From contig OZ241993.1 in the NCBI GenBank assembly GCA_965204575.1, positions 1,184,001 through 1,248,000 of the forward strand: a DNA stretch of 64,000 bases. The letters are read 5' to 3'. The translations under genes and the position numbers were made by a program. Below are positions 1 through 64,000 of the stretch, one piece after another. The stretch comes from an uncultured candidatus Porisulfidus sp. (GTDB lineage Bacteria > Pseudomonadota > Gammaproteobacteria > Poriferisulfidales > Poriferisulfidaceae). How positions within the stretch are numbered: the first letter of the stretch is position 1; the number at the start of each line of letters is the position of its first letter. The notes below the pieces were generated by a model. The model was not told where the DNA came from. It worked only from the letters and a program-made list of their open reading frames with translations, and searched no databases.

Positions 1-1
1 C

Positions 2-835
2 CGCCACATTGTCCTGATGCGCCCAATTCGCTCGATAATCGAGTTCAAGCAGATCATCGGACGGGGAACTCGAACCTACGAAGGTAAAGATTTCTTCACG
101 ATCTGGGATTTCGTGAAAGCGCACGAAAATTTTAACGATCCAGAATGGGATGGAGAGCCCGAAGATCCAATACCTCCCGAACTAAAATCGGATTATTCTT
201 CAAGTTTCTCAACCGGTGAAGATAGAGAAAACACAGGATTAAGTGAGAGTCCGGCGGAGAAGATTGTGGTTAGACTCGCGGATGGTAAAGAGCGAGCAAT
301 TCGGTACATTGCTGCGACCACCTACTGGAGTGCAGACGGAAAACCCATCTCTGCTGCCCAGTTTCTGGAGCGCCTTTTCGGTGATCTGGCAAATATGATT
401 ATTAATGAAGATCAACTTCGCGCAGCTTGGGCAAACCCTGACAATCGCCAGACTCTTCTTCAACAACTAGACGACCGGGGGTACGACCAAGGCCGACTAG
501 ATGACATTCGGCAACTAGTCGATGCCGCAGATAGTGACTTGTTCGATGTGTTGAGCTACATTTTATTCGCTAACCCGCCAAAGACTCGCCTGGAACGAGC
601 AGATGGTGTAAGGCAAGGTGGTTTAACAGGGGTCGACGGTGAGTTACGAAAACTCCTACTCGGGATCCTTCAGGCCTATGAAACTCACGGCGAGGGCGAA
701 TTGGCAGCCACAAAACTTGCCTCTTTCTTAATTGGGCGCTATGGCAGCGTAAGCGAGAGCCGTGAGCAGATCGGAGAACTTTCGACAATTCAAAATGCAT
801 TCAGGAGAATGCAGGTAGATCTCTACGCAAATTAA
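2..835 (+). CDS. hsdR: Type I restriction enzyme R subunit (EcoEI/EcoAI-like HsdR), C-terminal part; 5' truncated by window edge
   Basis: Frame is open from base 2 (RHIVLMRPIRS). Helicase motif VI FKQIIGRGTR is followed by FTIWDF..NFNDPEWDGEP and an EcoEI_R_C-like tail (LRAAWANP..R..LL; DSDLFDVLSYI). Confidence 0.85.
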   Translation, partial: RHIVLMRPIRSIIEFKQIIGRGTRTYEGKDFFTIWDFVKAHENFNDPEWDGEPEDPIPPELKSDYSSSFSTGEDRENTGLSESPAEKIVVRLADGKERAIRYIAATTYWSADGKPISAAQFLERLFGDLANMIINEDQLRAAWANPDNRQTLLQQLDDRGYDQGRLDDIRQLVDAADSDLFDVLSYILFANPPKTRLERADGVRQGGLTGVDGELRKLLLGILQAYETHGEGELAATKLASFLIGRYGSVSESREQIGELSTIQNAFRRMQVDLYAN

Positions 836-969
836 GAGATCCAATCCCAATGTCGGTGTTTCCTCCTTTATCCTGACAAATGTGGTGAAAGAAAATCGAG
901 TTTGGCAAACTATCAAAGACTTTTTACAGGTAATCACAGGGGAATGGAAAGGGATGTGGGGTTCATTAT

Positions 970-2013
970 GTGGACGTGACTCGGGAACTCGAAGATTTGA
1001 ATTATGAAATAATTCTTGAAATGCGTATTCCAAAAATTGAGTTACGGACATTACCTCAAAATCGCCCAACTTCCGAAGCCACGGCGTCGTGTGGCCATAA
1101 CAAACATGATTACGACCCTGGCATATGGGGAATTGAATATGCGTCGTTTCGCTACTTAAGCGGAATCACTGATAATAATCTCTGGGACCGATATCGAGCC
1201 ATAATCCGCAATATGCGTTCGTACACAGAGTCTGAGCGTGATGTCATACCAATCATAAGCTACCAAAGTTCTTGGTATTGGTTTCGAAAGGAATACCAAA
1301 CACGGCTTGAGTTTGCCTTTAGAGGAATTAAACTGCCTGCGCTTAGACATGTATCCAGTAACACAAGTAAGCATGGGCCCCTTCACCCCACCCCCCCGAA
1401 TGGAACAGAGATCATTTTCCGTTATGGTTCGCGGCAATATATGCAGAAAATGGTGAAAGAGGGGATTATGCGTTTTTCGCCCGCTCATGCATACAGAAGT
1501 ATAGGAAACGATGAGGCGCGCTGCGATGATGAGTTACAAAAACACTCCTATCTTCCAAGTCGATACACGACAGTAACGCATGAAAGTGGTCAACGTATAA
1601 AAGTAATTGGAGACATCCGAAAAACCGTGCAAGGTTCAGAATATTATTTAATCTGTTTTTCCTGTGTTTGGGACTCGGAACTATTCAGGGAATTTAACGC
1701 AGATATATGTGTTGCCATAACTGATCCATCCGAATTGGCAAAACGCCTAAAGTCAGCAAGTAGAGATACATTTCCTCAGTGGTATTTTCATGATGGCCCA
1801 GTCCAATATTTTGATCCATACGAGCGCGCGGGTAATGAACATTTGAGCACGGCGATATCCAAAGACTTCCGATTTGCTTACCAGAATGAATACCGCATCC
1901 TATGGACTCAGTTGGGGGCGAGTCCTGTTGATGGATTTAAGACTGTTAATATAGGACCTGCGCAGGACATTATGACGATGTACGAGGCAAATGGAGAAAA
2001 GATTTGTTTTTAA
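970..2013 (+). CDS. Hypothetical protein, C-terminal half DUF2971-like (possible ADP-ribosyltransferase-like fold)
   Basis: 347-aa AT-rich ORF co-oriented with hsdR. Motifs FRYG, YLICFS, VQYFD, KDFRFAYQNEYR. Start uncertain (GTG 970 or ATG 1021). Confidence 0.7.
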   Translation: MDVTRELEDLNYEIILEMRIPKIELRTLPQNRPTSEATASCGHNKHDYDPGIWGIEYASFRYLSGITDNNLWDRYRAIIRNMRSYTESERDVIPIISYQSSWYWFRKEYQTRLEFAFRGIKLPALRHVSSNTSKHGPLHPTPPNGTEIIFRYGSRQYMQKMVKEGIMRFSPAHAYRSIGNDEARCDDELQKHSYLPSRYTTVTHESGQRIKVIGDIRKTVQGSEYYLICFSCVWDSELFREFNADICVAITDPSELAKRLKSASRDTFPQWYFHDGPVQYFDPYERAGNEHLSTAISKDFRFAYQNEYRILWTQLGASPVDGFKTVNIGPAQDIMTMYEANGEKICF

Positions 2014-2124
2014 AAAGTAGAAACAATGGAAGAGAAACAAGTCAAGGCAATCAATGCAGGTAACCCAATAAAACGGTGGGAGGTGCGGAATCAATAGAGC
2101 AGGTAGCAGGAATACCGGAGAAAG

Positions 2125-3198
2125 ATGCCGCTTAATTTCAGGACTATGATGACATATGCATTTGTACACAGGATATATCGTCATGTTAATGACGAGATTT
2201 CTCTCCGTGATGTTTGGGCGATTAGAAACGAGGAGCTCAATGCTACTGCTGAAATCATCGAGAAGCATCTGCACGACGAGAAAGAACTTTCCAGACTGCA
2301 CCATGATGTTGCTTGGTTGTCGCAGGCCTTGATCGAGTTTGCCAGCATTTTGGACTTTCCTTCTCCCCAAGAGAGGTTGTGGTGGCGCAAGAATTATCTA
2401 TATTTCGAGGCTGTGAACGCACTTCGTGAAGCAGTTGTTGGGATGCTCAATGGCGTATTCAGATCATCGATAGGAACGTTACGCTCTGCTCTGCAGATGT
2501 TTCTGTTGCACTGTTGGTGGCAAGAACGGATGATGCGCGGCAAAAAAACCAAACATTTCTGTGAATGGCTTGAAGGCAAAAGAGATGCACCACCCTTTAA
2601 GAACATGTTGAGAGACAACCTGAGTTTCTTTGATATGCCATCCAATGATGCTGAAGTCGAAAAGGCCTATAAAATTTTTGAGCAACTCTGTCCTCACGTA
2701 CATGCACCATTGATAGAGGAGTCACTGACTACTCTTCGCCAAGGGAATGTACGGTCTGTAACGACCCCCGCTTTACTCTACTGGCTAACACTAGCCCGCG
2801 ACACTCTCCGGATGGCTTTGGATCACTTTGTTCATCACAGACCACAGAGTTTATTCCCAGTAGATATACCTAGAAAATTTGGCTTCAACCCACCTGTCGG
2901 AATGTATGCTGACAAGTTTAGTTTTGTTGCCCTGAATGCTGCACTTGGTGATGAGCGAATTAGGGAATGTCGCGAGAAATTGAGGGACCACGATATAGTT
3001 CAAAGTGTGACTGACTTCTATGAGATGCGGCCGGACTATACTGCAGAACAAATATCAGCAACTTGGGATGATGACTGCAGGCGGGAATTCGGTGATGATA
3101 TACCGGGCAACTTGGATGCCTGTTGGTTTTTGGTTAAGAACAAATTGCGCGTCACATCCATGGTTATGGCATATACCTCGGACGTATCAAGCAAATAA
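2125..3198 (+). CDS. Hypothetical helical protein, HEPN/DUF5677-like
   Basis: 357-aa AT-rich ORF with GGAG upstream. G.FRSSIGTLRSALQ and YKIFEQLCPHVH resemble the R..lE and Y..LS..vH motifs of HEPN-related families. Confidence 0.65.
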   Translation: MPLNFRTMMTYAFVHRIYRHVNDEISLRDVWAIRNEELNATAEIIEKHLHDEKELSRLHHDVAWLSQALIEFASILDFPSPQERLWWRKNYLYFEAVNALREAVVGMLNGVFRSSIGTLRSALQMFLLHCWWQERMMRGKKTKHFCEWLEGKRDAPPFKNMLRDNLSFFDMPSNDAEVEKAYKIFEQLCPHVHAPLIEESLTTLRQGNVRSVTTPALLYWLTLARDTLRMALDHFVHHRPQSLFPVDIPRKFGFNPPVGMYADKFSFVALNAALGDERIRECREKLRDHDIVQSVTDFYEMRPDYTAEQISATWDDDCRREFGDDIPGNLDACWFLVKNKLRVTSMVMAYTSDVSSK

Positions 3199-3314
3199 AC
3201 TGGACATAGTGTTAGCTTTGTGAATGGTTTCTCTGGACCTGTGTGACTTGTAAGTTTCTTTGCTATCTACCTACCAATATCCACAGAGTACTAAATATTT
3301 CCAAACCCCACCTA

Positions 3315-3364
3315 TGCTAAACTTGTCCGCCGCTCCGCAGGGTTCGGAGCAAGATTTTTGACAA
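3315..3364 (+). promoter_or_regulatory. rrn promoter (extended -10) with boxB hairpin and boxA antiterminator
   Basis: TG-C-TAAACT at 3315-3323, then a GC-rich discriminator. Hairpin gctccg/cggagc at 3332-3350. boxA-like GATTTTTGACAA at 3353-3364. Confidence 0.6.
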
Positions 3365-3524
3365 TTCGGTTATCAGATACAAAGCTTGTGTGGACGTTCG
3401 CCGGGTCGCGTGTTCAACGTAAAACCTGGCAGAACGCCACGCCTTAGAAAATTTTGTGATTTTCAACGGGCAGGGCGAACTCTGCAAACCTGACAACCAC
3501 GGATCTCCAAATCCGTGTACGTCT

Positions 3525-5061
<1,537 letters not shown>

Positions 5062-5161
5062 AAGAGCAAGAACACAACCCGGCGGACGTCCACACAAGCT
5101 TTGATCTGACAACCAGACGGAACTGGCAGGGTGCGCCGGCTGGCCGCGGCCCCCGGAACAC

Positions 5162-5239
<78 letters not shown>

Positions 5240-5249
5240 ACCGGGCCTC

Positions 5250-5325
5250 GGGGCCATAGCTCAGTTGGGAGAGCGCCTGCTTTGCACGCAGGAGGTCGGG
5301 AGTTCGAGCCTCCCTGGCTCCACCA
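5250..5325 (+). tRNA. tRNA-Ala(TGC)
   Basis: GGGGCCATAGCTCAG...TTTGCACG...GTTCGAG...CTCCACCA, 76 nt. Confidence 0.97.
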
Positions 5326-5531
5326 CCCGCCGCCGTCGAAAAAGATTTCGCGCGCCGTCGCTGAAGGCGGCGTGGCTGTTTCAAAATTTGGATGATTCAC
5401 ATGCGAATCCGGTCCCTTCGGGGATCGGGATTCAATTGGATCTTCGGTCCTTTCGAGGATTGACGATCCAACGTTTAATCAAGTCGATCGTTATGAAAAA
5501 ATATGCGGTTCCGGATCGTCTGGAGTCGCAT

Positions 5532-8408
<2,877 letters not shown>

Positions 8409-8462
8409 TGCTACTTCAGACCTTCCGCTTGATTGAGCGCTGTGAATCATCCGATCTTTTTT

Positions 8463-8580
8463 CGCCTGGTGACGATAGAGAACTGGAACCACCCGATCCA
8501 TTCCGAACTCGGCCGTGAAACGGTTCATCGCCGATGATAGTGTGGGGTCTCCCCACGTGAAAGTAGGACATCGCCAGGCA
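8463..8580 (+). rRNA. rrf: 5S rRNA
   Basis: GCCTGGTGAC...CCGAACTC...GAAAGTAGG..CGCCAGGC, about 118 nt. Confidence 0.97.
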
Positions 8581-8590
8581 CCTCACCGTC

Positions 8591-8620
8591 CGGCCCCGCC
8601 TCGTGCGGGGCCGTTTTTTT
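8591..8620 (+). terminator. Rho-independent terminator of the rrn operon
   Basis: cggccccgc-ctcgt-gcggggccg followed by T7. Confidence 0.9.
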
Positions 8621-8842
8621 AAGACAACCTGTCGCTGGGCAACGCATCGGTCCAGTGTAGTAAGATGAAACCTTACGGGATGCGGGGATAGGCTCATATT
8701 TCCCGCTGATTCTTTCACGGAAAAATTACGCTGGATAGACAGTTTGTGTGGTTTCCTTTCCCTGGCTGAGGGGAAGAGATCACGCCCAATAAAAGCCACA
8801 GCGCTTTGGGATGCTTGAAGTCTGGCGTATGGAGGCGACATC

Positions 8843-9736
8843 ATGGATGGATCTTGGAAGGAAGTTGCGCGGCTTCACTTCAAGGGCAAGCGCTATGATG
8901 ATCACTTGCTTGATGCGGTTGCGCTGCAGGAGTATATACAGTTCCAGAAGGTTGTAACAGAGACGGCAAAGGCCATCTGGAAAAAGAGACACCCTAGGCG
9001 TAAAAATTTGCCGAATAATTTTGAAGATCGCACGCGTCTGTGCTTGCGCGCAATCGAACAAGGGTGTGTAATCGTTCCTTTGGAAGTATGGGAGCAGCGT
9101 GCGAACTCTTCATTCTTCGATGAGGAGCCGGATGAAGTTTTGGCGGCAATTGATCTCGCCTACGGGGTTTTTAATGCTGCTGATCGTGGTGAAATCCTGC
9201 CGGAAGGTACTCCGAAAGACCTCCTTCTTGATCTGTCGAAATTGGGAGAGAAGTTGCCGGACGATGCGGAATTCGGATTTTCTCCTAGCGGTAAACCGAC
9301 GGTGGCCATTACGAATCAATCTCGTAAAAAGCTACTCAAATTTGTCGATGAGCCTTATGAAGACTCTGTTGAGATTATTGGTTGTGTTTTTGAGGCGGAT
9401 GTTTATAGAAGGCAATGCCACGTTTCATTGGATGACGGAACGAAGGTTCTTGCCGAGTTTACTGAAGAACAGGAATCTGACATAACATCAGCCCTGAAGG
9501 ATCACGACTCAGTCCGTCTGCAACTTGAGGGACGTGGTCAGTTTTCCCAAAGAGGGAAGCTCGAAAAAGTAATGTCCATAACGAAGGTTTTAGCCATACC
9601 GGGTGGAGAATCCTTGTTTAATCCAGATGCAGAACCGATAGAAGAAGCATTGGCCCGTATCGCAGAACAAATTCCAGAAAGTGATTGGGACAATGTTCCT
9701 CCCGACCTGTCTGTCAGGCATGACGACTATCTGTAA
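8843..9736 (+). CDS. Hypothetical protein, putative large antitoxin (C-terminal P.DLS.RHD.YL motif)
   Basis: 297 aa with GGAGG RBS, directly upstream of vapC. The tail WDNVPPDLSVRHDDYL resembles the motif of small VapC-associated antitoxins. Confidence 0.7.
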   Translation: MDGSWKEVARLHFKGKRYDDHLLDAVALQEYIQFQKVVTETAKAIWKKRHPRRKNLPNNFEDRTRLCLRAIEQGCVIVPLEVWEQRANSSFFDEEPDEVLAAIDLAYGVFNAADRGEILPEGTPKDLLLDLSKLGEKLPDDAEFGFSPSGKPTVAITNQSRKKLLKFVDEPYEDSVEIIGCVFEADVYRRQCHVSLDDGTKVLAEFTEEQESDITSALKDHDSVRLQLEGRGQFSQRGKLEKVMSITKVLAIPGGESLFNPDAEPIEEALARIAEQIPESDWDNVPPDLSVRHDDYL

Positions 9737-9814
9737 GTGGCGAGGTGATATTAGTAACATCGCCGTTTCTATGAATGTATTGGCAAGATTAATTTCACAC
9801 GGGGAGGTTGTCCA

Positions 9815-10264
9815 GTGGAGAAGGTTTTTGCCGATACGGTTTATTGGATCGCGACCATAAATCCGAATGACCAATGGGCCAATGCAGCAAGAGCAGCCAA
9901 AAGCCAACTAGGGCAACAGACCCTATTGGTTACAACGGATGAAGTGCTTGCTGAGGTTCTTACAGCTTTTTCAAAGACAGGAAGAAGGCAATCGGGTTGC
10001 GAAGAACAAGGCACGCGATTGCGCGAAGCGGTGGTAGAGGCAGTTGAGAAGATTCGAGCGAATCCGAACGTTGAGGTAATACCGCAATCTCGCGATTCTT
10101 TCGACAGGGGGCTAGAGTTGTATAAAGCTAGGGCCGATAAGGACTATAGTTTGACGGATTGCGTTTCTATGAATGTGGTGAGAGACCGTTCTATCCAGAA
10201 GATTCTAAGCGCGGACCACCATTTCGAACAAGAAGGATTCATTATTCTTATGAAAGAGGATTAG
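9815..10264 (+). CDS. vapC: PIN-domain toxin (VapC family)
   Basis: VFADT..W, TTDEVLAE, YSLTDC.S, SADHHFEQEGF supply the four PIN acidic residues. GGAGG RBS before the GTG start. Confidence 0.9.
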   Translation: MEKVFADTVYWIATINPNDQWANAARAAKSQLGQQTLLVTTDEVLAEVLTAFSKTGRRQSGCEEQGTRLREAVVEAVEKIRANPNVEVIPQSRDSFDRGLELYKARADKDYSLTDCVSMNVVRDRSIQKILSADHHFEQEGFIILMKED

Positions 10265-10275
10265 GGAGACATACG

Positions 10276-10461
10276 ATGGGTGAAAAATCGTATTCTAAAG
10301 ACAAGGTAGACCGCAATGCGGTTGCGGATAAGATCAATGAAATCTTTGCGCGCATCAAACCTTCGCCCGAGGATGCTGACCGTTCCGAAGAGGAAATCAT
10401 GGAAGAGGTCATCAAAGACATTGCTGAAGCACGAAAAGAACGCCGTGATTGCGGGACATGA
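10276..10461 (+). CDS. Small acidic antitoxin-like protein (61 aa, MGEKSYSK...)
   Basis: GGGAG RBS, ATG at 10276. SEEEIMEEVIKDIAEARKERR tail; stop overlaps the next start (ATGA). Confidence 0.6.
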   Translation: MGEKSYSKDKVDRNAVADKINEIFARIKPSPEDADRSEEEIMEEVIKDIAEARKERRDCGT

Positions 10462-10550
10462 GGGTCGTCTTTGACGGTAATGTGCTCGTTTCAAGTGCAA
10501 GTACAATGACGGGAGTTCCCAATGCCTGGGGGGGAGAGGCATCGCTCTGA
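10458..10550 (+). pseudogene. Truncated PIN-family toxin (N-terminal 30 aa only)
   Basis: Translates MRVVFDGNVLVSSA..., matching the MRVVLDTNVLVSA start of PIN toxins, then stops at TGA 10548-10550. Not in the ORF track. Confidence 0.65.
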
Positions 10551-10741
10551 TGGATAAGATTCACGCTTTCGGTCGTGGTTTGTTGGATGGCTTCACGTCG
10601 TTTCGGTTTCTTTTTGGAAAAGATACTATCTATTCTTCTGAGCTCTTGGATTATGAAAGAGATCTTGAGTGCCTTGGGCGAGACATGCAACAGGCATTTA
10701 CCAATGTTTCGGCCACTAAACAACAAATCTCTTGTAAATAA
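10550..10741 (+). CDS. Hypothetical 63-aa protein
   Basis: ATG overlaps the preceding TGA; AT-rich; D..CLGRDM..A motif. Confidence 0.4.
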   Translation: MDKIHAFGRGLLDGFTSFRFLFGKDTIYSSELLDYERDLECLGRDMQQAFTNVSATKQQISCK

Positions 10742-10833
10742 GACCGGGAACTGTCCCCATTTGGAGTCTTTATCAAAAGCATCAAATCTCAGAATGGCCC
10801 CGATATCTGAAAATTTGGTAACGATATTCTGGG

Positions 10834-11634
10834 GTGGCCTTTAAACGGTCAAGTTTTTTGACTGAACCTTTTTCTCCCTTGCCGCTGGATGCCGAAAGGA
10901 TCGCCGAGGCTCTGCCCGAGGCGGTTCGCGCCCGGTGCGGTGAGATCGAGGTGGTCGATGAAGTCGCCTCCACCAACGACATCCTGTATGGTACCGATGC
11001 CCGCGACTGGGTGCAGGTTGCGCGGCGCCAGACCGGAGGCCGTGGTCGCCAAGGCCGGAACTGGGAGATGGCCGACGGAGCCTTGTGCTTCTCGGTGCTG
11101 CACGCCTTCCCGGCACAAGCGCCGCCGGCTCTGGCATTGTGGGCTGGCATCGCCCTAATTGAGCACCTGCGCAAGATGGAGCTCGGGCAGCCCTATCTGA
11201 ACTGGCCCAACGACCTGATGTACGACTCCGCGAAATTCGGTGGAATCCTCACCGAATGCCGCGCCCGCGACAGGCAGACCCGTTGCGTGGTCGGCGTTGG
11301 CATCAATGTGGAAGACGTACCGGAACTGGACCGCCCGACCACCTCGGTCGCCCGCGCCTGTGGGCAGTCTCCCGACCCGAACCGCTTGGTCGCCGGGCTG
11401 ATCGAATCGGTGGCCACCTGCCTCGTCCGATTGGATGATGGCGCTCCGGGCGAGCTTAAGGCATACTTTGAGCCGTACGATGGTCTCAAAGATTGCGAGG
11501 TGCAAGTGACCAGAGAAAATCAAGCATACACGGGTCGCGCGCTGGGCGTCGACGACAGCGGGTGCCTGCTGGTCGAAGGGGAAGAGGGCGTGCGGCGGTT
11601 CGACAGTGCCGACGTGCGTCTACGTCGCTCATGA
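10834..11634 (+). CDS. birA: Biotin--[acetyl-CoA-carboxylase] ligase, no N-terminal HTH
   Basis: STN, QTGGRGRQGRNW, (K>N)WPND, KFGGIL, GVGINV and C-terminal G...GVDDSG.L. Start uncertain (10834 or TTG 10879). Confidence 0.92.
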   Translation: MAFKRSSFLTEPFSPLPLDAERIAEALPEAVRARCGEIEVVDEVASTNDILYGTDARDWVQVARRQTGGRGRQGRNWEMADGALCFSVLHAFPAQAPPALALWAGIALIEHLRKMELGQPYLNWPNDLMYDSAKFGGILTECRARDRQTRCVVGVGINVEDVPELDRPTTSVARACGQSPDPNRLVAGLIESVATCLVRLDDGAPGELKAYFEPYDGLKDCEVQVTRENQAYTGRALGVDDSGCLLVEGEEGVRRFDSADVRLRRS

Positions 11635-12374
11635 CCCTGCTGCTGGACCTCGGCCATACCCGCGCCAAGCTGGGCGAGGAGCGGGAGGGGCAGATCTTCC
11701 GGCTTGGGGTGGCGCCCATATCCGGCATCAGCCGGCTGCATCAGACGCTGCGCGAGCGTCAGGATCATGAAGAAACCCTGTATGCGGTCTCGACCATGCA
11801 GGGCAGCGCCGGAGACGAATTGCGCAAAGGCGCCGAGGAGGCATGGGGCGGGCCGGTGTCGTGGGCCGACCCTGAGAAAGTGCGCGGTGACATCAACCTG
11901 CACTATCTGCAACCGGAGACCTTCGGGGCGGACCGGCTGCTGGCGATGCGGGCGGCGCGCGAGCGCACCCATTCATCTTTCATTGTCGTGGATGCCGGGT
12001 CGGCAATTGCCGTGGACGGGCTGACCGAGAGCAACGAGCACTGCGGCGGCTGGATCGTGCCGGGCTACCTCCGGCAGAAAGACGGCCTGGCGATGCTGCA
12101 CGCGGCCGATCAGGCGCCGCCGGTGAGCCCGCTCATCACTTCCCATACCGGCACGGCCGAGGCGGTTGAATCGGGAGTCTGGAAGCTCCTGTCCGGCGGC
12201 ATCGATTCCATGTGCGCGCGGTTGCGCGAGGATGTGCTGGGCAGGCACGCCCTGGTCATGCTGACGGGTGGCGATGCCGAGAAACTTCAGGTCTGGTGCC
12301 ATACGCCGATGATCGCAGCACCGGATCTGGTGCTGGAGGGATTGGCGCTCTGCGCTCGCGAACTCTCTGCATAG
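11631..12374 (+). CDS. coaX: Type III pantothenate kinase
   Basis: LLLDLGHTRAK, FGADR, VDAGSA..VD, GG.IVPG, TGGDA, DLVLEGL. ATGA overlap with birA, the usual birA-coaX pair. Confidence 0.92.
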   Translation: MTLLLDLGHTRAKLGEEREGQIFRLGVAPISGISRLHQTLRERQDHEETLYAVSTMQGSAGDELRKGAEEAWGGPVSWADPEKVRGDINLHYLQPETFGADRLLAMRAARERTHSSFIVVDAGSAIAVDGLTESNEHCGGWIVPGYLRQKDGLAMLHAADQAPPVSPLITSHTGTAEAVESGVWKLLSGGIDSMCARLREDVLGRHALVMLTGGDAEKLQVWCHTPMIAAPDLVLEGLALCARELSA

Positions 12375-12391
12375 AGAAGAAATAACAGGAC

Positions 12392-12408
12392 TGCAAATCT
12401 GGTGCCGG
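12392..12408 (-). promoter_or_regulatory. sigma54 (-24/-12) consensus site
   Basis: Minus strand reads CCGGCACCAGATTTGCA (GG-N10-GC; consensus YTGGCACG-N4-TTGCW). Confidence 0.4.
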
Positions 12409-12470
12409 ATTCCCGGTGCCATAAATCGCCTGCCGTAATCCCGCTTGCAGGTTACAGAACGAAATAAGGC

Positions 12471-12599
12471 GGCAACCCTCTTGCATGCCGCAGGAGTCGC
12501 AGAGGGCTGCCTTTGGGTGGCAGCCCCCCCGCCTGTCGCAGGAGTGACGGGGAGCTGCCGGTCCGACGGTTTCAGGAGTCCCTGGGATGAAAGGCTCCC
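12471..12599. repeat. Two related GC-rich hairpins with GCAGGAGT apical loops plus a third CAGGAGT; candidate sRNA or terminator
   Basis: ggcaaccctc..gagggctgcc at 12471-12511 and ggcagccccc..gggagctgcc at 12519-12559. CAGGAG at 12491, 12539 and 12573. Confidence 0.5.
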
Positions 12600-12611
12600 T
12601 TCCCCTGCCGG

Positions 12612-15332
12612 TCAGAAAAAGTTTTCGACGCGCAGCCCGAGCAGGGCGGTGCGCGGTTTGCTGGGCCGGGCCCCGTAGGGCTGGCGGGCGACCAGGTCTT
12701 CCTGGTCGGTCACGTTTTCCACGCGTGCGACCAGAAGGATGTTCTTGTTCAGGCGGTAGCGGCCGGCCAGGTCCACGGTGAAGGACGAATCGGTCTTCTC
12801 GAAGGCCCCGCAGGAGGCCTGCACGCAGACCTCGTCGACGTACTTGCCGCTGAGGTTGACCGACCAGTCCGTGCGCTCCAGCCCCATCGACACGCGCAGC
12901 TGGTGCTCCGGGATGTAGGGAATCGGATCGCCTTTCTCCACGTCGCCGAAGAACTCCGACTCGAAACTGGTGTCGAACTCGGTGTCGATGTAGGTGTACG
13001 ACAGCGACAGCGGCAGGTTCGTCGTCTCGCTGAGCGGCACGTCGGCCACGAACATCGTCTCCACGCCCTCGACGGTCGCGGCATCGCCGTTGAAGGCGTC
13101 GCCGACCTCGCAGTTGGCGCCGGACGAGGCGGTGCACTCGCCGAGCAGGTTCTCGTAGTCGCTGTAGAACGCGATCACCTCGCCGCGCAGGTGGGCGCCG
13201 GCGTAGCGGACCCCGAATTCATAGTTGTCGGCCTTCTCCTCTTCGACGCCGGGCGAGTTGCTCGGCGCGCTGAAGCCCTTGTGGTAGCCGCCCAGCACGG
13301 CCCAATGCCCGTCGACGTTGAACAGGACGCCCATGCCCGGCAGGAACACCGAGGTGTCGTTCTTCCGGGTGGAGCGGACATTCGCGCGGAGGTTGTCCGG
13401 TTCCGGATCCTTCCAGCGGGTCCGCTTCTGCTCGATATCCTCGTAACGGAAGCCCGGGGTGAGCACCCAGGCGCCCCATTCGATGCGGTCGTGGACGTGG
13501 ACCGAGACCGCCTCGGCCTCCTGCAGCCGGTTGCCGGCGCTCTGGTGGCCCCAGTCGCCCGCGTCGTGCAGGATGAGCCTTCCGTCCTTCTGGGTGTAGG
13601 CGTCGATGCGCTGGATGCGGTCTTCCTCGTCTTCGTGGTAGCGCAGGCCGACCTCCACGTCGTGGCGGGCGCCGCCCAGCTCGCCTTTCCAGTCGAGACG
13701 GACCTGCACCCCGCGGGAGAAGTATTCCCGCGAGTTGTGCTTCAGCTGGATGCCGCCCTCGGCGGTGTCTTCCGTGCCGTGCAGGATGCCGGCCAGCCGC
13801 TCCGTGGAGAAGTAGTCGTGGAACTGCCGGTTGGCCTCGTCGTCGTCGAGGACCTGTGCCTTGAACGCGGCCAGGAATTCGTCCGTCTTGGCCTCCAGGG
13901 CCGTGTCGTAAGCCATTCTGGCCGCCAGGTTGGTCGCCTCGCCGGCCTGGCCGTCTTCCTCGAACGCCACCAGCCCCATCAGTTCGCTCCGGATCCGGGC
14001 TTCGACGGTGTCCCCGGTTTCGAGCTTGCCGGAGCAGGCGGTCTCGTCCGCGCCGGCCACGGTGCTTTTCGCGGTGCCGTGGTACCCGACGCGGTCCGCC
14101 TTGAAGTTGTCCGCCGCGCTGACCTGGTCGAAGGCGGCTTGGTCCGCGTTCGTGAAGGCGTTCAGGGGGTCCAGTTCCCCTTCTTCCGGTGCTTCGCGGA
14201 AATCCCCCACGCCCAGTTCGTCTAGGTTCAGGGCGCGGGACAGGCATCGGCCCTGTTCCCGGTTGACGGTATTGATGACGGAGGACCAGCTGTCCTTGCT
14301 GAACGAGTTTCCGTCGTCGGTCCCGTCGAGGTCCAGGCCCTCGGTCTTGAACCAGTTCCGCGCATGCTCGTTGTTGTAGGCGGTGACGGAGACCGCCAGT
14401 GAGTCGCCGGCCTTGAACCGGTAGCGGAGGATGTGCTGGTCGTGCTGGGTCTGGATGTTGTCCAGCTGCGACAGGCCGTAGCGGCGGTAGGGGTCGGCCC
14501 GGAAGTCCGCGTCGGTCAGGCCGAGATAGCTCTGGTCGGACGACTGGTCCGCGTACTGGTACTTGAAGTCCAGCTGATGGCGCGAGTCCGGGGTCGTGTA
14601 GCGGATCTTGAACGTATGGTCCTGGATGTCGAGGCCGGTGTCGCCGCCGTCGCGGTCGATCTTCTGGAAGCCGTCCGAGGCCCAGTCGTGGGTCTCGGCG
14701 AGGAGGCCGACGCCGCGGTCCGAGGTGAAGCCCGCGTACGCGTGCAGGCGATGGTCGGAGTGGCCGCCGCTCTCGATCAGGAGGCCGCCGCCCATGTCGC
14801 GCGGGATCGGCGTGGAGATCATGTTCAGGGCGCCGCCGATGGTGTACGGCCCCTGGGTGATCGCGGCCGGGCCTTTCAGCACTTCGAAGGCGTGCATGCG
14901 CCCGGCGGTCGGGAAGTAGTAGGCGGACGGCGCGGAGTAGGGTGCCGGCGCGATCAGCACGCCGTCTTCCATCAGCGTGATGCGGCTGCTGCGCTCGGTC
15001 GGGGTGCCGCGGATGCTGAGGTTGGGGCGCAGCCCGTAGCCATCCTCGAGCTGGACCGAGACGCCCGGGACTTCGCGGACGATGTCCTGGATGTCGGAAT
15101 AGTTGAACTTCAGCAGTTCCTCGGGCCCGACGAAGTGGGCCGACCCGGTGGTTTCGTAAGCTTCCTGGTAACCGCCGACAATGATAACTTCACGGTCGAT
15201 TTCCGAGGGGGGTTCCTCCGCGGGCACGGCAGCGCAGAGGAGCAGCGCGAGGCTCCCACACAGGTGACCCGCGCGACGAATGCCGGGCATTCCTCTTGAT
15301 TTTCCAAGTTTTTCGTGTCCATTTGTCTCCAT
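12612..15332 (-). CDS. TonB-dependent outer membrane receptor (FecA-like, iron regulated)
   Basis: Signal peptide, plug motifs (VPGV, EDGYGLRPNLSIRG, EVLKGP, GGALN) and terminal aromatic residues (NFF). Start is ATG 15332 or 15290; TTG 15362 lies upstream of the predicted TSS. Confidence 0.93.
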   Translation of the reverse strand: METNGHEKLGKSRGMPGIRRAGHLCGSLALLLCAAVPAEEPPSEIDREVIIVGGYQEAYETTGSAHFVGPEELLKFNYSDIQDIVREVPGVSVQLEDGYGLRPNLSIRGTPTERSSRITLMEDGVLIAPAPYSAPSAYYFPTAGRMHAFEVLKGPAAITQGPYTIGGALNMISTPIPRDMGGGLLIESGGHSDHRLHAYAGFTSDRGVGLLAETHDWASDGFQKIDRDGGDTGLDIQDHTFKIRYTTPDSRHQLDFKYQYADQSSDQSYLGLTDADFRADPYRRYGLSQLDNIQTQHDQHILRYRFKAGDSLAVSVTAYNNEHARNWFKTEGLDLDGTDDGNSFSKDSWSSVINTVNREQGRCLSRALNLDELGVGDFREAPEEGELDPLNAFTNADQAAFDQVSAADNFKADRVGYHGTAKSTVAGADETACSGKLETGDTVEARIRSELMGLVAFEEDGQAGEATNLAARMAYDTALEAKTDEFLAAFKAQVLDDDEANRQFHDYFSTERLAGILHGTEDTAEGGIQLKHNSREYFSRGVQVRLDWKGELGGARHDVEVGLRYHEDEEDRIQRIDAYTQKDGRLILHDAGDWGHQSAGNRLQEAEAVSVHVHDRIEWGAWVLTPGFRYEDIEQKRTRWKDPEPDNLRANVRSTRKNDTSVFLPGMGVLFNVDGHWAVLGGYHKGFSAPSNSPGVEEEKADNYEFGVRYAGAHLRGEVIAFYSDYENLLGECTASSGANCEVGDAFNGDAATVEGVETMFVADVPLSETTNLPLSLSYTYIDTEFDTSFESEFFGDVEKGDPIPYIPEHQLRVSMGLERTDWSVNLSGKYVDEVCVQASCGAFEKTDSSFTVDLAGRYRLNKNILLVARVENVTDQEDLVARQPYGARPSKPRTALLGLRVENFF

Positions 15333-15363
15333 GATCGAGTTGCTCCGGCCCTGCGGCGGCAAC

Positions 15364-15406
15364 AGTATATAAGAATGATTATCATTTGTAAAGCGGTTCT
15401 CATTTA
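15364..15406 (-). promoter_or_regulatory. sigma70 promoter overlapped by Fur box(es)
   Basis: Minus strand TTTACA (15392-15387)-N17-TATACT (15369-15364). AATGATTATCATT core at 15374-15386 and a second AATGAGAACCGCTTT box. Confidence 0.85.
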
Positions 15407-15424
15407 GGATGGAGAAAGGTCCGG

Positions 15425-15442
15425 CCCCCCCCCCCCCCCCCC
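15425..15442. repeat. Poly(C)18 homopolymer in the divergent promoter region
   Basis: 18 consecutive C between the receptor and methyltransferase promoters. Confidence 0.9.
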
Positions 15443-15553
15443 GAAAGGTGCGGGAAGCCCCCGCGGTCGCGGCGGTGCCATAATGGCGACACGCTGCGCG
15501 GTTGCCTGCGAACGGTTCGAAGCCGGAGCCGGCCCCCCTGCCGGAAAGCCTTG

Positions 15554-16501
15554 ATGAACCGACGTTCCGCCCCGAACCCCGAAGCCCCGTCTCCGCCGTC
15601 GCTGGACATCCACTTCGGGGACAACCTCTCCATCCTGCGCGGATTCGCAGAGGAGTCGTTCCACCTGATCTACATCGACCCGCCGTTCAACACGGGAAAG
15701 ACCCAGTCGCGCTCGCGCCTGAGGACGACCCGGGACGCCGGCGGCGACCGCACGGGCTTCCAGGGTCGGAAATACAAGACCACCCGGCTCGGCAGCCTGG
15801 AGTTCCCGGACGCCTTCCCCGACTATCTCGGCTTCCTCGGGCCGAGGCTGCAGGAGGCGCACCGGCTCCTGCACCCGGCCGGTTCGCTGTTCTTTCACGT
15901 CGACTACCGGGAAGTCCACTACTGCAAGGTCCTGCTGGACCGGATCTTCGGGCGGGGCTCCTTCATCAACGAGATCATCTGGTCGTACGACTACGGGGCG
16001 CGGTCCCGGAAGCGCTGGTCGCCCAAGCACGACAACATCCTCTGGTACGCGAAAAACCCCAAGGACTACACGTACCGGTACGAAGACATCGACCGCATTC
16101 CCTACATGGCCCCCGCTCTGGTGGGTCCGGAGAAGGCCGCCCGGGGCAAGACGCCGACCGACACCTGGTGGCAGACGGTCGTCAGCCCGACCGGAAAGGA
16201 GAAGACGGGCTACCCGACGCAGAAGCCGCTGGCGGTCCTGGAGCGGATCGTGAAGGTTCACTCCAATCCCGGGGACCGGGTGCTTGACTTCTTCGCGGGC
16301 AGCGGGACCACGGGGGAGGCCGCGGTGCGGGCGGGCCGCAGCGCAGTGCTCATCGACAGCCATCCCGACGCGGTTCGGGTCATGAGAAAGCGGCTCGCAT
16401 TCGCCAAACCGGCCCTGCACGGCATGAAACAGGCCTCTTCGCGAAAGCCGCCGAAACACCCCTCTGGACGGGATGAACGGGGGGCACCCGGCAGGCCCTG
16501 A
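15554..16501 (+). CDS. Site-specific DNA methyltransferase (N6-A/N4-C, beta class), orphan
   Basis: GDNL, IYIDPPF (motif IV) before YPTQKP and VLDFFAGSGTT (motif I). No adjacent restriction endonuclease. Confidence 0.92.
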   Translation: MNRRSAPNPEAPSPPSLDIHFGDNLSILRGFAEESFHLIYIDPPFNTGKTQSRSRLRTTRDAGGDRTGFQGRKYKTTRLGSLEFPDAFPDYLGFLGPRLQEAHRLLHPAGSLFFHVDYREVHYCKVLLDRIFGRGSFINEIIWSYDYGARSRKRWSPKHDNILWYAKNPKDYTYRYEDIDRIPYMAPALVGPEKAARGKTPTDTWWQTVVSPTGKEKTGYPTQKPLAVLERIVKVHSNPGDRVLDFFAGSGTTGEAAVRAGRSAVLIDSHPDAVRVMRKRLAFAKPALHGMKQASSRKPPKHPSGRDERGAPGRP

Positions 16502-16536
16502 CCGCCCGGTCGGGCTAAGGCGGGTGGGGTATAATG

Positions 16537-16577
16537 GCACCCCGAAAACGCATCCCGTTTCGGGGTTGCGTTTTTTT
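16537..16577 (+). terminator. Intrinsic terminator-like hairpin between the methyltransferase and pntAA
   Basis: ccccgaaa/tttcgggg stem followed by T7. Confidence 0.6.
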
Positions 16578-16617
16578 GATTGACTGAAACGCCGAACAAC
16601 AGCCGAAATCTCCCAGC

Positions 16618-17772
16618 ATGAAAATCGGGATCCCGAAAGAAATCCGCCCGGGCGAGAACCGGGTCGCAATTTCCCCTGACGCGATCAAGAAACTGACCGG
16701 CATGGGGGTGGAAGTCGTGGTGGAGGCCGGTTGCGGAACCGGCTCCTGCGTCACCGACCAGGAATACCGGGAAGCCGGTGCCAGCGTGGCGCCGAATGCC
16801 GCCGCCGTCCTCGGCGACGCGGACCTGGTGTTCAAGATCCAACGGCCGATGACGGCCGATGAGGGGACAGACGAGATCACCCTGATGAAAGAAGGCGCGA
16901 TCCTGGTCGGCCACCTGGCCACCCTCTCCAACCCCGACGCCTCTTCCGGCTACAACGCACGCAAGCTCACCACCTTTGCCATGGACCTGATGCCGCGCAT
17001 CAGCCGCGCGCAGTCCATGGACGTACTCTCCTCGCAGAGCAACCTGGCCGGCTACAAGGCGGTCGTGGATGCCGCGACCGAGCACGTCAGCGCCTTCCCG
17101 ATGATGATGACCGCGGCCGGCACCGTGGCGCCCGCGCGCGTGTTCGTGATGGGCGTCGGCGTGGCGGGCCTGCAGGCCATCGCCACCGCCAAGCGCCTCG
17201 GCGCGGTGGTCACCGCCTACGACGTGCGCCCCGCCACCCGCGAGCAGGTCGAGAGCCTCGGCGGCAAGTTCCTGATCGTGGACGAGGAAGCGATGAAGGA
17301 TGCCGAGACCGCCGGCGGCTACGCCAAGGAGATGACGGAAGAGTACAAGCAGAAAGAGCGCCAGGTCCTCGCCGACCACGTCAGCGGCCAGGACATCGTC
17401 ATCACGACCGCGCTCATCCCGGGCCGTCCGGCGCCGGTGCTGGTGACCCGCGAGATGGTCGAATCGATGAAGCCGGGCTCGGTGATCGTCGACCTGGCGG
17501 TCGAGACCGGCGGCAACTGCGAATGCGCCGAACGCGGCGTCGTGGCCGAGCACCAGGGCGTGTGCATCATCGGCTACGACAACATGCCGGCGCGGCTCGC
17601 GCGCGATGCGAGCAACCTGTTCGCCAAGAACATTCTTAATTTCCTGACCCCGCACATCGACGCGGAGAACGGCGCCCTCAACCTCGACTGGGAGGACGAG
17701 ACGGTCGCCGAAACCGTGGTGACGCGCGATGGCGAGGTCGTCAATGCCCGGATCAAGGAGTTGATGTCATGA
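16618..17772 (+). CDS. pntAA: NAD(P) transhydrogenase subunit alpha-1 (domain I)
   Basis: [48 protein letters not shown]. Confidence 0.97.
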
Positions 17773-18164
17773 TGCTCGACGCCACCGTTTTCACCCAGGG
17801 CCTGGTCCAGGTCTCGGAAATCGCGAGCCTCGCGATGTCCGCAACCGGCGTGGACGCCGGTGCGGCCGGGAACACCTCGTTCCTGAACCTGTTCACCGTC
17901 TTCGTGCTGGCCTGCTTCGTCGGCTTCTACGTGGTCTGGAGCGTGACTCCGGCGCTGCATTCGCCGCTGCTGGCGGTCACCAACGCCATTTCCTCCGTCA
18001 TCATCGTCGGCGGCCTGTTGGCCGCGGGCCCGGCGGCCGAGTTGGCGGACATCGACCTCTCCAGCCTGATGGGCTTCCTCGCCGTCACGCTGGCCTCGGT
18101 CAACATCTTCGGCGGGTTCCTGGTGACCCAGCGGATGCTGGCCATGTTCAAGAAGAAGAAATAA
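17769..18164 (+). CDS. pntAB: NAD(P) transhydrogenase subunit alpha-2
   Basis: [31 protein letters not shown]. Confidence 0.95.
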
Positions 18165-18179
18165 GGCGGGGGAATTGAA

Positions 18180-19571
18180 ATGAGCGCAAGCTGGACCGGA
18201 TTCGCCTACCTCGTCGCCGCCGTGTGCTTCATCATGGCGCTGCGCGGCCTGTCGTCCCCGACTTCGGCGCGCCAGGGCAACGTGATGGGCATCATCGGCA
18301 TGGTCATCGCCGTGGTGACCACGTTGCTGGACCCCGAGGTCATCAGTTACGAGATCATCCTCGCCGGCATCCTCGTCGGCGGCACGATCGGGACGCTGGT
18401 CGCGTTCCGCATCAACATGACGGCCCTGCCGCAGCTGGTGGCCGCGTTCCACTCCCTGGTCGGCATGGCCGCAGTGCTGGTGGCGATCGCCGCGTTCTAC
18501 CATCCGGAAGCCTACGGCATCGGCACCTTCGGCAACATCGGCACGGCCTCTCTGATCGAGATGAGCATCGGCGCCGCCGTCGGCGCCATCACCTTCTCCG
18601 GCTCCGTGGTGGCGTTCGCCAAGTTGCAAGGCCTGGTCAGCGGCAACCCGGTCGTGTTCCCGCTGCAGCATCCGCTGAATGCCGTGATCGGCATCGCGAT
18701 CGTCGCCCTGACCGTCGCGCTGGTCTTCGGGCAGGACCCGACCTCGTTCTGGGCCATCGTGATCCTGTCGTTCCTGATCGGTTTCCTGATCATCATCCCG
18801 ATCGGCGGCGCGGACATGCCGGTGGTGGTGTCCATGCTGAACTCCTATTCCGGCTGGGCCGCCTGCGGCATCGGCTTCACCCTGAGCAACATGGCGCTGA
18901 TCATCACCGGCGCTCTGGTCGGCTCGTCCGGTGCGATCCTGAGCTACATCATGTGCAAGGGCATGAACCGCTCCATCTTCAACGTGCTGCTCGGTGGCTT
19001 CGGCGGCGAGACGGTCGCGGCGGCGCAGCAGGCAGCAGGCAGCCGTTCGGTCAAGCAGGGCAGCGCAGACGACGCGGCCTTCATCATGAGCAACGCCAAC
19101 CAGGTGATCGTGGTGCCGGGCTACGGCATGGCCGTGGCCCAGGCGCAGCACGCGCTGCGCGAGATGGCCGACCTGCTCAAGGAGAAAGGCGTCAGCGTCA
19201 AGTACGCCATCCACCCGGTGGCCGGGCGCATGCCGGGCCACATGAACGTGCTGCTGGCGGAAGCCTCGGTGCCGTACGACGAAGTGTTCGAGCTCGAGGA
19301 AATCAACCACGAGTTCTCGACCGCCGACGTGGCGTTCGTGATCGGCGCCAACGACGTCACCAACCCGCTGGCGAAGACGGATCCGGCCAGCCCGATCTAC
19401 GGCATGCCGATCCTGGATGTCGAGAAGGCCGCCACGACCCTGTTCATCAAGCGCTCACTGGGTTCCGGCTATGCCGGCGTGGACAACGAACTGTTCTTCC
19501 GCGACAAGACCATGATGCTGTTCGGGGACGCCAAGAAGATGACCGAGGAAATCGTCCAGGCCCTCAACTAG
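18180..19571 (+). CDS. pntB: NAD(P) transhydrogenase subunit beta
   Basis: PQLVAAFHSLVG, IGGADMPVV, PGYGMAVAQAQ, HPVAGRMPGHMNVLLAEA. Confidence 0.97.
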   Translation: MSASWTGFAYLVAAVCFIMALRGLSSPTSARQGNVMGIIGMVIAVVTTLLDPEVISYEIILAGILVGGTIGTLVAFRINMTALPQLVAAFHSLVGMAAVLVAIAAFYHPEAYGIGTFGNIGTASLIEMSIGAAVGAITFSGSVVAFAKLQGLVSGNPVVFPLQHPLNAVIGIAIVALTVALVFGQDPTSFWAIVILSFLIGFLIIIPIGGADMPVVVSMLNSYSGWAACGIGFTLSNMALIITGALVGSSGAILSYIMCKGMNRSIFNVLLGGFGGETVAAAQQAAGSRSVKQGSADDAAFIMSNANQVIVVPGYGMAVAQAQHALREMADLLKEKGVSVKYAIHPVAGRMPGHMNVLLAEASVPYDEVFELEEINHEFSTADVAFVIGANDVTNPLAKTDPASPIYGMPILDVEKAATTLFIKRSLGSGYAGVDNELFFRDKTMMLFGDAKKMTEEIVQALN

Positions 19572-20246
19572 TTGAGCCTGCTCGACATTCTCGACCTGCT
19601 GCGTCGGCAGCATTCCGCCCCGCTTCGAGACGGCCGCTTTGGCTGGTGGCCGGCGCGCAGCGCCTTCGAGATCATGGTCGGCGCGGTTCTCACGCAGAAC
19701 ACCGCCTGGGTCAACGTCGAGAAATCCATCGCCCGCCTGCGCGAGGCCGGGTGCCTTGACGTCGATGCGATCCTGGCCCTGTCGCCCGCGCAACTGGCCG
19801 ACCTGATCCGCTCGTCCGGCTACTACAACATCAAGCAGAAACGCCTGCGCGCCCTGTGCGAATGGTACCGGGAGCGGGGGCCGTTGCGCCGGCTGAAGCG
19901 CCGAAACACCGAAGACCTGCGCGAGGAGCTGCTGGCGGTCCACGGCGTCGGCCCGGAGACGGCGGACGACATCCTGCTGTACGCCCTTGGCCGGCCGGTG
20001 TTCGTGGTGGACGCCTACACCCGGCGGGTCTTCTCAAGGCTCGGGCGGGTGTCGTCGCGGGTCGGCTACGAGGAGCTGCGCCGGTTGTTCGAGCGGGAAC
20101 TGCCGCGCGACGCGGCGCTCTACAACGAATTCCATGCACGCATCGTGCTGCACGGCAAGCGGGTCTGCCTGGCCCGTAACCCGCACTGCGGGGAGTGCCG
20201 CCTGCGGTCCCGCTGCGTCTACGGGCAGGCGGTGGAACCTATTTGA
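19572..20246 (+). CDS. Endonuclease III-related HhH-GPD DNA glycosylase with [4Fe-4S] motif
   Basis: GAVLTQNTAW, GVGPETAD, VDAY, C-X6-C-X2-C-X5-C. Confidence 0.9.
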   Translation: MSLLDILDLLRRQHSAPLRDGRFGWWPARSAFEIMVGAVLTQNTAWVNVEKSIARLREAGCLDVDAILALSPAQLADLIRSSGYYNIKQKRLRALCEWYRERGPLRRLKRRNTEDLREELLAVHGVGPETADDILLYALGRPVFVVDAYTRRVFSRLGRVSSRVGYEELRRLFERELPRDAALYNEFHARIVLHGKRVCLARNPHCGECRLRSRCVYGQAVEPI

Positions 20247-20997
20247 GGTGGACGGTGCGGCCGGTGATGCCGCGGCTGTCCGAACCCAGGAAGTAGACGA
20301 ACGCCGGCGCGACCTGCTCCGGGGTGGAATGCGAGTTGCCGGGCTCTCCCGGGTAGTTCTGCCGGCGCAGCCGCGTCTCCACCGGCCCCGGGTCGATACC
20401 GTTGACCCGGATCGGGCGGTCGCCGTTCAGTTCCTGAGACAGGATGTCGACCAGTCCCGCAACGCCCGCTTTGGCCACGCCGTAGGCGCCCCAATAGGCG
20501 CGCCGCGATTGCTTGTCGAGCGTGAACGCGATCGCAGGGTCCTCCGCCTGGTCCAGCAGGGGCAGGCAGGCCTGGGTCAGCAGCCAGGGCCCCAGCAGGT
20601 TGACGCGTGCGAGCCGGGTCCAGTCGCTTGGCTCGAGCAGGCGCATCGGGCGCAATCCGCCGACCAGCCCGGCATTGTTCAGAAGCCCGTCCAGGCGCCC
20701 GAAATCCCGGCCGATCTGCTCGGCCACCCGTGCATAGTCGTCGATCGTCGCGCCGTTGAGGTCGAGCGGAAGGATGACGGGCTCCGGCCCGCCGGCTTCG
20801 CGGATCTGGTCGTAGGTCTGCTCCAGCCGGGGGACGTCCCGGGCCAGCAGGATCACCGTGGCGCCGGCCTTGGCGCAGGCGCAGGCGCAGGCCCGGCCGA
20901 TGCCGGAACTGGCGCCGGTGACCATCACCACGCGGTTGGCGAGGGCGTCGGGAGAAGGCGTGTATTCAGCTGGCCCCGGAGCCGTCTCAGCTGGCAT
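20239..20997 (-). CDS. yciK: YciK-family short-chain oxidoreductase
   Basis: TGASSGIG, NNAG, YWGAYGVAK, T.LR...YPGE. Confidence 0.85.
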   Translation of the reverse strand: MPAETAPGPAEYTPSPDALANRVVMVTGASSGIGRACACACAKAGATVILLARDVPRLEQTYDQIREAGGPEPVILPLDLNGATIDDYARVAEQIGRDFGRLDGLLNNAGLVGGLRPMRLLEPSDWTRLARVNLLGPWLLTQACLPLLDQAEDPAIAFTLDKQSRRAYWGAYGVAKAGVAGLVDILSQELNGDRPIRVNGIDPGPVETRLRRQNYPGEPGNSHSTPEQVAPAFVYFLGSDSRGITGRTVHLK

Positions 20998-22120
20998 CGT
21001 CGGGGGGATCCTTTGAATCCGCCGTGTGGCGGGGAATCTGCGTCAACTCCTGGACGTCGGCGTTCTTCTTGTGTGCATCGACGCCGAGATCGCGGAACTT
21101 GCTGGTGGTCGGCAGGACACGCGACTCCCAGGAACCGACCATCTGGTTGAAGCGGCCGACGCTGCCGCCCAGCGATTTCCCGAGCGCCGCCATGTGCTCT
21201 GAGAAGACGGCGACGCGCTCGCACAACTGGTAGCCCAGGTCGCGGATCCGCTCGGCGTTCTCCGCAACCTTCTGCTGGTTCCAGCCGTACGCCACCGCGC
21301 GCAGGATCGCCATCAGGCTGCTCGGCGTGGCCAGCAGGACCTTCTTCTGCAGGGCATAGTCCATCAGTTCGGAATCCTGCTCCAGCGCGGCGTTGAGGAA
21401 CTGGTCGCCGGGCACGAACATCACCACGAAGTCCAGCGAGTTCTCGCTCGCGAATCCGGCCCAGTACTCCTTGCGCGACAGGTCCGCGACCATGGTGCGC
21501 ACCGACCCCGCAAATTCCCGCATCAGCGCCTTCTGGCGTTCCGGGTCGGACTCGCGGTAGGCGTCGGAGTACTTCTGCAGGGGCGCCTTGGCGTCGATCG
21601 GGAGCACCCGGTTCTCCGGCAGGCGCACCACCACGTCCGGGCGCCGGCCGCTGTCCTGCTGCGCCTGTTCCACGAAGTCGACGTGCGCGGTCATGCCGGC
21701 CAGTTCGATGATCCGCCGCAGCGTGACCTCGCCGTAGGAGCCGCGCACCTGCGGGCGGGCCAATGCCTGCGACAGGGTCTGGGTCTCCCGGCGCAGCTGC
21801 TCCTGCGAGGTGACCGCGTCCTGCAACTGCTGCGTCAGCCGCCCGTAGTGGGTATGCCGCTCCTTCTCGATCTCGTCGATCTGCTTGCGCGCGCGCTCCA
21901 ACGTCTCCTGCAGCGGCTTGAGCGTGTTCTCCAGCGAGTCGCGCTGGCGCTCGGCGTTGCGTTCCAGGGCTTCGACCGAAAGCGCGGAGAAACTGTCCTT
22001 CAGTGTCTGGTTGAGCTCGCCGAGATGCTGCTGGTCGCGGCGTTGCGACACCCACAGGCCGACGATGATGCCGATCGACAGGCCGGACACGAACATCAGA
22101 GCCCAGATCCAGGTATTCAT
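20987..22120 (-). CDS. rmuC: DNA recombination protein RmuC
   Basis: N-terminal TM and coiled coil; RG.YGE..L, RPDV.V.LP, IDAK.P, K.YW, DFVVMFVP. Confidence 0.93.
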   Translation of the reverse strand: MNTWIWALMFVSGLSIGIIVGLWVSQRRDQQHLGELNQTLKDSFSALSVEALERNAERQRDSLENTLKPLQETLERARKQIDEIEKERHTHYGRLTQQLQDAVTSQEQLRRETQTLSQALARPQVRGSYGEVTLRRIIELAGMTAHVDFVEQAQQDSGRRPDVVVRLPENRVLPIDAKAPLQKYSDAYRESDPERQKALMREFAGSVRTMVADLSRKEYWAGFASENSLDFVVMFVPGDQFLNAALEQDSELMDYALQKKVLLATPSSLMAILRAVAYGWNQQKVAENAERIRDLGYQLCERVAVFSEHMAALGKSLGGSVGRFNQMVGSWESRVLPTTSKFRDLGVDAHKKNADVQELTQIPRHTADSKDPPDDAS

Positions 22121-22785
22121 GATGAGGAATTGAAGAACGACTTCAGTTCAGCAGGATGCTGGATGGTCGCGTCGCCCTCCCAGTTCGAGAGATCGGTCTC
22201 CGGGCGGATGTAGCCGAACGCGGCGATCACGCCGGTCATGCCCGCGGCGCGGGCCGCCTGCATGTCGCGAGGGTCGTCGCCCAGGAACAGGCAGTGCCGG
22301 GCGTCCACGTCGATGCGGCGGGCTGCCTCCAGCAGGGGTTCCGGGCGGGGCTTGCGGTGCGGCAGGGTGTCGCCGCCGATCAGGCAGGAGGGCGGGGCGG
22401 GGAAGTCCATCGCCTCGAGGATGGCTTCCGCCAGGTACCCGGCCTTGTTGGTCACCACGCCCCAGGGCGTGCCGTTGCGGGCGAGAAATTCGATCAGGTC
22501 CATCATGCCGTCGAACAGCACCGTCTCGCGGCAGGGGGCCTCGGCGTACAGCTCCAGCAGCCGTGCCACCAGGTGATCTTCCCGCTCGTCGCTGAGGGCT
22601 TCGCCGAAGGCGAACCGGACCATCGCCCGGGCGCCCTGCGAGACGCAGTTGCGGGCGGCGTCGTAGTCGACGGGTGGAAGGTTCTCCTCCTGGCAGAGCG
22701 CGTTCAGGACGGGGATGATGTCGCGCGCGGTGTCGGCCAGGGTTCCGTCCAGGTCCATGAGCACGCCTTGGATGGGGGAAGGCAC
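22117..22785 (-). CDS. gph: HAD-IA hydrolase (phosphoglycolate phosphatase / MupP-like)
   Basis: DLDGTLADT, VTNK, KP.PEP, GDD.RD. Position after ubiG matches mupP. Confidence 0.85.
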   Translation of the reverse strand: MPSPIQGVLMDLDGTLADTARDIIPVLNALCQEENLPPVDYDAARNCVSQGARAMVRFAFGEALSDEREDHLVARLLELYAEAPCRETVLFDGMMDLIEFLARNGTPWGVVTNKAGYLAEAILEAMDFPAPPSCLIGGDTLPHRKPRPEPLLEAARRIDVDARHCLFLGDDPRDMQAARAAGMTGVIAAFGYIRPETDLSNWEGDATIQHPAELKSFFNSSS

Positions 22786-22828
22786 AGGTTTTGCCGGTGG
22801 GGTTCGATGCGTTCCTAGAGTCCGTACT

Positions 22829-23548
22829 TCAGGCTTTCGCCTCCGCCGCCTTGCGCAGGTGCATCAGGTAATTGACCCGAGGACTGCCGCCGAGCCGGGC
22901 GGTGCGGGTCAGTGGATTGTAAGCGATGCCGCGGATGTCTTCCACCACCAGCCGCAGATCCCGTGCGGCCTGCGCCAGTTCGGAAGGGCGGATGAAGCGG
23001 TCGTAACGGTGCGTGCCGACCGGCAGGATCCCGGCAAGGTGCTCGGCGCCGACGATAGCCAGCATGAAAGCGGAGACGGTGCGGTTGAGCGTGGACACGA
23101 ACAGGGAGCCGCCCGGTCGCAGCAGTTGTTCGCAGTCGCCGATCAGGGCCGGGAAGTCCGGGACGTGCTCCAGCAACTCCATGCAGGTCACGATGTCGAA
23201 CGCTTCGGGGCGCTGTCCGGCAAGGGCATTTGCGTCCTGCTCCAGGTATTCGATGTCGAGCGCCTGCTCTTGGGCGTGCGCCCGGGCCTGCTCCAGCGCG
23301 GTGCCGGACAGGTCGAGGCCGGTGGCGTTCGCGCCCGCGCGGGCCAGGGATTCCGTCAGCAGGCCGCCGCCGCAGCCGATGTCGAGCACGGCCCGTCCGG
23401 ACAGTTCACAATGCTCTTCGACGTATGCAAAGCGGGCGGGGTTGATTGCGTGCAGGGCCTGCATCGGGCCCTGCGGGTCCCACCAGTCGAGGTCCGGGCG
23501 GTCGAATTGTGCGAGTTCGGCCGGGTCCTGGTTGAGTTCGGCGGTCAC
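22829..23548 (-). CDS. ubiG: Ubiquinone biosynthesis O-methyltransferase
   Basis: WWDPQG..LH.INP.R, LDIGCGGGLL.E, CMELLEHVPD, GTH.Y..FIRP.EL. Confidence 0.96.
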   Translation of the reverse strand: MTAELNQDPAELAQFDRPDLDWWDPQGPMQALHAINPARFAYVEEHCELSGRAVLDIGCGGGLLTESLARAGANATGLDLSGTALEQARAHAQEQALDIEYLEQDANALAGQRPEAFDIVTCMELLEHVPDFPALIGDCEQLLRPGGSLFVSTLNRTVSAFMLAIVGAEHLAGILPVGTHRYDRFIRPSELAQAARDLRLVVEDIRGIAYNPLTRTARLGGSPRVNYLMHLRKAAEAKA

Positions 23549-24729
23549 AGGTTCTCGATGAACTGGATCCAGCCCCTCGCTTCGGCCGCGGATTTCTTGC
23601 TCTTGCGGGCCTTCGCGAACGCCTCCAGGGCCTTCTCGAAGTCGCCTTCCTCGTAGGCGCAGACGCCGCGCAGGATCTGGAACGGGCCCGGGTCGGGCGG
23701 ACCCGTGCGCAGGCCGGCATCGGCACTCCTGATGCAGCCGCTCCAGCCCGCGTTCTGCGCGTACAGGCGTGCCAGGCGCAGCCAGTCGCGTGGCTTCTTG
23801 GTTAGTTCGGCGGCCTTCTGCAGGGGCGGATAGGCGCGGTCGTATTCACGCGCCGCCATCCAGGAGTTGCCGAGCAGCAGCCAGTTGCGCGAGGTCGGCT
23901 TGATCAGCTTGCGCTTCATCCCGTCCTCCATCACGTTCGCGGCCAGCCAGGGCGCGTTGCGCAGACGCATCAGCTGCGCCAGGCGCACCAGGTCGTCGCC
24001 GCGCTGCAGCAGCCCGTTCGAATAAGCCACGCGCATCACCGCCAGCGCCTGCGCCTCCCGGTTCCGCTCCATGTGCACCTGCGCCAGCTGCCGCCAGAAC
24101 TCGACCTTGCCGGGGAACGATTGGACCGCCTCTTCCAGCAGTTTCTGCAGGGCCGTCCAGTCGGACTGCTGCACGTAGATGGAGGCGATGAACTGGTACT
24201 GCGTGTAGGACAGCCTGTCCGACTCGTCGCGGCCCTTGTCCGCCCAGCGCCGGGCGTGTTTCAGCGCGTTCAGTTCGAGGTGGCAGGCGGCCAGCACGAA
24301 ATAAGCATTGGTCGGGACGCTCTTCGCCTCGCGGACCCAGGACTCCAGCACCCGGACTGCATCGCGATAGCGGCCGACCTGGCTGTACAGCTGGCCGAGG
24401 TTGTAGCGGATCTGGTCGATGCGCTGCTCCGGGACCGCGCTGGTCGCGAGCGCCGCCTCCATCGGCGCGATGGCCTCGCGGTAGCGCTCCAGGCCCAGCA
24501 GGAGGTCGGACTTGAGCAGCAGGACCTGCGCCCGTTCGTGGTCGCTGAGCTTGCGGTTCAGCAGGCTTTCGGTCCTGCGCAGCGCTTCGGTCTGCTTGTC
24601 CGCTTCGCGCAACTCGTAGATCTCGGTCAGCACGCGGAAGACCTTTTCGGAAAGCGTCGCGGCGGGCAGCGGCGGGCTGGCCAGCACGGCGGCGGCGAGC
24701 ACGGCGGCGAGGGCGAGGCGGCCGTTCAT
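23545..24729 (-). CDS. Periplasmic TPR protein of the TonB system (TtpD-like)
   Basis: Signal peptide and helical TPR repeats; last gene of the tonB cluster. Confidence 0.8.
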   Translation of the reverse strand: MNGRLALAAVLAAAVLASPPLPAATLSEKVFRVLTEIYELREADKQTEALRRTESLLNRKLSDHERAQVLLLKSDLLLGLERYREAIAPMEAALATSAVPEQRIDQIRYNLGQLYSQVGRYRDAVRVLESWVREAKSVPTNAYFVLAACHLELNALKHARRWADKGRDESDRLSYTQYQFIASIYVQQSDWTALQKLLEEAVQSFPGKVEFWRQLAQVHMERNREAQALAVMRVAYSNGLLQRGDDLVRLAQLMRLRNAPWLAANVMEDGMKRKLIKPTSRNWLLLGNSWMAAREYDRAYPPLQKAAELTKKPRDWLRLARLYAQNAGWSGCIRSADAGLRTGPPDPGPFQILRGVCAYEEGDFEKALEAFAKARKSKKSAAEARGWIQFIENL

Positions 24730-25352
24730 TTCTCAAGCTCGAACTTGAGCATCACGCGCACATCGGGGCGGGGCTGCACCTTGCCGTCGATCACCTGCGG
24801 CTTGTACTTCCATTTGCGCACCGCCTTCATCGCCGCGCGGCTGAACACGCCGGGCGGTTCCTCGGAGACGACCCGGACATTCTCGGTGGCGCCGGTGGTG
24901 GTGATCGTGAATGCGAGCTCGACCCAGCCCTCGATGCCGCGCCGGCTTGCCCGCGACGGGTAGACCGGGGTGACGCGCATGATCGGTAGGGGGTCGCGGG
25001 TCCCGGCCCAGCCTTTCGACAGGTCGCCGCCGGTCATCAGGTCGAGTTTGTACGGGTTGGCCGAACTGGTGGAGAACTTCATGCCGTCCGGGTTGAGGGA
25101 TTCGGACTCGCTCCGGGTCTCCGGCATCTTCGGTTTCTTCGGCTTCTGCGGCTTGTCCGGGAGCTTGCGCTGGGTCGGGGTGAGATCCCGCTTCTGCAGG
25201 CGGACGAAGTCGAAGCGCACCGAGTCCGAAGCGTCCCTGAGGCCGGCCAGGTCCGTCGCCACCAGCGAATACATCAGGGTGAACAGGGCGAAGACCGTGG
25301 CGACGGCCGCCGCCGTGATCAGGGGAATCCGCAGGAAGTCGCGGACGATCAT
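24726..25352 (-). CDS. tonB: Energy transducer TonB
   Basis: N-terminal TM, Pro/Lys linker, YP.RA.RRGIEGWV..FTI, KWKY.P. Confidence 0.93.
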   Translation of the reverse strand: MIVRDFLRIPLITAAAVATVFALFTLMYSLVATDLAGLRDASDSVRFDFVRLQKRDLTPTQRKLPDKPQKPKKPKMPETRSESESLNPDGMKFSTSSANPYKLDLMTGGDLSKGWAGTRDPLPIMRVTPVYPSRASRRGIEGWVELAFTITTTGATENVRVVSEEPPGVFSRAAMKAVRKWKYKPQVIDGKVQPRPDVRVMLKFELEK

Positions 25353-25759
25353 TGCTGATCCGGGCTCGCCGCAAGGGCGATTTTCTCCACCCCGGCCTGC
25401 CGGATCTGATCCATGACTTGCACCAGCATGTCGTTGCGGGAATCGCGGTCAGCCTGGATGACGACGCCGCCTTGGGGGTTTTCGGCCTGCAGCCGCATGA
25501 CGTGCGCGTGCACGGACCGCACGTCTACCGGCTGATGGTTGATCCAGACCTCGTCCTCGGCGGTGATGCCGATCAGGATCGTCCCCTGGCTCTGCATGAC
25601 CGCCGTATCCGCCTTCGGGCGATCGATCTCCACGCCGGACTCCTTCACGAAGGAGGCGGTGACGATGAAGAAGATCAGCATGATGAAGACGATGTCGATC
25701 AGCGGGGTGATGTCCACGCCCTGATCTTCTTCGGCTTCGCGGCGGCGGATGATTCTCAT
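25349..25759 (-). CDS. exbD: ExbD/TolR biopolymer transport protein
   Basis: DITPLIDIVFIMLIFF, V.IQAD. Confidence 0.94.
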   Translation of the reverse strand: MRIIRRREAEEDQGVDITPLIDIVFIMLIFFIVTASFVKESGVEIDRPKADTAVMQSQGTILIGITAEDEVWINHQPVDVRSVHAHVMRLQAENPQGGVVIQADRDSRNDMLVQVMDQIRQAGVEKIALAASPDQQ

Positions 25760-25786
25760 GGTGATTCCGAGGAGTGCGGCACCGGG

Positions 25787-26350
25787 TTACTTGCGCATGT
25801 GGGCCGGCAGCAGCAGGTGTTCGCGCAGGGCCGCGAGCTCGCGCCGCGCGCGGTGCTCGAACAGCGTGATGAAGTAATAGCCGGACAGGGCGATGACCAG
25901 GCCGGCGAAGGTCGGGTAGGTGGCGCGGGAGATGCCGTCGCTCAGCAGGCGCGCGCTATTGTTGCCGGTGATGGACATGGTCGAGAACACTTCGACCATG
26001 CCGGTGATGGTGCCGAGCAGGCCGAGCAGCGGGCAGATCTGCACCAGCCCCTTGATGGCCAGCATGCTGTGGTTGGCCCGGATGCGCGATTCGGACACCC
26101 ACCGCTGGCGGACCCAGAGGGCCCGGTGCGCGCTCCAGCGCGCCTCCCAGGCCAGCACCAGTTCCAGCTTGTCCGACAGGTTCCGCGCGTCTCGGCGGTG
26201 GCGGCTCGGGCCGAAGAAGAACCACAGCCGCTCGATGATGAACCACCATAGCAGGAAGGCGACGCCGAACAGGATCAGCAGCACGTCGCCGCCGGTGTAA
26301 AGCAAGGCTTCGACGTTCGAGTAGTGCTCGTAAAGCCAGGCCGGGATCAT
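25787..26350 (-). CDS. exbB: MotA/TolQ/ExbB proton channel protein
   Basis: PLLGLLGTITGM..F, GIS.A..PT..GL. Confidence 0.92.
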   Translation of the reverse strand: MIPAWLYEHYSNVEALLYTGGDVLLILFGVAFLLWWFIIERLWFFFGPSRHRRDARNLSDKLELVLAWEARWSAHRALWVRQRWVSESRIRANHSMLAIKGLVQICPLLGLLGTITGMVEVFSTMSITGNNSARLLSDGISRATYPTFAGLVIALSGYYFITLFEHRARRELAALREHLLLPAHMRK

Positions 26351-27672
26351 AGGTTCTTCGCGCGGGACAGCAGCCCGAGGCTCTGTTCCTCGATGATCTG
26401 GCGGATCCGCGTGCTGTAGGAGCGGGCCACGGTGAGCAGCAGCAGGATCGGGACCGCGGCACTGAGGCCGAGGGCGGTGGTGACCAGGGCCTGGCTGATG
26501 CCGCCGGCCATCATGCGCGGGTCGCCGGTGCCGAACAGGGTGATGGCCTGGAAGGTCTGGATCATGCCGGTCACGGTGCCGAGCAGGCCAAGCAGCGGCG
26601 CGACGGCGGCCAGCACCCGCAGCATGTTCAGGCCCCAGTTGAGCTTCGGCAACTCCTCGCTGATCGCTTCGTGCACCCGGTCCTCGCGCGCCTCCGGATC
26701 CATGTCCGCATGCTTCTGGTAGACCTGGGCGATGCGGCCGAGCGCGTTGTTCTTCTTCGGATTATCGACATCGTGCTGCTGGCTCCGAACCTGTCGCATG
26801 TGGATCGCCAGCGCGACGCTGCGGCCGATCGCGAACAGTACGCCGAACACCCCGATCACGATGATCAGGTAGCCGATCATGCCGCCCTGTTGGATCCGTT
26901 CCGTCAGGTCCGGCGCGTCCACCAGCAGCGAAAGGATGGCACCGCGCGACGGGTCGACGACGGCCCGCGTATGGCCTTCGGCCGCTTCCCCCATGTCGGT
27001 CGCGACGCCGATCAGCGAAGCCGGTGGCTGGCGGGGGAGGATGACCATGTCCCGGGCATCCTCGGTAAAGCTCAGGAACTGGCCGTCCGTCGTGGCGGTA
27101 AAGATGCCGACCCGGGTCACCGATGCGTCGATGAGCGTGCCGTCGGGCTGGGTGACCTGGGTGTCGAACCGGACGATCCGCCCCTGCTGGCTCGCCTCTT
27201 CCAAGGCGGCGTACAGCAGGTGGTTCATGTCCGCGATCGTGGCCGTGTGGTCGTCGTCCGCGATCGCATCAAGCGGCGCGATGCGGTCGGGAATCTGCGT
27301 GCTGACCAGGGACTGCAGGAAATGCCCCTTGAGTTCGCCCGCCCACAGCTTGGCGGTGGCCAGCACCTCCTTGTAGTGCACGGTGAGGGCGTCCAGCTTG
27401 TCGCGCTTGCTGATCAGGTCCTTCTCGCCCTGGGCGAAGCGCTTCTCCATGCCTCGGCTGCGCTTCTCTTCCTGGCGGATCAGGCCCTTGACCTCCTTGA
27501 GCATCGCCTCGCGCTCCTTGGCCGCGGCGCGGAACTTCGCGAGTCGTTCCTGGATCTCGTTGGTCTCCTGCACCTGGTCGGCGCGCATGCGCTTGAGCAG
27601 GTCGTCGAGCGGCGCCGCCTGTGCCGTGTGGGCGACGAGGGCGGCCAGCGCCAGTACCGCAACCCGGATCAT
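26347..27672 (-). CDS. Large ExbB-like protein with periplasmic N-terminus (TtpC-like)
   Basis: Start MIRVAVLAL at 27672 (ATGA overlap), signal peptide. C-terminal APLLGLLGTVTGMI.TFQ.ITLFGTGDP. Confidence 0.9.
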   Translation of the reverse strand: MIRVAVLALAALVAHTAQAAPLDDLLKRMRADQVQETNEIQERLAKFRAAAKEREAMLKEVKGLIRQEEKRSRGMEKRFAQGEKDLISKRDKLDALTVHYKEVLATAKLWAGELKGHFLQSLVSTQIPDRIAPLDAIADDDHTATIADMNHLLYAALEEASQQGRIVRFDTQVTQPDGTLIDASVTRVGIFTATTDGQFLSFTEDARDMVILPRQPPASLIGVATDMGEAAEGHTRAVVDPSRGAILSLLVDAPDLTERIQQGGMIGYLIIVIGVFGVLFAIGRSVALAIHMRQVRSQQHDVDNPKKNNALGRIAQVYQKHADMDPEAREDRVHEAISEELPKLNWGLNMLRVLAAVAPLLGLLGTVTGMIQTFQAITLFGTGDPRMMAGGISQALVTTALGLSAAVPILLLLTVARSYSTRIRQIIEEQSLGLLSRAKNL

Positions 27673-28457
27673 GGCGCGTCCTCCGGAGCCGGCACCGACA
27701 GCACCAGGAGATCCGGCGCAACCTGTTTCTTCGCCATGCGGACCGCTTTCTCGATGCCGTGCCGCAGCCCTTCGGTCAGTTGCCATTCCCGGGACTCGTT
27801 GTTCCACTCGTAGATGATGTTGCGGTCGGCGGACATCGCGTACAGCGCGACCCGGCCGACCCGCAGGATCGTGACCATCAGGCTCTTGCCTTCAACCTCC
27901 AGGGTGCCGGAATAGGTCTCGAGGGTGCGCCCGTAGTCGAGTTCGATCTGGTAGGCCTCGTACAGGCTCCGGTACTTGGTGGCGAGCGACAGTTCCGGGT
28001 TGTCCAGGATCCCGCGCAGGCGCTCGCGGCGATCCTGCCGTTCGGTCGCCAAAAACGGCATGTCCTGCTCGATCAGGGTGCCGAGCGCGTCGTACATGCG
28101 CTCCATCAGGGGGATCAGTTCGCGATCCATCGAGCCGGTCTTCTGGATCTGCGCGTCCAGGTTGTCGAGCAGCGCCTGCTGTTTGTCCAGCAGCGCCTGC
28201 AGTTGGCGGGTGTAGGTGCGCAGGCTTTCCAGCTCGATCAGCTTCGCCCGGTAGTCGGCGTAGGCGTCTTGCGCCGCCTCGTCGAGCTGGTCGATCTTTT
28301 CCTGGGCGCTCGCCTGCTGGACGGTCGAATTCGCGGCGAGGCGGGTGAGTGTCGACAGGTCTGCCGCCATCGCCAGCCCTCCGGCGGAGACGGCCAGAAC
28401 GCCACAGGCGAGAATCAAGCGAAACCGAGAGCGACGGCAATGATCGGGGTGAGCCAT
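27669..28457 (-). CDS. DUF3450 family protein (TtpB-like)
   Basis: GGAGG RBS, signal peptide, coiled coil, D.PFL..ER..R, EAYQIE.DYG, LRVGRV.L. Confidence 0.88.
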   Translation of the reverse strand: MAHPDHCRRSRFRLILACGVLAVSAGGLAMAADLSTLTRLAANSTVQQASAQEKIDQLDEAAQDAYADYRAKLIELESLRTYTRQLQALLDKQQALLDNLDAQIQKTGSMDRELIPLMERMYDALGTLIEQDMPFLATERQDRRERLRGILDNPELSLATKYRSLYEAYQIELDYGRTLETYSGTLEVEGKSLMVTILRVGRVALYAMSADRNIIYEWNNESREWQLTEGLRHGIEKAVRMAKKQVAPDLLVLSVPAPEDAP

Positions 28458-28526
28458 GTTCCTCCCTGCCTTGTCATGAAATTTGATTTCGTACTCTATC
28501 ACGAATTTCCCCCTCCCGAAAACGGC

Positions 28527-29153
28527 CTACAGCGCGGAGCGTTCGAGGCTCAACAACGCCAATTGCGCGACCGTCCCGCCGCCGACCAGGTCCATCTTGC
28601 GGATCTGCTGCAGGCGAGGCAGGGCGGCCTTGATCCGCTTCCTTCGGAACAGGGCGTGCAGGAGGTCGCAGGCGTCGGCGAGGCAGATCAGCGCGACTTC
28701 CTGGGGGCTGGGGATCACGTCCTCGGAGAACAGGACCCTTTCGATGCGCTCCCGGGCGTCGGTCGGGCCGGCGTCGCCGACCAGCCGGTAGCGCGGGGAC
28801 CGGGACGCCCCCTGGCGTTCCAGGATGCCTTGCCCGATCAGGCTTTCGACGGCGCCGTCCCGGATCGCGTCCCCCATCGTCGGCGACAGCATCTGGAGCC
28901 AGTCCCAGAGATCCCGGGACTTCTCGCTGTTCGCGATCTCCTCGAGCAAGGGGTCGAGGAAGGCCTTGCCCGTGGGCGTCGGGTCGACCACCCCCAGGTG
29001 TTCGAGGTCGGTGTCGATGCGGTCGGTCAATTCCAGGTCGAGCAGGGCGGAGCCGACCAGGGTGTGGCGCAGGATCTCCGCGCTGTGCTTCCGGAACCGC
29101 CCGCCGTAATTCTGCAACACGAGCAGCAGCAGGTCTTCGGTGACAGTCAACAT
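28527..29153 (-). CDS. GPP34 / GOLPH3-Vps74 family protein
   Basis: MLT..E.LLLL, L.G..LLDL.L..RI, DPTPTG...LD..L..I, L..QGIL. Confidence 0.8.
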   Translation of the reverse strand: MLTVTEDLLLLVLQNYGGRFRKHSAEILRHTLVGSALLDLELTDRIDTDLEHLGVVDPTPTGKAFLDPLLEEIANSEKSRDLWDWLQMLSPTMGDAIRDGAVESLIGQGILERQGASRSPRYRLVGDAGPTDARERIERVLFSEDVIPSPQEVALICLADACDLLHALFRRKRIKAALPRLQQIRKMDLVGGGTVAQLALLSLERSAL

Positions 29154-29215
29154 GAGCGGCAGTCCGGGTTCGCACCGCCCATTCTAATGCAGGGCCGTTT
29201 CGACCCGGTCACGGT

Positions 29216-31027
29216 TCAGTCCTGGGTGCGGTAGCGCGGTGCGGTGGCGCCGCGTTCCGGCTCCGGCGCGGGCAGGGGACGGCCGCCGGTGAAGCGGGCC
29301 CAGTCGAGGGTGCGGAACACCCGGCGCTCCTGGCGCAGCGACAACCCGCCGGTCCAGCCGTCGAGCGCGGCCTCCGGATAGGCCTTGAGGTAGTCCAGGT
29401 TCATCGCCAGCAGGTAGGCGTCGGCGCCGAGCGCGGCGAAGCGGGGCAGCCGCCGCGCGGCCAGGGTCTGGTCCAGCTTTGCCCGCAACTGGTCGTCCAG
29501 CACCAGCGGGATGTCGCAGAACAGGGTGCCCTCGAGGTCCTGGTCCTGCAGCGGGCTCGGGGTGCCGGTGTAGATGTGCGAGGTGGCGTACAGCGGCAGG
29601 TCGCCGGCGTAGTAGAAGTCGAGCTGCGGCTTGAACAGGCGGGCGTTGCGCGGCGAGGAGGCCAGGAACACCATGTCGATGTCCTGCCGGCGGGTCGGAC
29701 GGGAGATCACCTCCCGGCCCAGCACTTCCTCCAGCTTCTGCCGGCGCATCTCGCCTTCGGAAAGTTTCAGGATGTCCTTGATCTTGGCCGCGTGGTCGGA
29801 GGCGTTGGCAAAGTAGAAGCCGTGCCCGCGGACGGTTCCGCCGCCGGCCTCGAAGCGTTCGGTGAATGCCCGGTCCAGACGTTGCCCCCAGGTGCCGGCG
29901 GGCGCGAACACGACCGCGGCGCGGCGGCCTTCGGCCAGCGCGCGCTCGGCGGCCTGGGCGGCCTCGTCCTCCGGCAGCAGGCCGAACTGGTAAAGCATGC
30001 CGGGTGCCTTGGAGTGGGCGTCCAGGTAGTTGAGGCTGATGGTGTCGACCGGCAGTTTCCCGGTTCGCACCAGCCGCGTGACCGCGTCCTTGTCGAACGG
30101 GCCGATGATTCGCTGGGCGCCGTCCTCGACGGCCTGCCGGTACAGGTCGGTCGGGGTCTGCGACGGGTCTCCGGTGTCGTAGATGCGCAACTCGGGCGCG
30201 TTGCCGCCGTGCTGTTGTATGCCGGTCTCGATGCCGATGCGGATGGCGCGGCCGATCGGCGCGAAATCCCCGCTGACCGGAATCAGCGCGGCCAGTTTTT
30301 GAAGGTCCGGCTCCAGCCGCTCGAACGCCGCGGAGAGGGCGGGCAGCCAGCGGAACGCCGGGTGCCCTTCATGGCGCTGTTTCCATTCCTCGAGTTTCGT
30401 CTTCGGCGAGATGCCGCGGGGTGCATCGGGGCGCGCGAGCAATGCCAGTTCCAGCCAGCCCTGCCAGGTCGCGTCGCCGGTGCGGTCCCGCCAGGCCTCC
30501 AGGTTGGTGCGGGACGTCGCGAGCAGCTTGCCCCAGGCTTGGCGGTGCTGCGCGTCGCGCTCGCCGGCGTTGCCGGGTCGCGCCGCGAGGCTCAGCCGGA
30601 CCCGCAGGGTGTTTTCGGGATCGCCCAACTGGTCGTAGACCTGGGCGCGCAACTCGAGCACGGGGCCGCTGTCGGGCAGGGTCGACAGTGCGGTCAGCGC
30701 GGCGAGTTCTTCGCCGCCGTGCAGCAGGGCCTGCGCCTGGATCAGCCGCAACTGGCCCCGTTGGGCGGGGTCGAGGGCGGAGGCGTCGAATTCGGGCAGC
30801 CACGCCGAGACCGCGATCCATCGGTCGAGGCCGGCCCACTGGTGAAGCAGTTCGAACTGCTTCAGCGCGCGTTCTGCCTCGGGCCACTCGCGCGTGCGTT
30901 CCCAGGCCTGGTCCGGCGGCAGGGCCAGGACTTCGTCCCAGGAGGGCGCTTCGTCGGGCGGCAGGGCGACCGGGCAGCCGGCGAGCCAGACGGCGGCCAG
31001 GAGGATCGGGAGAAGGCGCGAAGACAT
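29216..31027 (-). CDS. lpoA: Penicillin-binding protein activator LpoA/LppC lipoprotein
   Basis: Lipobox LAGC; GWLELA, LIP.SG, IIGP..K, FGL.PEDEA, RR.D.D, ALGADAY. Divergent from rsmI. Confidence 0.9.
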   Translation of the reverse strand: MSSRLLPILLAAVWLAGCPVALPPDEAPSWDEVLALPPDQAWERTREWPEAERALKQFELLHQWAGLDRWIAVSAWLPEFDASALDPAQRGQLRLIQAQALLHGGEELAALTALSTLPDSGPVLELRAQVYDQLGDPENTLRVRLSLAARPGNAGERDAQHRQAWGKLLATSRTNLEAWRDRTGDATWQGWLELALLARPDAPRGISPKTKLEEWKQRHEGHPAFRWLPALSAAFERLEPDLQKLAALIPVSGDFAPIGRAIRIGIETGIQQHGGNAPELRIYDTGDPSQTPTDLYRQAVEDGAQRIIGPFDKDAVTRLVRTGKLPVDTISLNYLDAHSKAPGMLYQFGLLPEDEAAQAAERALAEGRRAAVVFAPAGTWGQRLDRAFTERFEAGGGTVRGHGFYFANASDHAAKIKDILKLSEGEMRRQKLEEVLGREVISRPTRRQDIDMVFLASSPRNARLFKPQLDFYYAGDLPLYATSHIYTGTPSPLQDQDLEGTLFCDIPLVLDDQLRAKLDQTLAARRLPRFAALGADAYLLAMNLDYLKAYPEAALDGWTGGLSLRQERRVFRTLDWARFTGGRPLPAPEPERGATAPRYRTQD

Positions 31028-31132
31028 GGCTTTACGGGAAAGCCCCTATTGTAAGGGCTGGGTTCCCCGCCCGGCGGGGGAGCCGGTATGATGAGGTGCG
31101 GCGCCGTGCCCGGCGCCGGAGGACAAGCCCGT

Positions 31133-31975
31133 ATGCCAGACTGGACCGCCGAGCCTTCGACCCTGTACGTGGTGGCGACGCCGATCGGCAACCTGGCCGA
31201 CCTGAGCGCCCGGGCCCGCGACGTGCTGGGCTCGGCGACCTGGGTCGCGGCGGAGGACACCCGGCGCACCCGCAAGCTGATGGCGCACCTGGGATCGGCG
31301 GCAAGCCTGCGCAGCCTGCACCGCGGCAACGAGGCGCGCACGACCTCCGCGCTGATCCGGTCCCTGCGTTCGGGCGCATCGGGCGCGCTGGTGTCGGATG
31401 CGGGCACGCCGCTGGTCAGCGATCCCGGCCGGCGGCTGGTGGAGGCCGCGCTTCGGGAGGGGCTCGCGGTGGTGCCGCTGCCGGGGCCGTGCGCGGTGGT
31501 GGCGGCCCTGTCGGTCGCCGGGCTGGATGCCGCGCGGTTTGTGTTCGAGGGGTTCCTGCCGGCCCGCGCGCCGGCGCGGCGCCGGCGGCTCGCGGAGCTG
31601 GCCGGCGAGACGCGCACCTGGGCGGTGTTTGAGGCGCCGCACCGGATTCGGGCACTGGCACAGGCTATTAAAGCGGAGCTGGGAGCGGGCCGGCAGGTGG
31701 TCTGGGTGCGGGAACTGTCCAAGCAGCACGAACAGGTTTGGCGCGGACCGGTGGAAGAACTGGACCCGGAACGCATCCCCGAGCTTGGCGAGTTCGTGGT
31801 GGTGGTCGAGGGCGCGAGAGAAGAGGCGGGCGTTCCGGACGAGATTCTGGACGAATTCCTCGGGCCATTGCTCGAAGCGGGCATCGGGGTGCGCACGGCG
31901 GCTGCCCTGGCACGGGACTGCCTGGGCGCGGCGCACAAGGCGGCGTACGCCCGCGCACTGGCGCTGAAGCGCTGA
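31133..31975 (+). CDS. rsmI: 16S rRNA (C1402-2'-O)-methyltransferase
   Basis: LYVVATPIGNL.D, AEDTR, VSDAGTP.VSDPG, FEGFLP, RELSK. GGAGG RBS before ATG 31133. Confidence 0.96.
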   Translation: MPDWTAEPSTLYVVATPIGNLADLSARARDVLGSATWVAAEDTRRTRKLMAHLGSAASLRSLHRGNEARTTSALIRSLRSGASGALVSDAGTPLVSDPGRRLVEAALREGLAVVPLPGPCAVVAALSVAGLDAARFVFEGFLPARAPARRRRLAELAGETRTWAVFEAPHRIRALAQAIKAELGAGRQVVWVRELSKQHEQVWRGPVEELDPERIPELGEFVVVVEGAREEAGVPDEILDEFLGPLLEAGIGVRTAAALARDCLGAAHKAAYARALALKR

Positions 31976-31997
31976 CCGGCAGGGAGTATGATGGGCA

Positions 31998-32334
31998 GGG
32001 AAGCGGGCCGGGCAGCCGCTGCCTTGTGCGGAGGAAAGTCCGGGCTCCACGGGACGGGATGCCAGGTAACGCCTGGGGGGCGCAAGCCCACGGCCAGTGC
32101 CACAGAAAAGATACCGCCGGACTCGTCCGGTAAGGGTGAAAAGGTGCGGTAAGAGCGCACCGCGCGGCTGGCAACAGACGCGGCAGGGTAAACCCCATCC
32201 GGAGCAAGACCCAATAGGGGGGCGATCATGATGTCCTGCATGGCTCCCGGGTAGGTCGCTAGAGCGGGGCGGCGACGCCTCGCCCAGATGAATGGCTGCC
32301 CTCGACAGAACCCGGCTTACAGGCCCGCTTCCCC
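31998..32334 (+). ncRNA. rnpB: RNase P RNA (class A)
   Basis: GAGGAAAGTCCGGGCTCC, AGTGCCACAGAAA, GGTAAACCCC, ACAGAACCCGGCTTA; P1 ends ggaagcgggcc/ggcccgcttcc; TATGAT -10 at 31987. Confidence 0.97.
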
Positions 32335-32534
32335 CATCTCCCGGCTTTTCATGCAGTTGGGACGCCAATCGAAAGTTTTTCCATGCCGGCCCCGGCGGGC
32401 ATAAAGTGGGAATTTCCGCCTGGAATCCGCCCTGGCCCGCGCTCGATATTTCAGAAAATTGACGGATAATGAACCAATAAAATATTTATATTACATACAC
32501 TTGTCTCATAACCCTTAACTCTTTCAAGGCATGG

Positions 32535-32588
32535 TTGACTTGTATCTTTGGGATGGAATAAAATGGAAATAACTAGAAATTAGTGGAA
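32535..32588 (+). promoter_or_regulatory. dcw promoter with MraZ-type direct repeats
   Basis: TTGACT (32535)-N18-TAAAAT (32559). TGGAA/TAGAA at an exact 10-bp period (32554, 32564, 32574, 32584). Confidence 0.75.
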
Positions 32589-32615
32589 GAATCCACTTCT
32601 GGGAGGGCCGGGGCA

Positions 32616-33065
32616 ATGTTCAGGGGATCCTGTTTGCTGACCGTCGACGACAAGGGCCGCATCGCGGTTCCCTCCCGGTTTCGTGAACCCCTGACCCGGC
32701 AAAGCGACGGCCACGTGGTCGCGACCATGTACCACGACCGCGGCATCGCGATCTACCCGCTGCCGGTGTGGGAGGAACTGGAGCAACGCCTCCAGGACCT
32801 GCCGAGCGGGGACCCCGCCAACCGCGTCCTGCAGGAAATGATCCTCGGGCATGCCGACGAACGGCAGCTCGACGGCCAGGGCCGGTTGCTGCTGGCGCCC
32901 AGCCTGCGCCGCTACGCCAAGCTCGACCGCGACGCGGAACTGATGGGACAGGGGCACAAGCTGGTGCTGTGGTCGACGCAGACCGAAGAGCAGCGCTACG
33001 ACAACTGGGCGCAGATCCTGAACGATCCCGAGCGCGCCCAGACCGTGACCAAGCTCAAACTCTGA
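32616..33065 (+). CDS. mraZ: Transcriptional regulator MraZ
   Basis: MFRG..., DDKGR and DGQGR motifs. Confidence 0.95.
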   Translation: MFRGSCLLTVDDKGRIAVPSRFREPLTRQSDGHVVATMYHDRGIAIYPLPVWEELEQRLQDLPSGDPANRVLQEMILGHADERQLDGQGRLLLAPSLRRYAKLDRDAELMGQGHKLVLWSTQTEEQRYDNWAQILNDPERAQTVTKLKL

Positions 33066-33997
33066 TGGCGGCAGGGCAGACGCATGAACCGGTCCTTCTG
33101 CGCGAAACCCTGGTCAGACTCGCCATCCGTCCCGACGGGCTATACGTCGACGCCACTTACGGCCGCGGCGGACACGCCCGCGGAATCTTCTCGCAACTCG
33201 GCCCTGGTGGCCGGCTATGGCTTGTGGACCGAGACCCCGGAGCCTGCGCCCACGCCCGCCGCGCGTTCGGAGGCGACCCGAGAGTGACCGTGGTGCAGGA
33301 CGCATTCGCGACCCTGCCCGAGCGTCTCGCCCAGGCCGGCCTGCAGCGCCAGGTCGACGGGTTGCTGCTGGACCTCGGCGTCTCCTCGGCACAACTGGAT
33401 TCTCCGGAACGCGGCTTCAGCTTCCGCGAGGACGGCCCGCTCGACATGCGCATGAGCGGTGACGGACGCACCGCCGCGCAGTGGCTTGCACAGGCCGCGG
33501 AAAACGAGATCTCGAGTGTCCTATCCGAATTCGGCGAGGAGCGCTACGCCCGGCGCATCGCCCGCGCCATCGTCGAGACCCGCGAACACACTCCCCTGAC
33601 CCACACCCGCCCGTTGGCGCAACTGATCGAACGCACGGTGCCGAAGGCCGAGGCGCGCCTGCATCCGGCCACCCGCAGCTTCCAGGCGATTCGCATCTTC
33701 ATCAACCGCGAGCTCGAGCAGCTGGAAACCCTGCTCGGGCAGGCCGCCGCGCTGCTGGCGGGCGAGGCGCGGCTCGCGGTGATCAGTTTCCATTCGCTGG
33801 AGGACCGCATCGTCAAGCGCTTCCTGCGCGCGGCCAGCCAGCCGCCGCCGGTCGGCCGGCACCGCCCGCCCCCGCCGTTCGAGCCCGTGCTGGAGGTGTT
33901 CGAGCTGGTTCGCCCGGCTCCCGACGAAATCGACCGCAACCCGCGCGCCCGCTCGGCCCGGCTGCGCACCGCCCGGAGGCTGCCATGCGCGGCATGA
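33065..33997 (+). CDS. rsmH: 16S rRNA (C1402-N4)-methyltransferase
   Basis: HEPVLL.E, DAT.GRGGH, DLGVSS.QLD..ERGFSF, FHSLEDR, NPRARSA.LR. Confidence 0.97.
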   Translation: MAAGQTHEPVLLRETLVRLAIRPDGLYVDATYGRGGHARGIFSQLGPGGRLWLVDRDPGACAHARRAFGGDPRVTVVQDAFATLPERLAQAGLQRQVDGLLLDLGVSSAQLDSPERGFSFREDGPLDMRMSGDGRTAAQWLAQAAENEISSVLSEFGEERYARRIARAIVETREHTPLTHTRPLAQLIERTVPKAEARLHPATRSFQAIRIFINRELEQLETLLGQAAALLAGEARLAVISFHSLEDRIVKRFLRAASQPPPVGRHRPPPPFEPVLEVFELVRPAPDEIDRNPRARSARLRTARRLPCAA

Positions 33998-34251
33998 TCC
34001 TGTGGGGACTGCTTCTGTTCGCCAACCTCACGGTGGCGATCGGCGTGGTGTACGTCAAGCACTCGAACCAGGCCGCGTTCAAGCAGATCCAGGAACAGCG
34101 CGAGGCTTACCACCGCCTGCAGACGGACTGGGGGCGGCTGCTGCTTGAGCAGGGCACCCTGGCCGCCTACGCGCGCGTGGAAAAGGAAGCGTCGCAACGC
34201 CTGCGCATGCGCCGGCCCGACCCGTCGAAGGTCAACTTGCTGAGCCCATGA
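33985..34251 (+). CDS. ftsL: Cell division protein FtsL
   Basis: TM plus coiled coil, WGRLLLEQ.T, RVE..A...L.M. Start 33985 or 33994. Confidence 0.9.
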   Translation: MRGMILWGLLLFANLTVAIGVVYVKHSNQAAFKQIQEQREAYHRLQTDWGRLLLEQGTLAAYARVEKEASQRLRMRRPDPSKVNLLSP

Positions 34252-35948
34252 AGGTTGCCCGCCGCGTTTCCTACAACTGGCGCCGCCGCCTGGTGCTGAG
34301 CCTGTTCCTGCTGGTCGGAATCGGCCTGGTCGGCCGTGCCGTCCAGTTGCAGTACGCCGAACAGGAATTCCTGACCGCGCAGGGCGAAAGCCGGCAGTTG
34401 CGGACGGTGCCGATCCCGGCATCCCGCGGCATGCTGCTCGACCGGCACGGCGAACCGCTCGCGATCAGCACCCCGGTGCAGTCGGTCTGGGCCGAGCCCA
34501 AGCCGCTGCTCGAGGCGCAGGGCCGGTGGCCTGAACTGGCCCGGCTGCTGAACCTGTCTCGGCCGAAGCTGAAGCGGCTGGTGTTCGACCGGCAGGACCG
34601 GAAGTTCGTCTACCTGCGCCGGCAGATCACGCCGGACCAGGCGGAGCAGGTGACCGCGCTGCAGATCCCGGGTGTCGGCCTGGTCACGGAATACCGCCGC
34701 TACTACCCGGCGGGCGCGGTCGCGGCGCAGCTGCTCGGCGGGACCGACATCGACGACAAGGGACAAGAGGGACTCGAGCTCGCGTTCGATTCTCGCCTGC
34801 GCGCACACCCGGGCGCGCGCCAGGTGCGGCAGGACCGCCACGGCCGGATCATCGACGACCTGGCCCAGCTGCGTGCGCCGAAGCACGGCGAGAACCTGCG
34901 TCTCGGGATCGACCTCTGGCTGCAATACCACGCTTACCAGGAACTGCAGCGTGCCGTGCTCAAGCATCGCGCACAGAGTGGCACCGTGGTGGTCCTGGAC
35001 GTGGTCACCGGCGAAGTGCTGGCCATGGCCCAGGCGCCTTCGTACAACCCCAACGGGGATCGGTCCGCCGATCCCGACCGGCGCCGCAACCGCGCCGTCA
35101 CCGACCTCTACGAACCGGGTTCGGTGATGAAGCCGTTCACGGTCCTGACTGCGCTGGCGAGCGGGGTCTACGGCGCGAACGACCGGATCGACACCACGCC
35201 CGGCCACTGGCGCATCGGCGGGCACCGGATCAGCGACATCCGGAATTTCGGAGAACTCGACCTCCGCGGCGTCCTGGTCAAGTCCAGCAACGTGGCGGCG
35301 GCCCGCATCGCATTGGACCTGCCCGGCGACAGCCTGTGGGAGACGTTCGACCGGGTCGGTTTCGGGCAGCCGCTTCGGATCGGTTATCCCGGCGAGGCGG
35401 TCGGCATTCTGCGCGAGCCGGACCAGTGGGTGCGCACCGACCAGGCCAGCCTCGGCTACGGCTACGGCCTGTCCGCGACGCCGCTGCACATCGCGCAGGC
35501 GTACATGGTGCTCGGCAACCGCGGCGTGCGCCACCCGATCAGTTTCCTGGCTCACCCCCAGGCCGACGGCGAGCGCATGCTCCCGCGCGAGTACTGCGAT
35601 GCGGTGCTGCGCATGATGCAGGGTGTGACCGGGCCCGAAGGGACCGCCCGGCGGGTGCGATTGCCGGGCTACACCGTGGCGGCCAAGACCGGCACGGTGC
35701 GCAAGATGGTCGATGGCGCCTACTCGGCTCGGCACCACGTTGCGATGGTTGCCGGGGTCGTGCCGGCGCGGCATCCCCGCCTGGCGATCCTGGTGCTGGT
35801 GGACACCCCCCGCGACGGGAAGTATTTCGGTGGCGAGGTGGCCGGGCCGGTGTTCCGGGAGGTGGCGCGCGAGGCGCTGCGCCTGCTGAACGTGCCGCCG
35901 GACGACCGGGAATTGATGATCCAGGCTTCGCCGGGAGGGACCGGATGA
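34248..35948 (+). CDS. ftsI: Penicillin-binding protein 3
   Basis: RG.L.DR.G, EPGSVMK (SxxK), KSSN (SxN), KTGT. Confidence 0.96.
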   Translation: MKVARRVSYNWRRRLVLSLFLLVGIGLVGRAVQLQYAEQEFLTAQGESRQLRTVPIPASRGMLLDRHGEPLAISTPVQSVWAEPKPLLEAQGRWPELARLLNLSRPKLKRLVFDRQDRKFVYLRRQITPDQAEQVTALQIPGVGLVTEYRRYYPAGAVAAQLLGGTDIDDKGQEGLELAFDSRLRAHPGARQVRQDRHGRIIDDLAQLRAPKHGENLRLGIDLWLQYHAYQELQRAVLKHRAQSGTVVVLDVVTGEVLAMAQAPSYNPNGDRSADPDRRRNRAVTDLYEPGSVMKPFTVLTALASGVYGANDRIDTTPGHWRIGGHRISDIRNFGELDLRGVLVKSSNVAAARIALDLPGDSLWETFDRVGFGQPLRIGYPGEAVGILREPDQWVRTDQASLGYGYGLSATPLHIAQAYMVLGNRGVRHPISFLAHPQADGERMLPREYCDAVLRMMQGVTGPEGTARRVRLPGYTVAAKTGTVRKMVDGAYSARHHVAMVAGVVPARHPRLAILVLVDTPRDGKYFGGEVAGPVFREVAREALRLLNVPPDDRELMIQASPGGTG

Positions 35949-37411
35949 GCCTGCAGGCATCGCTGTCGGATTTGCTTGAAGGGTTTGCCCCCATTCCCCG
36001 GGATTGCTCGATCGCCGGCATTCAGTGCCGTAGCGCGGAGATCCGTCCCGGGGATCTTTTTGCGGCCTGCCGGGGAACCCGACGGCATGGCCTCGAGGGG
36101 CTACCCGAGGCGCTCGGGAAGGGCGCGGCGGCGGTGATCTACGAACCGGACCCGGATCAGCCACAACCCTGGGCGGCCGTCCCGTGCGTGGCGGTGCCGG
36201 ACCTGTCCCGCTCGCTCAGCGCGATCGCCGGGCGCTTCTACCGCGACCCTTCGGCACAGTTGCCGGTCATCGGCATCACCGGCACCGACGGCAAGACCTC
36301 CACCAGCCACCTGATCGCGCAGATCCTGGGCGCACTGGAACAGTCCTGCGGCGTCATCGGGACCTTGGGCGCCGGTCGGCTGACCGCCCTGCACGCGACC
36401 GGCCACACCACGCCGGATGCCGTGCGGTTGCAGGCGGAACTCTTCGACATGGCGCAGCGCGGCGATACGGTCGCCGTACTGGAGGTGTCGTCGCATGCCC
36501 TAGACCAGTACCGCTGCGATGCGGTGCACTTCGAGACGGCGGTGTTCACCACGCTGGGGCGCGACCATCTCGACTACCACCAGACCCCGGAGCGGTATGC
36601 CGCGGCCAAGCGGCGCCTGTTCACGGAACTCAAGCCGGAACGTGCGGTCATCAATATTGATGACCCGTTCGGGCACGAACTCGCCGAACAGATGGAATCG
36701 AAGGCGCGAGTCCATACCTGCGCGATGGACGCGCCGGCGGAGTCGACCGCGCGCGTGACCGGGCTGACGGCGGAGGGCCTGTCGTTCGAGTGGACGGCAG
36801 GCGGCGAAACCCATGCGGTGCAGGTGCCGGGACTGTACGGCCGTTTCAACGTGATGAACCTGCTGCTGTCGGCGACCGCCGTGCAGGCGCGGGGCGTGCC
36901 GATGGCGAAGGTGGCGGCAGCGATGGAAGGCCTGTCGCCGGTGCCGGGCCGGCTGGAGCGCGTGACCCGGGCGCCGGGCCCGGTATTCGTCGATTACGCG
37001 CACACGCCCGATGCGCTGGAGGCGGCGCTTTGCGCGTTGCGCGAACATTTCGGGGCGGACATCCACTGCGTGTTCGGTTGCGGCGGCGACCGCGACCGCG
37101 GCAAGCGCCCGCGCATGGGCGAAGTGGCGCAGCGACTGGCCGCCCGGGCGACCCTGACCGACGACAACCCGCGCAGCGAGGCGCCCGAGCGGATCGTCGA
37201 GGACATCCTGAAAGGCATCCCGAAATCCGCGTCCGTCGCGGTGCGGCATGACCGCGCGGAGGCGATCCGCCGGGCGGTTCGGGAAGCGGCCCCCGGCGAG
37301 GTGGTGCTGATTGCCGGCAAGGGTCACGAGTCCGAACAGGTCGCGGCCGGGAAAACGCGGCCGTTTTCCGATCACGCCGCCGTGCACGCGGCGTTGGAGG
37401 CCGGCGCATGA
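35945..37411 (+). CDS. murE: UDP-MurNAc-tripeptide ligase (meso-DAP)
   Basis: GITGTDGKTS, EVSSH, VDYAHTPDAL, DNPRSE, AGKGHE. Start ATG 35945. Confidence 0.96.
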   Translation: MSLQASLSDLLEGFAPIPRDCSIAGIQCRSAEIRPGDLFAACRGTRRHGLEGLPEALGKGAAAVIYEPDPDQPQPWAAVPCVAVPDLSRSLSAIAGRFYRDPSAQLPVIGITGTDGKTSTSHLIAQILGALEQSCGVIGTLGAGRLTALHATGHTTPDAVRLQAELFDMAQRGDTVAVLEVSSHALDQYRCDAVHFETAVFTTLGRDHLDYHQTPERYAAAKRRLFTELKPERAVINIDDPFGHELAEQMESKARVHTCAMDAPAESTARVTGLTAEGLSFEWTAGGETHAVQVPGLYGRFNVMNLLLSATAVQARGVPMAKVAAAMEGLSPVPGRLERVTRAPGPVFVDYAHTPDALEAALCALREHFGADIHCVFGCGGDRDRGKRPRMGEVAQRLAARATLTDDNPRSEAPERIVEDILKGIPKSASVAVRHDRAEAIRRAVREAAPGEVVLIAGKGHESEQVAAGKTRPFSDHAAVHAALEAGA

Positions 37412-38763
37412 AGACGATGCGTCTGGCGCAACTGGCGGCCTGGGCCGACGGCGAACTCAAGGGCGCGGATGCGCCCGTCGAGGGGGTTGGCACGGACAGC
37501 CGGACCCTGAAGGACGGGGAACTGTTCGTGGCCCTGAAGGGCGAGAACTTCGACGGGCACGATTTCGCCGCACGGTGCGAAGACCGCGCGGCGGGGGCGA
37601 TGGTGGCGCGCGAACTTGCCATGGATTGCCCGCAGATCGTGGTCCCGAACACGCTCACGGCGCTGCAGCGGGTCGCCGCTCAATGGCGCGCCGAGCATCG
37701 CGTCGCAGTGGCGGGCATCACCGGCAGCAACGGCAAGACCACGACCAAGGAGATGACGGCCGCGATTTTGAGCAGCGAGGAACGCACGCTGGCGTCGAGG
37801 GGCAACCTGAACAACCATATCGGCGTGCCGCTGACCCTGCTGGGCCTGGACGACAGCCACCGCTACGCGGTAATCGAAATGGGCGCCAACCATCCGGGCG
37901 AGATTCGGCAGTTGACGGCGCTGGCGCGGCCGCAGGCGGCCACCATCACCTGTGCCGCGCAGGCACACCTGGAAGGGTTCGGCAGCCTGCAGGGCGTGGC
38001 CCGTGCGAAGGCCGAGATCTTCGAAGGCCTGGGGCCGGAGGGCGTCGCGGTGATCAACGCCGAGGACGGGTTCGCGTTCCAGTGGCGGACCGCCGCCGCC
38101 CCGCACGAGGTGCTGACGTTCGCGGCGGACCTGAACGTGCAGGCGGACGTCTACGCACATCCCTGCGCCCCGTCGCGGCTTGAGTTCCGCCACAGCGGCG
38201 AGAACGTCGAGGTCGAGTGGACATTGGCCGGCATACACAACGCGCGCAACGCGGCTTGCTCGGTGGCGTTGGCGGTGGCGCTGGGCGTGCCGTTCCAGCG
38301 GGCGGCGCGGGCGCTATCGGGTTTCCAGCTTGAGGTCGGCGGCCGGCTGCGGTTGGTCGAGGGTTACGGCGGCGCGCAATTGATCGACGACAGCTACAAC
38401 GCCAATCCCGGGTCTTTCCATGCGGCCATCGACGTGCTGGTGGCGCAGGGGAGGGAGTCGTGGATGGTCATGGGCGAGATGAAGGAACTCGGCCTGTACA
38501 GCGCGGAGTGCCACGAGGAGGTGGCCGACTACGCGCGCAAATCCGGCGTGCGCCGTCTCTACGTGCTGGGCCCGCACGCCGCGCGTGCCGCCCGTGCATT
38601 CGGTCCGGGCGGGCAGGCCTGCACGGACGTGGAGGCACTGTCGGGCGAGTTGCGGGCGCAGCTCGGTTCCCGGCATGCGGTGCTGGTCAAAGGCTCGCGC
38701 GCGGCGCGACTGGAGCGCCTGGTGGCGCGGCTCATGCCGGGGGAAGAAGCCAATGCTGCTTGA
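37408..38763 (+). CDS. murF: UDP-MurNAc-tripeptide--D-Ala-D-Ala ligase
   Basis: [32 protein letters not shown]. Confidence 0.96.
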
Positions 38764-39829
38764 ACTCTTCGCTTCCCTCGAACGGTTCGATCCCGGTTTC
38801 GCACTGTTCCAGTACCTGACGGTCCGCGGCATCCTGGCGCTGCTGACGGCCCTCGGCATCGCGCTGTTGATCGGTCCGGCAGTCATCCGCTGGCTGCGCG
38901 CGCGGGACATCGGCGAGACAGTGCGCGACGACGGGCCGGCCTCGCATCGGTCCAAGGGCGGCACGCCGACCATGGGCGGGGTGCTGATTATCCTGGCGTT
39001 GCTCGGCTCGGTGCTGCTGTGGGGGTCCTGGGGCAACCGCTACCTGTGGGTCCTGGTGGTCGTGACCGGGCTGTACGCGATGATCGGGATCCTCGACGAT
39101 TTCTGCAAGTTCCGAAACGGCCGCGGCATCACCGCGCGCCTGAAGTTTTCGCTGCAGGTGCTGGCCGGGGTCGGCATCGCCCTTGCGCTGTACGCCAGCG
39201 CGACCGACCCGGTGGAGACCCGCATGGTGCTTCCGATCATCAAGGAGTGGCAGTTCGATTTGGGCTGGGCGTTCGTGCCGCTGGCCGCATTCATGCTGGT
39301 CCTGATGAGCAACGCGGTCAACCTGACCGACGGCCTGGACGGGCTGGCCACCATGCCGTCGGTGCTGATCGCCGGCGGGCTTGGCGTATACGCCTACGCC
39401 TCCGGGCACATGGAGTTCGCCGAGTACCTCGGCATCGCACATGTCCCGCTGGCTGGCGAGATGATCGTGTACTGCGCCGCACTGGTCGGGGCGGGGCTTG
39501 GATTCCTTTGGTTCAACACCTATCCGGCGCAGGTTTTCATGGGTGACGTCGGCGCGCTCGCGATCGGTGCCGCGCTGGGCGCGGTGGCGGTCATGCTGCG
39601 CCAGGAAATCGTTTTGATCCTGATGGCCGGCGTGATGATGATGGAGACCCTGTCGGTGGTGTTGCAGGTGATCTCCTACCGGCTCACCGGCCGGCGCATC
39701 TTCGCCATGGCGCCGTTGCACCACCACTTCGAGTTGCGCGGCTGGCCGGAACCCCGTATCGCGGTCCGTTTCTGGATCATCACGGTGGTCCTGGTGTTGC
39801 TGGGGCTGGCCACCCTGAAAGTTCGGTAA
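38753..39829 (+). CDS. mraY: Phospho-N-acetylmuramoyl-pentapeptide transferase
   Basis: [36 protein letters not shown]. Confidence 0.97.
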
Positions 39830-39841
39830 AGGAGGGAAGCC

Positions 39842-41197
39842 ATGGATTCGACTACTACCCCCGTTACGATGCGAACCCTGGTCGTGGGCTTGGGCGTCAC
39901 CGGCCTGTCGGTGGCGCACTACCTGCATCGCCGCAACGAACCGTTCACGGTTTGGGACAGCGCGCCCAAGGAGCAGGCGCTGGCCCGGCTGCGGGAAGAC
40001 TGCCCGGAAGCGTCGGTGGTGTCCGGCGACCCGGACCTCAGGGAATTCGAGAGCGCGGACACCGTGATCGTGAGCCCCGGCGTTTCGCTCGACCACCCGG
40101 CGTTGCGCGCCGCGCGGGCAGGGGGCGCCCAAGTGTACGGGGACATCGAATTATTCGCCCACGAGGCGAATGCGCCGGTGCTCGGCATCACCGGCAGCAA
40201 CGGCAAGAGCACCACCACGCTGCTGGCGGCGCACCTGCTCAAGGAAGCGGACCTCGAGGCCGAGACCGGCGGCAACCTCGGCACGCCCGCGCTGTCGCTG
40301 CTGCGCGAACCGGCGCCGGATGCCTACGTGCTGGAACTGTCGAGCTTCCAGCTCGAAGCGACCGAGACCCTGCATTGCCGGGCCGCGGGCCTGCTCAATC
40401 TCAGCCCGGACCATATCGACCGCCACGGCAGCTTCGAGGCGTACCGCGAAATCAAGCACCGCCTCTACCGGCATGCCGAGGTGGCGGTGTTCAACCGCGA
40501 CGACTCCAACACCCGCCCCGGCATTACGGCCGGCCGGGCGGTCAGTTTCGGGCTCGACGTCCCGCAGCACGACGGCGATTTCGGCTTGCGCGAACATAAC
40601 GGGCAAACCTGGCTGTGCCAAGGCTGGAACCGGCTGCTGCCCTGTAGCGAGTTGCAGCTCGAGGGGCGGCACAACTGGGCCAATGCGCTGGCGGCGCTTG
40701 CCCTGGCGGAGGCGTTCGGCGTGCGCCCGGAGCGGGCGGCGCCCGGCCTGCGCTCATTCGAGGGCCTGCCGCACCGGTTGCAGCCGGTCGCGGAATTCAA
40801 CGGCATCCGCTGGGTCAACGATTCGAAGGCCACCAACCTGAGCGCCATGCAGGCGGCCCTGTCGGCGTTCGCGCGGCCCTGCGTGCTGATTGCCGGCGGG
40901 CAGGCCAAACAGGAGGATCTCAGACGCGCGACTCTCACGCTGTCGCGACACGTCCGCACGTTGGTGCTGTTCGGGGAATCGGCCCGGACCATGGCACAGG
41001 CCTGGGCCGACTGCGTGCCGGTCGTCCAGGCGGCCGATCTCGCCGAGGCGGTGCAACAGGCATCCGAACGGGCCGAGCCCGGCGATTGCGTGCTGCTGTC
41101 CCCCGGGTGCGCGAGCTACGACCAGTACTCGGGGTTCGAGGAACGCGGCGAGGATTTCATCGCCCGGGTGCGCGCCCTGCAGGAATCAGCCACATGA
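39842..41197 (+). CDS. murD: UDP-MurNAc-L-Ala--D-Glu ligase
   Basis: ITGSNGKSTT, ELSSFQL, NDSKATN, LLSPGCAS.DQ. Confidence 0.96.
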   Translation: MDSTTTPVTMRTLVVGLGVTGLSVAHYLHRRNEPFTVWDSAPKEQALARLREDCPEASVVSGDPDLREFESADTVIVSPGVSLDHPALRAARAGGAQVYGDIELFAHEANAPVLGITGSNGKSTTTLLAAHLLKEADLEAETGGNLGTPALSLLREPAPDAYVLELSSFQLEATETLHCRAAGLLNLSPDHIDRHGSFEAYREIKHRLYRHAEVAVFNRDDSNTRPGITAGRAVSFGLDVPQHDGDFGLREHNGQTWLCQGWNRLLPCSELQLEGRHNWANALAALALAEAFGVRPERAAPGLRSFEGLPHRLQPVAEFNGIRWVNDSKATNLSAMQAALSAFARPCVLIAGGQAKQEDLRRATLTLSRHVRTLVLFGESARTMAQAWADCVPVVQAADLAEAVQQASERAEPGDCVLLSPGCASYDQYSGFEERGEDFIARVRALQESAT

Positions 41198-42348
41198 ACG
41201 AACAACACTCGTCCTCGCCTGATTTGTACATCGCCGCCATGCTGCTGGCGATCGGGCTCGTGGCGATGACCTCCGCCTCGGTGGAGGTGTCGGCGAACCT
41301 GCACGGCGATGCGCTGTACTACTTCAAGCATCAGTCCCTGCTCATGGCGGTCGGCGTCCTGGGAGCGCTGGTCCTGGCCCGGATCCCGCTGTCCGTACAC
41401 CGCAAGCTGGCGCCCTGGTACGGGGTATTCTCCCTGGCGCTGCTGACCTTGGCATTGGTTCCGGGGCTCGGCCATACGGTCAACAACAGCACGCGCTGGC
41501 TGGATTTGGGCCCGGTGCGCTTCCAGCCGTCGGAACTGATCAAGCCGGCACTGGTCTTGTGGATGGCGGCGTATGTGGCGCAGCACGGAACGCTGCTGGA
41601 GACCCGTGTGCGGGGCATTCTGTTGCCGCTCGGCATCGTGGCCCTGACCGTCTTGCTGCTGCTGCTGGAACCGGATTTCGGGACCGCCTGCGTGATCGCG
41701 GTGACCGCGCTGTGCATGCTGTTTCTCTGCGGCGGCTACCTGCGCGCGCTGCTCGGCTGCGCAATCTGCGCCACGGTCGCGATGGGCGGGCTGGCGATCG
41801 CCGCACCGTACCGGCTGATGCGCATTCAGACCTTCCTGGATCCCTGGGCGGATCCGTTCAACAGCGGCTACCAGCTGACCCAGTCGCTGATCGCGATCGG
41901 CAGCGGGGGGATGTGGGGGCGCGGGCTCGGCGAGGGGGTGCAGAAGCATTTCTACCTGCCGGAGATGCACACCGACTTCGTGTTTGCCGTGGCGGCCGAG
42001 GAACTGGGCCTGATCGGGGCCGTGATCATCATCGTCCTGTTCGTGATGTTCCTCATGGCGGCATTTCGCATCGCCCGTCAGGCGCAGGCGAGGGAGCAGC
42101 ACTTCGCCGCCGCGGTCGCCTACGGGGTCGGCCTGTGGATCAGCCTGCAGGCTTTCGTCAACATTGCGGTGAACATGGGCGCGCTGCCGACCAAGGGGCT
42201 GACCCTGCCCCTGATGAGCGCAGGCGGCAGCTCGCTGCTTGCGACGCTTGCCGGTCTCGGCCTGCTGTGGCGCGCACGCTATGAGGCGGAGATCCTGCCG
42301 GGCCTGCCGGGCAGCGGCGCGAAAACCAGGCGCAGGAGGTCTGCGTGA
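41194..42348 (+). CDS. ftsW: Peptidoglycan polymerase FtsW
   Basis: RW, FQPSE..K, EPDFG, GYQL.QS, PE.HTDF, EELG, P.KG.TLP. Start ATG 41194. Confidence 0.96.
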   Translation: MNEQHSSSPDLYIAAMLLAIGLVAMTSASVEVSANLHGDALYYFKHQSLLMAVGVLGALVLARIPLSVHRKLAPWYGVFSLALLTLALVPGLGHTVNNSTRWLDLGPVRFQPSELIKPALVLWMAAYVAQHGTLLETRVRGILLPLGIVALTVLLLLLEPDFGTACVIAVTALCMLFLCGGYLRALLGCAICATVAMGGLAIAAPYRLMRIQTFLDPWADPFNSGYQLTQSLIAIGSGGMWGRGLGEGVQKHFYLPEMHTDFVFAVAAEELGLIGAVIIIVLFVMFLMAAFRIARQAQAREQHFAAAVAYGVGLWISLQAFVNIAVNMGALPTKGLTLPLMSAGGSSLLATLAGLGLLWRARYEAEILPGLPGSGAKTRRRRSA

Positions 42349-43406
42349 ACACCCGACCCGTGATGATTCTGGCCGGCGGGACCGGCGGACACGTGTTTCC
42401 GGCACTGGCGGTAGCGGAACGCTTGCGCGAACGCGGCGTGCCGGTGCAGTGGGTCGGGACCCGGGCCGGGCTGGAGGCGCGGCTCGTGCCCCAGGCGGGA
42501 TTCCCGGTCATCTGGATGCCGTTGCGGGCGCCGCGGCGACGCGGCCTGCTGGGCCTCGTCGGCGTCATGCCGCGCGTGCTGTGGGCAGTGATCCTCGGGG
42601 TGGGCCTGTTGCTGAAGCACCGTCCGGCGGTGGTTCTCGGCATGGGCGGCTACGCGTCGTCCGCGGTGGCGCTGGCGGCGCTGCTGTGCCGGGTGCCCTT
42701 GATCGTTCATGAACAGAACGCGGTGGCCGGCCTGACCAATCGCGTGTTGGCCCGCTTCGCGGCGCGTGTGCTGCTGGGCTTCTCCGACGTGCGCGGCATC
42801 CACGGCGGAACCCACCTCGGCAACCCGGTTCGGGTCTCGCTGTGCGCGCAGCCGCTGTCGCCCGAGGCCCCGATGCGGCCGCTGCGGTTGCTCGTGGTCG
42901 GCGGCAGCCAGGGCGCTGAAGTCTTCAATCTCGTGGTGCCGGAGGCCTTGCGCGTCATGCCCGAGGACTGCCGGCCCTCGGTCTGGCACCAGACCGGTTC
43001 GGATCCGGCGCCGGTCGCCCGGCGCTACCCCTCGGGGGCGCAGCCCCGGCTGGATGCGTTCATCGAGGAGATGGACCAGGCGTACGTGTGGGCCGACCTC
43101 GTGCTGGCGCGGGCCGGCGCGATGACCCTGGCGGAACTCGCGGCCAGTGCGCGCGGGGCGGTGCTGGTGCCGTACCCCCATGCCGCCGACGGGCATCAGT
43201 TCGACAACGCGAACCAATACGCCGGGGACGGCGCGGCCGAAGTCTGGGAGCAGGATGAATTCACCCCGCAGCGGTTGGCGCTTCGCCTCGCCGAACTGGC
43301 GCGGGATCGCGCCACGCTGGTTGAAATGAGCCGGGCGGCACTGCGCCGGGCTCGCCCGGATGCCGCCGGGGATGTCGCCGAATGCCTGCTGGAGTTCTGC
43401 ACGTGA
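42345..43406 (+). CDS. murG: Undecaprenyl-PP-MurNAc-pentapeptide GlcNAc transferase
   Basis: GGTGGH.FP, HEQN, GNPVR, GGSQGA, RAGA.T.AE. Confidence 0.96.
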   Translation: MNTRPVMILAGGTGGHVFPALAVAERLRERGVPVQWVGTRAGLEARLVPQAGFPVIWMPLRAPRRRGLLGLVGVMPRVLWAVILGVGLLLKHRPAVVLGMGGYASSAVALAALLCRVPLIVHEQNAVAGLTNRVLARFAARVLLGFSDVRGIHGGTHLGNPVRVSLCAQPLSPEAPMRPLRLLVVGGSQGAEVFNLVVPEALRVMPEDCRPSVWHQTGSDPAPVARRYPSGAQPRLDAFIEEMDQAYVWADLVLARAGAMTLAELAASARGAVLVPYPHAADGHQFDNANQYAGDGAAEVWEQDEFTPQRLALRLAELARDRATLVEMSRAALRRARPDAAGDVAECLLEFCT

Positions 43407-44827
43407 ACGCGACACGCCGCCACATGCCGATGCGGCATATCCGGCAGGTCCATTTCATCGGGATCGGCGGTGCCGGCATGAACGGCATTGCCGAAGTCCT
43501 GTGCGGCTTGGGTTACACCGTTTCCGGCAGCGACCTGAAAGAGAATGCGCAAACCCGGCGCCTGCGCGAATTGGGCGCCAAAATCCGGATCGGCCACGAG
43601 GCCGGTGTCGTTGCAGGCGCCGACGTGGTCGTCGTCTCCAGCGCGGTCCCGCCCGAAAATCCGGAATGGCAGGCCGCGCAGGCCGCGCACATTCCCGTCG
43701 TGCCGCGTGCGGCGATGCTCGGGGAACTGATGCGCTTCAGCCATGGCATCGCCGTGGCCGGCACGCACGGCAAGACCACCACCACCAGCCTGATCGCCCA
43801 CCTGCTGACCGAGGCCGGTCTCGGTCCTTCCTCCATCATCGGCGGCCGGGTCCGGCACAGCGGTTCGCACGCCACGCTGGGCGAAGGGGATTGCCTGGTC
43901 TGCGAGGCGGACGAAAGCGATGCGTCTTTCCTGCACCTCAGCCCGCTGGTCGCGGTGGTGACGAACATCGACAACGACCACCTGGTCAACTATGACGGAG
44001 ATATCGAGAAACTGGCCGAGGCGTACCACGGCTTCCTGCAGAATCTCCCGTTCTACGGATTGGCGGTGCTTTGCGCGGATGATCCGCGCCTGGCGGCCCT
44101 GCGCCCGAACCTGGGCCGGCAGGCCGTCACCTACGGGATCGAGGCCCCGGACGCGGATCTGCGCGCGACCGGGATCGAGCCGGAGGGATCCGGCAGCGTC
44201 TTCACCCTGCGGGTTGCGGATTCGGGAGAGGAACTTCGGGTCCGTCTCGCGCTGCCCGGCACCCACAACGTCTTGAATGCGCTGGCCGCGGTGGCGGTGG
44301 CACGGGACCTGGACGTCCCGCTGCAGACGGCGGCACAAGCCCTGGAAGGGTTTTCCGGGATCGCCCGGCGCTTCGAGGCGCATGGGCCGCTGCCCGGTGC
44401 CGACGACATCCCGTGGGTGGACGACTATGGGCATCACCCGACCGAAATCGAAGCGACTCTGGCGACGGCGCGGCAGGTCTACCCCGACAGAAGGCAGGTG
44501 CTGGTCTTTCAACCGCACCGTTACAGCCGCACGCGGGACCTGTTCGAACCCCTGGTCCGAACCCTGGGCGAGGCCGACGCGCTGCTCCTGCTGGACGTGC
44601 ATCCGGCGGGCGAGGCGCCGATCCCGGGCGCCGACAGCGACTCGCTGGCCCGGGCGCTGGAACACCGGGGCGCGCGGCCTGCGCGCGCTGCGGGCGGCGA
44701 GCAATTGTTCCCGGCGCTGCTGGAAATCCTGCGTCCCGGCGACGTACTGCTGACCATGGGGGCGGGCAGCATCGAGGGCTGGGCGGCGCAGCTGCCCGCG
44801 CAGTTCACCCAAAGGGAGGCGTCGTGA
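43403..44827 (+). CDS. murC: UDP-MurNAc--L-Ala ligase
   Basis: HFIGIGGAGM, GTHGKTTTT, EADESD, DDYGHHPTE, FQPHRYSRT. Start uncertain (43403-43430). Confidence 0.96.
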   Translation: MNATRRHMPMRHIRQVHFIGIGGAGMNGIAEVLCGLGYTVSGSDLKENAQTRRLRELGAKIRIGHEAGVVAGADVVVVSSAVPPENPEWQAAQAAHIPVVPRAAMLGELMRFSHGIAVAGTHGKTTTTSLIAHLLTEAGLGPSSIIGGRVRHSGSHATLGEGDCLVCEADESDASFLHLSPLVAVVTNIDNDHLVNYDGDIEKLAEAYHGFLQNLPFYGLAVLCADDPRLAALRPNLGRQAVTYGIEAPDADLRATGIEPEGSGSVFTLRVADSGEELRVRLALPGTHNVLNALAAVAVARDLDVPLQTAAQALEGFSGIARRFEAHGPLPGADDIPWVDDYGHHPTEIEATLATARQVYPDRRQVLVFQPHRYSRTRDLFEPLVRTLGEADALLLLDVHPAGEAPIPGADSDSLARALEHRGARPARAAGGEQLFPALLEILRPGDVLLTMGAGSIEGWAAQLPAQFTQREAS

Positions 44828-45711
44828 TCGTGGCGGCGGAAATCGTCGGCGAGCATCGGCAGGTGCCCATGGCCGAACATACGACCTGGCGCTGCGGCGG
44901 CGCGGCGGACCGGGTGTTCGCGCCGAACAGCATCGACGATCTGAGTGCCTACCTGGCCGGGCTTGAGACGGACGTGCCCCTGACCTGGTTGGGGCGGGGC
45001 AGCAACGTGCTGGTGCGCGACGGCGGCATGCGCGGGGTGGTGATCCAGTTGCGCGAGCCGCTGTCCGATATCGTGCTGGAGCCTCCCCGGGTCCGGGCCG
45101 AGGGCGGTGCCCTGTGCGCCCGCCTGGCGACGCTCACCGCGGCGGCGGGCTTCAGTGGATTGGAATTCCTGGCCGGCATCCCCGGCACGGTCGGTGGCGC
45201 CCTGGCGATGAATGCCGGTGCGGCCGGCTCCGAGATCTGGGAGTTCGTCGAATCCGTCGAGACCGTGGATCGGCAGGGGAACCGTCATGAATTTGCATCC
45301 GAACAGATCCGGTTCGGCTACCGCTTCGCGGAGGTTCCCGCCGGGCACGGCGTCGTGGCCGGGACGTTCCGCCTCGAGCGGGCCGAAGACCCGGCGCAGC
45401 CGGAGCATCGCCTGCGCGAGCTGATGGATCGCCGCCGGGCCACCCAGCCGGTCTCGCTGCCGAGCGGCGGGTCGGTGTTCCGCAACCCTCCGGGCGCCCA
45501 TGCCGCACGGCTGATCGAGGAGGCGGGCCTCAAGGGCTGCCGGGTCGGCGGGGCCGAAGTCAGCCGGACACACGCCAACTTCATCGTTCACGAGGGAACG
45601 GCGAGCGCGGCCGACATCGAGCGGTTGATCGACCACATCCGGAAAACCGTCGAAGAATACAGCGGGGTGCGGCTGGAACTGGAAGTCCGCATCCTGGGGG
45701 AAGCCGGATGA
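44824..45711 (+). CDS. murB: UDP-N-acetylenolpyruvoylglucosamine reductase
   Basis: GRGSNVL, GIPGTVGGA..MNAGA, GSVFRNP, HANF, LELEV. Confidence 0.96.
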   Translation: MIVAAEIVGEHRQVPMAEHTTWRCGGAADRVFAPNSIDDLSAYLAGLETDVPLTWLGRGSNVLVRDGGMRGVVIQLREPLSDIVLEPPRVRAEGGALCARLATLTAAAGFSGLEFLAGIPGTVGGALAMNAGAAGSEIWEFVESVETVDRQGNRHEFASEQIRFGYRFAEVPAGHGVVAGTFRLERAEDPAQPEHRLRELMDRRRATQPVSLPSGGSVFRNPPGAHAARLIEEAGLKGCRVGGAEVSRTHANFIVHEGTASAADIERLIDHIRKTVEEYSGVRLELEVRILGEAG

Positions 45712-46643
45712 GCGAATACGGACGCGTTGCGGTGCTGATGGGCGGCTGGTCCGAGGAACGGCCGATTTCGCTGATTTCCGGGCAGTGTGCCTACGAGGCT
45801 CTGTGCGCGCGCGACGTCGAGGCCAGCGCGGTCGACCTGCAGCGCGAGACCCTGCCGCAACTTGTGGAACAGGGCTTCGACCGCTGTTTTCTGGCTTTGC
45901 ACGGGGTCGGCGGCGAAGACGGCGAGGTGCAGCAGGCGCTGGAAGAGATGGGATTGCCGTACAGCGGGAGCGGCCCGGAGGCTTCGCGCATTTGCATGGA
46001 CAAGCTGGAGACCAAGAAACGCTGGTGGAGGGCCGGCCTGCCGACGCCGAAGGGGGCATTGGCGGAACCGGACCGGCTGCAGGAACAGTGCGAGGAACTG
46101 GGTTTGCCGTTGGTGGTCAAGCCGGTGGACCAGGGTTCCAGCATCGGCGTGATTTTTGCGAACCGGGCCGAAGACGTGCCGCCCGCCGTTGAGGAGGCTC
46201 AGCAGCACGGGTCGAGAATCCTGCTGGAGCGCCAGGCGCAGGGCACCGAATACACGGTCGGGATCCTGGGGGATGAGGCGCTGCCGGTCATCCGCCTGTG
46301 CCCGCAGAGCGAATTTTTCGACTACCAGGCCAAGTACGAATCGGAAGACACCCGGTACGACATCCCCTGCGGTCTGCCGGAGGCGATGGAACGCGAACTG
46401 GCGGCACTGGCGTTTCGCGCCTTCGAATGCACCGGGGCGGAAGGATACGGCCGGGTGGACCTGATCCTGGATGAACTGGACCGGCCGTGGCTGCTCGAAG
46501 TGAACACCGCGCCGGGCCTGCGTCGCCACAGCCTGCTGCCGATGGCCGCCGAAGCGGCCGGGCTGGGCTACGAAGACTTGATCCTGAAGATGCTGGACAC
46601 CTCCCTTCTTCGGGCACCTGCCGGAGAGCCGGTCGATGGCTAG
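45708..46643 (+). CDS. ddl: D-alanine--D-alanine ligase
   Basis: GG.SEER.IS, LHG..GEDG, GSSIG, DYQAKY, EVNT.PG. Confidence 0.96.
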   Translation: MSEYGRVAVLMGGWSEERPISLISGQCAYEALCARDVEASAVDLQRETLPQLVEQGFDRCFLALHGVGGEDGEVQQALEEMGLPYSGSGPEASRICMDKLETKKRWWRAGLPTPKGALAEPDRLQEQCEELGLPLVVKPVDQGSSIGVIFANRAEDVPPAVEEAQQHGSRILLERQAQGTEYTVGILGDEALPVIRLCPQSEFFDYQAKYESEDTRYDIPCGLPEAMERELAALAFRAFECTGAEGYGRVDLILDELDRPWLLEVNTAPGLRRHSLLPMAAEAAGLGYEDLILKMLDTSLLRAPAGEPVDG

Positions 46644-47340
46644 GCGGGACAGCACGGGAATGATCATGCGGCTTGGGGGCGCGGCGTTGGCGCTGGCCCT
46701 GGGGGTCGGCGTCAGCGTGTGGCTGACGGATCCGGCGCATCTGCCGATCCGCCAGGTGTCCCTGCACGGGGAGCTCCGCTATCTGGACCCGATCGAACTG
46801 CAGGAAATCGTCGCCGAGGAGTTGGCGGGCAACATGCTGACCCAGGATCTGGAGGAACTGGAGCAGCGGCTTCAGCAGAATGTCTGGGTGCGGCAGGCGC
46901 GGATCCACCGCGACTGGCCGGCCACGCTCCGAATCGAGATCAGCGAACAGGTGCCGGTCGCGCGCTGGGCGACGGGCGGACTTTTGACCGCGCAGGGGGA
47001 GCGGTTCGATCTGCGCGGCGAGCCGGAGCCATCCCTACCCGAAGTCATAGGGATGCCGGGGCGCGAAGCCGCCTTGGTCCGGCACATCGACCGGATCCAG
47101 CCGCTGCTGGAGGCGCACGAAATGCGTCTGGCCCGGCTGGAAGAGACCAAGTTCCGTTCGCTGCACGTGACGTTGCGCTCGGGACTGCGCCTCACGCTGG
47201 GGCGGGTCCGACCGATCGAACGACTGGCGCGCTGGCTGCGCTACTCCGAGGCCTATGCCCGGGTTGCGCCCGCGCCGAAAACCATTATCGACCTGCGTTA
47301 CCCGAACGGGTTTTCGGCCAGGTCCTTGACTGAATCATAG
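46636..47340 (+). CDS. ftsQ: Cell division protein FtsQ
   Basis: TM, POTRA (WV....I.R.WP), terminal IDLRYPNG. Confidence 0.93.
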   Translation: MARRDSTGMIMRLGGAALALALGVGVSVWLTDPAHLPIRQVSLHGELRYLDPIELQEIVAEELAGNMLTQDLEELEQRLQQNVWVRQARIHRDWPATLRIEISEQVPVARWATGGLLTAQGERFDLRGEPEPSLPEVIGMPGREAALVRHIDRIQPLLEAHEMRLARLEETKFRSLHVTLRSGLRLTLGRVRPIERLARWLRYSEAYARVAPAPKTIIDLRYPNGFSARSLTES

Positions 47341-47355
47341 CGAGGAGGAGAAATC

Positions 47356-48648
47356 ATGGATAACTCAAATTCTGCAGTCCTGCCGATGGAGCCGAAGCGT
47401 TCTGGGCTCTTTTCGCGCATGTTCTCGACCATTGCGCAGCGCCGCCCGAATCCGGGCCAGCTGGTCGCACTTGACATCGGCACATCCCGGATCGTGGTGG
47501 TCGTCGCGCATTGCGACGAGGACGGACAACTCGAGGTCCTGGGTTGCGGCACCACCGTGTCACGCGGCCTCAAGGCGGGCATGGTGGTCAACATCGAGGA
47601 GACGGTGGAGTCGATCCGCCGCGCCGTGGAGGAAGCCGAGGAGATGACGGACTGCGCGATCCGCAACGTCAACGTCGGAATCGCCGGCAGCCACATCCAC
47701 AGCATCAATGCCAGCGGCGCCATCCCGGTGCGCGAAGGCGAGATCACGGCCCCGGTCGTGGAGCGGGTGCTGGATGCGGCGAGCGCGGTGAAGCTGACCG
47801 ACGACAAGCGGATCCTGCACGTGTTGCCGCAGGAGTACGCGATCGACGACCAGTACGGAATCCGCACGCCGCTCGGCATGTCCGGGGTCCGCCTGGACGC
47901 GCGTGTGCACCTGATCACCGCCGGGGCCGGCGCGCTGCACAACCTGGTCAAGTGCGTGCGCCACTGCGGCCTGACCGTCGACCATGTGGTGCTGGAGCAG
48001 CTCGCGTCCAGCGAGTCGGTGCTGACGCCGGACGAACGCGAACTGGGCGTCTGCCTGGTCGACATCGGCGGCGGCACCTCGGACATCGCCATCTTTTACT
48101 CCGGTGCGATCCACTACACCGCGACGGTCCCGGTGGCGGGCGATCACGTCAACCGTGATATCGCCATTGCCCTGAGTACCCGGGTACAGGATGCCGAACA
48201 ACTCAAGATCGAGCACGGCTGTGCCGTCAGCGATCCGGCGCAGGACGACCAGATCCTGGAGGTGCCGGGTCTGGGCGGCCGCCCGGCCGCGCAGCTGCGC
48301 GGGTCCGTGCTGGGAGACATCATCCGTCCCCGCTACCTGGAGTTGTTCGAACTGATCAACGACGAACTGCGCCGTTCCGGCTACTACGACAAGATCGAGG
48401 GCGCCGGCCTGGTGCTGACCGGCGGCGGCGCGATGGTTCGGGGCCTGGACACGCTGGCCGAGGAGGTGTTCAACCGCCCGGTCCGTGTCGGGGGGCCGCA
48501 GCACCTGCGGTTCCGCGACGAGCGATTCAACCAACCGATGTACGCCACCGGAATCGGCTTGCTGACGTACCACGACCCGGCCAACCCGGGCCTGGGCTCG
48601 TCGGCCGTCGCCGACTCTTGGCGGCAGCGCATCTTTTCATGGATTTAA
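47356..48648 (+). CDS. ftsA: Cell division protein FtsA
   Basis: LDIGTS, P.GMSGVRL, DIGGGT.D, LTGGG, YATGIGL. Confidence 0.97.
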   Translation: MDNSNSAVLPMEPKRSGLFSRMFSTIAQRRPNPGQLVALDIGTSRIVVVVAHCDEDGQLEVLGCGTTVSRGLKAGMVVNIEETVESIRRAVEEAEEMTDCAIRNVNVGIAGSHIHSINASGAIPVREGEITAPVVERVLDAASAVKLTDDKRILHVLPQEYAIDDQYGIRTPLGMSGVRLDARVHLITAGAGALHNLVKCVRHCGLTVDHVVLEQLASSESVLTPDERELGVCLVDIGGGTSDIAIFYSGAIHYTATVPVAGDHVNRDIAIALSTRVQDAEQLKIEHGCAVSDPAQDDQILEVPGLGGRPAAQLRGSVLGDIIRPRYLELFELINDELRRSGYYDKIEGAGLVLTGGGAMVRGLDTLAEEVFNRPVRVGGPQHLRFRDERFNQPMYATGIGLLTYHDPANPGLGSSAVADSWRQRIFSWI

Positions 48649-48675
48649 CTTTCACAACGACCTGGAGATGGAAAA

Positions 48676-49950
48676 ATGACTTTGATTAATGGACTCGACG
48701 GGGCGACTTCGCCCGAAACCGCTGAAGAGACAGCGGAACTCACGTTTACGCCAGTCCGTCCGGACCACGAGGACGCCCGCATCAAGGTGATCGGCGTCGG
48801 CGGCGGCGGCGGCAACGCCACGCAGCGCATGGAACGCGACCTGGCGGCACACGTGGAGGTCTACTGCGTCAACACCGATGCGCAGGTTCTGCGCAACCTG
48901 AAGGTGGGAGAATCGGTGCAGATCGGCCGAGACACGACCCAGGGCCTGGGCGCCGGCGCCGACCCCGGAGTGGGGCGGCAGGCGGCCCTGGAGAGCCGGG
49001 ATTTGCTGGCCGGGCTGGTGGAGAACGTCGACATGCTGTTCATCACCGCCGGCATGGGCGGCGGGACCGGTACCGGCGCGGCCCCGGTCATCGCGGAACT
49101 GGCCCGGGAGGCGGGCGTGCTGACGGTGGCGGTGGTCACCCGGCCGTTCAGCTTCGAAGGGCAGCAGCGGTGCCGCCTGGCCGAAGAGGGGATCCAGGAA
49201 CTCGGCGCCTTCGTCGACTCGATCATCACCATTCCCAACGACCGGCTGATGAGCGAACTGGATCCGGATATCTCGCTGGAGGACGCCTTTCTCGAGGCGG
49301 ACAAGGTGCTGCACGGCGCCGTGTGCGGGATTTCCGACCTGATCCTGCGGCCGGGCACCATCAACGTCGATTTCGCCGACGTGCGGACCGTGATGAAGCA
49401 GCAGGGCATGGCCATGATGGGCACCGGCACCGCCGAAGGCCCGAACCGGGCGATCGAAGCCACGCAGCAGGCCATCAACTGCCGTCTGCTCGACGAGGTG
49501 AACATCACCGACGCTCCGGCCATGCTGGTCAACGTGACCACCGTGCGCAAGGGCGAGGGCAGCCTGAGCCTTCCCGAGTTCAACCAGATCGCACGGGAAC
49601 TCGAGCCGTTGCAGGCCGAGAACGTGCAGCTGGTCATGGGCACGACCTACGATGAGCACATGGGCGGTCAGCTCAAGGTGACCCTGGTGGTGGCCGGTTT
49701 CGGCTCGAAGGAGGAGCCGGAGGCGGAACCGGGTGTGACGCCGCTTCGGAAGATCACCGAGGCTCCGAACTCGGCCAGGGGCAAGGAGGACGGCAACGGG
49801 GCACAGCCGCCGGAGGAGAAGGCCGCTGCGATGTCGCTGGGCTTGACCGAGGGCAACCTGGCCAGGAGCCCGAAGAGCCCCGACTGGACCAAGGGGGAAG
49901 AACGGCAGAAGTTCGACATCCCGGCCTACCTGCGCAAGCAGCATGATTGA
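48676..49950 (+). CDS. ftsZ: Cell division protein FtsZ
   Basis: GVGGGGGNA, GMGGGTGTGAAP, INVDFADV, C-terminal DIPAYLRKQ. Confidence 0.98.
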   Translation: MTLINGLDGATSPETAEETAELTFTPVRPDHEDARIKVIGVGGGGGNATQRMERDLAAHVEVYCVNTDAQVLRNLKVGESVQIGRDTTQGLGAGADPGVGRQAALESRDLLAGLVENVDMLFITAGMGGGTGTGAAPVIAELAREAGVLTVAVVTRPFSFEGQQRCRLAEEGIQELGAFVDSIITIPNDRLMSELDPDISLEDAFLEADKVLHGAVCGISDLILRPGTINVDFADVRTVMKQQGMAMMGTGTAEGPNRAIEATQQAINCRLLDEVNITDAPAMLVNVTTVRKGEGSLSLPEFNQIARELEPLQAENVQLVMGTTYDEHMGGQLKVTLVVAGFGSKEEPEAEPGVTPLRKITEAPNSARGKEDGNGAQPPEEKAAAMSLGLTEGNLARSPKSPDWTKGEERQKFDIPAYLRKQHD

Positions 49951-50129
49951 CCGGGAGCCGAAGGCCGGCTGCGGAGGCTTCCGGGAGGGTCTCCGCACGG
50001 GCTTCTCCCCCCTTTCCGGGGTGCGGGTTCGGTGGAAAAATATTTGTTTTTCTGTAATAATGCGCGTGTCCGCAAGACAGGAGTCTTGAACGCGGCGCTG
50101 CCCAGACCGAAAATCAAGCAATTCTCGAA

Positions 50130-51044
50130 ATGATTCGCCAGCACACCCTGAGGCAGAGCATTTGCGCAGAGGGCATCGGCCTGCACACGGGGGAAAAGAC
50201 ATCCCTGCGACTCGGCCCGGCTCCGGTGAACACCGGAGTGGTGCTGCGGCGGGTTGATTTTGACCCGCCGATTCGTATCCGGGTCCACCCGGACCAAGTA
50301 TCCGCCACCCGCCTGTCGACGACGCTGTCCAACGGCGATGTCCATGTCTCGACGGTCGAGCACCTGCTGTCGGCCGTGGCCGGGCTCGGGGTGGACAACC
50401 TGTACGTCGACCTGGACGCCAGCGAAGTCCCGATCATGGACGGCAGCGCAAGCCCGTTCGTGTTCCTGATCCATTCCAGCGGGCTGGTCGAACAGGACGC
50501 GCCGAAGCGCTACATCCGCATCCGCGAGCCGGTCGAGGTGCAGGACGGGAAGAACGGCCGGTGGGTGCGCCTGACGCCGCATGACGGTTTCAAGGTGGCC
50601 TTCACCATCGACTTCGACCACCCGGTGATCCGCAACACCCGGCAGTCCGCGGTGCTGGACCTTTCCAGCACTTCCTACATCAAGGAAGTGTCGCGGGCGC
50701 GTACGTTCGGGTTCCGGCACGAAGTGGAACTCCTGCGCGAGCGGAACCTGGCCCTGGGGGGCAGTCTGGACAACGCCATCGTACTGGACGACAACCGCAT
50801 CCTCAACGACAGTGGCCTGCGCTACTCCGACGAATTCGTCAAGCATAAGGTGCTCGACGCCATTGGCGACCTGTACCTGCTCGGCAACAGCCTGATCGGC
50901 TCTTTCGAGGGCTACTGCTCCGGGCACGAACTCAACATCCAGCTGCTGCGGAAGCTGCTGGCCACCGAGTCGGCCTGGGAACTCGTCAGTTTCGAAGATA
51001 CACACGAAGCCCCGGTCTGCTTCGCACAGGTCAGTCCGGCCTGA
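50130..51044 (+). CDS. lpxC: UDP-3-O-acyl-GlcNAc deacetylase
   Basis: [31 protein letters not shown]. Confidence 0.97.
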
Positions 51045-51052
51045 ACGAATTC

Positions 51053-51352
51053 CTAATCGTGACCGGCCTGGCGCGCAGCAACCTGAATCCGGAGCTGGCG
51101 CAGCGGCTGGTTCAGGCGATCCTTGAACTCTGCGTTGACGTGCTTGAGCAGTTCGCGTTGCTGGTAATGGATCAGCGGCGCCTGATGGTTGTCGTTGACC
51201 GAGACCGTCAGCGTGGTCCCCTCGATGTCGCTGCACCAGCAGCTCGAGCCCAGGGGCTCGGGGAGTTGTCGGCGCAGACTTTGGGTAATGGCCAGCTGTA
51301 GGCGGATGCGGGCCAGCAGGTGAGGATCGAGATGGTCAAGCAGCTTCTTCAT
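51053..51352 (-). CDS. dciA: DUF721/DciA family protein (about 99 aa, MKKLLDHLDP...)
   Basis: 3' end of the 555-aa shadow ORF reads LP..L...C.......TL.V........I.YQQRELL. Sits in the conserved position between lpxC and the M23 gene. Confidence 0.7.
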   Translation of the reverse strand: MKKLLDHLDPHLLARIRLQLAITQSLRRQLPEPLGSSCWCSDIEGTTLTVSVNDNHQAPLIHYQQRELLKHVNAEFKDRLNQPLRQLRIQVAARQAGHD

Positions 51353-52273
51353 CAGGCGGGGCGGTCTTCCGCCGCCATTATCCGCCAAGCCGCAGCCCCC
51401 GGCAAAGGCGCGGGCTGGCGGCGCGTCGGCCTCGGGGTCGCGGCAGCGGCCGTGCTCGTTCAGGTCGTCGCGGTGGCGTTCCATCAGGGCGCCCTGCACC
51501 GCGAACGGGCCTTGCTGGGTTCGATCGACCAGACATTGGTCGCGCACGGCACCACGCTGAGTAATATCCGCCGGGAGAGCCAGCTCCACATTGATGCCCT
51601 GTCTTCGCAATTGGCGCGGCTGCAGTCGCGCATCGCCCGTCTGGACGCGCTGGGCGGCACGCTGGTGGACATCGCGAAACTGAAAGACGGCAGGGAATTC
51701 GACTTCGGCTCGGAACCGGGATTGGGCGGGAATGTCACGGCTTCCCCGGGACTTGGGCTGACCGCGACCGACTTGGGGGCTTCCCTCGACGACCTGCACA
51801 ACCAGATCGAAGACCGGACGTTGTGGCTGAGTATCCTGGAAGACGTGATCCAGCATCGCCGCCTGGTGGGAGAGGCGTATCCCAGTGGCTGGCCGGTGCG
51901 CTCCGGCTGGGTTTCTTCGTACTACGGCATGCGCCGGGATCCATTCCACGGACGTCCCGCTTTCCATCAGGGCATTGACTTCGCCGCCAGCAAGGGCACC
52001 GAGATCCGGTCTGCGGCCGCCGGCATGGTCGAGTTTGCGGGGAACAAGGAAGGATACGGCCTGATGGTGCAGATCCGGCACGGGAACGGCTACCAGACCC
52101 GCTACGGCCACGCCAGCAAGTTGCTGGTGAAGTCCGGGCAGATGGTGAAGCGGGGTGATATCGTCGCGCATGTCGGCTCGACCGGCCGTTCGACCGCACC
52201 GCACCTGCACTTTGAAGTGCTGAAGAACGGCAAGGCTGCCAATCCTCTGAAATTCCTGTCCGCCCGTCGCTGA
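51320..52273 (+). CDS. M23 family metallopeptidase
   Basis: TM plus coiled coil, HQGID, YGH, GSTGRST.PHLHFEV. Start 51320 or 51332. Confidence 0.92.
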   Translation: MRIEMVKQLLHQAGRSSAAIIRQAAAPGKGAGWRRVGLGVAAAAVLVQVVAVAFHQGALHRERALLGSIDQTLVAHGTTLSNIRRESQLHIDALSSQLARLQSRIARLDALGGTLVDIAKLKDGREFDFGSEPGLGGNVTASPGLGLTATDLGASLDDLHNQIEDRTLWLSILEDVIQHRRLVGEAYPSGWPVRSGWVSSYYGMRRDPFHGRPAFHQGIDFAASKGTEIRSAAAGMVEFAGNKEGYGLMVQIRHGNGYQTRYGHASKLLVKSGQMVKRGDIVAHVGSTGRSTAPHLHFEVLKNGKAANPLKFLSARR

Positions 52274-52325
52274 ACCTGCGCGGCCCGCGCTTATAATTTC
52301 GTCATCGCTTACTGGCGACTCCACC

Positions 52326-55057
<2,732 letters not shown>

Positions 55058-55061
<4 letters not shown>

Positions 55062-56251
55062 GCTGGCAGCCGGTTCCCGGAGTGCGCCTGGCGGCGACCA
55101 GCGCGGGCCTGTACGCCGGAGAGCGGCTGGACCTGGCCGCATTGGAGCTGGCGCCCGGGACGGAGTCGGCGGGCGTCTTCACGACCAACCGGTTCTGCGC
55201 GGCTCCCGTCGAGGTTGCACGCGAACACATGGAAGCCGCGTCGCCCCGGTTGCTGCTGATCAACGCGGGTTGCGCCAACGCCGGGTTGGGTGAGCAGGGA
55301 CTGGAGGATACCCGGCTGTGCTGCGAGGCGGCGGCGGGAGCGTTCGCGGTCGAGCCGCACGAGGTCCTGCCGTTCTCGACCGGAGTGATCGGGGAGAGGC
55401 TGGATGTGGGGAAGATCCAGGCGCAAATGCCGCAGCTCCAGGCGACGCTGTCCGCCGACGGTTGGCCGGAAGCGGCGCAGGCGATCCTGACCACCGACAC
55501 CCGGAGCAAGCTGGAAGGCCGCCAAGTCAAGGGTGCAGGGAAAAACCTCCATGTCACCGGCATGGCCAAGGGAGCGGGCATGATCTGCCCGGACATGGCG
55601 ACCATGCTGGCCTTCGTTGCGACCGACCTGGCGGTGGATGCCGCGGTGCTTGAGCAAGTGCTCGAACGCGCACTCGAACACTCCTTCCACGCGATTACCG
55701 TGGAAGGCGACACTTCCACCAACGACGCATGCATCCTGCTGGCCACTGGCGCCAGCGGGGTGAATCTCGCGGATCTGGAGGATTCGGAAGTGGAGGCTTG
55801 GGAGCAGGCCGTCTTCGAAGTCTGCGAAACGCTGGCCAAGGCCATCGTGCGGGATGCCGAGGGTGCGACCCGGTTCATCACGGTCGAGGTCGAGCAGGCC
55901 GTCACAGCGGAGCAGGCGCAGGCAGTGGCGCGTGCGGTGGCGCACTCACCCCTGGTCAAAACGGCGGCATTCGCCGGCGACCCCAACTGGGGAAGAATCC
56001 TGGCCGCTGTCGGCCGCAGCGTCGGGGAGTTGTCGCGCATGGACCGGGTCGGAATCCGTCTCGACGACGTGCAGGTGGTGGCAGGTGGTGCAGTGGCCGA
56101 GAACTATCGGGAGGAACAGGGTTCTGTGGTCATGGCCCGCGACGAATTCACGATCCGGGTGGATCTGGGCCTCGGCGAATCCCAAGTCCGCCTTTATACG
56201 TCCGACCTGTCCTACGACTACGTGAAGATCAACGCCGAATACCGGACCTGA
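55058..56251 (+). CDS. argJ: Glutamate N-acetyltransferase
   Basis: FTTN...AAPV, TTDT, KGAGMI.P.MATML, DTSTND, DPNWGRI, INAEYRT. ATGA overlap with secA. Confidence 0.96.
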
Positions 56252-56254
56252 TCC

Positions 56255-57208
56255 GTGTCCGAATCTCCCATGGCGGTGGTCGCGGGGGCCGTGCTCAATA
56301 CAGACGAAGAGAGGCCGGCGGTGTTGCTGGCCAAGCGGCATGCGTCCGCGCACCAGGGCGGCAAGTGGGAATTCCCGGGCGGCAAGATGATGGCCGGGGA
56401 GAATGCGGCGCAGGCGCTGGTGCGGGAACTGGAGGAGGAAATCGGCATCCGGGCGAAAACCTGGCGGCGACTGATCCGTTTTCCTTACGCCTATCCCGAA
56501 TTCAAAATGGACTTCGAGGTGTTCCGGGTGGAAACTTGGGACGGTCTCGCGAACGGGCGCGAGGGACAGGAAATTCGCTGGGTGCCGTTGTCGGAACTGA
56601 ACCAATGGACGACACCGCCTGCCAGCCGCCCGGTCATCCGCGCACTTCAGTTGCCTTCGCAGTACGCCATCAGTGCGGATCCTGAAAACGGAGTCGAGCG
56701 CTGGCGTTCCGACTTGTCGGCGACCCTGGAACGAGGCGCGAGGCTGATTCAACTGCGTGCGCACTCGCTGTCGGGCCCGGCATACGAACAACTCGCGCGG
56801 GAGGCTCTTGAGCCGATTCATGCGGCGGGAGGCCGGCTCGTGTTGAACTGCGAGCCCGAACGGGCAGCCCGTCTGGGTGCGGATGGCGTGCACCTCACGA
56901 GTGCACGCCTGCGGCAATTGGATTCCCGTCCGTTGCCGAAAGACTTTCTTGTCGGCGCGTCCTGCCACGGTTCTCAGGAACTGGATCAGGCGGTTCGGAT
57001 CGATGCGGACTTCGCGGTGCTGTCGCCGCTACGCGATGCGCCGCAGGCATTGGGTTGGAAAGGTTTCGCCTCGGCAGTCGCCGATGCAGCCCTGCCGGTG
57101 TACGCGCTCGGGGGGATGAATCCGGGAGATCAGGAAGCCGCCATCGAGGCCGGCGGGCAGGGGATCGCTGCGATTCGTGGTTTGTGGGGGCTCGCTCCCC
57201 GCGGGTAA
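56255..57208 (+). CDS. Nudix hydrolase (MutT-like) fused to a thiamine-phosphate-synthase-like domain
   Basis: WEFPGGK...RELEEE.G, then QLR, GVHL, GASCH, PVYALGG. Confidence 0.9.
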   Translation: MSESPMAVVAGAVLNTDEERPAVLLAKRHASAHQGGKWEFPGGKMMAGENAAQALVRELEEEIGIRAKTWRRLIRFPYAYPEFKMDFEVFRVETWDGLANGREGQEIRWVPLSELNQWTTPPASRPVIRALQLPSQYAISADPENGVERWRSDLSATLERGARLIQLRAHSLSGPAYEQLAREALEPIHAAGGRLVLNCEPERAARLGADGVHLTSARLRQLDSRPLPKDFLVGASCHGSQELDQAVRIDADFAVLSPLRDAPQALGWKGFASAVADAALPVYALGGMNPGDQEAAIEAGGQGIAAIRGLWGLAPRG

Positions 57209-57221
57209 AGGGGCGGCTTGG

Positions 57222-57521
57222 TCAGCCGAGCAGCACGCCGATGAAGAAGGTGGTCAGGTAGATGACGATCAGGCCCAGCATGGAAAGCAGGCACAACAGG
57301 GTCACCAGGTGATGCGGGCGTCGGTGACCGACCAGGACGCCGGCAACCGCGACGGCGAACGAGGCCAATCCCAAGCTTTGCATGCAGCCCGTCTGGCAGC
57401 TGCGTGCCTCGAAAGGCCCTCCCAGCATGTTGAAGACCAATGCCACGGTCAGGCTCCAACTGACGGCCGTGGCCAGCACGGTCCAGGGCGAGATGGCGGT
57501 GTAGTAGCGGGAGGCGATCAT
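57222..57521 (-). CDS. Small membrane protein (about 3 TM)
   Basis: 99-aa hydrophobic ORF with CxxxC in a loop. Confidence 0.55.
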   Translation of the reverse strand: MIASRYYTAISPWTVLATAVSWSLTVALVFNMLGGPFEARSCQTGCMQSLGLASFAVAVAGVLVGHRRPHHLVTLLCLLSMLGLIVIYLTTFFIGVLLG

Positions 57522-57539
57522 GCAGTCATTCTATAACTT

Positions 57540-57923
57540 TCACGAGGGCGAGAAGACCCCCAAGAGGCTGGCCGCGACACCGATGACGAGCGGAATATAC
57601 CAGTAAAGCTTCTTGAATTCGGCCTGCATGTCGGAGCGCAGATCCTTGATTTCGCCCTGCAGGCGAAGTTCCATCTTGCCCATATCCACCCGTATGCCAG
57701 ACTCCATCTTCTGCATATCGGTCCGTATGCCGGATTCCATCTTCTTCATATCGGCCCGTATGCTGGACTCCATTTCCTCCATATCGGTCCGCAGGACATA
57801 TTCCATTTTTTCCATGTCGCTTTTCGTGGCCAAGTGGCGCTGGGCGTCATCAATGGCCTCAACCATGGCTCCGGCCTGATCTTCGCTGAAAGTAGCAGCT
57901 TGCAGAGACTTCATGACCCTGAG
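57540..57923 (-). pseudogene. 3' part of a DUF1640/CCDC90-like coiled-coil membrane protein gene, interrupted by the IS1111 element
   Basis: KSL.AA.FSE.QA.A, LATK.D, 11-aa repeats and a C-terminal TM. Joins in frame to 59322-59402 when the IS is removed (HFDK|LRVMKSL). Confidence 0.8.
57669..57819. repeat. 33-bp coding tandem repeat, about 4.5 copies
   Basis: Units (t/c)tccatc...catatcggtccgtatgccgga at 57669, 57702, 57735, 57768 and 57801, encoding R.DM.KMES.I. Confidence 0.9.
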
Positions 57924-58012
57924 TGATGGGATGGTTCGCCCCACTTCCTAAATCAGCCTTGGGCGGACACAATGAGGTTACCACTAACCATTGCGAAAGC
58001 AGGACGAACCCT

Positions 58013-59059
58013 ATGAAAGCTACTATACCTGACTCCCGGATCGCTTATTTGGGCATTGATCTGGCCAAGCATGTCTTTTACGCGTGCGGCATGACCGAGG
58101 CGGGCCGGGTGGTGCTGGAGAAGCGATTTACGCGCGCCCGACTGGAAAGGTTTACGGAGCAGTTGCCGCCGTGCCGGGTCGGGCTGGAGGCCTGCGGCAG
58201 CGCGCACCACTGGGCGCGCCGGCTGATCGGGCAAGGGCACGATGCCCGGCTGATCTCGCCGCACTTCGTCGCGCCCTTCGTGAAGTCGAACAAGAATGAT
58301 GCGCGGGACGCGGAGGCGATCTGCGAGGCGGTCAGCCGGCCGACGATGCGCTTCGTCCCGGTGCGGTCGGAGTCGGAACAGGCGATCCAGCACTGGCACC
58401 GGGCGCGGCAGCGGGTGGTGCGGAGCCGCACCCGCCTGGTCAACCAGTTGCGGGCGTTCCTGTACGAATACGGACAGGTACTCCCGCAGGGCGTCAAGGC
58501 GTTCCGGCGTCGGGTTCCGGAGCTTCTGGAAGACGGCGAGAACGGCCTGCTGCCGGAGGTTCGCGAGATGTTGGCGGACGGTTACGAGGAGTTGCTGGGG
58601 CTGGATGCGCGGGAGGAGCAATACCGCGCCCGGATCCAGGTGCATGCGGCTTCAGAGGAAGCCTGCGAGCGGCTGATGGCGATCCCGGGAGTCGGGGTGC
58701 TATGCGCCAGCGCTCTGGTCATGAAGTTCCGGGACGGGGGCGACTTCCGAAACGGTCGAGAGGCGGCGGCCAGTGTCGGCCTGGTGCCGCGGCAGCACAG
58801 TACGGGCGGACAGGTCCGGCTGGGCGGCATCAGCAAGCGGGGAGACCGGTATCTGCGCACTCTGATGATCCAAGGTGCCAGCTCGGTCGTGCGGCTGGCG
58901 GAACGGAAAGAGGACGGCCGCAGCCGTTGGGCCTCTGACGTGAAGCGGCGTCGCCATCGCAATATCGCGGTGGTGGCACTGGCCAACAAGAACATCCGCA
59001 TCGCCTGGGCTCTGCTCAGGAGCGGCGAAGCTTATCGGGAGGAAGTCTCTATGGCCTGA
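58013..59059 (+). CDS. IS110/IS1111 DEDD transposase (bridge recombinase)
   Basis: GIDLAK, LEACG, KNDARDA.AI (RuvC DEDD), IPGVG, GLVPRQHSTGG (catalytic Ser), GDRYLR. AGGA RBS before ATG 58013. Confidence 0.96.
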   Translation: MKATIPDSRIAYLGIDLAKHVFYACGMTEAGRVVLEKRFTRARLERFTEQLPPCRVGLEACGSAHHWARRLIGQGHDARLISPHFVAPFVKSNKNDARDAEAICEAVSRPTMRFVPVRSESEQAIQHWHRARQRVVRSRTRLVNQLRAFLYEYGQVLPQGVKAFRRRVPELLEDGENGLLPEVREMLADGYEELLGLDAREEQYRARIQVHAASEEACERLMAIPGVGVLCASALVMKFRDGGDFRNGREAAASVGLVPRQHSTGGQVRLGGISKRGDRYLRTLMIQGASSVVRLAERKEDGRSRWASDVKRRRHRNIAVVALANKNIRIAWALLRSGEAYREEVSMA

Positions 59060-59094
59060 GGCTTCCCCCTGAATCCCGGCGGCCACTGGCTGCC

Positions 59095-59274
59095 GATCGG
59101 TTGCAGGGAAGAAGCAGAACATGGCGAAACAGGTCGGACCGACGCGTCGGGAACCTGGTTGATAAACAGGCCTTCGAGGTCATCTCAGTGATGAGGCCGG
59201 CGCGTGCGGAACCCATGGGGGCCCGGGAGCTACGTTCTCCCGTCAAGAGGCCGGATATATGTTCGCACCCGATC
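59095..59274 (+). ncRNA. Putative bridge RNA / seekRNA of the IS1111 element
   Basis: Two stem-internal-loop modules with loop segments matching the target (TTGATAAAC) and the donor junction (ATATATG, CCCAT). Exact RNA ends unknown. Confidence 0.75.
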
Positions 59275-59321
59275 GATCGTCAAGGATGCTTCCCACTTGC
59301 AGGGAGGGGGCGAACCATATA

Positions 59322-59402
59322 TTTATCAAAATGTGGGGTATGAGGCGCCTCCGGTCTGTTCGCGCCGGGGGTGGCAACGGGCTCTTGAGTGCTGGATTTC
59401 AA
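59322..59402 (-). pseudogene. 5' fragment (27 codons) of the IS-interrupted DUF1640-like gene
   Basis: AAGGAG RBS 8 nt before TTG 59402; reads (M)KSSTQEPVATPGANRPEAPHTPHFDK up to the IS end. Confidence 0.65.
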
Positions 59403-59503
59403 GGACGTCTCTCCTTGACGAATAGATAGTGGGAGGAATTGCCCTGTTGAGAACATTCCTCGGGTTGGGAGGGATGGTCCAGAAGAAAGTTGGAAAGGCA
59501 AGG

Positions 59504-59556
59504 AAAAATGGTCTGAATTTTTAGACCATTTTTACTTATTGAAAATCAATAGGTTA
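59504..59556. promoter_or_regulatory. Palindromic operator-like site plus IHF consensus site
   Basis: AAAAATGGTCT-N8-AGACCATTTTT at 59504-59533; AATCAATAGGTTA at 59544-59556 fits WATCAANNNNTTR. Confidence 0.5.
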
Positions 59557-59710
59557 TGGATCGTTCCGGATACCGCTCTCGGTCAAATTTGTTCAAATTT
59601 TCAACATTGTCATGGATGCGGGCATGGAGGGAGTTCCGGCCTTTGGCACTGTCATGTTCGCTTCCGACAGTCGCGGGGTATGATGGGCGAAAGAGGAGAA
59701 ATTACGTCAC

Positions 59711-60121
59711 GTGTTCCGTTCCGCAATCGAAGCCGAAGACGCTTTCTACGAAGCATTCGCCCAGCAGGACGTCGAGGCCATGATGCAGGTGTGGGCGGAG
59801 GGCCGCCCGGTTTTCTGCATTCACCCAGGAGGTGATCTGCTGACCGGCCGGGAGGAAGTGGAGGAGAGCTGGAAACAGATCTTTGGGGCAGAGGTGCCAT
59901 TCCATTTCGAGCTGGAATACCACTATCGCGAGGAATTCGACGGGCAATTCGCCATCAGCCAGTTAACGGAAACCCTGTACCTGCGCCACCATGTCGTCGG
60001 CATCGTGCTGGCGACCAACGTCTATTGCGGCACGGACGAAGGCTGGCGAATGATCATGCACCATGCTTCGCCGCCGCCCGGTCCGGACGCACCGGAGTCC
60101 GGGGTGCCCGTCCTGCACTAA
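59711..60121 (+). CDS. SnoaL-like / NTF2 family protein
   Basis: AFYEAF...D..AM..VW, CIHPGG..L.G, ATNVY, W.M..HHAS. Confidence 0.85.
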   Translation: MFRSAIEAEDAFYEAFAQQDVEAMMQVWAEGRPVFCIHPGGDLLTGREEVEESWKQIFGAEVPFHFELEYHYREEFDGQFAISQLTETLYLRHHVVGIVLATNVYCGTDEGWRMIMHHASPPPGPDAPESGVPVLH

Positions 60122-61287
60122 GGAGTCCGGGTCAGGGACTGGAGCCCTTTGCGGTAGTACGCCTGCGCGGCTTCGCCTTGGCCCATCCGTTCCAGGGTTT
60201 CCGCCAACTCCCGATACAGCAGGGCATCCCCGCCCTGTTTCTCGAGGGCTTCCAATTGTGTCTGGGCTTCGCGGTGTTGCCCGAGGCGGCTGTGCAGCCG
60301 GGCCAGGGCCCGCCTCAGAGAGGCCCGTTCGGGATCCTGCTTCAGCCACTTTCGAATCCTCACGATCATGTCCGGGGTGGCTGGGCCTGGCAGTGTCCCG
60401 TACAGTTCGATTGCCGCATCGTCGAGACTGGCATCCAGCAGCTTGCACAGGTGTGGTTTCAGTTCCGGGTGTGTCTGCCCGTAGTACCGCAGCCGCTCGG
60501 CGTAGGAGCGCAGGACTTCCGGGTCATCGCGCGCATCCCCGAGTTTCGGCCATAGGGCCTTGAGTTCCATGTCTGTGGTGTTTTCGCATAGGCGATGGGC
60601 GGCATCACGCAGCCATTGACGGGTTTCGTCTTGCGGCAGGTTCGAATGGCGCGACTGGTCCCGGCCCAGTTCGAATAGCCGCTCCCAGCTGTTCAGCTCC
60701 CGGTAGCAACGGGCAAGCTGGCGGAGAATTCGGGGGTGGTTCGGATTGTCGCCAGCCAATACCTGCAGGACAGCCAAGGCTTCTTCCCATTCTTCCGCGG
60801 CAATCAGGCCATCCGCTTTGAGCCAGGTGGAGGCCGCCTGGTAGTCGGGGTCGTCGATCGCGCGCAGGTGCCCGCTCCAGGCATCCCGGTCGTTGGATTG
60901 GACGCAGGCCGAGGCGGCCAGCAGGCGAAACAACGACTGCTTGGGCTCCGTCTTTGCCGCCTGCTCCAGGTTCTGCCGCGCGGCGTCCAGTCGGTTTTCC
61001 AGCATGTTGCGTAGCCCCTTTGCGAGCAGGTTGTCTGCACGTTCGTGCCGGCGGCGCCGGTGTCGCTTCCGGAGGCGCTGCGGAGTTTCCAGTGTTCGGG
61101 CCAGCAGCCATACCAGCACGAAAAGCCCGAGCATAATCCCGGTGCCGATCAGCAGGGCCATCAGGAGAGAGGTGTGGACCGTGAGGTCGGCGATATACAC
61201 GATGACCTCGCCACCCTGGGTCTGGGCGAGCCAGGCCGCTAGGCCGGTCACCAGCAGCGCGACGAAAATCAACACCAGGATTTTCAT
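60118..61287 (-). CDS. hemY: HemY-like TPR membrane protein
   Basis: Two N-terminal TMs plus TPR repeats; last gene of hemCDXY. Confidence 0.8.
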   Translation of the reverse strand: MKILVLIFVALLVTGLAAWLAQTQGGEVIVYIADLTVHTSLLMALLIGTGIMLGLFVLVWLLARTLETPQRLRKRHRRRRHERADNLLAKGLRNMLENRLDAARQNLEQAAKTEPKQSLFRLLAASACVQSNDRDAWSGHLRAIDDPDYQAASTWLKADGLIAAEEWEEALAVLQVLAGDNPNHPRILRQLARCYRELNSWERLFELGRDQSRHSNLPQDETRQWLRDAAHRLCENTTDMELKALWPKLGDARDDPEVLRSYAERLRYYGQTHPELKPHLCKLLDASLDDAAIELYGTLPGPATPDMIVRIRKWLKQDPERASLRRALARLHSRLGQHREAQTQLEALEKQGGDALLYRELAETLERMGQGEAAQAYYRKGLQSLTRTP

Positions 61288-62261
61288 TGGGTGAGCGGCA
61301 GCGTCCGGGTCAGTTGATCAAAATCGATGGAGGGGGGGAACGGGTGCTGCTCCCGGAGCGCTTCCAGGTCATGTTTCAGTGCGGGGTAACTGTTTTCAAG
61401 TGCCGGTTGCGAGAGCAGGTCAAGGGTGTGATCGAGAGATTGTGTGTAGGCGTCAGCGCGGTGGGATTGAAGCGCGAGGCGAGCCAAGTACAGTTCGGTC
61501 TGGGCCGCGTACAGAATCAGGACATGCTGATAGGCCGAGATGGTCTGCACGGCCTGCGGGGCGCCCTTTTTGACCTCGATGTGCTCGTCAAACTGCTCGA
61601 CGATGGAATCCCAGATTTTCTCCCAATTGCCAGTGGGCAAGACCTCGTTCTGGTGTTCGACCTCCGCCTGCAATTGCGCAATCTTCTCGCTGAGCACCAG
61701 CCAGCTGCCGGTCAGGATGCGGTGCGCATGCTCCGCTTCTTCACCGCGGTAGCCCTCCAGGGTCGAAATCGCCTGGTCCACTTGTTGGATCAGGGTGTGG
61801 TAGTGCACCGGATCCAGGGAGTCGAGGACTTGGCGAGCTTGGCGCAGGGCACTCAGCGTCCCGAGAGAGTCCTGGAGGTAGTTCTGCTTGTATTGCGCGA
61901 TCTGCAGCAGGAAAGCGAGTTCTTCAACCGGGTACTGGCGAGGATCGGGTGCGATCGAAATCGGAGCCAGTTTCTGCTGCAGGAGAGTCTCGTAGGCCGT
62001 GTATCGGATCCGCAACTCCTCCAGGAATTGATCCACCAAGGCTTGGGTTCGATACTGCTCCTCGGACAGGCCCGTCAGGCGCCGGTCGACTTCCATCAGG
62101 GCTTGGTGCGCCGACTGGTGAGTTTCGAGCTGGCGGTCGCGCAGTTCGAGGAAACGGGTCTGCGTGTCGGTCCACAGCATATACAGCATGACACCGACCG
62201 CGATCAGGCCCAGCCAACCAGCGACGGTCAACAGGACACCCAGTCGCGTCGCTCGGCTCAT
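61284..62261 (-). CDS. hemX: HemX-like protein
   Basis: TM plus coiled coil, E..FLL.IA...L..D, L..ARLAL; lies between hemD and hemY. Confidence 0.72.
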   Translation of the reverse strand: MSRATRLGVLLTVAGWLGLIAVGVMLYMLWTDTQTRFLELRDRQLETHQSAHQALMEVDRRLTGLSEEQYRTQALVDQFLEELRIRYTAYETLLQQKLAPISIAPDPRQYPVEELAFLLQIAQYKQNYLQDSLGTLSALRQARQVLDSLDPVHYHTLIQQVDQAISTLEGYRGEEAEHAHRILTGSWLVLSEKIAQLQAEVEHQNEVLPTGNWEKIWDSIVEQFDEHIEVKKGAPQAVQTISAYQHVLILYAAQTELYLARLALQSHRADAYTQSLDHTLDLLSQPALENSYPALKHDLEALREQHPFPPSIDFDQLTRTLPLTQ

Positions 62262-63034
62262 GAGACTATCTCTTCAGGCGGGAAATATGTTTTTAAAGCT
62301 TTGAACATAGCATCGTCCCCGGGGTTGTCGGCTATCCCCGGAAGGGCAGTGTAGCCGAGTTTCTGGCAGGCGGCAGCGATCCGTGCGTTGCCGGCGATCA
62401 GGCCGCAACCCATCAGGTCGTTCTTTTCTTCCGGCACGATGCATTCCCGAAGATTCTCGGCAATTTCGACACTGGTGACGCAGATGGCATCCGGGGGGCC
62501 GCCGGATGTTTCCTTGAGGGACAGCGCGCCGTCCGGAGGATTACGGCGGTAGACTTCCAGATACTGCACTTCCGCACCGCGATTGCGCAGTTCCTCGGCT
62601 AGCTTTTCTCGCCCGCTCTGTCCCCGGACAATCACAACACGGTGATGCTTCAGGTCTTGCAAGAAAGAGGTGGAAAGCAATGCTTCGCTGTTGTACGGGG
62701 GAGGGGCCACGATGCCGGGCTCCAGGCCGGCCTGCTCCAGCGCCGCCTCCGTGGCCGGGCCGATGGCGGCAATCATGGAAGCGCGCCGGACGGTCTGCAC
62801 GAGTTGATCCGAACCCGCGATCAGGCCACGCACGGCGTTGGTGCTGACGAAGACGACGAACGTCGCCTGTTCGGCCAGGGCTTGAGCGGTCGAATCCAGG
62901 GGAGTCAAGGCGATCCGGATCGCGGGGAAGTGGCTGACTTGCGCGCCTTGTTCGCGCAGACGTGCGGCCAGGGGCTCAACCTGTCCCTCGGGTCGGGTCA
63001 GGAGAATTCGGCGACCCGAAAAAGTACGGCTCAT
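62258..63034 (-). CDS. hemD: Uroporphyrinogen-III synthase
   Basis: ILLTRP, FVS.NAV, AIGPAT, SEALL, RG..GRE.L...L, VY.R. Confidence 0.94.
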   Translation of the reverse strand: MSRTFSGRRILLTRPEGQVEPLAARLREQGAQVSHFPAIRIALTPLDSTAQALAEQATFVVFVSTNAVRGLIAGSDQLVQTVRRASMIAAIGPATEAALEQAGLEPGIVAPPPYNSEALLSTSFLQDLKHHRVVIVRGQSGREKLAEELRNRGAEVQYLEVYRRNPPDGALSLKETSGGPPDAICVTSVEIAENLRECIVPEEKNDLMGCGLIAGNARIAAACQKLGYTALPGIADNPGDDAMFKALKTYFPPEEIVS

Positions 63035-63960
63035 GCGTAGCCTGCGACGCCCAGTTCAGCCAGGATGTCCGCACCGCCTTGTTCCAGCAACTGTTTTGCG
63101 GCCATTGCGCCGGCAATTCTGGGCTCTCCTTCGGTCGCCGCACGCAGGATCAGGCTGCCGTCCGGGCGGGCGAGGCAGGCCTGGAGCTGGACTTCCTGGT
63201 CGCCGGTGCAGGCCGCGTGAGCGGCTAAGGGGACCTGGCAGCTGCCGGAAAGTGCACGGCTGACCATGCGCTCCGCAGTTACGGCGGCGGCAGTGGCCGG
63301 GTCGTGCAGCGCGCCCACCCAAGCCTGCGCGTGCGGGTGATCTTCGGCAATCTCGATTCCGAGTGCACCTTGGCCGATGGCGGGCAGGCACACCTCAGGT
63401 TCCAGGACCTGCGTGATTTGCTCGTCCAGCCCGAGCCGTTGCAGCCCCGCGCAGGCCAGCACGATGGCGTCGAAATCCCCTTCCTGCACCCGCTTCAGGC
63501 GGGTTCCGACGTTGCCGCGCAGGTCCAAAAACTGAAGATCGGGGAATCGTGCTTGCAGTTGCGCCCTGCGTCGCAGGCTCGATGTCCCCACGCGGCTGCC
63601 CGCAGGGAGTGCTTCGATCGTTTTGTGGCGAGGGGCGATAACCCCGTCCCGGGGGTCGGCGCGAGTGCAGATCGCGGCCAGCGTGAGGCCGGATGGAAGG
63701 TCCGCCGGCACGTCTTTCATCGAATGGACGGCCAGGTCGGCATCGCCGGACAACAGGCGATGCTCCAGTTCCTTGACGAACAGGCCCTTGCCGCCGAGCG
63801 CAGCCAAGGGATGATCCAGCATCTGGTCGCCCTCGGTCTGCACGCGCAGCAGTTCCGTGTGCAGGCCCGCTTCCCGGCTCAGTGCGTCGGCGACCAATTC
63901 GGCCTGCCGGACAGCCAGCGGACTGCGGCGGGTGGCGATACGGCAGAGGGGCGGACTCAT
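63031..63960 (-). CDS. hemC: Hydroxymethylbilane synthase
   Basis: IATRRSPLA..Q, GGKGLFVKELE, AVHSMKDVP, GTSSLRR, RGNVGTRL, GSCQVP. Start ATG 63960. Confidence 0.97.
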   Translation of the reverse strand: MSPPLCRIATRRSPLAVRQAELVADALSREAGLHTELLRVQTEGDQMLDHPLAALGGKGLFVKELEHRLLSGDADLAVHSMKDVPADLPSGLTLAAICTRADPRDGVIAPRHKTIEALPAGSRVGTSSLRRRAQLQARFPDLQFLDLRGNVGTRLKRVQEGDFDAIVLACAGLQRLGLDEQITQVLEPEVCLPAIGQGALGIEIAEDHPHAQAWVGALHDPATAAAVTAERMVSRALSGSCQVPLAAHAACTGDQEVQLQACLARPDGSLILRAATEGEPRIAGAMAAKQLLEQGGADILAELGVAGYA

Positions 63961-64000
63961 GGGGTGAATTGGATGGGCTGTTCCTCGGGCGCGTAGCAAC

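What the first reader, a model, noticed from the sequence alone, without database searches (positions are those of the whole stretch)
59095..59274. RNA-guided IS1111 element: the non-coding end carries guide loops matching its own target and donor junction
Seen in sequence: removing 57924-59321 reconstructs the target ...GACCCTGAG|TTTATCAA. In the 3' non-coding region, a stem (acgcgtcgg 59142-59150 / ccggcgcgt 59197-59205) encloses an internal loop. One loop strand, TTGATAAAC (59159-59167), is the exact 9-nt bottom strand of G|TTTATCAA. The other, ATCTCAGT (59182-59189), is a 5/8 match to the top strand CCCTGAG|T. A ggcct-tcg-aggtc hairpin separates them. A second module (tgcgga 59205-59210 / ttcgca 59262-59267, inner hairpin cgggag/ctcccg) carries CCCAT (59212-59216) and ATATATG (59255-59261). 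These match the bottom and top strands of the circularised junction CCATATA|TGATGGG. Established: IS110/IS1111 recombinases use a bridge/seekRNA with separate target- and donor-binding loops. Inference: this is a naturally programmed bridge recombinase with predicted ideal target ATCTCAG|TTTATCAA, here inserted at a mismatched site.
Basis: partly seen in the sequence, partly recalled or inferred. Interest (0 to 1): 0.85.

Follow-up and report, generated by a model that had tools for sequence, protein, structure and literature searches.

The report
Natural bridge RNA in IS1111 element
This is a 1.4-kb jumping gene of an already known RNA-guided kind, whose own small RNA carries short stretches matching both the place where it landed and its own two ends; it is a clean new example of a known mechanism, not a new one.

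Summary
Window 57924-59321 is an intact IS1111-group (IS110 family) insertion sequence. It has a DEDD transposase gene, a perfect 12-bp subterminal inverted repeat and a 262-nt 3' non-coding end. Positions 59114-59270 of that end encode a structured RNA with two internal loops.

- **Target loop.** It matches the insertion site 9/9 on the right. On the left it matches 5/6 in the window copy and 6/6 in the second genomic copy.
- **Donor loop.** It matches the element's own right end, the shared crossover base and the left end.
- **Empty sites.** Two same-genus genomes show the uninterrupted target with a single shared T.
- **Relatives.** Stems co-vary in 23 sequences (95.6% paired against 77.7% in shuffles). 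Across 32 distinct guide pairs the loops track their own flanks: 7.2/9 and 5.2/8 against 3.4 and 2.3 for other elements' flanks. The crossover base (T, C, A or G) agrees at four places in 31 of 32.
- **Known members.** The same model finds the RNA in IS4321, where the guides match its flanks.

The inner pairs of his second closing stem are not conserved.

Bridge/seek RNAs of IS1111 elements were described in 2024, so this is a new member of a known kind. RNA expression and binding were not testable here.

The parts
57919..57923 (+). Left target half (CTGAG) next to the element. It is read by the 3' strand of the target loop, matching 4 of these 5 bases plus the core.
   Evidence: empty sites
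57924..57924 (+). Shared crossover ('core') base T, left copy. The empty site has a single T.
57924..59321 (+). The whole insertion sequence, 1398 bp counting one copy of the core T. There are two copies in the genome that differ at one base.
57925..57930 (+). Left terminal extension GATGGG. Bases 2-6 (ATGGG) are complementary to the donor-loop 5' strand CCCAT.
57931..57942 (+). Left subterminal inverted repeat ATGGTTCGCCCC.
   Evidence: perfect reverse complement of 59307-59318
58013..59059 (+). Transposase/recombinase gene, 348 aa. It has a DEDD (RuvC-like) N-terminal domain, a Transposase_20 C-terminal domain and a GLVPRQHSTG motif.
59114..59270 (+). Bridge/seek RNA gene, taken as the extent of the covariance-model match (134.3 bits).
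59132..59140 (+). Small conserved 5' hairpin, GGT-CGG-ACC.
   Evidence: helix 1
59142..59150 (+). 5' arm of the stem that closes the target-binding module. It pairs with 59197-59205.
   Evidence: helices 2-3: 7 of 8 pairs with compensatory changes
59159..59167 (+). Target loop, 5' strand TTGATAAAC. It is complementary to the top strand G-T-TTATCAA, that is base -1, the core and the right target half.
59168..59181 (+). Hairpin separating the two target-loop strands.
   Evidence: helix 5
59184..59189 (+). Target loop, 3' strand, effective guide CTCAGT. It is identical to the top strand of the left target half plus the core, and so would pair with the bottom strand. 59182-59183 (AT) lie in the loop but do not behave as guide.
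59197..59205 (+). 3' arm of the target-module stem.
59212..59216 (+). Donor loop, 5' strand CCCAT. It is complementary to ATGGG of the left end.
59220..59252 (+). Stem GGCC/GGCC with the inner hairpin CGGGAG/CTCCCG, inside the donor module.
   Evidence: helices 7, 8; all 4 pairs of helix 8 have compensatory changes
59255..59261 (+). Donor loop, 3' strand ATATATG. It equals the last 5 bases of the right end, the core T and the first base of the left end.
59297..59302 (+). TTGCAG, a -35-like hexamer. After circularisation it would lie 17 nt upstream of a -10-like TATGAT formed across the junction (inferred junction promoter).
   Evidence: by analogy with the Pjunc promoter described in passages of PMC12288879
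59307..59318 (+). Right subterminal inverted repeat GGGGCGAACCAT, followed by the 3-base extension ATA (59319-59321).
59322..59329 (+). Right copy of the core T (59322) and the right target half TTATCAA (59323-59329).

Best explanation
Window 57924-59321 is an apparently intact IS1111-group insertion sequence. It moves by RNA-guided site-specific recombination.

Its 3' non-coding end encodes an RNA of about 157 nt (59114-59270) with two internal loops.

- **Target loop.** The 5' strand (59159-59167) pairs with the top strand of the target from base -1 through the right half. The 3' strand (effective guide 59184-59189) has the sequence of the left half plus the crossover base, so it pairs with the bottom strand.
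- **Donor loop.** CCCAT pairs with the left end of the element. ATATATG has the sequence of the right end, the crossover base and the first left-end base.

The DEDD recombinase bound to this RNA would bring the circular junction of the excised element together with a site reading CTCAG-T-TTATCAA. It would exchange strands at the single shared T. A promoter assembled across the circle junction (TTGCAG, 17 nt, TATGAT) would drive the transposase and, downstream of it, the RNA.

Shown here: the anatomy, the two insertion sites, the empty sites, the structural co-variation, and the co-variation of both loops with flanks and ends. Inferred from experiments on relatives (ISEc11, ISPa11, ISKpn4, IS621): that the RNA is made, binds the protein and directs recombination, and that a circle forms.
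For: **Protein.** Pfam finds DEDD_Tnp_IS110 and Transposase_20. NCBIfam NF033542, 'IS110 family RNA-guided transposase', scores 338.8 bits against a cut-off of 140.

**Element and sites.** There is a perfect 12-bp subterminal inverted repeat. The genome holds two copies differing at 1 of 1398 bases, both in G-T-TTATCAA sites. Empty sites with a single T occur in G401 and G408.

**Structure.** In 23 distinct relatives' RNAs, 27 pairs are 95.6% paired against 77.7% in shuffles (0 of 500 reach it). Controls with the partner slid by 1-3 columns give 28-47%. 15 pairs carry compensatory changes.

**Model search.**
- The covariance model hits the window at 134.3 bits.
- It also hits elements not in its seed: L009, L018, L021, L022, L023, L027, L034 and a second IS family of this genome.
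- It hits IS4321 at 80.4 bits and a Klebsiella plasmid element at 102 bits.
- The guides of those two match their own flanks 9/9 (one base off register in IS4321) and 9/9 plus 8/8.

**Guides against flanks.** The set is 53 unique element/site rows in 32 guide pairs.
- Right guide: own mean 7.2/9 against 3.4 in 1628 cross pairings. 8 or more is reached in 28 of 53 own rows against 0.4% of cross pairings.
- Left guide: own mean 5.2/8 against 2.3.
- Combined score of 11 or more of 15: 28 of 32 families against 0.55% of cross pairings.

**Core and donor loop.** The core base agrees at the left junction, the right junction, the last base of the left guide and the 6th base of the donor 3' strand in 31 of 32 (T 21, C 6, A 3, G 1). 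The donor 3' strand follows right-end variants ATA, ACA, AGA, GTA and CTA in all 28 distinct cases plus the Klebsiella element.

**Variation among copies.** In the same-genus genome G400, 9 of 17 loop columns vary among 6 copies against 77 of 1384 elsewhere.

**Order of guides.** The top-strand-complementary guide lies 5' of the bottom-strand-complementary one. Siddiquee et al. report the same order for IS1111 seekRNAs (PMC11187229, section 9 read).
Against: - There is no direct evidence of the RNA, of a circle or of activity. No RNA run is listed for this DNA, and contigs of three DNA runs show only the two inserted copies.
- No sigma-70-like promoter was found inside the linear element, so the source of the first transcripts is unknown.
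- The window copy has one mismatch to the left guide.
- The donor 5' strand has G where pairing with the first left-end base would need C. The G400 relatives do have C.
- The register of the right guide relative to the core differs by 0, 1 or 2 bases between families (16, 10 and 4 of 30). Several sites need a 1-nt bulge.
- The left guide never matches beyond 6-7 of 8.
- Related elements are not independent, so the shuffle and Fisher figures overstate significance.
- G.U cells (22) outnumber A.C cells (9) only modestly as evidence for the strand.
Confidence: 0.9

Rival explanations
1. Only the first module (the target loop, about 59121-59206) is a working guide RNA. The second module is not an RNA guide for the donor. 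Its likeness to the ends would reflect a DNA-level role, for example an alternative internal 'pseudo-end' or a processing signal.
For: Siddiquee et al. found that the short 82-nt seekRNA of ISEc11 sufficed for movement, and they left the role of the long form open (PMC11187229, sections 10 and 14 read). In G051, two copies (L060, L062) are followed on the right by the sequence that follows the donor 3' strand inside the element. This is as if recombination had used that stretch as DNA (not followed up). The closing stem of the second module is short and its inner pairs are not conserved.
Against: Both strands of the second loop co-vary with the ends. The 3' strand follows the right-end variant and the core in 28 of 28. 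The 5' strand follows left-end variants (GATGTG, ATAGT, AATGAT, ATGGA, ATGAG). The two strands sit in an internal loop between stems with compensatory changes (helices 7 and 8). Durrant et al. describe donor-binding loops in IS1111-group bridge RNAs (PMC11208160, passages read).
Confidence: 0.06
2. The conserved non-coding end works as DNA, not RNA. It would be a structured or protein-bound DNA site whose short matches to target and ends serve synapsis directly.
For: All evidence is from DNA sequence.
Against: Compensatory changes keep Watson-Crick and G.U pairs on the + strand: 22 G.U cells against 9 A.C cells. [quoted passage not shown]
Confidence: 0.02
3. The matches between loops and flanks are chance, or an artefact of wrongly drawn element ends, with the target sequence really being part of the element.
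For: For this one sequence, a 9-mer match to a 24-nt target arises in about 1.2% of shuffles. The right flank is the same 9 bases in both copies, which could have meant that it belongs to the element.
Against: Empty sites in G401 and G408 carry the right flank without the element. Relatives with different flanks have correspondingly different loops. Cross pairings score far lower.
Confidence: 0.01

Closest known systems
seekRNA / bridge RNA of IS1111-group elements (ISEc11, ISPa11, ISKpn4, ISPst6; Siddiquee et al. 2024, PMC11187229; Durrant et al. 2024, PMC11208160)
   Same: - A DEDD transposase of about 340 aa with a GL-P----(S/T)G motif.
- Subterminal inverted repeats.
- A long non-coding region downstream of the gene that encodes the RNA.
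- The top-strand-complementary guide lies 5' of the bottom-strand-complementary guide, and the two overlap at the insertion point.
- A long form of about 150 nt; here the model match is 157 nt.
- A promoter formed only by joining the ends.
- Natural re-direction among relatives through changes in the loops.
   Different: - The sequence is distant: the best plasmid-borne relatives are at most 52% identical in protein, and the best same-genus relative is 67%.
- The target, CTCAG-T-TTATCAA, is different and in both copies lies just upstream of a gene start.
- No experiment exists for this element.
- I could not see the published figures or supplements, so a base-by-base comparison of loop geometry with ISEc11 was not made.
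[quoted passage not shown]
   Same: - The same RNA family by covariance model (80.4 bits).
- The same end architecture: a 6-base left extension plus core, a 12-bp subterminal repeat and a 3-base right extension plus core.
- The right guide matches its flank 9/9.
- The donor 3' strand matches its AGA right extension plus the core T.
   Different: - 41% protein identity.
- The right extension is AGA rather than ATA.
- The right guide is one base out of register compared with the window element.
IS621 bridge RNA (IS110 group; Durrant et al. 2024; structures 8wt6 and others)
   Same: - One RNA with a target-binding and a donor-binding internal loop, each reading both DNA strands.
- A recombinase with a RuvC-like DEDD domain and a C-terminal domain carrying the S/T-G motif.
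- A crossover at a short core shared by donor and target.
   Different: - In IS621 the RNA lies upstream of the gene in the left end, and the order of the guide strands is reversed (PMC11187229 abstract).
- IS621 has only a 2-3-bp subterminal repeat (PMC11208160 passage).
- Its core is a CT dinucleotide (recalled), whereas here a single shared base is seen.
- Only the C-terminal 120 residues align by sequence (E 4e-5).

Membership tests
IS110 family, IS1111 group (insertion sequence) | DEDD (RuvC-like) transposase with the C-terminal Transposase_20 domain. | tested here: met
   PF01548 at 2.5e-19 over residues 13-153 and PF02371 at 2.1e-20 over residues 218-296. NF033542 scores 338.8 bits against a cut-off of 140.
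IS110 family, IS1111 group (insertion sequence) | GL-P----S/T-G motif in the C-terminal domain. | tested here: met
   GLVPRQHSTG is present. Its T aligns with the S of IS621 GLTPRRYESG. The motif is as given in PMC11187229, section 6.
IS110 family, IS1111 group (insertion sequence) | Subterminal inverted repeats of 7-17 bp with short terminal extensions. | tested here: met
   A perfect 12 bp, 57931-57942 with 59307-59318. The extensions are 6 and 3 bases plus the shared base. The length range is from a PMC11208160 passage.
IS110 family, IS1111 group (insertion sequence) | The longer non-coding region lies downstream of the transposase gene. | tested here: met
   262 nt downstream (59060-59321) against 89 nt upstream (57924-58012).
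IS110 family, IS1111 group (insertion sequence) | Site-specific, orientation-specific insertion without a multi-base target duplication. | tested here: met
   Both of the 2 copies sit in the same 9-13-nt site in the same orientation. The empty sites show a single shared T.
IS110 family, IS1111 group (insertion sequence) | A circular intermediate with a junction promoter. | tested here: inconclusive
   In sequence, a -35-like TTGCAG lies 17 nt from a -10-like TATGAT that exists only across the joined ends. The same layout holds in 32 of 32 distinct relatives' ends: 23 in exact register and 9 shifted by one base. No circle junction was seen in the contigs of 3 runs, which cannot show rare forms.
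Bridge RNA / seekRNA | [quoted passage not shown] | tested here: met
   9/9 with 5/6 in the window copy and 9/9 with 6/6 in the second copy. Across 32 guide pairs the loops score far above cross pairings with other elements' flanks. Stems co-vary.
Bridge RNA / seekRNA | A second loop matching the donor, that is both ends of the element across the circle junction. | tested here: met
   ATATATG equals the right end, the core and the first left-end base. CCCAT is complementary to left-end bases 2-6. The right-end and core positions agree in 28 of 28 distinct relatives.
Bridge RNA / seekRNA | IS1111-type order: the top-strand-complementary guide lies 5' of the bottom-strand-complementary guide. 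| tested here: met
   59159-59167 lies 5' of 59184-59189. The criterion is from PMC11187229, section 9.
Bridge RNA / seekRNA | The RNA is transcribed, processed and bound by the transposase, and is needed for movement. | not testable with these tools
   No RNA run is listed for this DNA. No promoter or terminator was found in the linear element by a simple scan.
Rfam family | A match to a curated RNA family at its gathering score. | tested here: not met
   No Rfam 15 family matches 57500-59800 inside the element, even at E up to 1. That search found no curated model matching this RNA.

The most novel reading that the evidence does not exclude
In this genus the two guide strands of the bridge RNA turn over far faster than the rest of the element. 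At least 11 different guide pairs ride on one scaffold in five genomes. Copies that differ at about 2% of positions elsewhere differ at 7-9 of 17 loop positions. All four bases serve as the single crossover base within the wider family, and the spacing between left and right recognition shifts by 0-2 bases. The bold reading is that guide replacement is not just mutation plus selection. It would be an active or templated process, for example copying from a mismatched target during recombination or repair, and this subfamily tolerates any core base and bulged targets.
Probability: 0.12. Interest if true: 0.6.

Novelty: new member of a known kind. Interest (0 to 1): 0.3.

Why it matters
It confirms that a reader of raw sequence can recognise a natural bridge/seek RNA and predict its target. 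It also adds a well-defined, apparently intact IS1111-group element with two verified sites and matching empty sites.

The comparative set assembled here may be useful to people engineering bridge recombinases.

- A covariance model for this subfamily's RNA.
- 32 guide pairs with their natural sites, showing which loop positions actually track the target: 9 on the right, and 5 plus the core on the left.
- A single crossover base that can be any of the four nucleotides.
- Many naturally re-aimed RNAs on one scaffold within one genus.

None of this changes the known mechanism.

Tried and rejected
- **Rfam**. Nothing matched inside the element. A weak MIR8562 hit (23 bits against a gathering score of 211) lies outside it and is chance.
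- **Single-sequence fold**. It is only mildly better than shuffles, so it is not used as evidence on its own.
- **Ungapped extension to find element ends**. It gave inconsistent ends. I replaced it with MAFFT of the copies and with a subterminal-repeat finder.
- **First regular expression for same-genus copies**. It printed nothing because one spacer length was wrong. It was corrected, and even then only 10 hits in 9 of the 14 loci fitted the pattern. The rest were recovered with the model.
- **Rows dropped before the counts**, out of 64 model matches:
  - 6 without detectable ends: the second hit in L039, L045, L030, L023, L009 and L003.
  - L004, whose only repeat call was 9 nt with a mismatch and gave an implausible length.
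  - L020 and L022, whose flanks are cut by contig ends.
  - 2 exact duplicates.
  - This leaves 53 rows.
- **Sources without a model match.** 3 of the 42 sources (L011, L017, L029) gave none. By the coordinates, their contigs end at the 3' end of the gene, so the non-coding end is not in hand.
Rejected as guide positions.
Not conserved.
- **Unoccupied sites in the genome.** None has one mismatch or fewer to the 13-nt predicted target, and 17 have two mismatches.
- **Expression.** No RNA holder is listed.
- **Laying contigs of three runs**. This showed only the element node joined to the flanks of both copies. There was no circle junction and no empty site, and contigs cannot show rare forms.
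- **Promoter and terminator scan of the linear element.** None found.
- **Supplements and figures.** I could not see the supplementary files or figures of the cited papers. A base-level comparison with the published ISEc11, ISPa11 and ISKpn4 RNA drawings, and with any published list of IS1111 bridge RNAs (for example Supplementary Table 5 of Durrant et al.), could show that this subfamily's RNA has already been modelled.

Full report
**What is there.** Window 57924-59321 is a discrete 1398-bp element.
- It carries one long ORF, 58013-59059 on the + strand, 348 aa from the first ATG.
- The protein has the two Pfam domains of IS110-family transposases, DEDD_Tnp_IS110 and Transposase_20.
- It passes NCBI's equivalog model NF033542, 'IS110 family RNA-guided transposase', at 338.8 bits against a cut-off of 140.
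- By sequence alone, only its C-terminal 120 residues align with the solved IS621 and ISCro4 recombinases (E about 4e-5).
- In that alignment GLVPRQHSTG lies over IS621's GLTPRRYESG. This is the GL-P----S/T-G motif that Siddiquee et al. give for IS1111 transposases (PMC11187229, section 6 read).
- That the aligned serine is the IS621 nucleophile is recalled, not taken from a call.
- The element has a perfect 12-bp subterminal inverted repeat, 57931-57942 with 59307-59318. A 6-base extension lies on the left and a 3-base extension on the right.
- The non-coding region is 89 nt upstream and 262 nt downstream of the gene. These are the features that set the IS1111 group apart from the IS110 group (PMC11208160 passages; PMC11187229 section 6).

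**Checking the observation.** The genome (1.82 Mb, one contig) holds a second copy that differs at one base.
- The second copy's flanks are ...GACTCAG | element | TTTATCAAAT....
- The window copy's flanks are ...CCCTGAG | element | TTTATCAAAA...
- Two same-genus genomes have the window's locus without the element. They read ...GACCCTGAG[T]TTATCAAAATG..., with the left and right BLAST pieces meeting on one and the same T.
- So the ends are right, the right flank is not part of the element, and target and donor share exactly one base.
- On its own, the 9-mer match between the non-coding end and the target is not overwhelming: 59 of 5000 shuffles reach it. The single-sequence fold is only z = -2.15.

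**Is it a structured RNA?** I collected relatives of the protein from 400 sampled genomes of the same class. 63 of the 400 scored genomes have a match at E <= 1e-40, the window's own genome included.
- I aligned 23 distinct downstream regions, leaving out loci from two unpublished genomes.
- RNAalifold and a pair count give 27 pairs in 8 helices.
- 95.6% of cells are paired, against 77.7% when partners are shuffled (0 of 500 shuffles reach it) and 28-47% when partners are slid by 1-3 columns.
- 15 pairs carry compensatory changes. The stem that closes the first module has 6 of 7 pairs with changes on both sides.
- A covariance model built from this alignment scores the window at 59114-59270 with 134.3 bits.
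- It also finds the RNA in elements that were not in its seed. These include a second, 44%-identical IS family of the same genome.
- It finds the RNA in IS4321 (80.4 bits), in a Klebsiella plasmid element (102 bits) and in an ISShdy1-family element (41.4 bits).
- G.U cells (22) outnumber A.C cells (9), which mildly favours an RNA of the + strand.

**Do the loops read the target and the ends?** For every model match I took the loop strands by alignment column. I found the element's ends independently of the loops, from the subterminal repeat with fixed offsets. After the drops listed under Tried and rejected, 53 unique element/site rows in 32 distinct guide pairs remain.
- The reverse complement of the 5' loop strand matches the element's own site (base -1, core, right half) at a mean of 7.2 of 9. 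Against the sites of elements with other guides the mean is 3.4 (1628 pairings). Offsets of 0-2 were allowed in both comparisons.
- 28 of 53 own rows reach 8 or more, against 0.4% of cross pairings.
- The 3' loop strand matches the left half plus core at 5.2 of 8 against 2.3.
- Position by position, its first two bases match at 0.11 and 0.13 and the other six at 0.58-0.97. The working left guide is therefore six bases, five of flank plus the core. All nine positions of the right guide match at 0.62-0.96.
- Per guide pair, a combined score of 11 or more of 15 is reached by 28 of 32, against 0.55% of cross pairings.
- The crossover base is T in 21 guide pairs, C in 6, A in 3 and G in 1. In 31 of 32 the same base stands at the left junction, the right junction, the last position of the left guide and the sixth position of the donor 3' strand.
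- The donor 3' strand follows the right-end variants ATA, ACA, AGA and GTA in 28 of 28 distinct cases, and CTA in the Klebsiella element.
- The donor 5' strand follows left-end variants such as GATGTG, ATAGT, AATGAT, ATGGA and ATGAG.
- For the window element the scores are 9/9 and 5/6. For the second copy they are 9/9 and 6/6.
- For IS4321 the right guide matches its flank 9/9. That flank is a sequence I recall as the terminal repeat of Tn21-family transposons. The title of Partridge & Hall 2003, seen in reference lists, names that target.

**Within the genus.** One same-genus genome (G400) has at least seven copies of a 67%-identical relative. Six full-length copies were aligned.
- 9 of the 17 loop columns vary, against 77 of 1384 other columns (odds ratio 19). 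The copies are kin, so the p-value of 1e-7 is only indicative.
- With four further genomes I count at least 11 different guide pairs on this scaffold. Most flanks fit: 9/9 in L040 and L087, 8/9 in L008 and L077, and 6/6 on the left in L078.
- Some sites fit poorly or need a 1-nt bulge: L038, L039, L089 and L090.
- Natural re-direction of this kind has been reported for ISEc11 against ISXne4 (PMC11187229, section 10 read).

**How it most likely works.** By analogy with the experiments on ISEc11, ISPa11, ISKpn4 and IS621, the element excises as a circle.
- Joining the ends creates a promoter. Here a TTGCAG sits 25 nt before the right end, followed by a 17-nt spacer and a TATGAT made of TA from the right end, the core T and GAT from the left end.
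- The same layout holds in 32 of 32 distinct relatives' ends, 23 in exact register and 9 shifted by one base.
- Such junction promoters are described for this family in passages of PMC12288879. I saw the ISEc11 paper of Prosseda et al. only as a reference entry.
- Transcription from that promoter would run through the transposase gene into the RNA.
- The RNA-protein complex would then pair the target loop with CTCAG-T-TTATCAA and the donor loop with the joined ends, and exchange strands at the shared T.
- No promoter was found in the linear element, so how the first protein and RNA are made is open.
- No site with one mismatch or fewer remains free in this genome, which fits the low copy number.
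- In the window the element sits 9 nt upstream of the ATG (57914-57912, minus strand) of a small gene. It therefore separates that gene from whatever lies upstream.

**What is not shown.** No RNA, circle or activity has been seen for this element. Three further points remain open.
- The register of the right guide differs between families.
- The donor 5' strand of the window element has one mismatch to the first left-end base.
- The role of the second module as an RNA guide rests on co-variation. It is questioned by the published finding that a short RNA sufficed for ISEc11.

**Verdict.** The mechanism, its location in IS1111 elements, the order of the guides, the junction promoter and natural reprogramming are all in print since 2024. 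NCBI's own family name calls the protein RNA-guided. This is a new member of a known kind, and a useful worked example rather than a discovery.

Noticed in passing
own genome, G000:C1:24306-25542 (+) and 713462-714698 (-); loci L003/L004, L054/L055: A second IS110-family element, 44% identical in protein, is present in two copies. It has its own downstream RNA, matched by model R1 at 68.2 bits. Its ends and target were not defined: the only repeat call was 9 nt with a mismatch.
   Followed up: partly
window 59493-59558, within the AT-rich hairpin 59471-59567: A stretch of about 40-65 nt just right of the element recurs at 80-97% identity. Six places in this genome are listed (for example C1:994220, 995230, 315811, 1748598, 220625 and 221837), and more in most of the same-genus genomes searched. 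It forms a hairpin, and the only Rfam hit is a chance microRNA match. It may be a short dispersed repeat or a regulatory or terminator element.
   Followed up: no
L039 (G400:C1:1413038-1417078): One copy of the relative is inserted next to a truncated second copy. There are two model hits 650 nt apart, and the right flank reads like the C-terminal part of a transposase gene.
   Followed up: no
L060 and L062 (G051:C1:127653-131633 and 1680190-1684170): In two copies of a relative, the sequence right of the element equals the sequence that follows the donor 3' strand inside the element's own RNA gene. It is as if that stretch had served as a recombination site, or the 3' end is partly duplicated.
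   Followed up: no
window 57540-57914 (minus strand): The gene just left of the element encodes a 125-aa protein with about 11-residue repeats (DM..ME..IR) and a hydrophobic C-terminus. The element sits 9 nt upstream of its ATG. In the second copy, and by eye in several relatives, the element also lies just upstream of a minus-strand gene start.
   Followed up: no
L064-L068 (G164): Five copies of a relative with a G core sit in sites where the right-guide match (ACCGCCAT) lies 1-2 bases further from the core in different copies. The flanks look like ribosome-binding-site and start-codon regions (GGAG ... CCATG).
   Followed up: no
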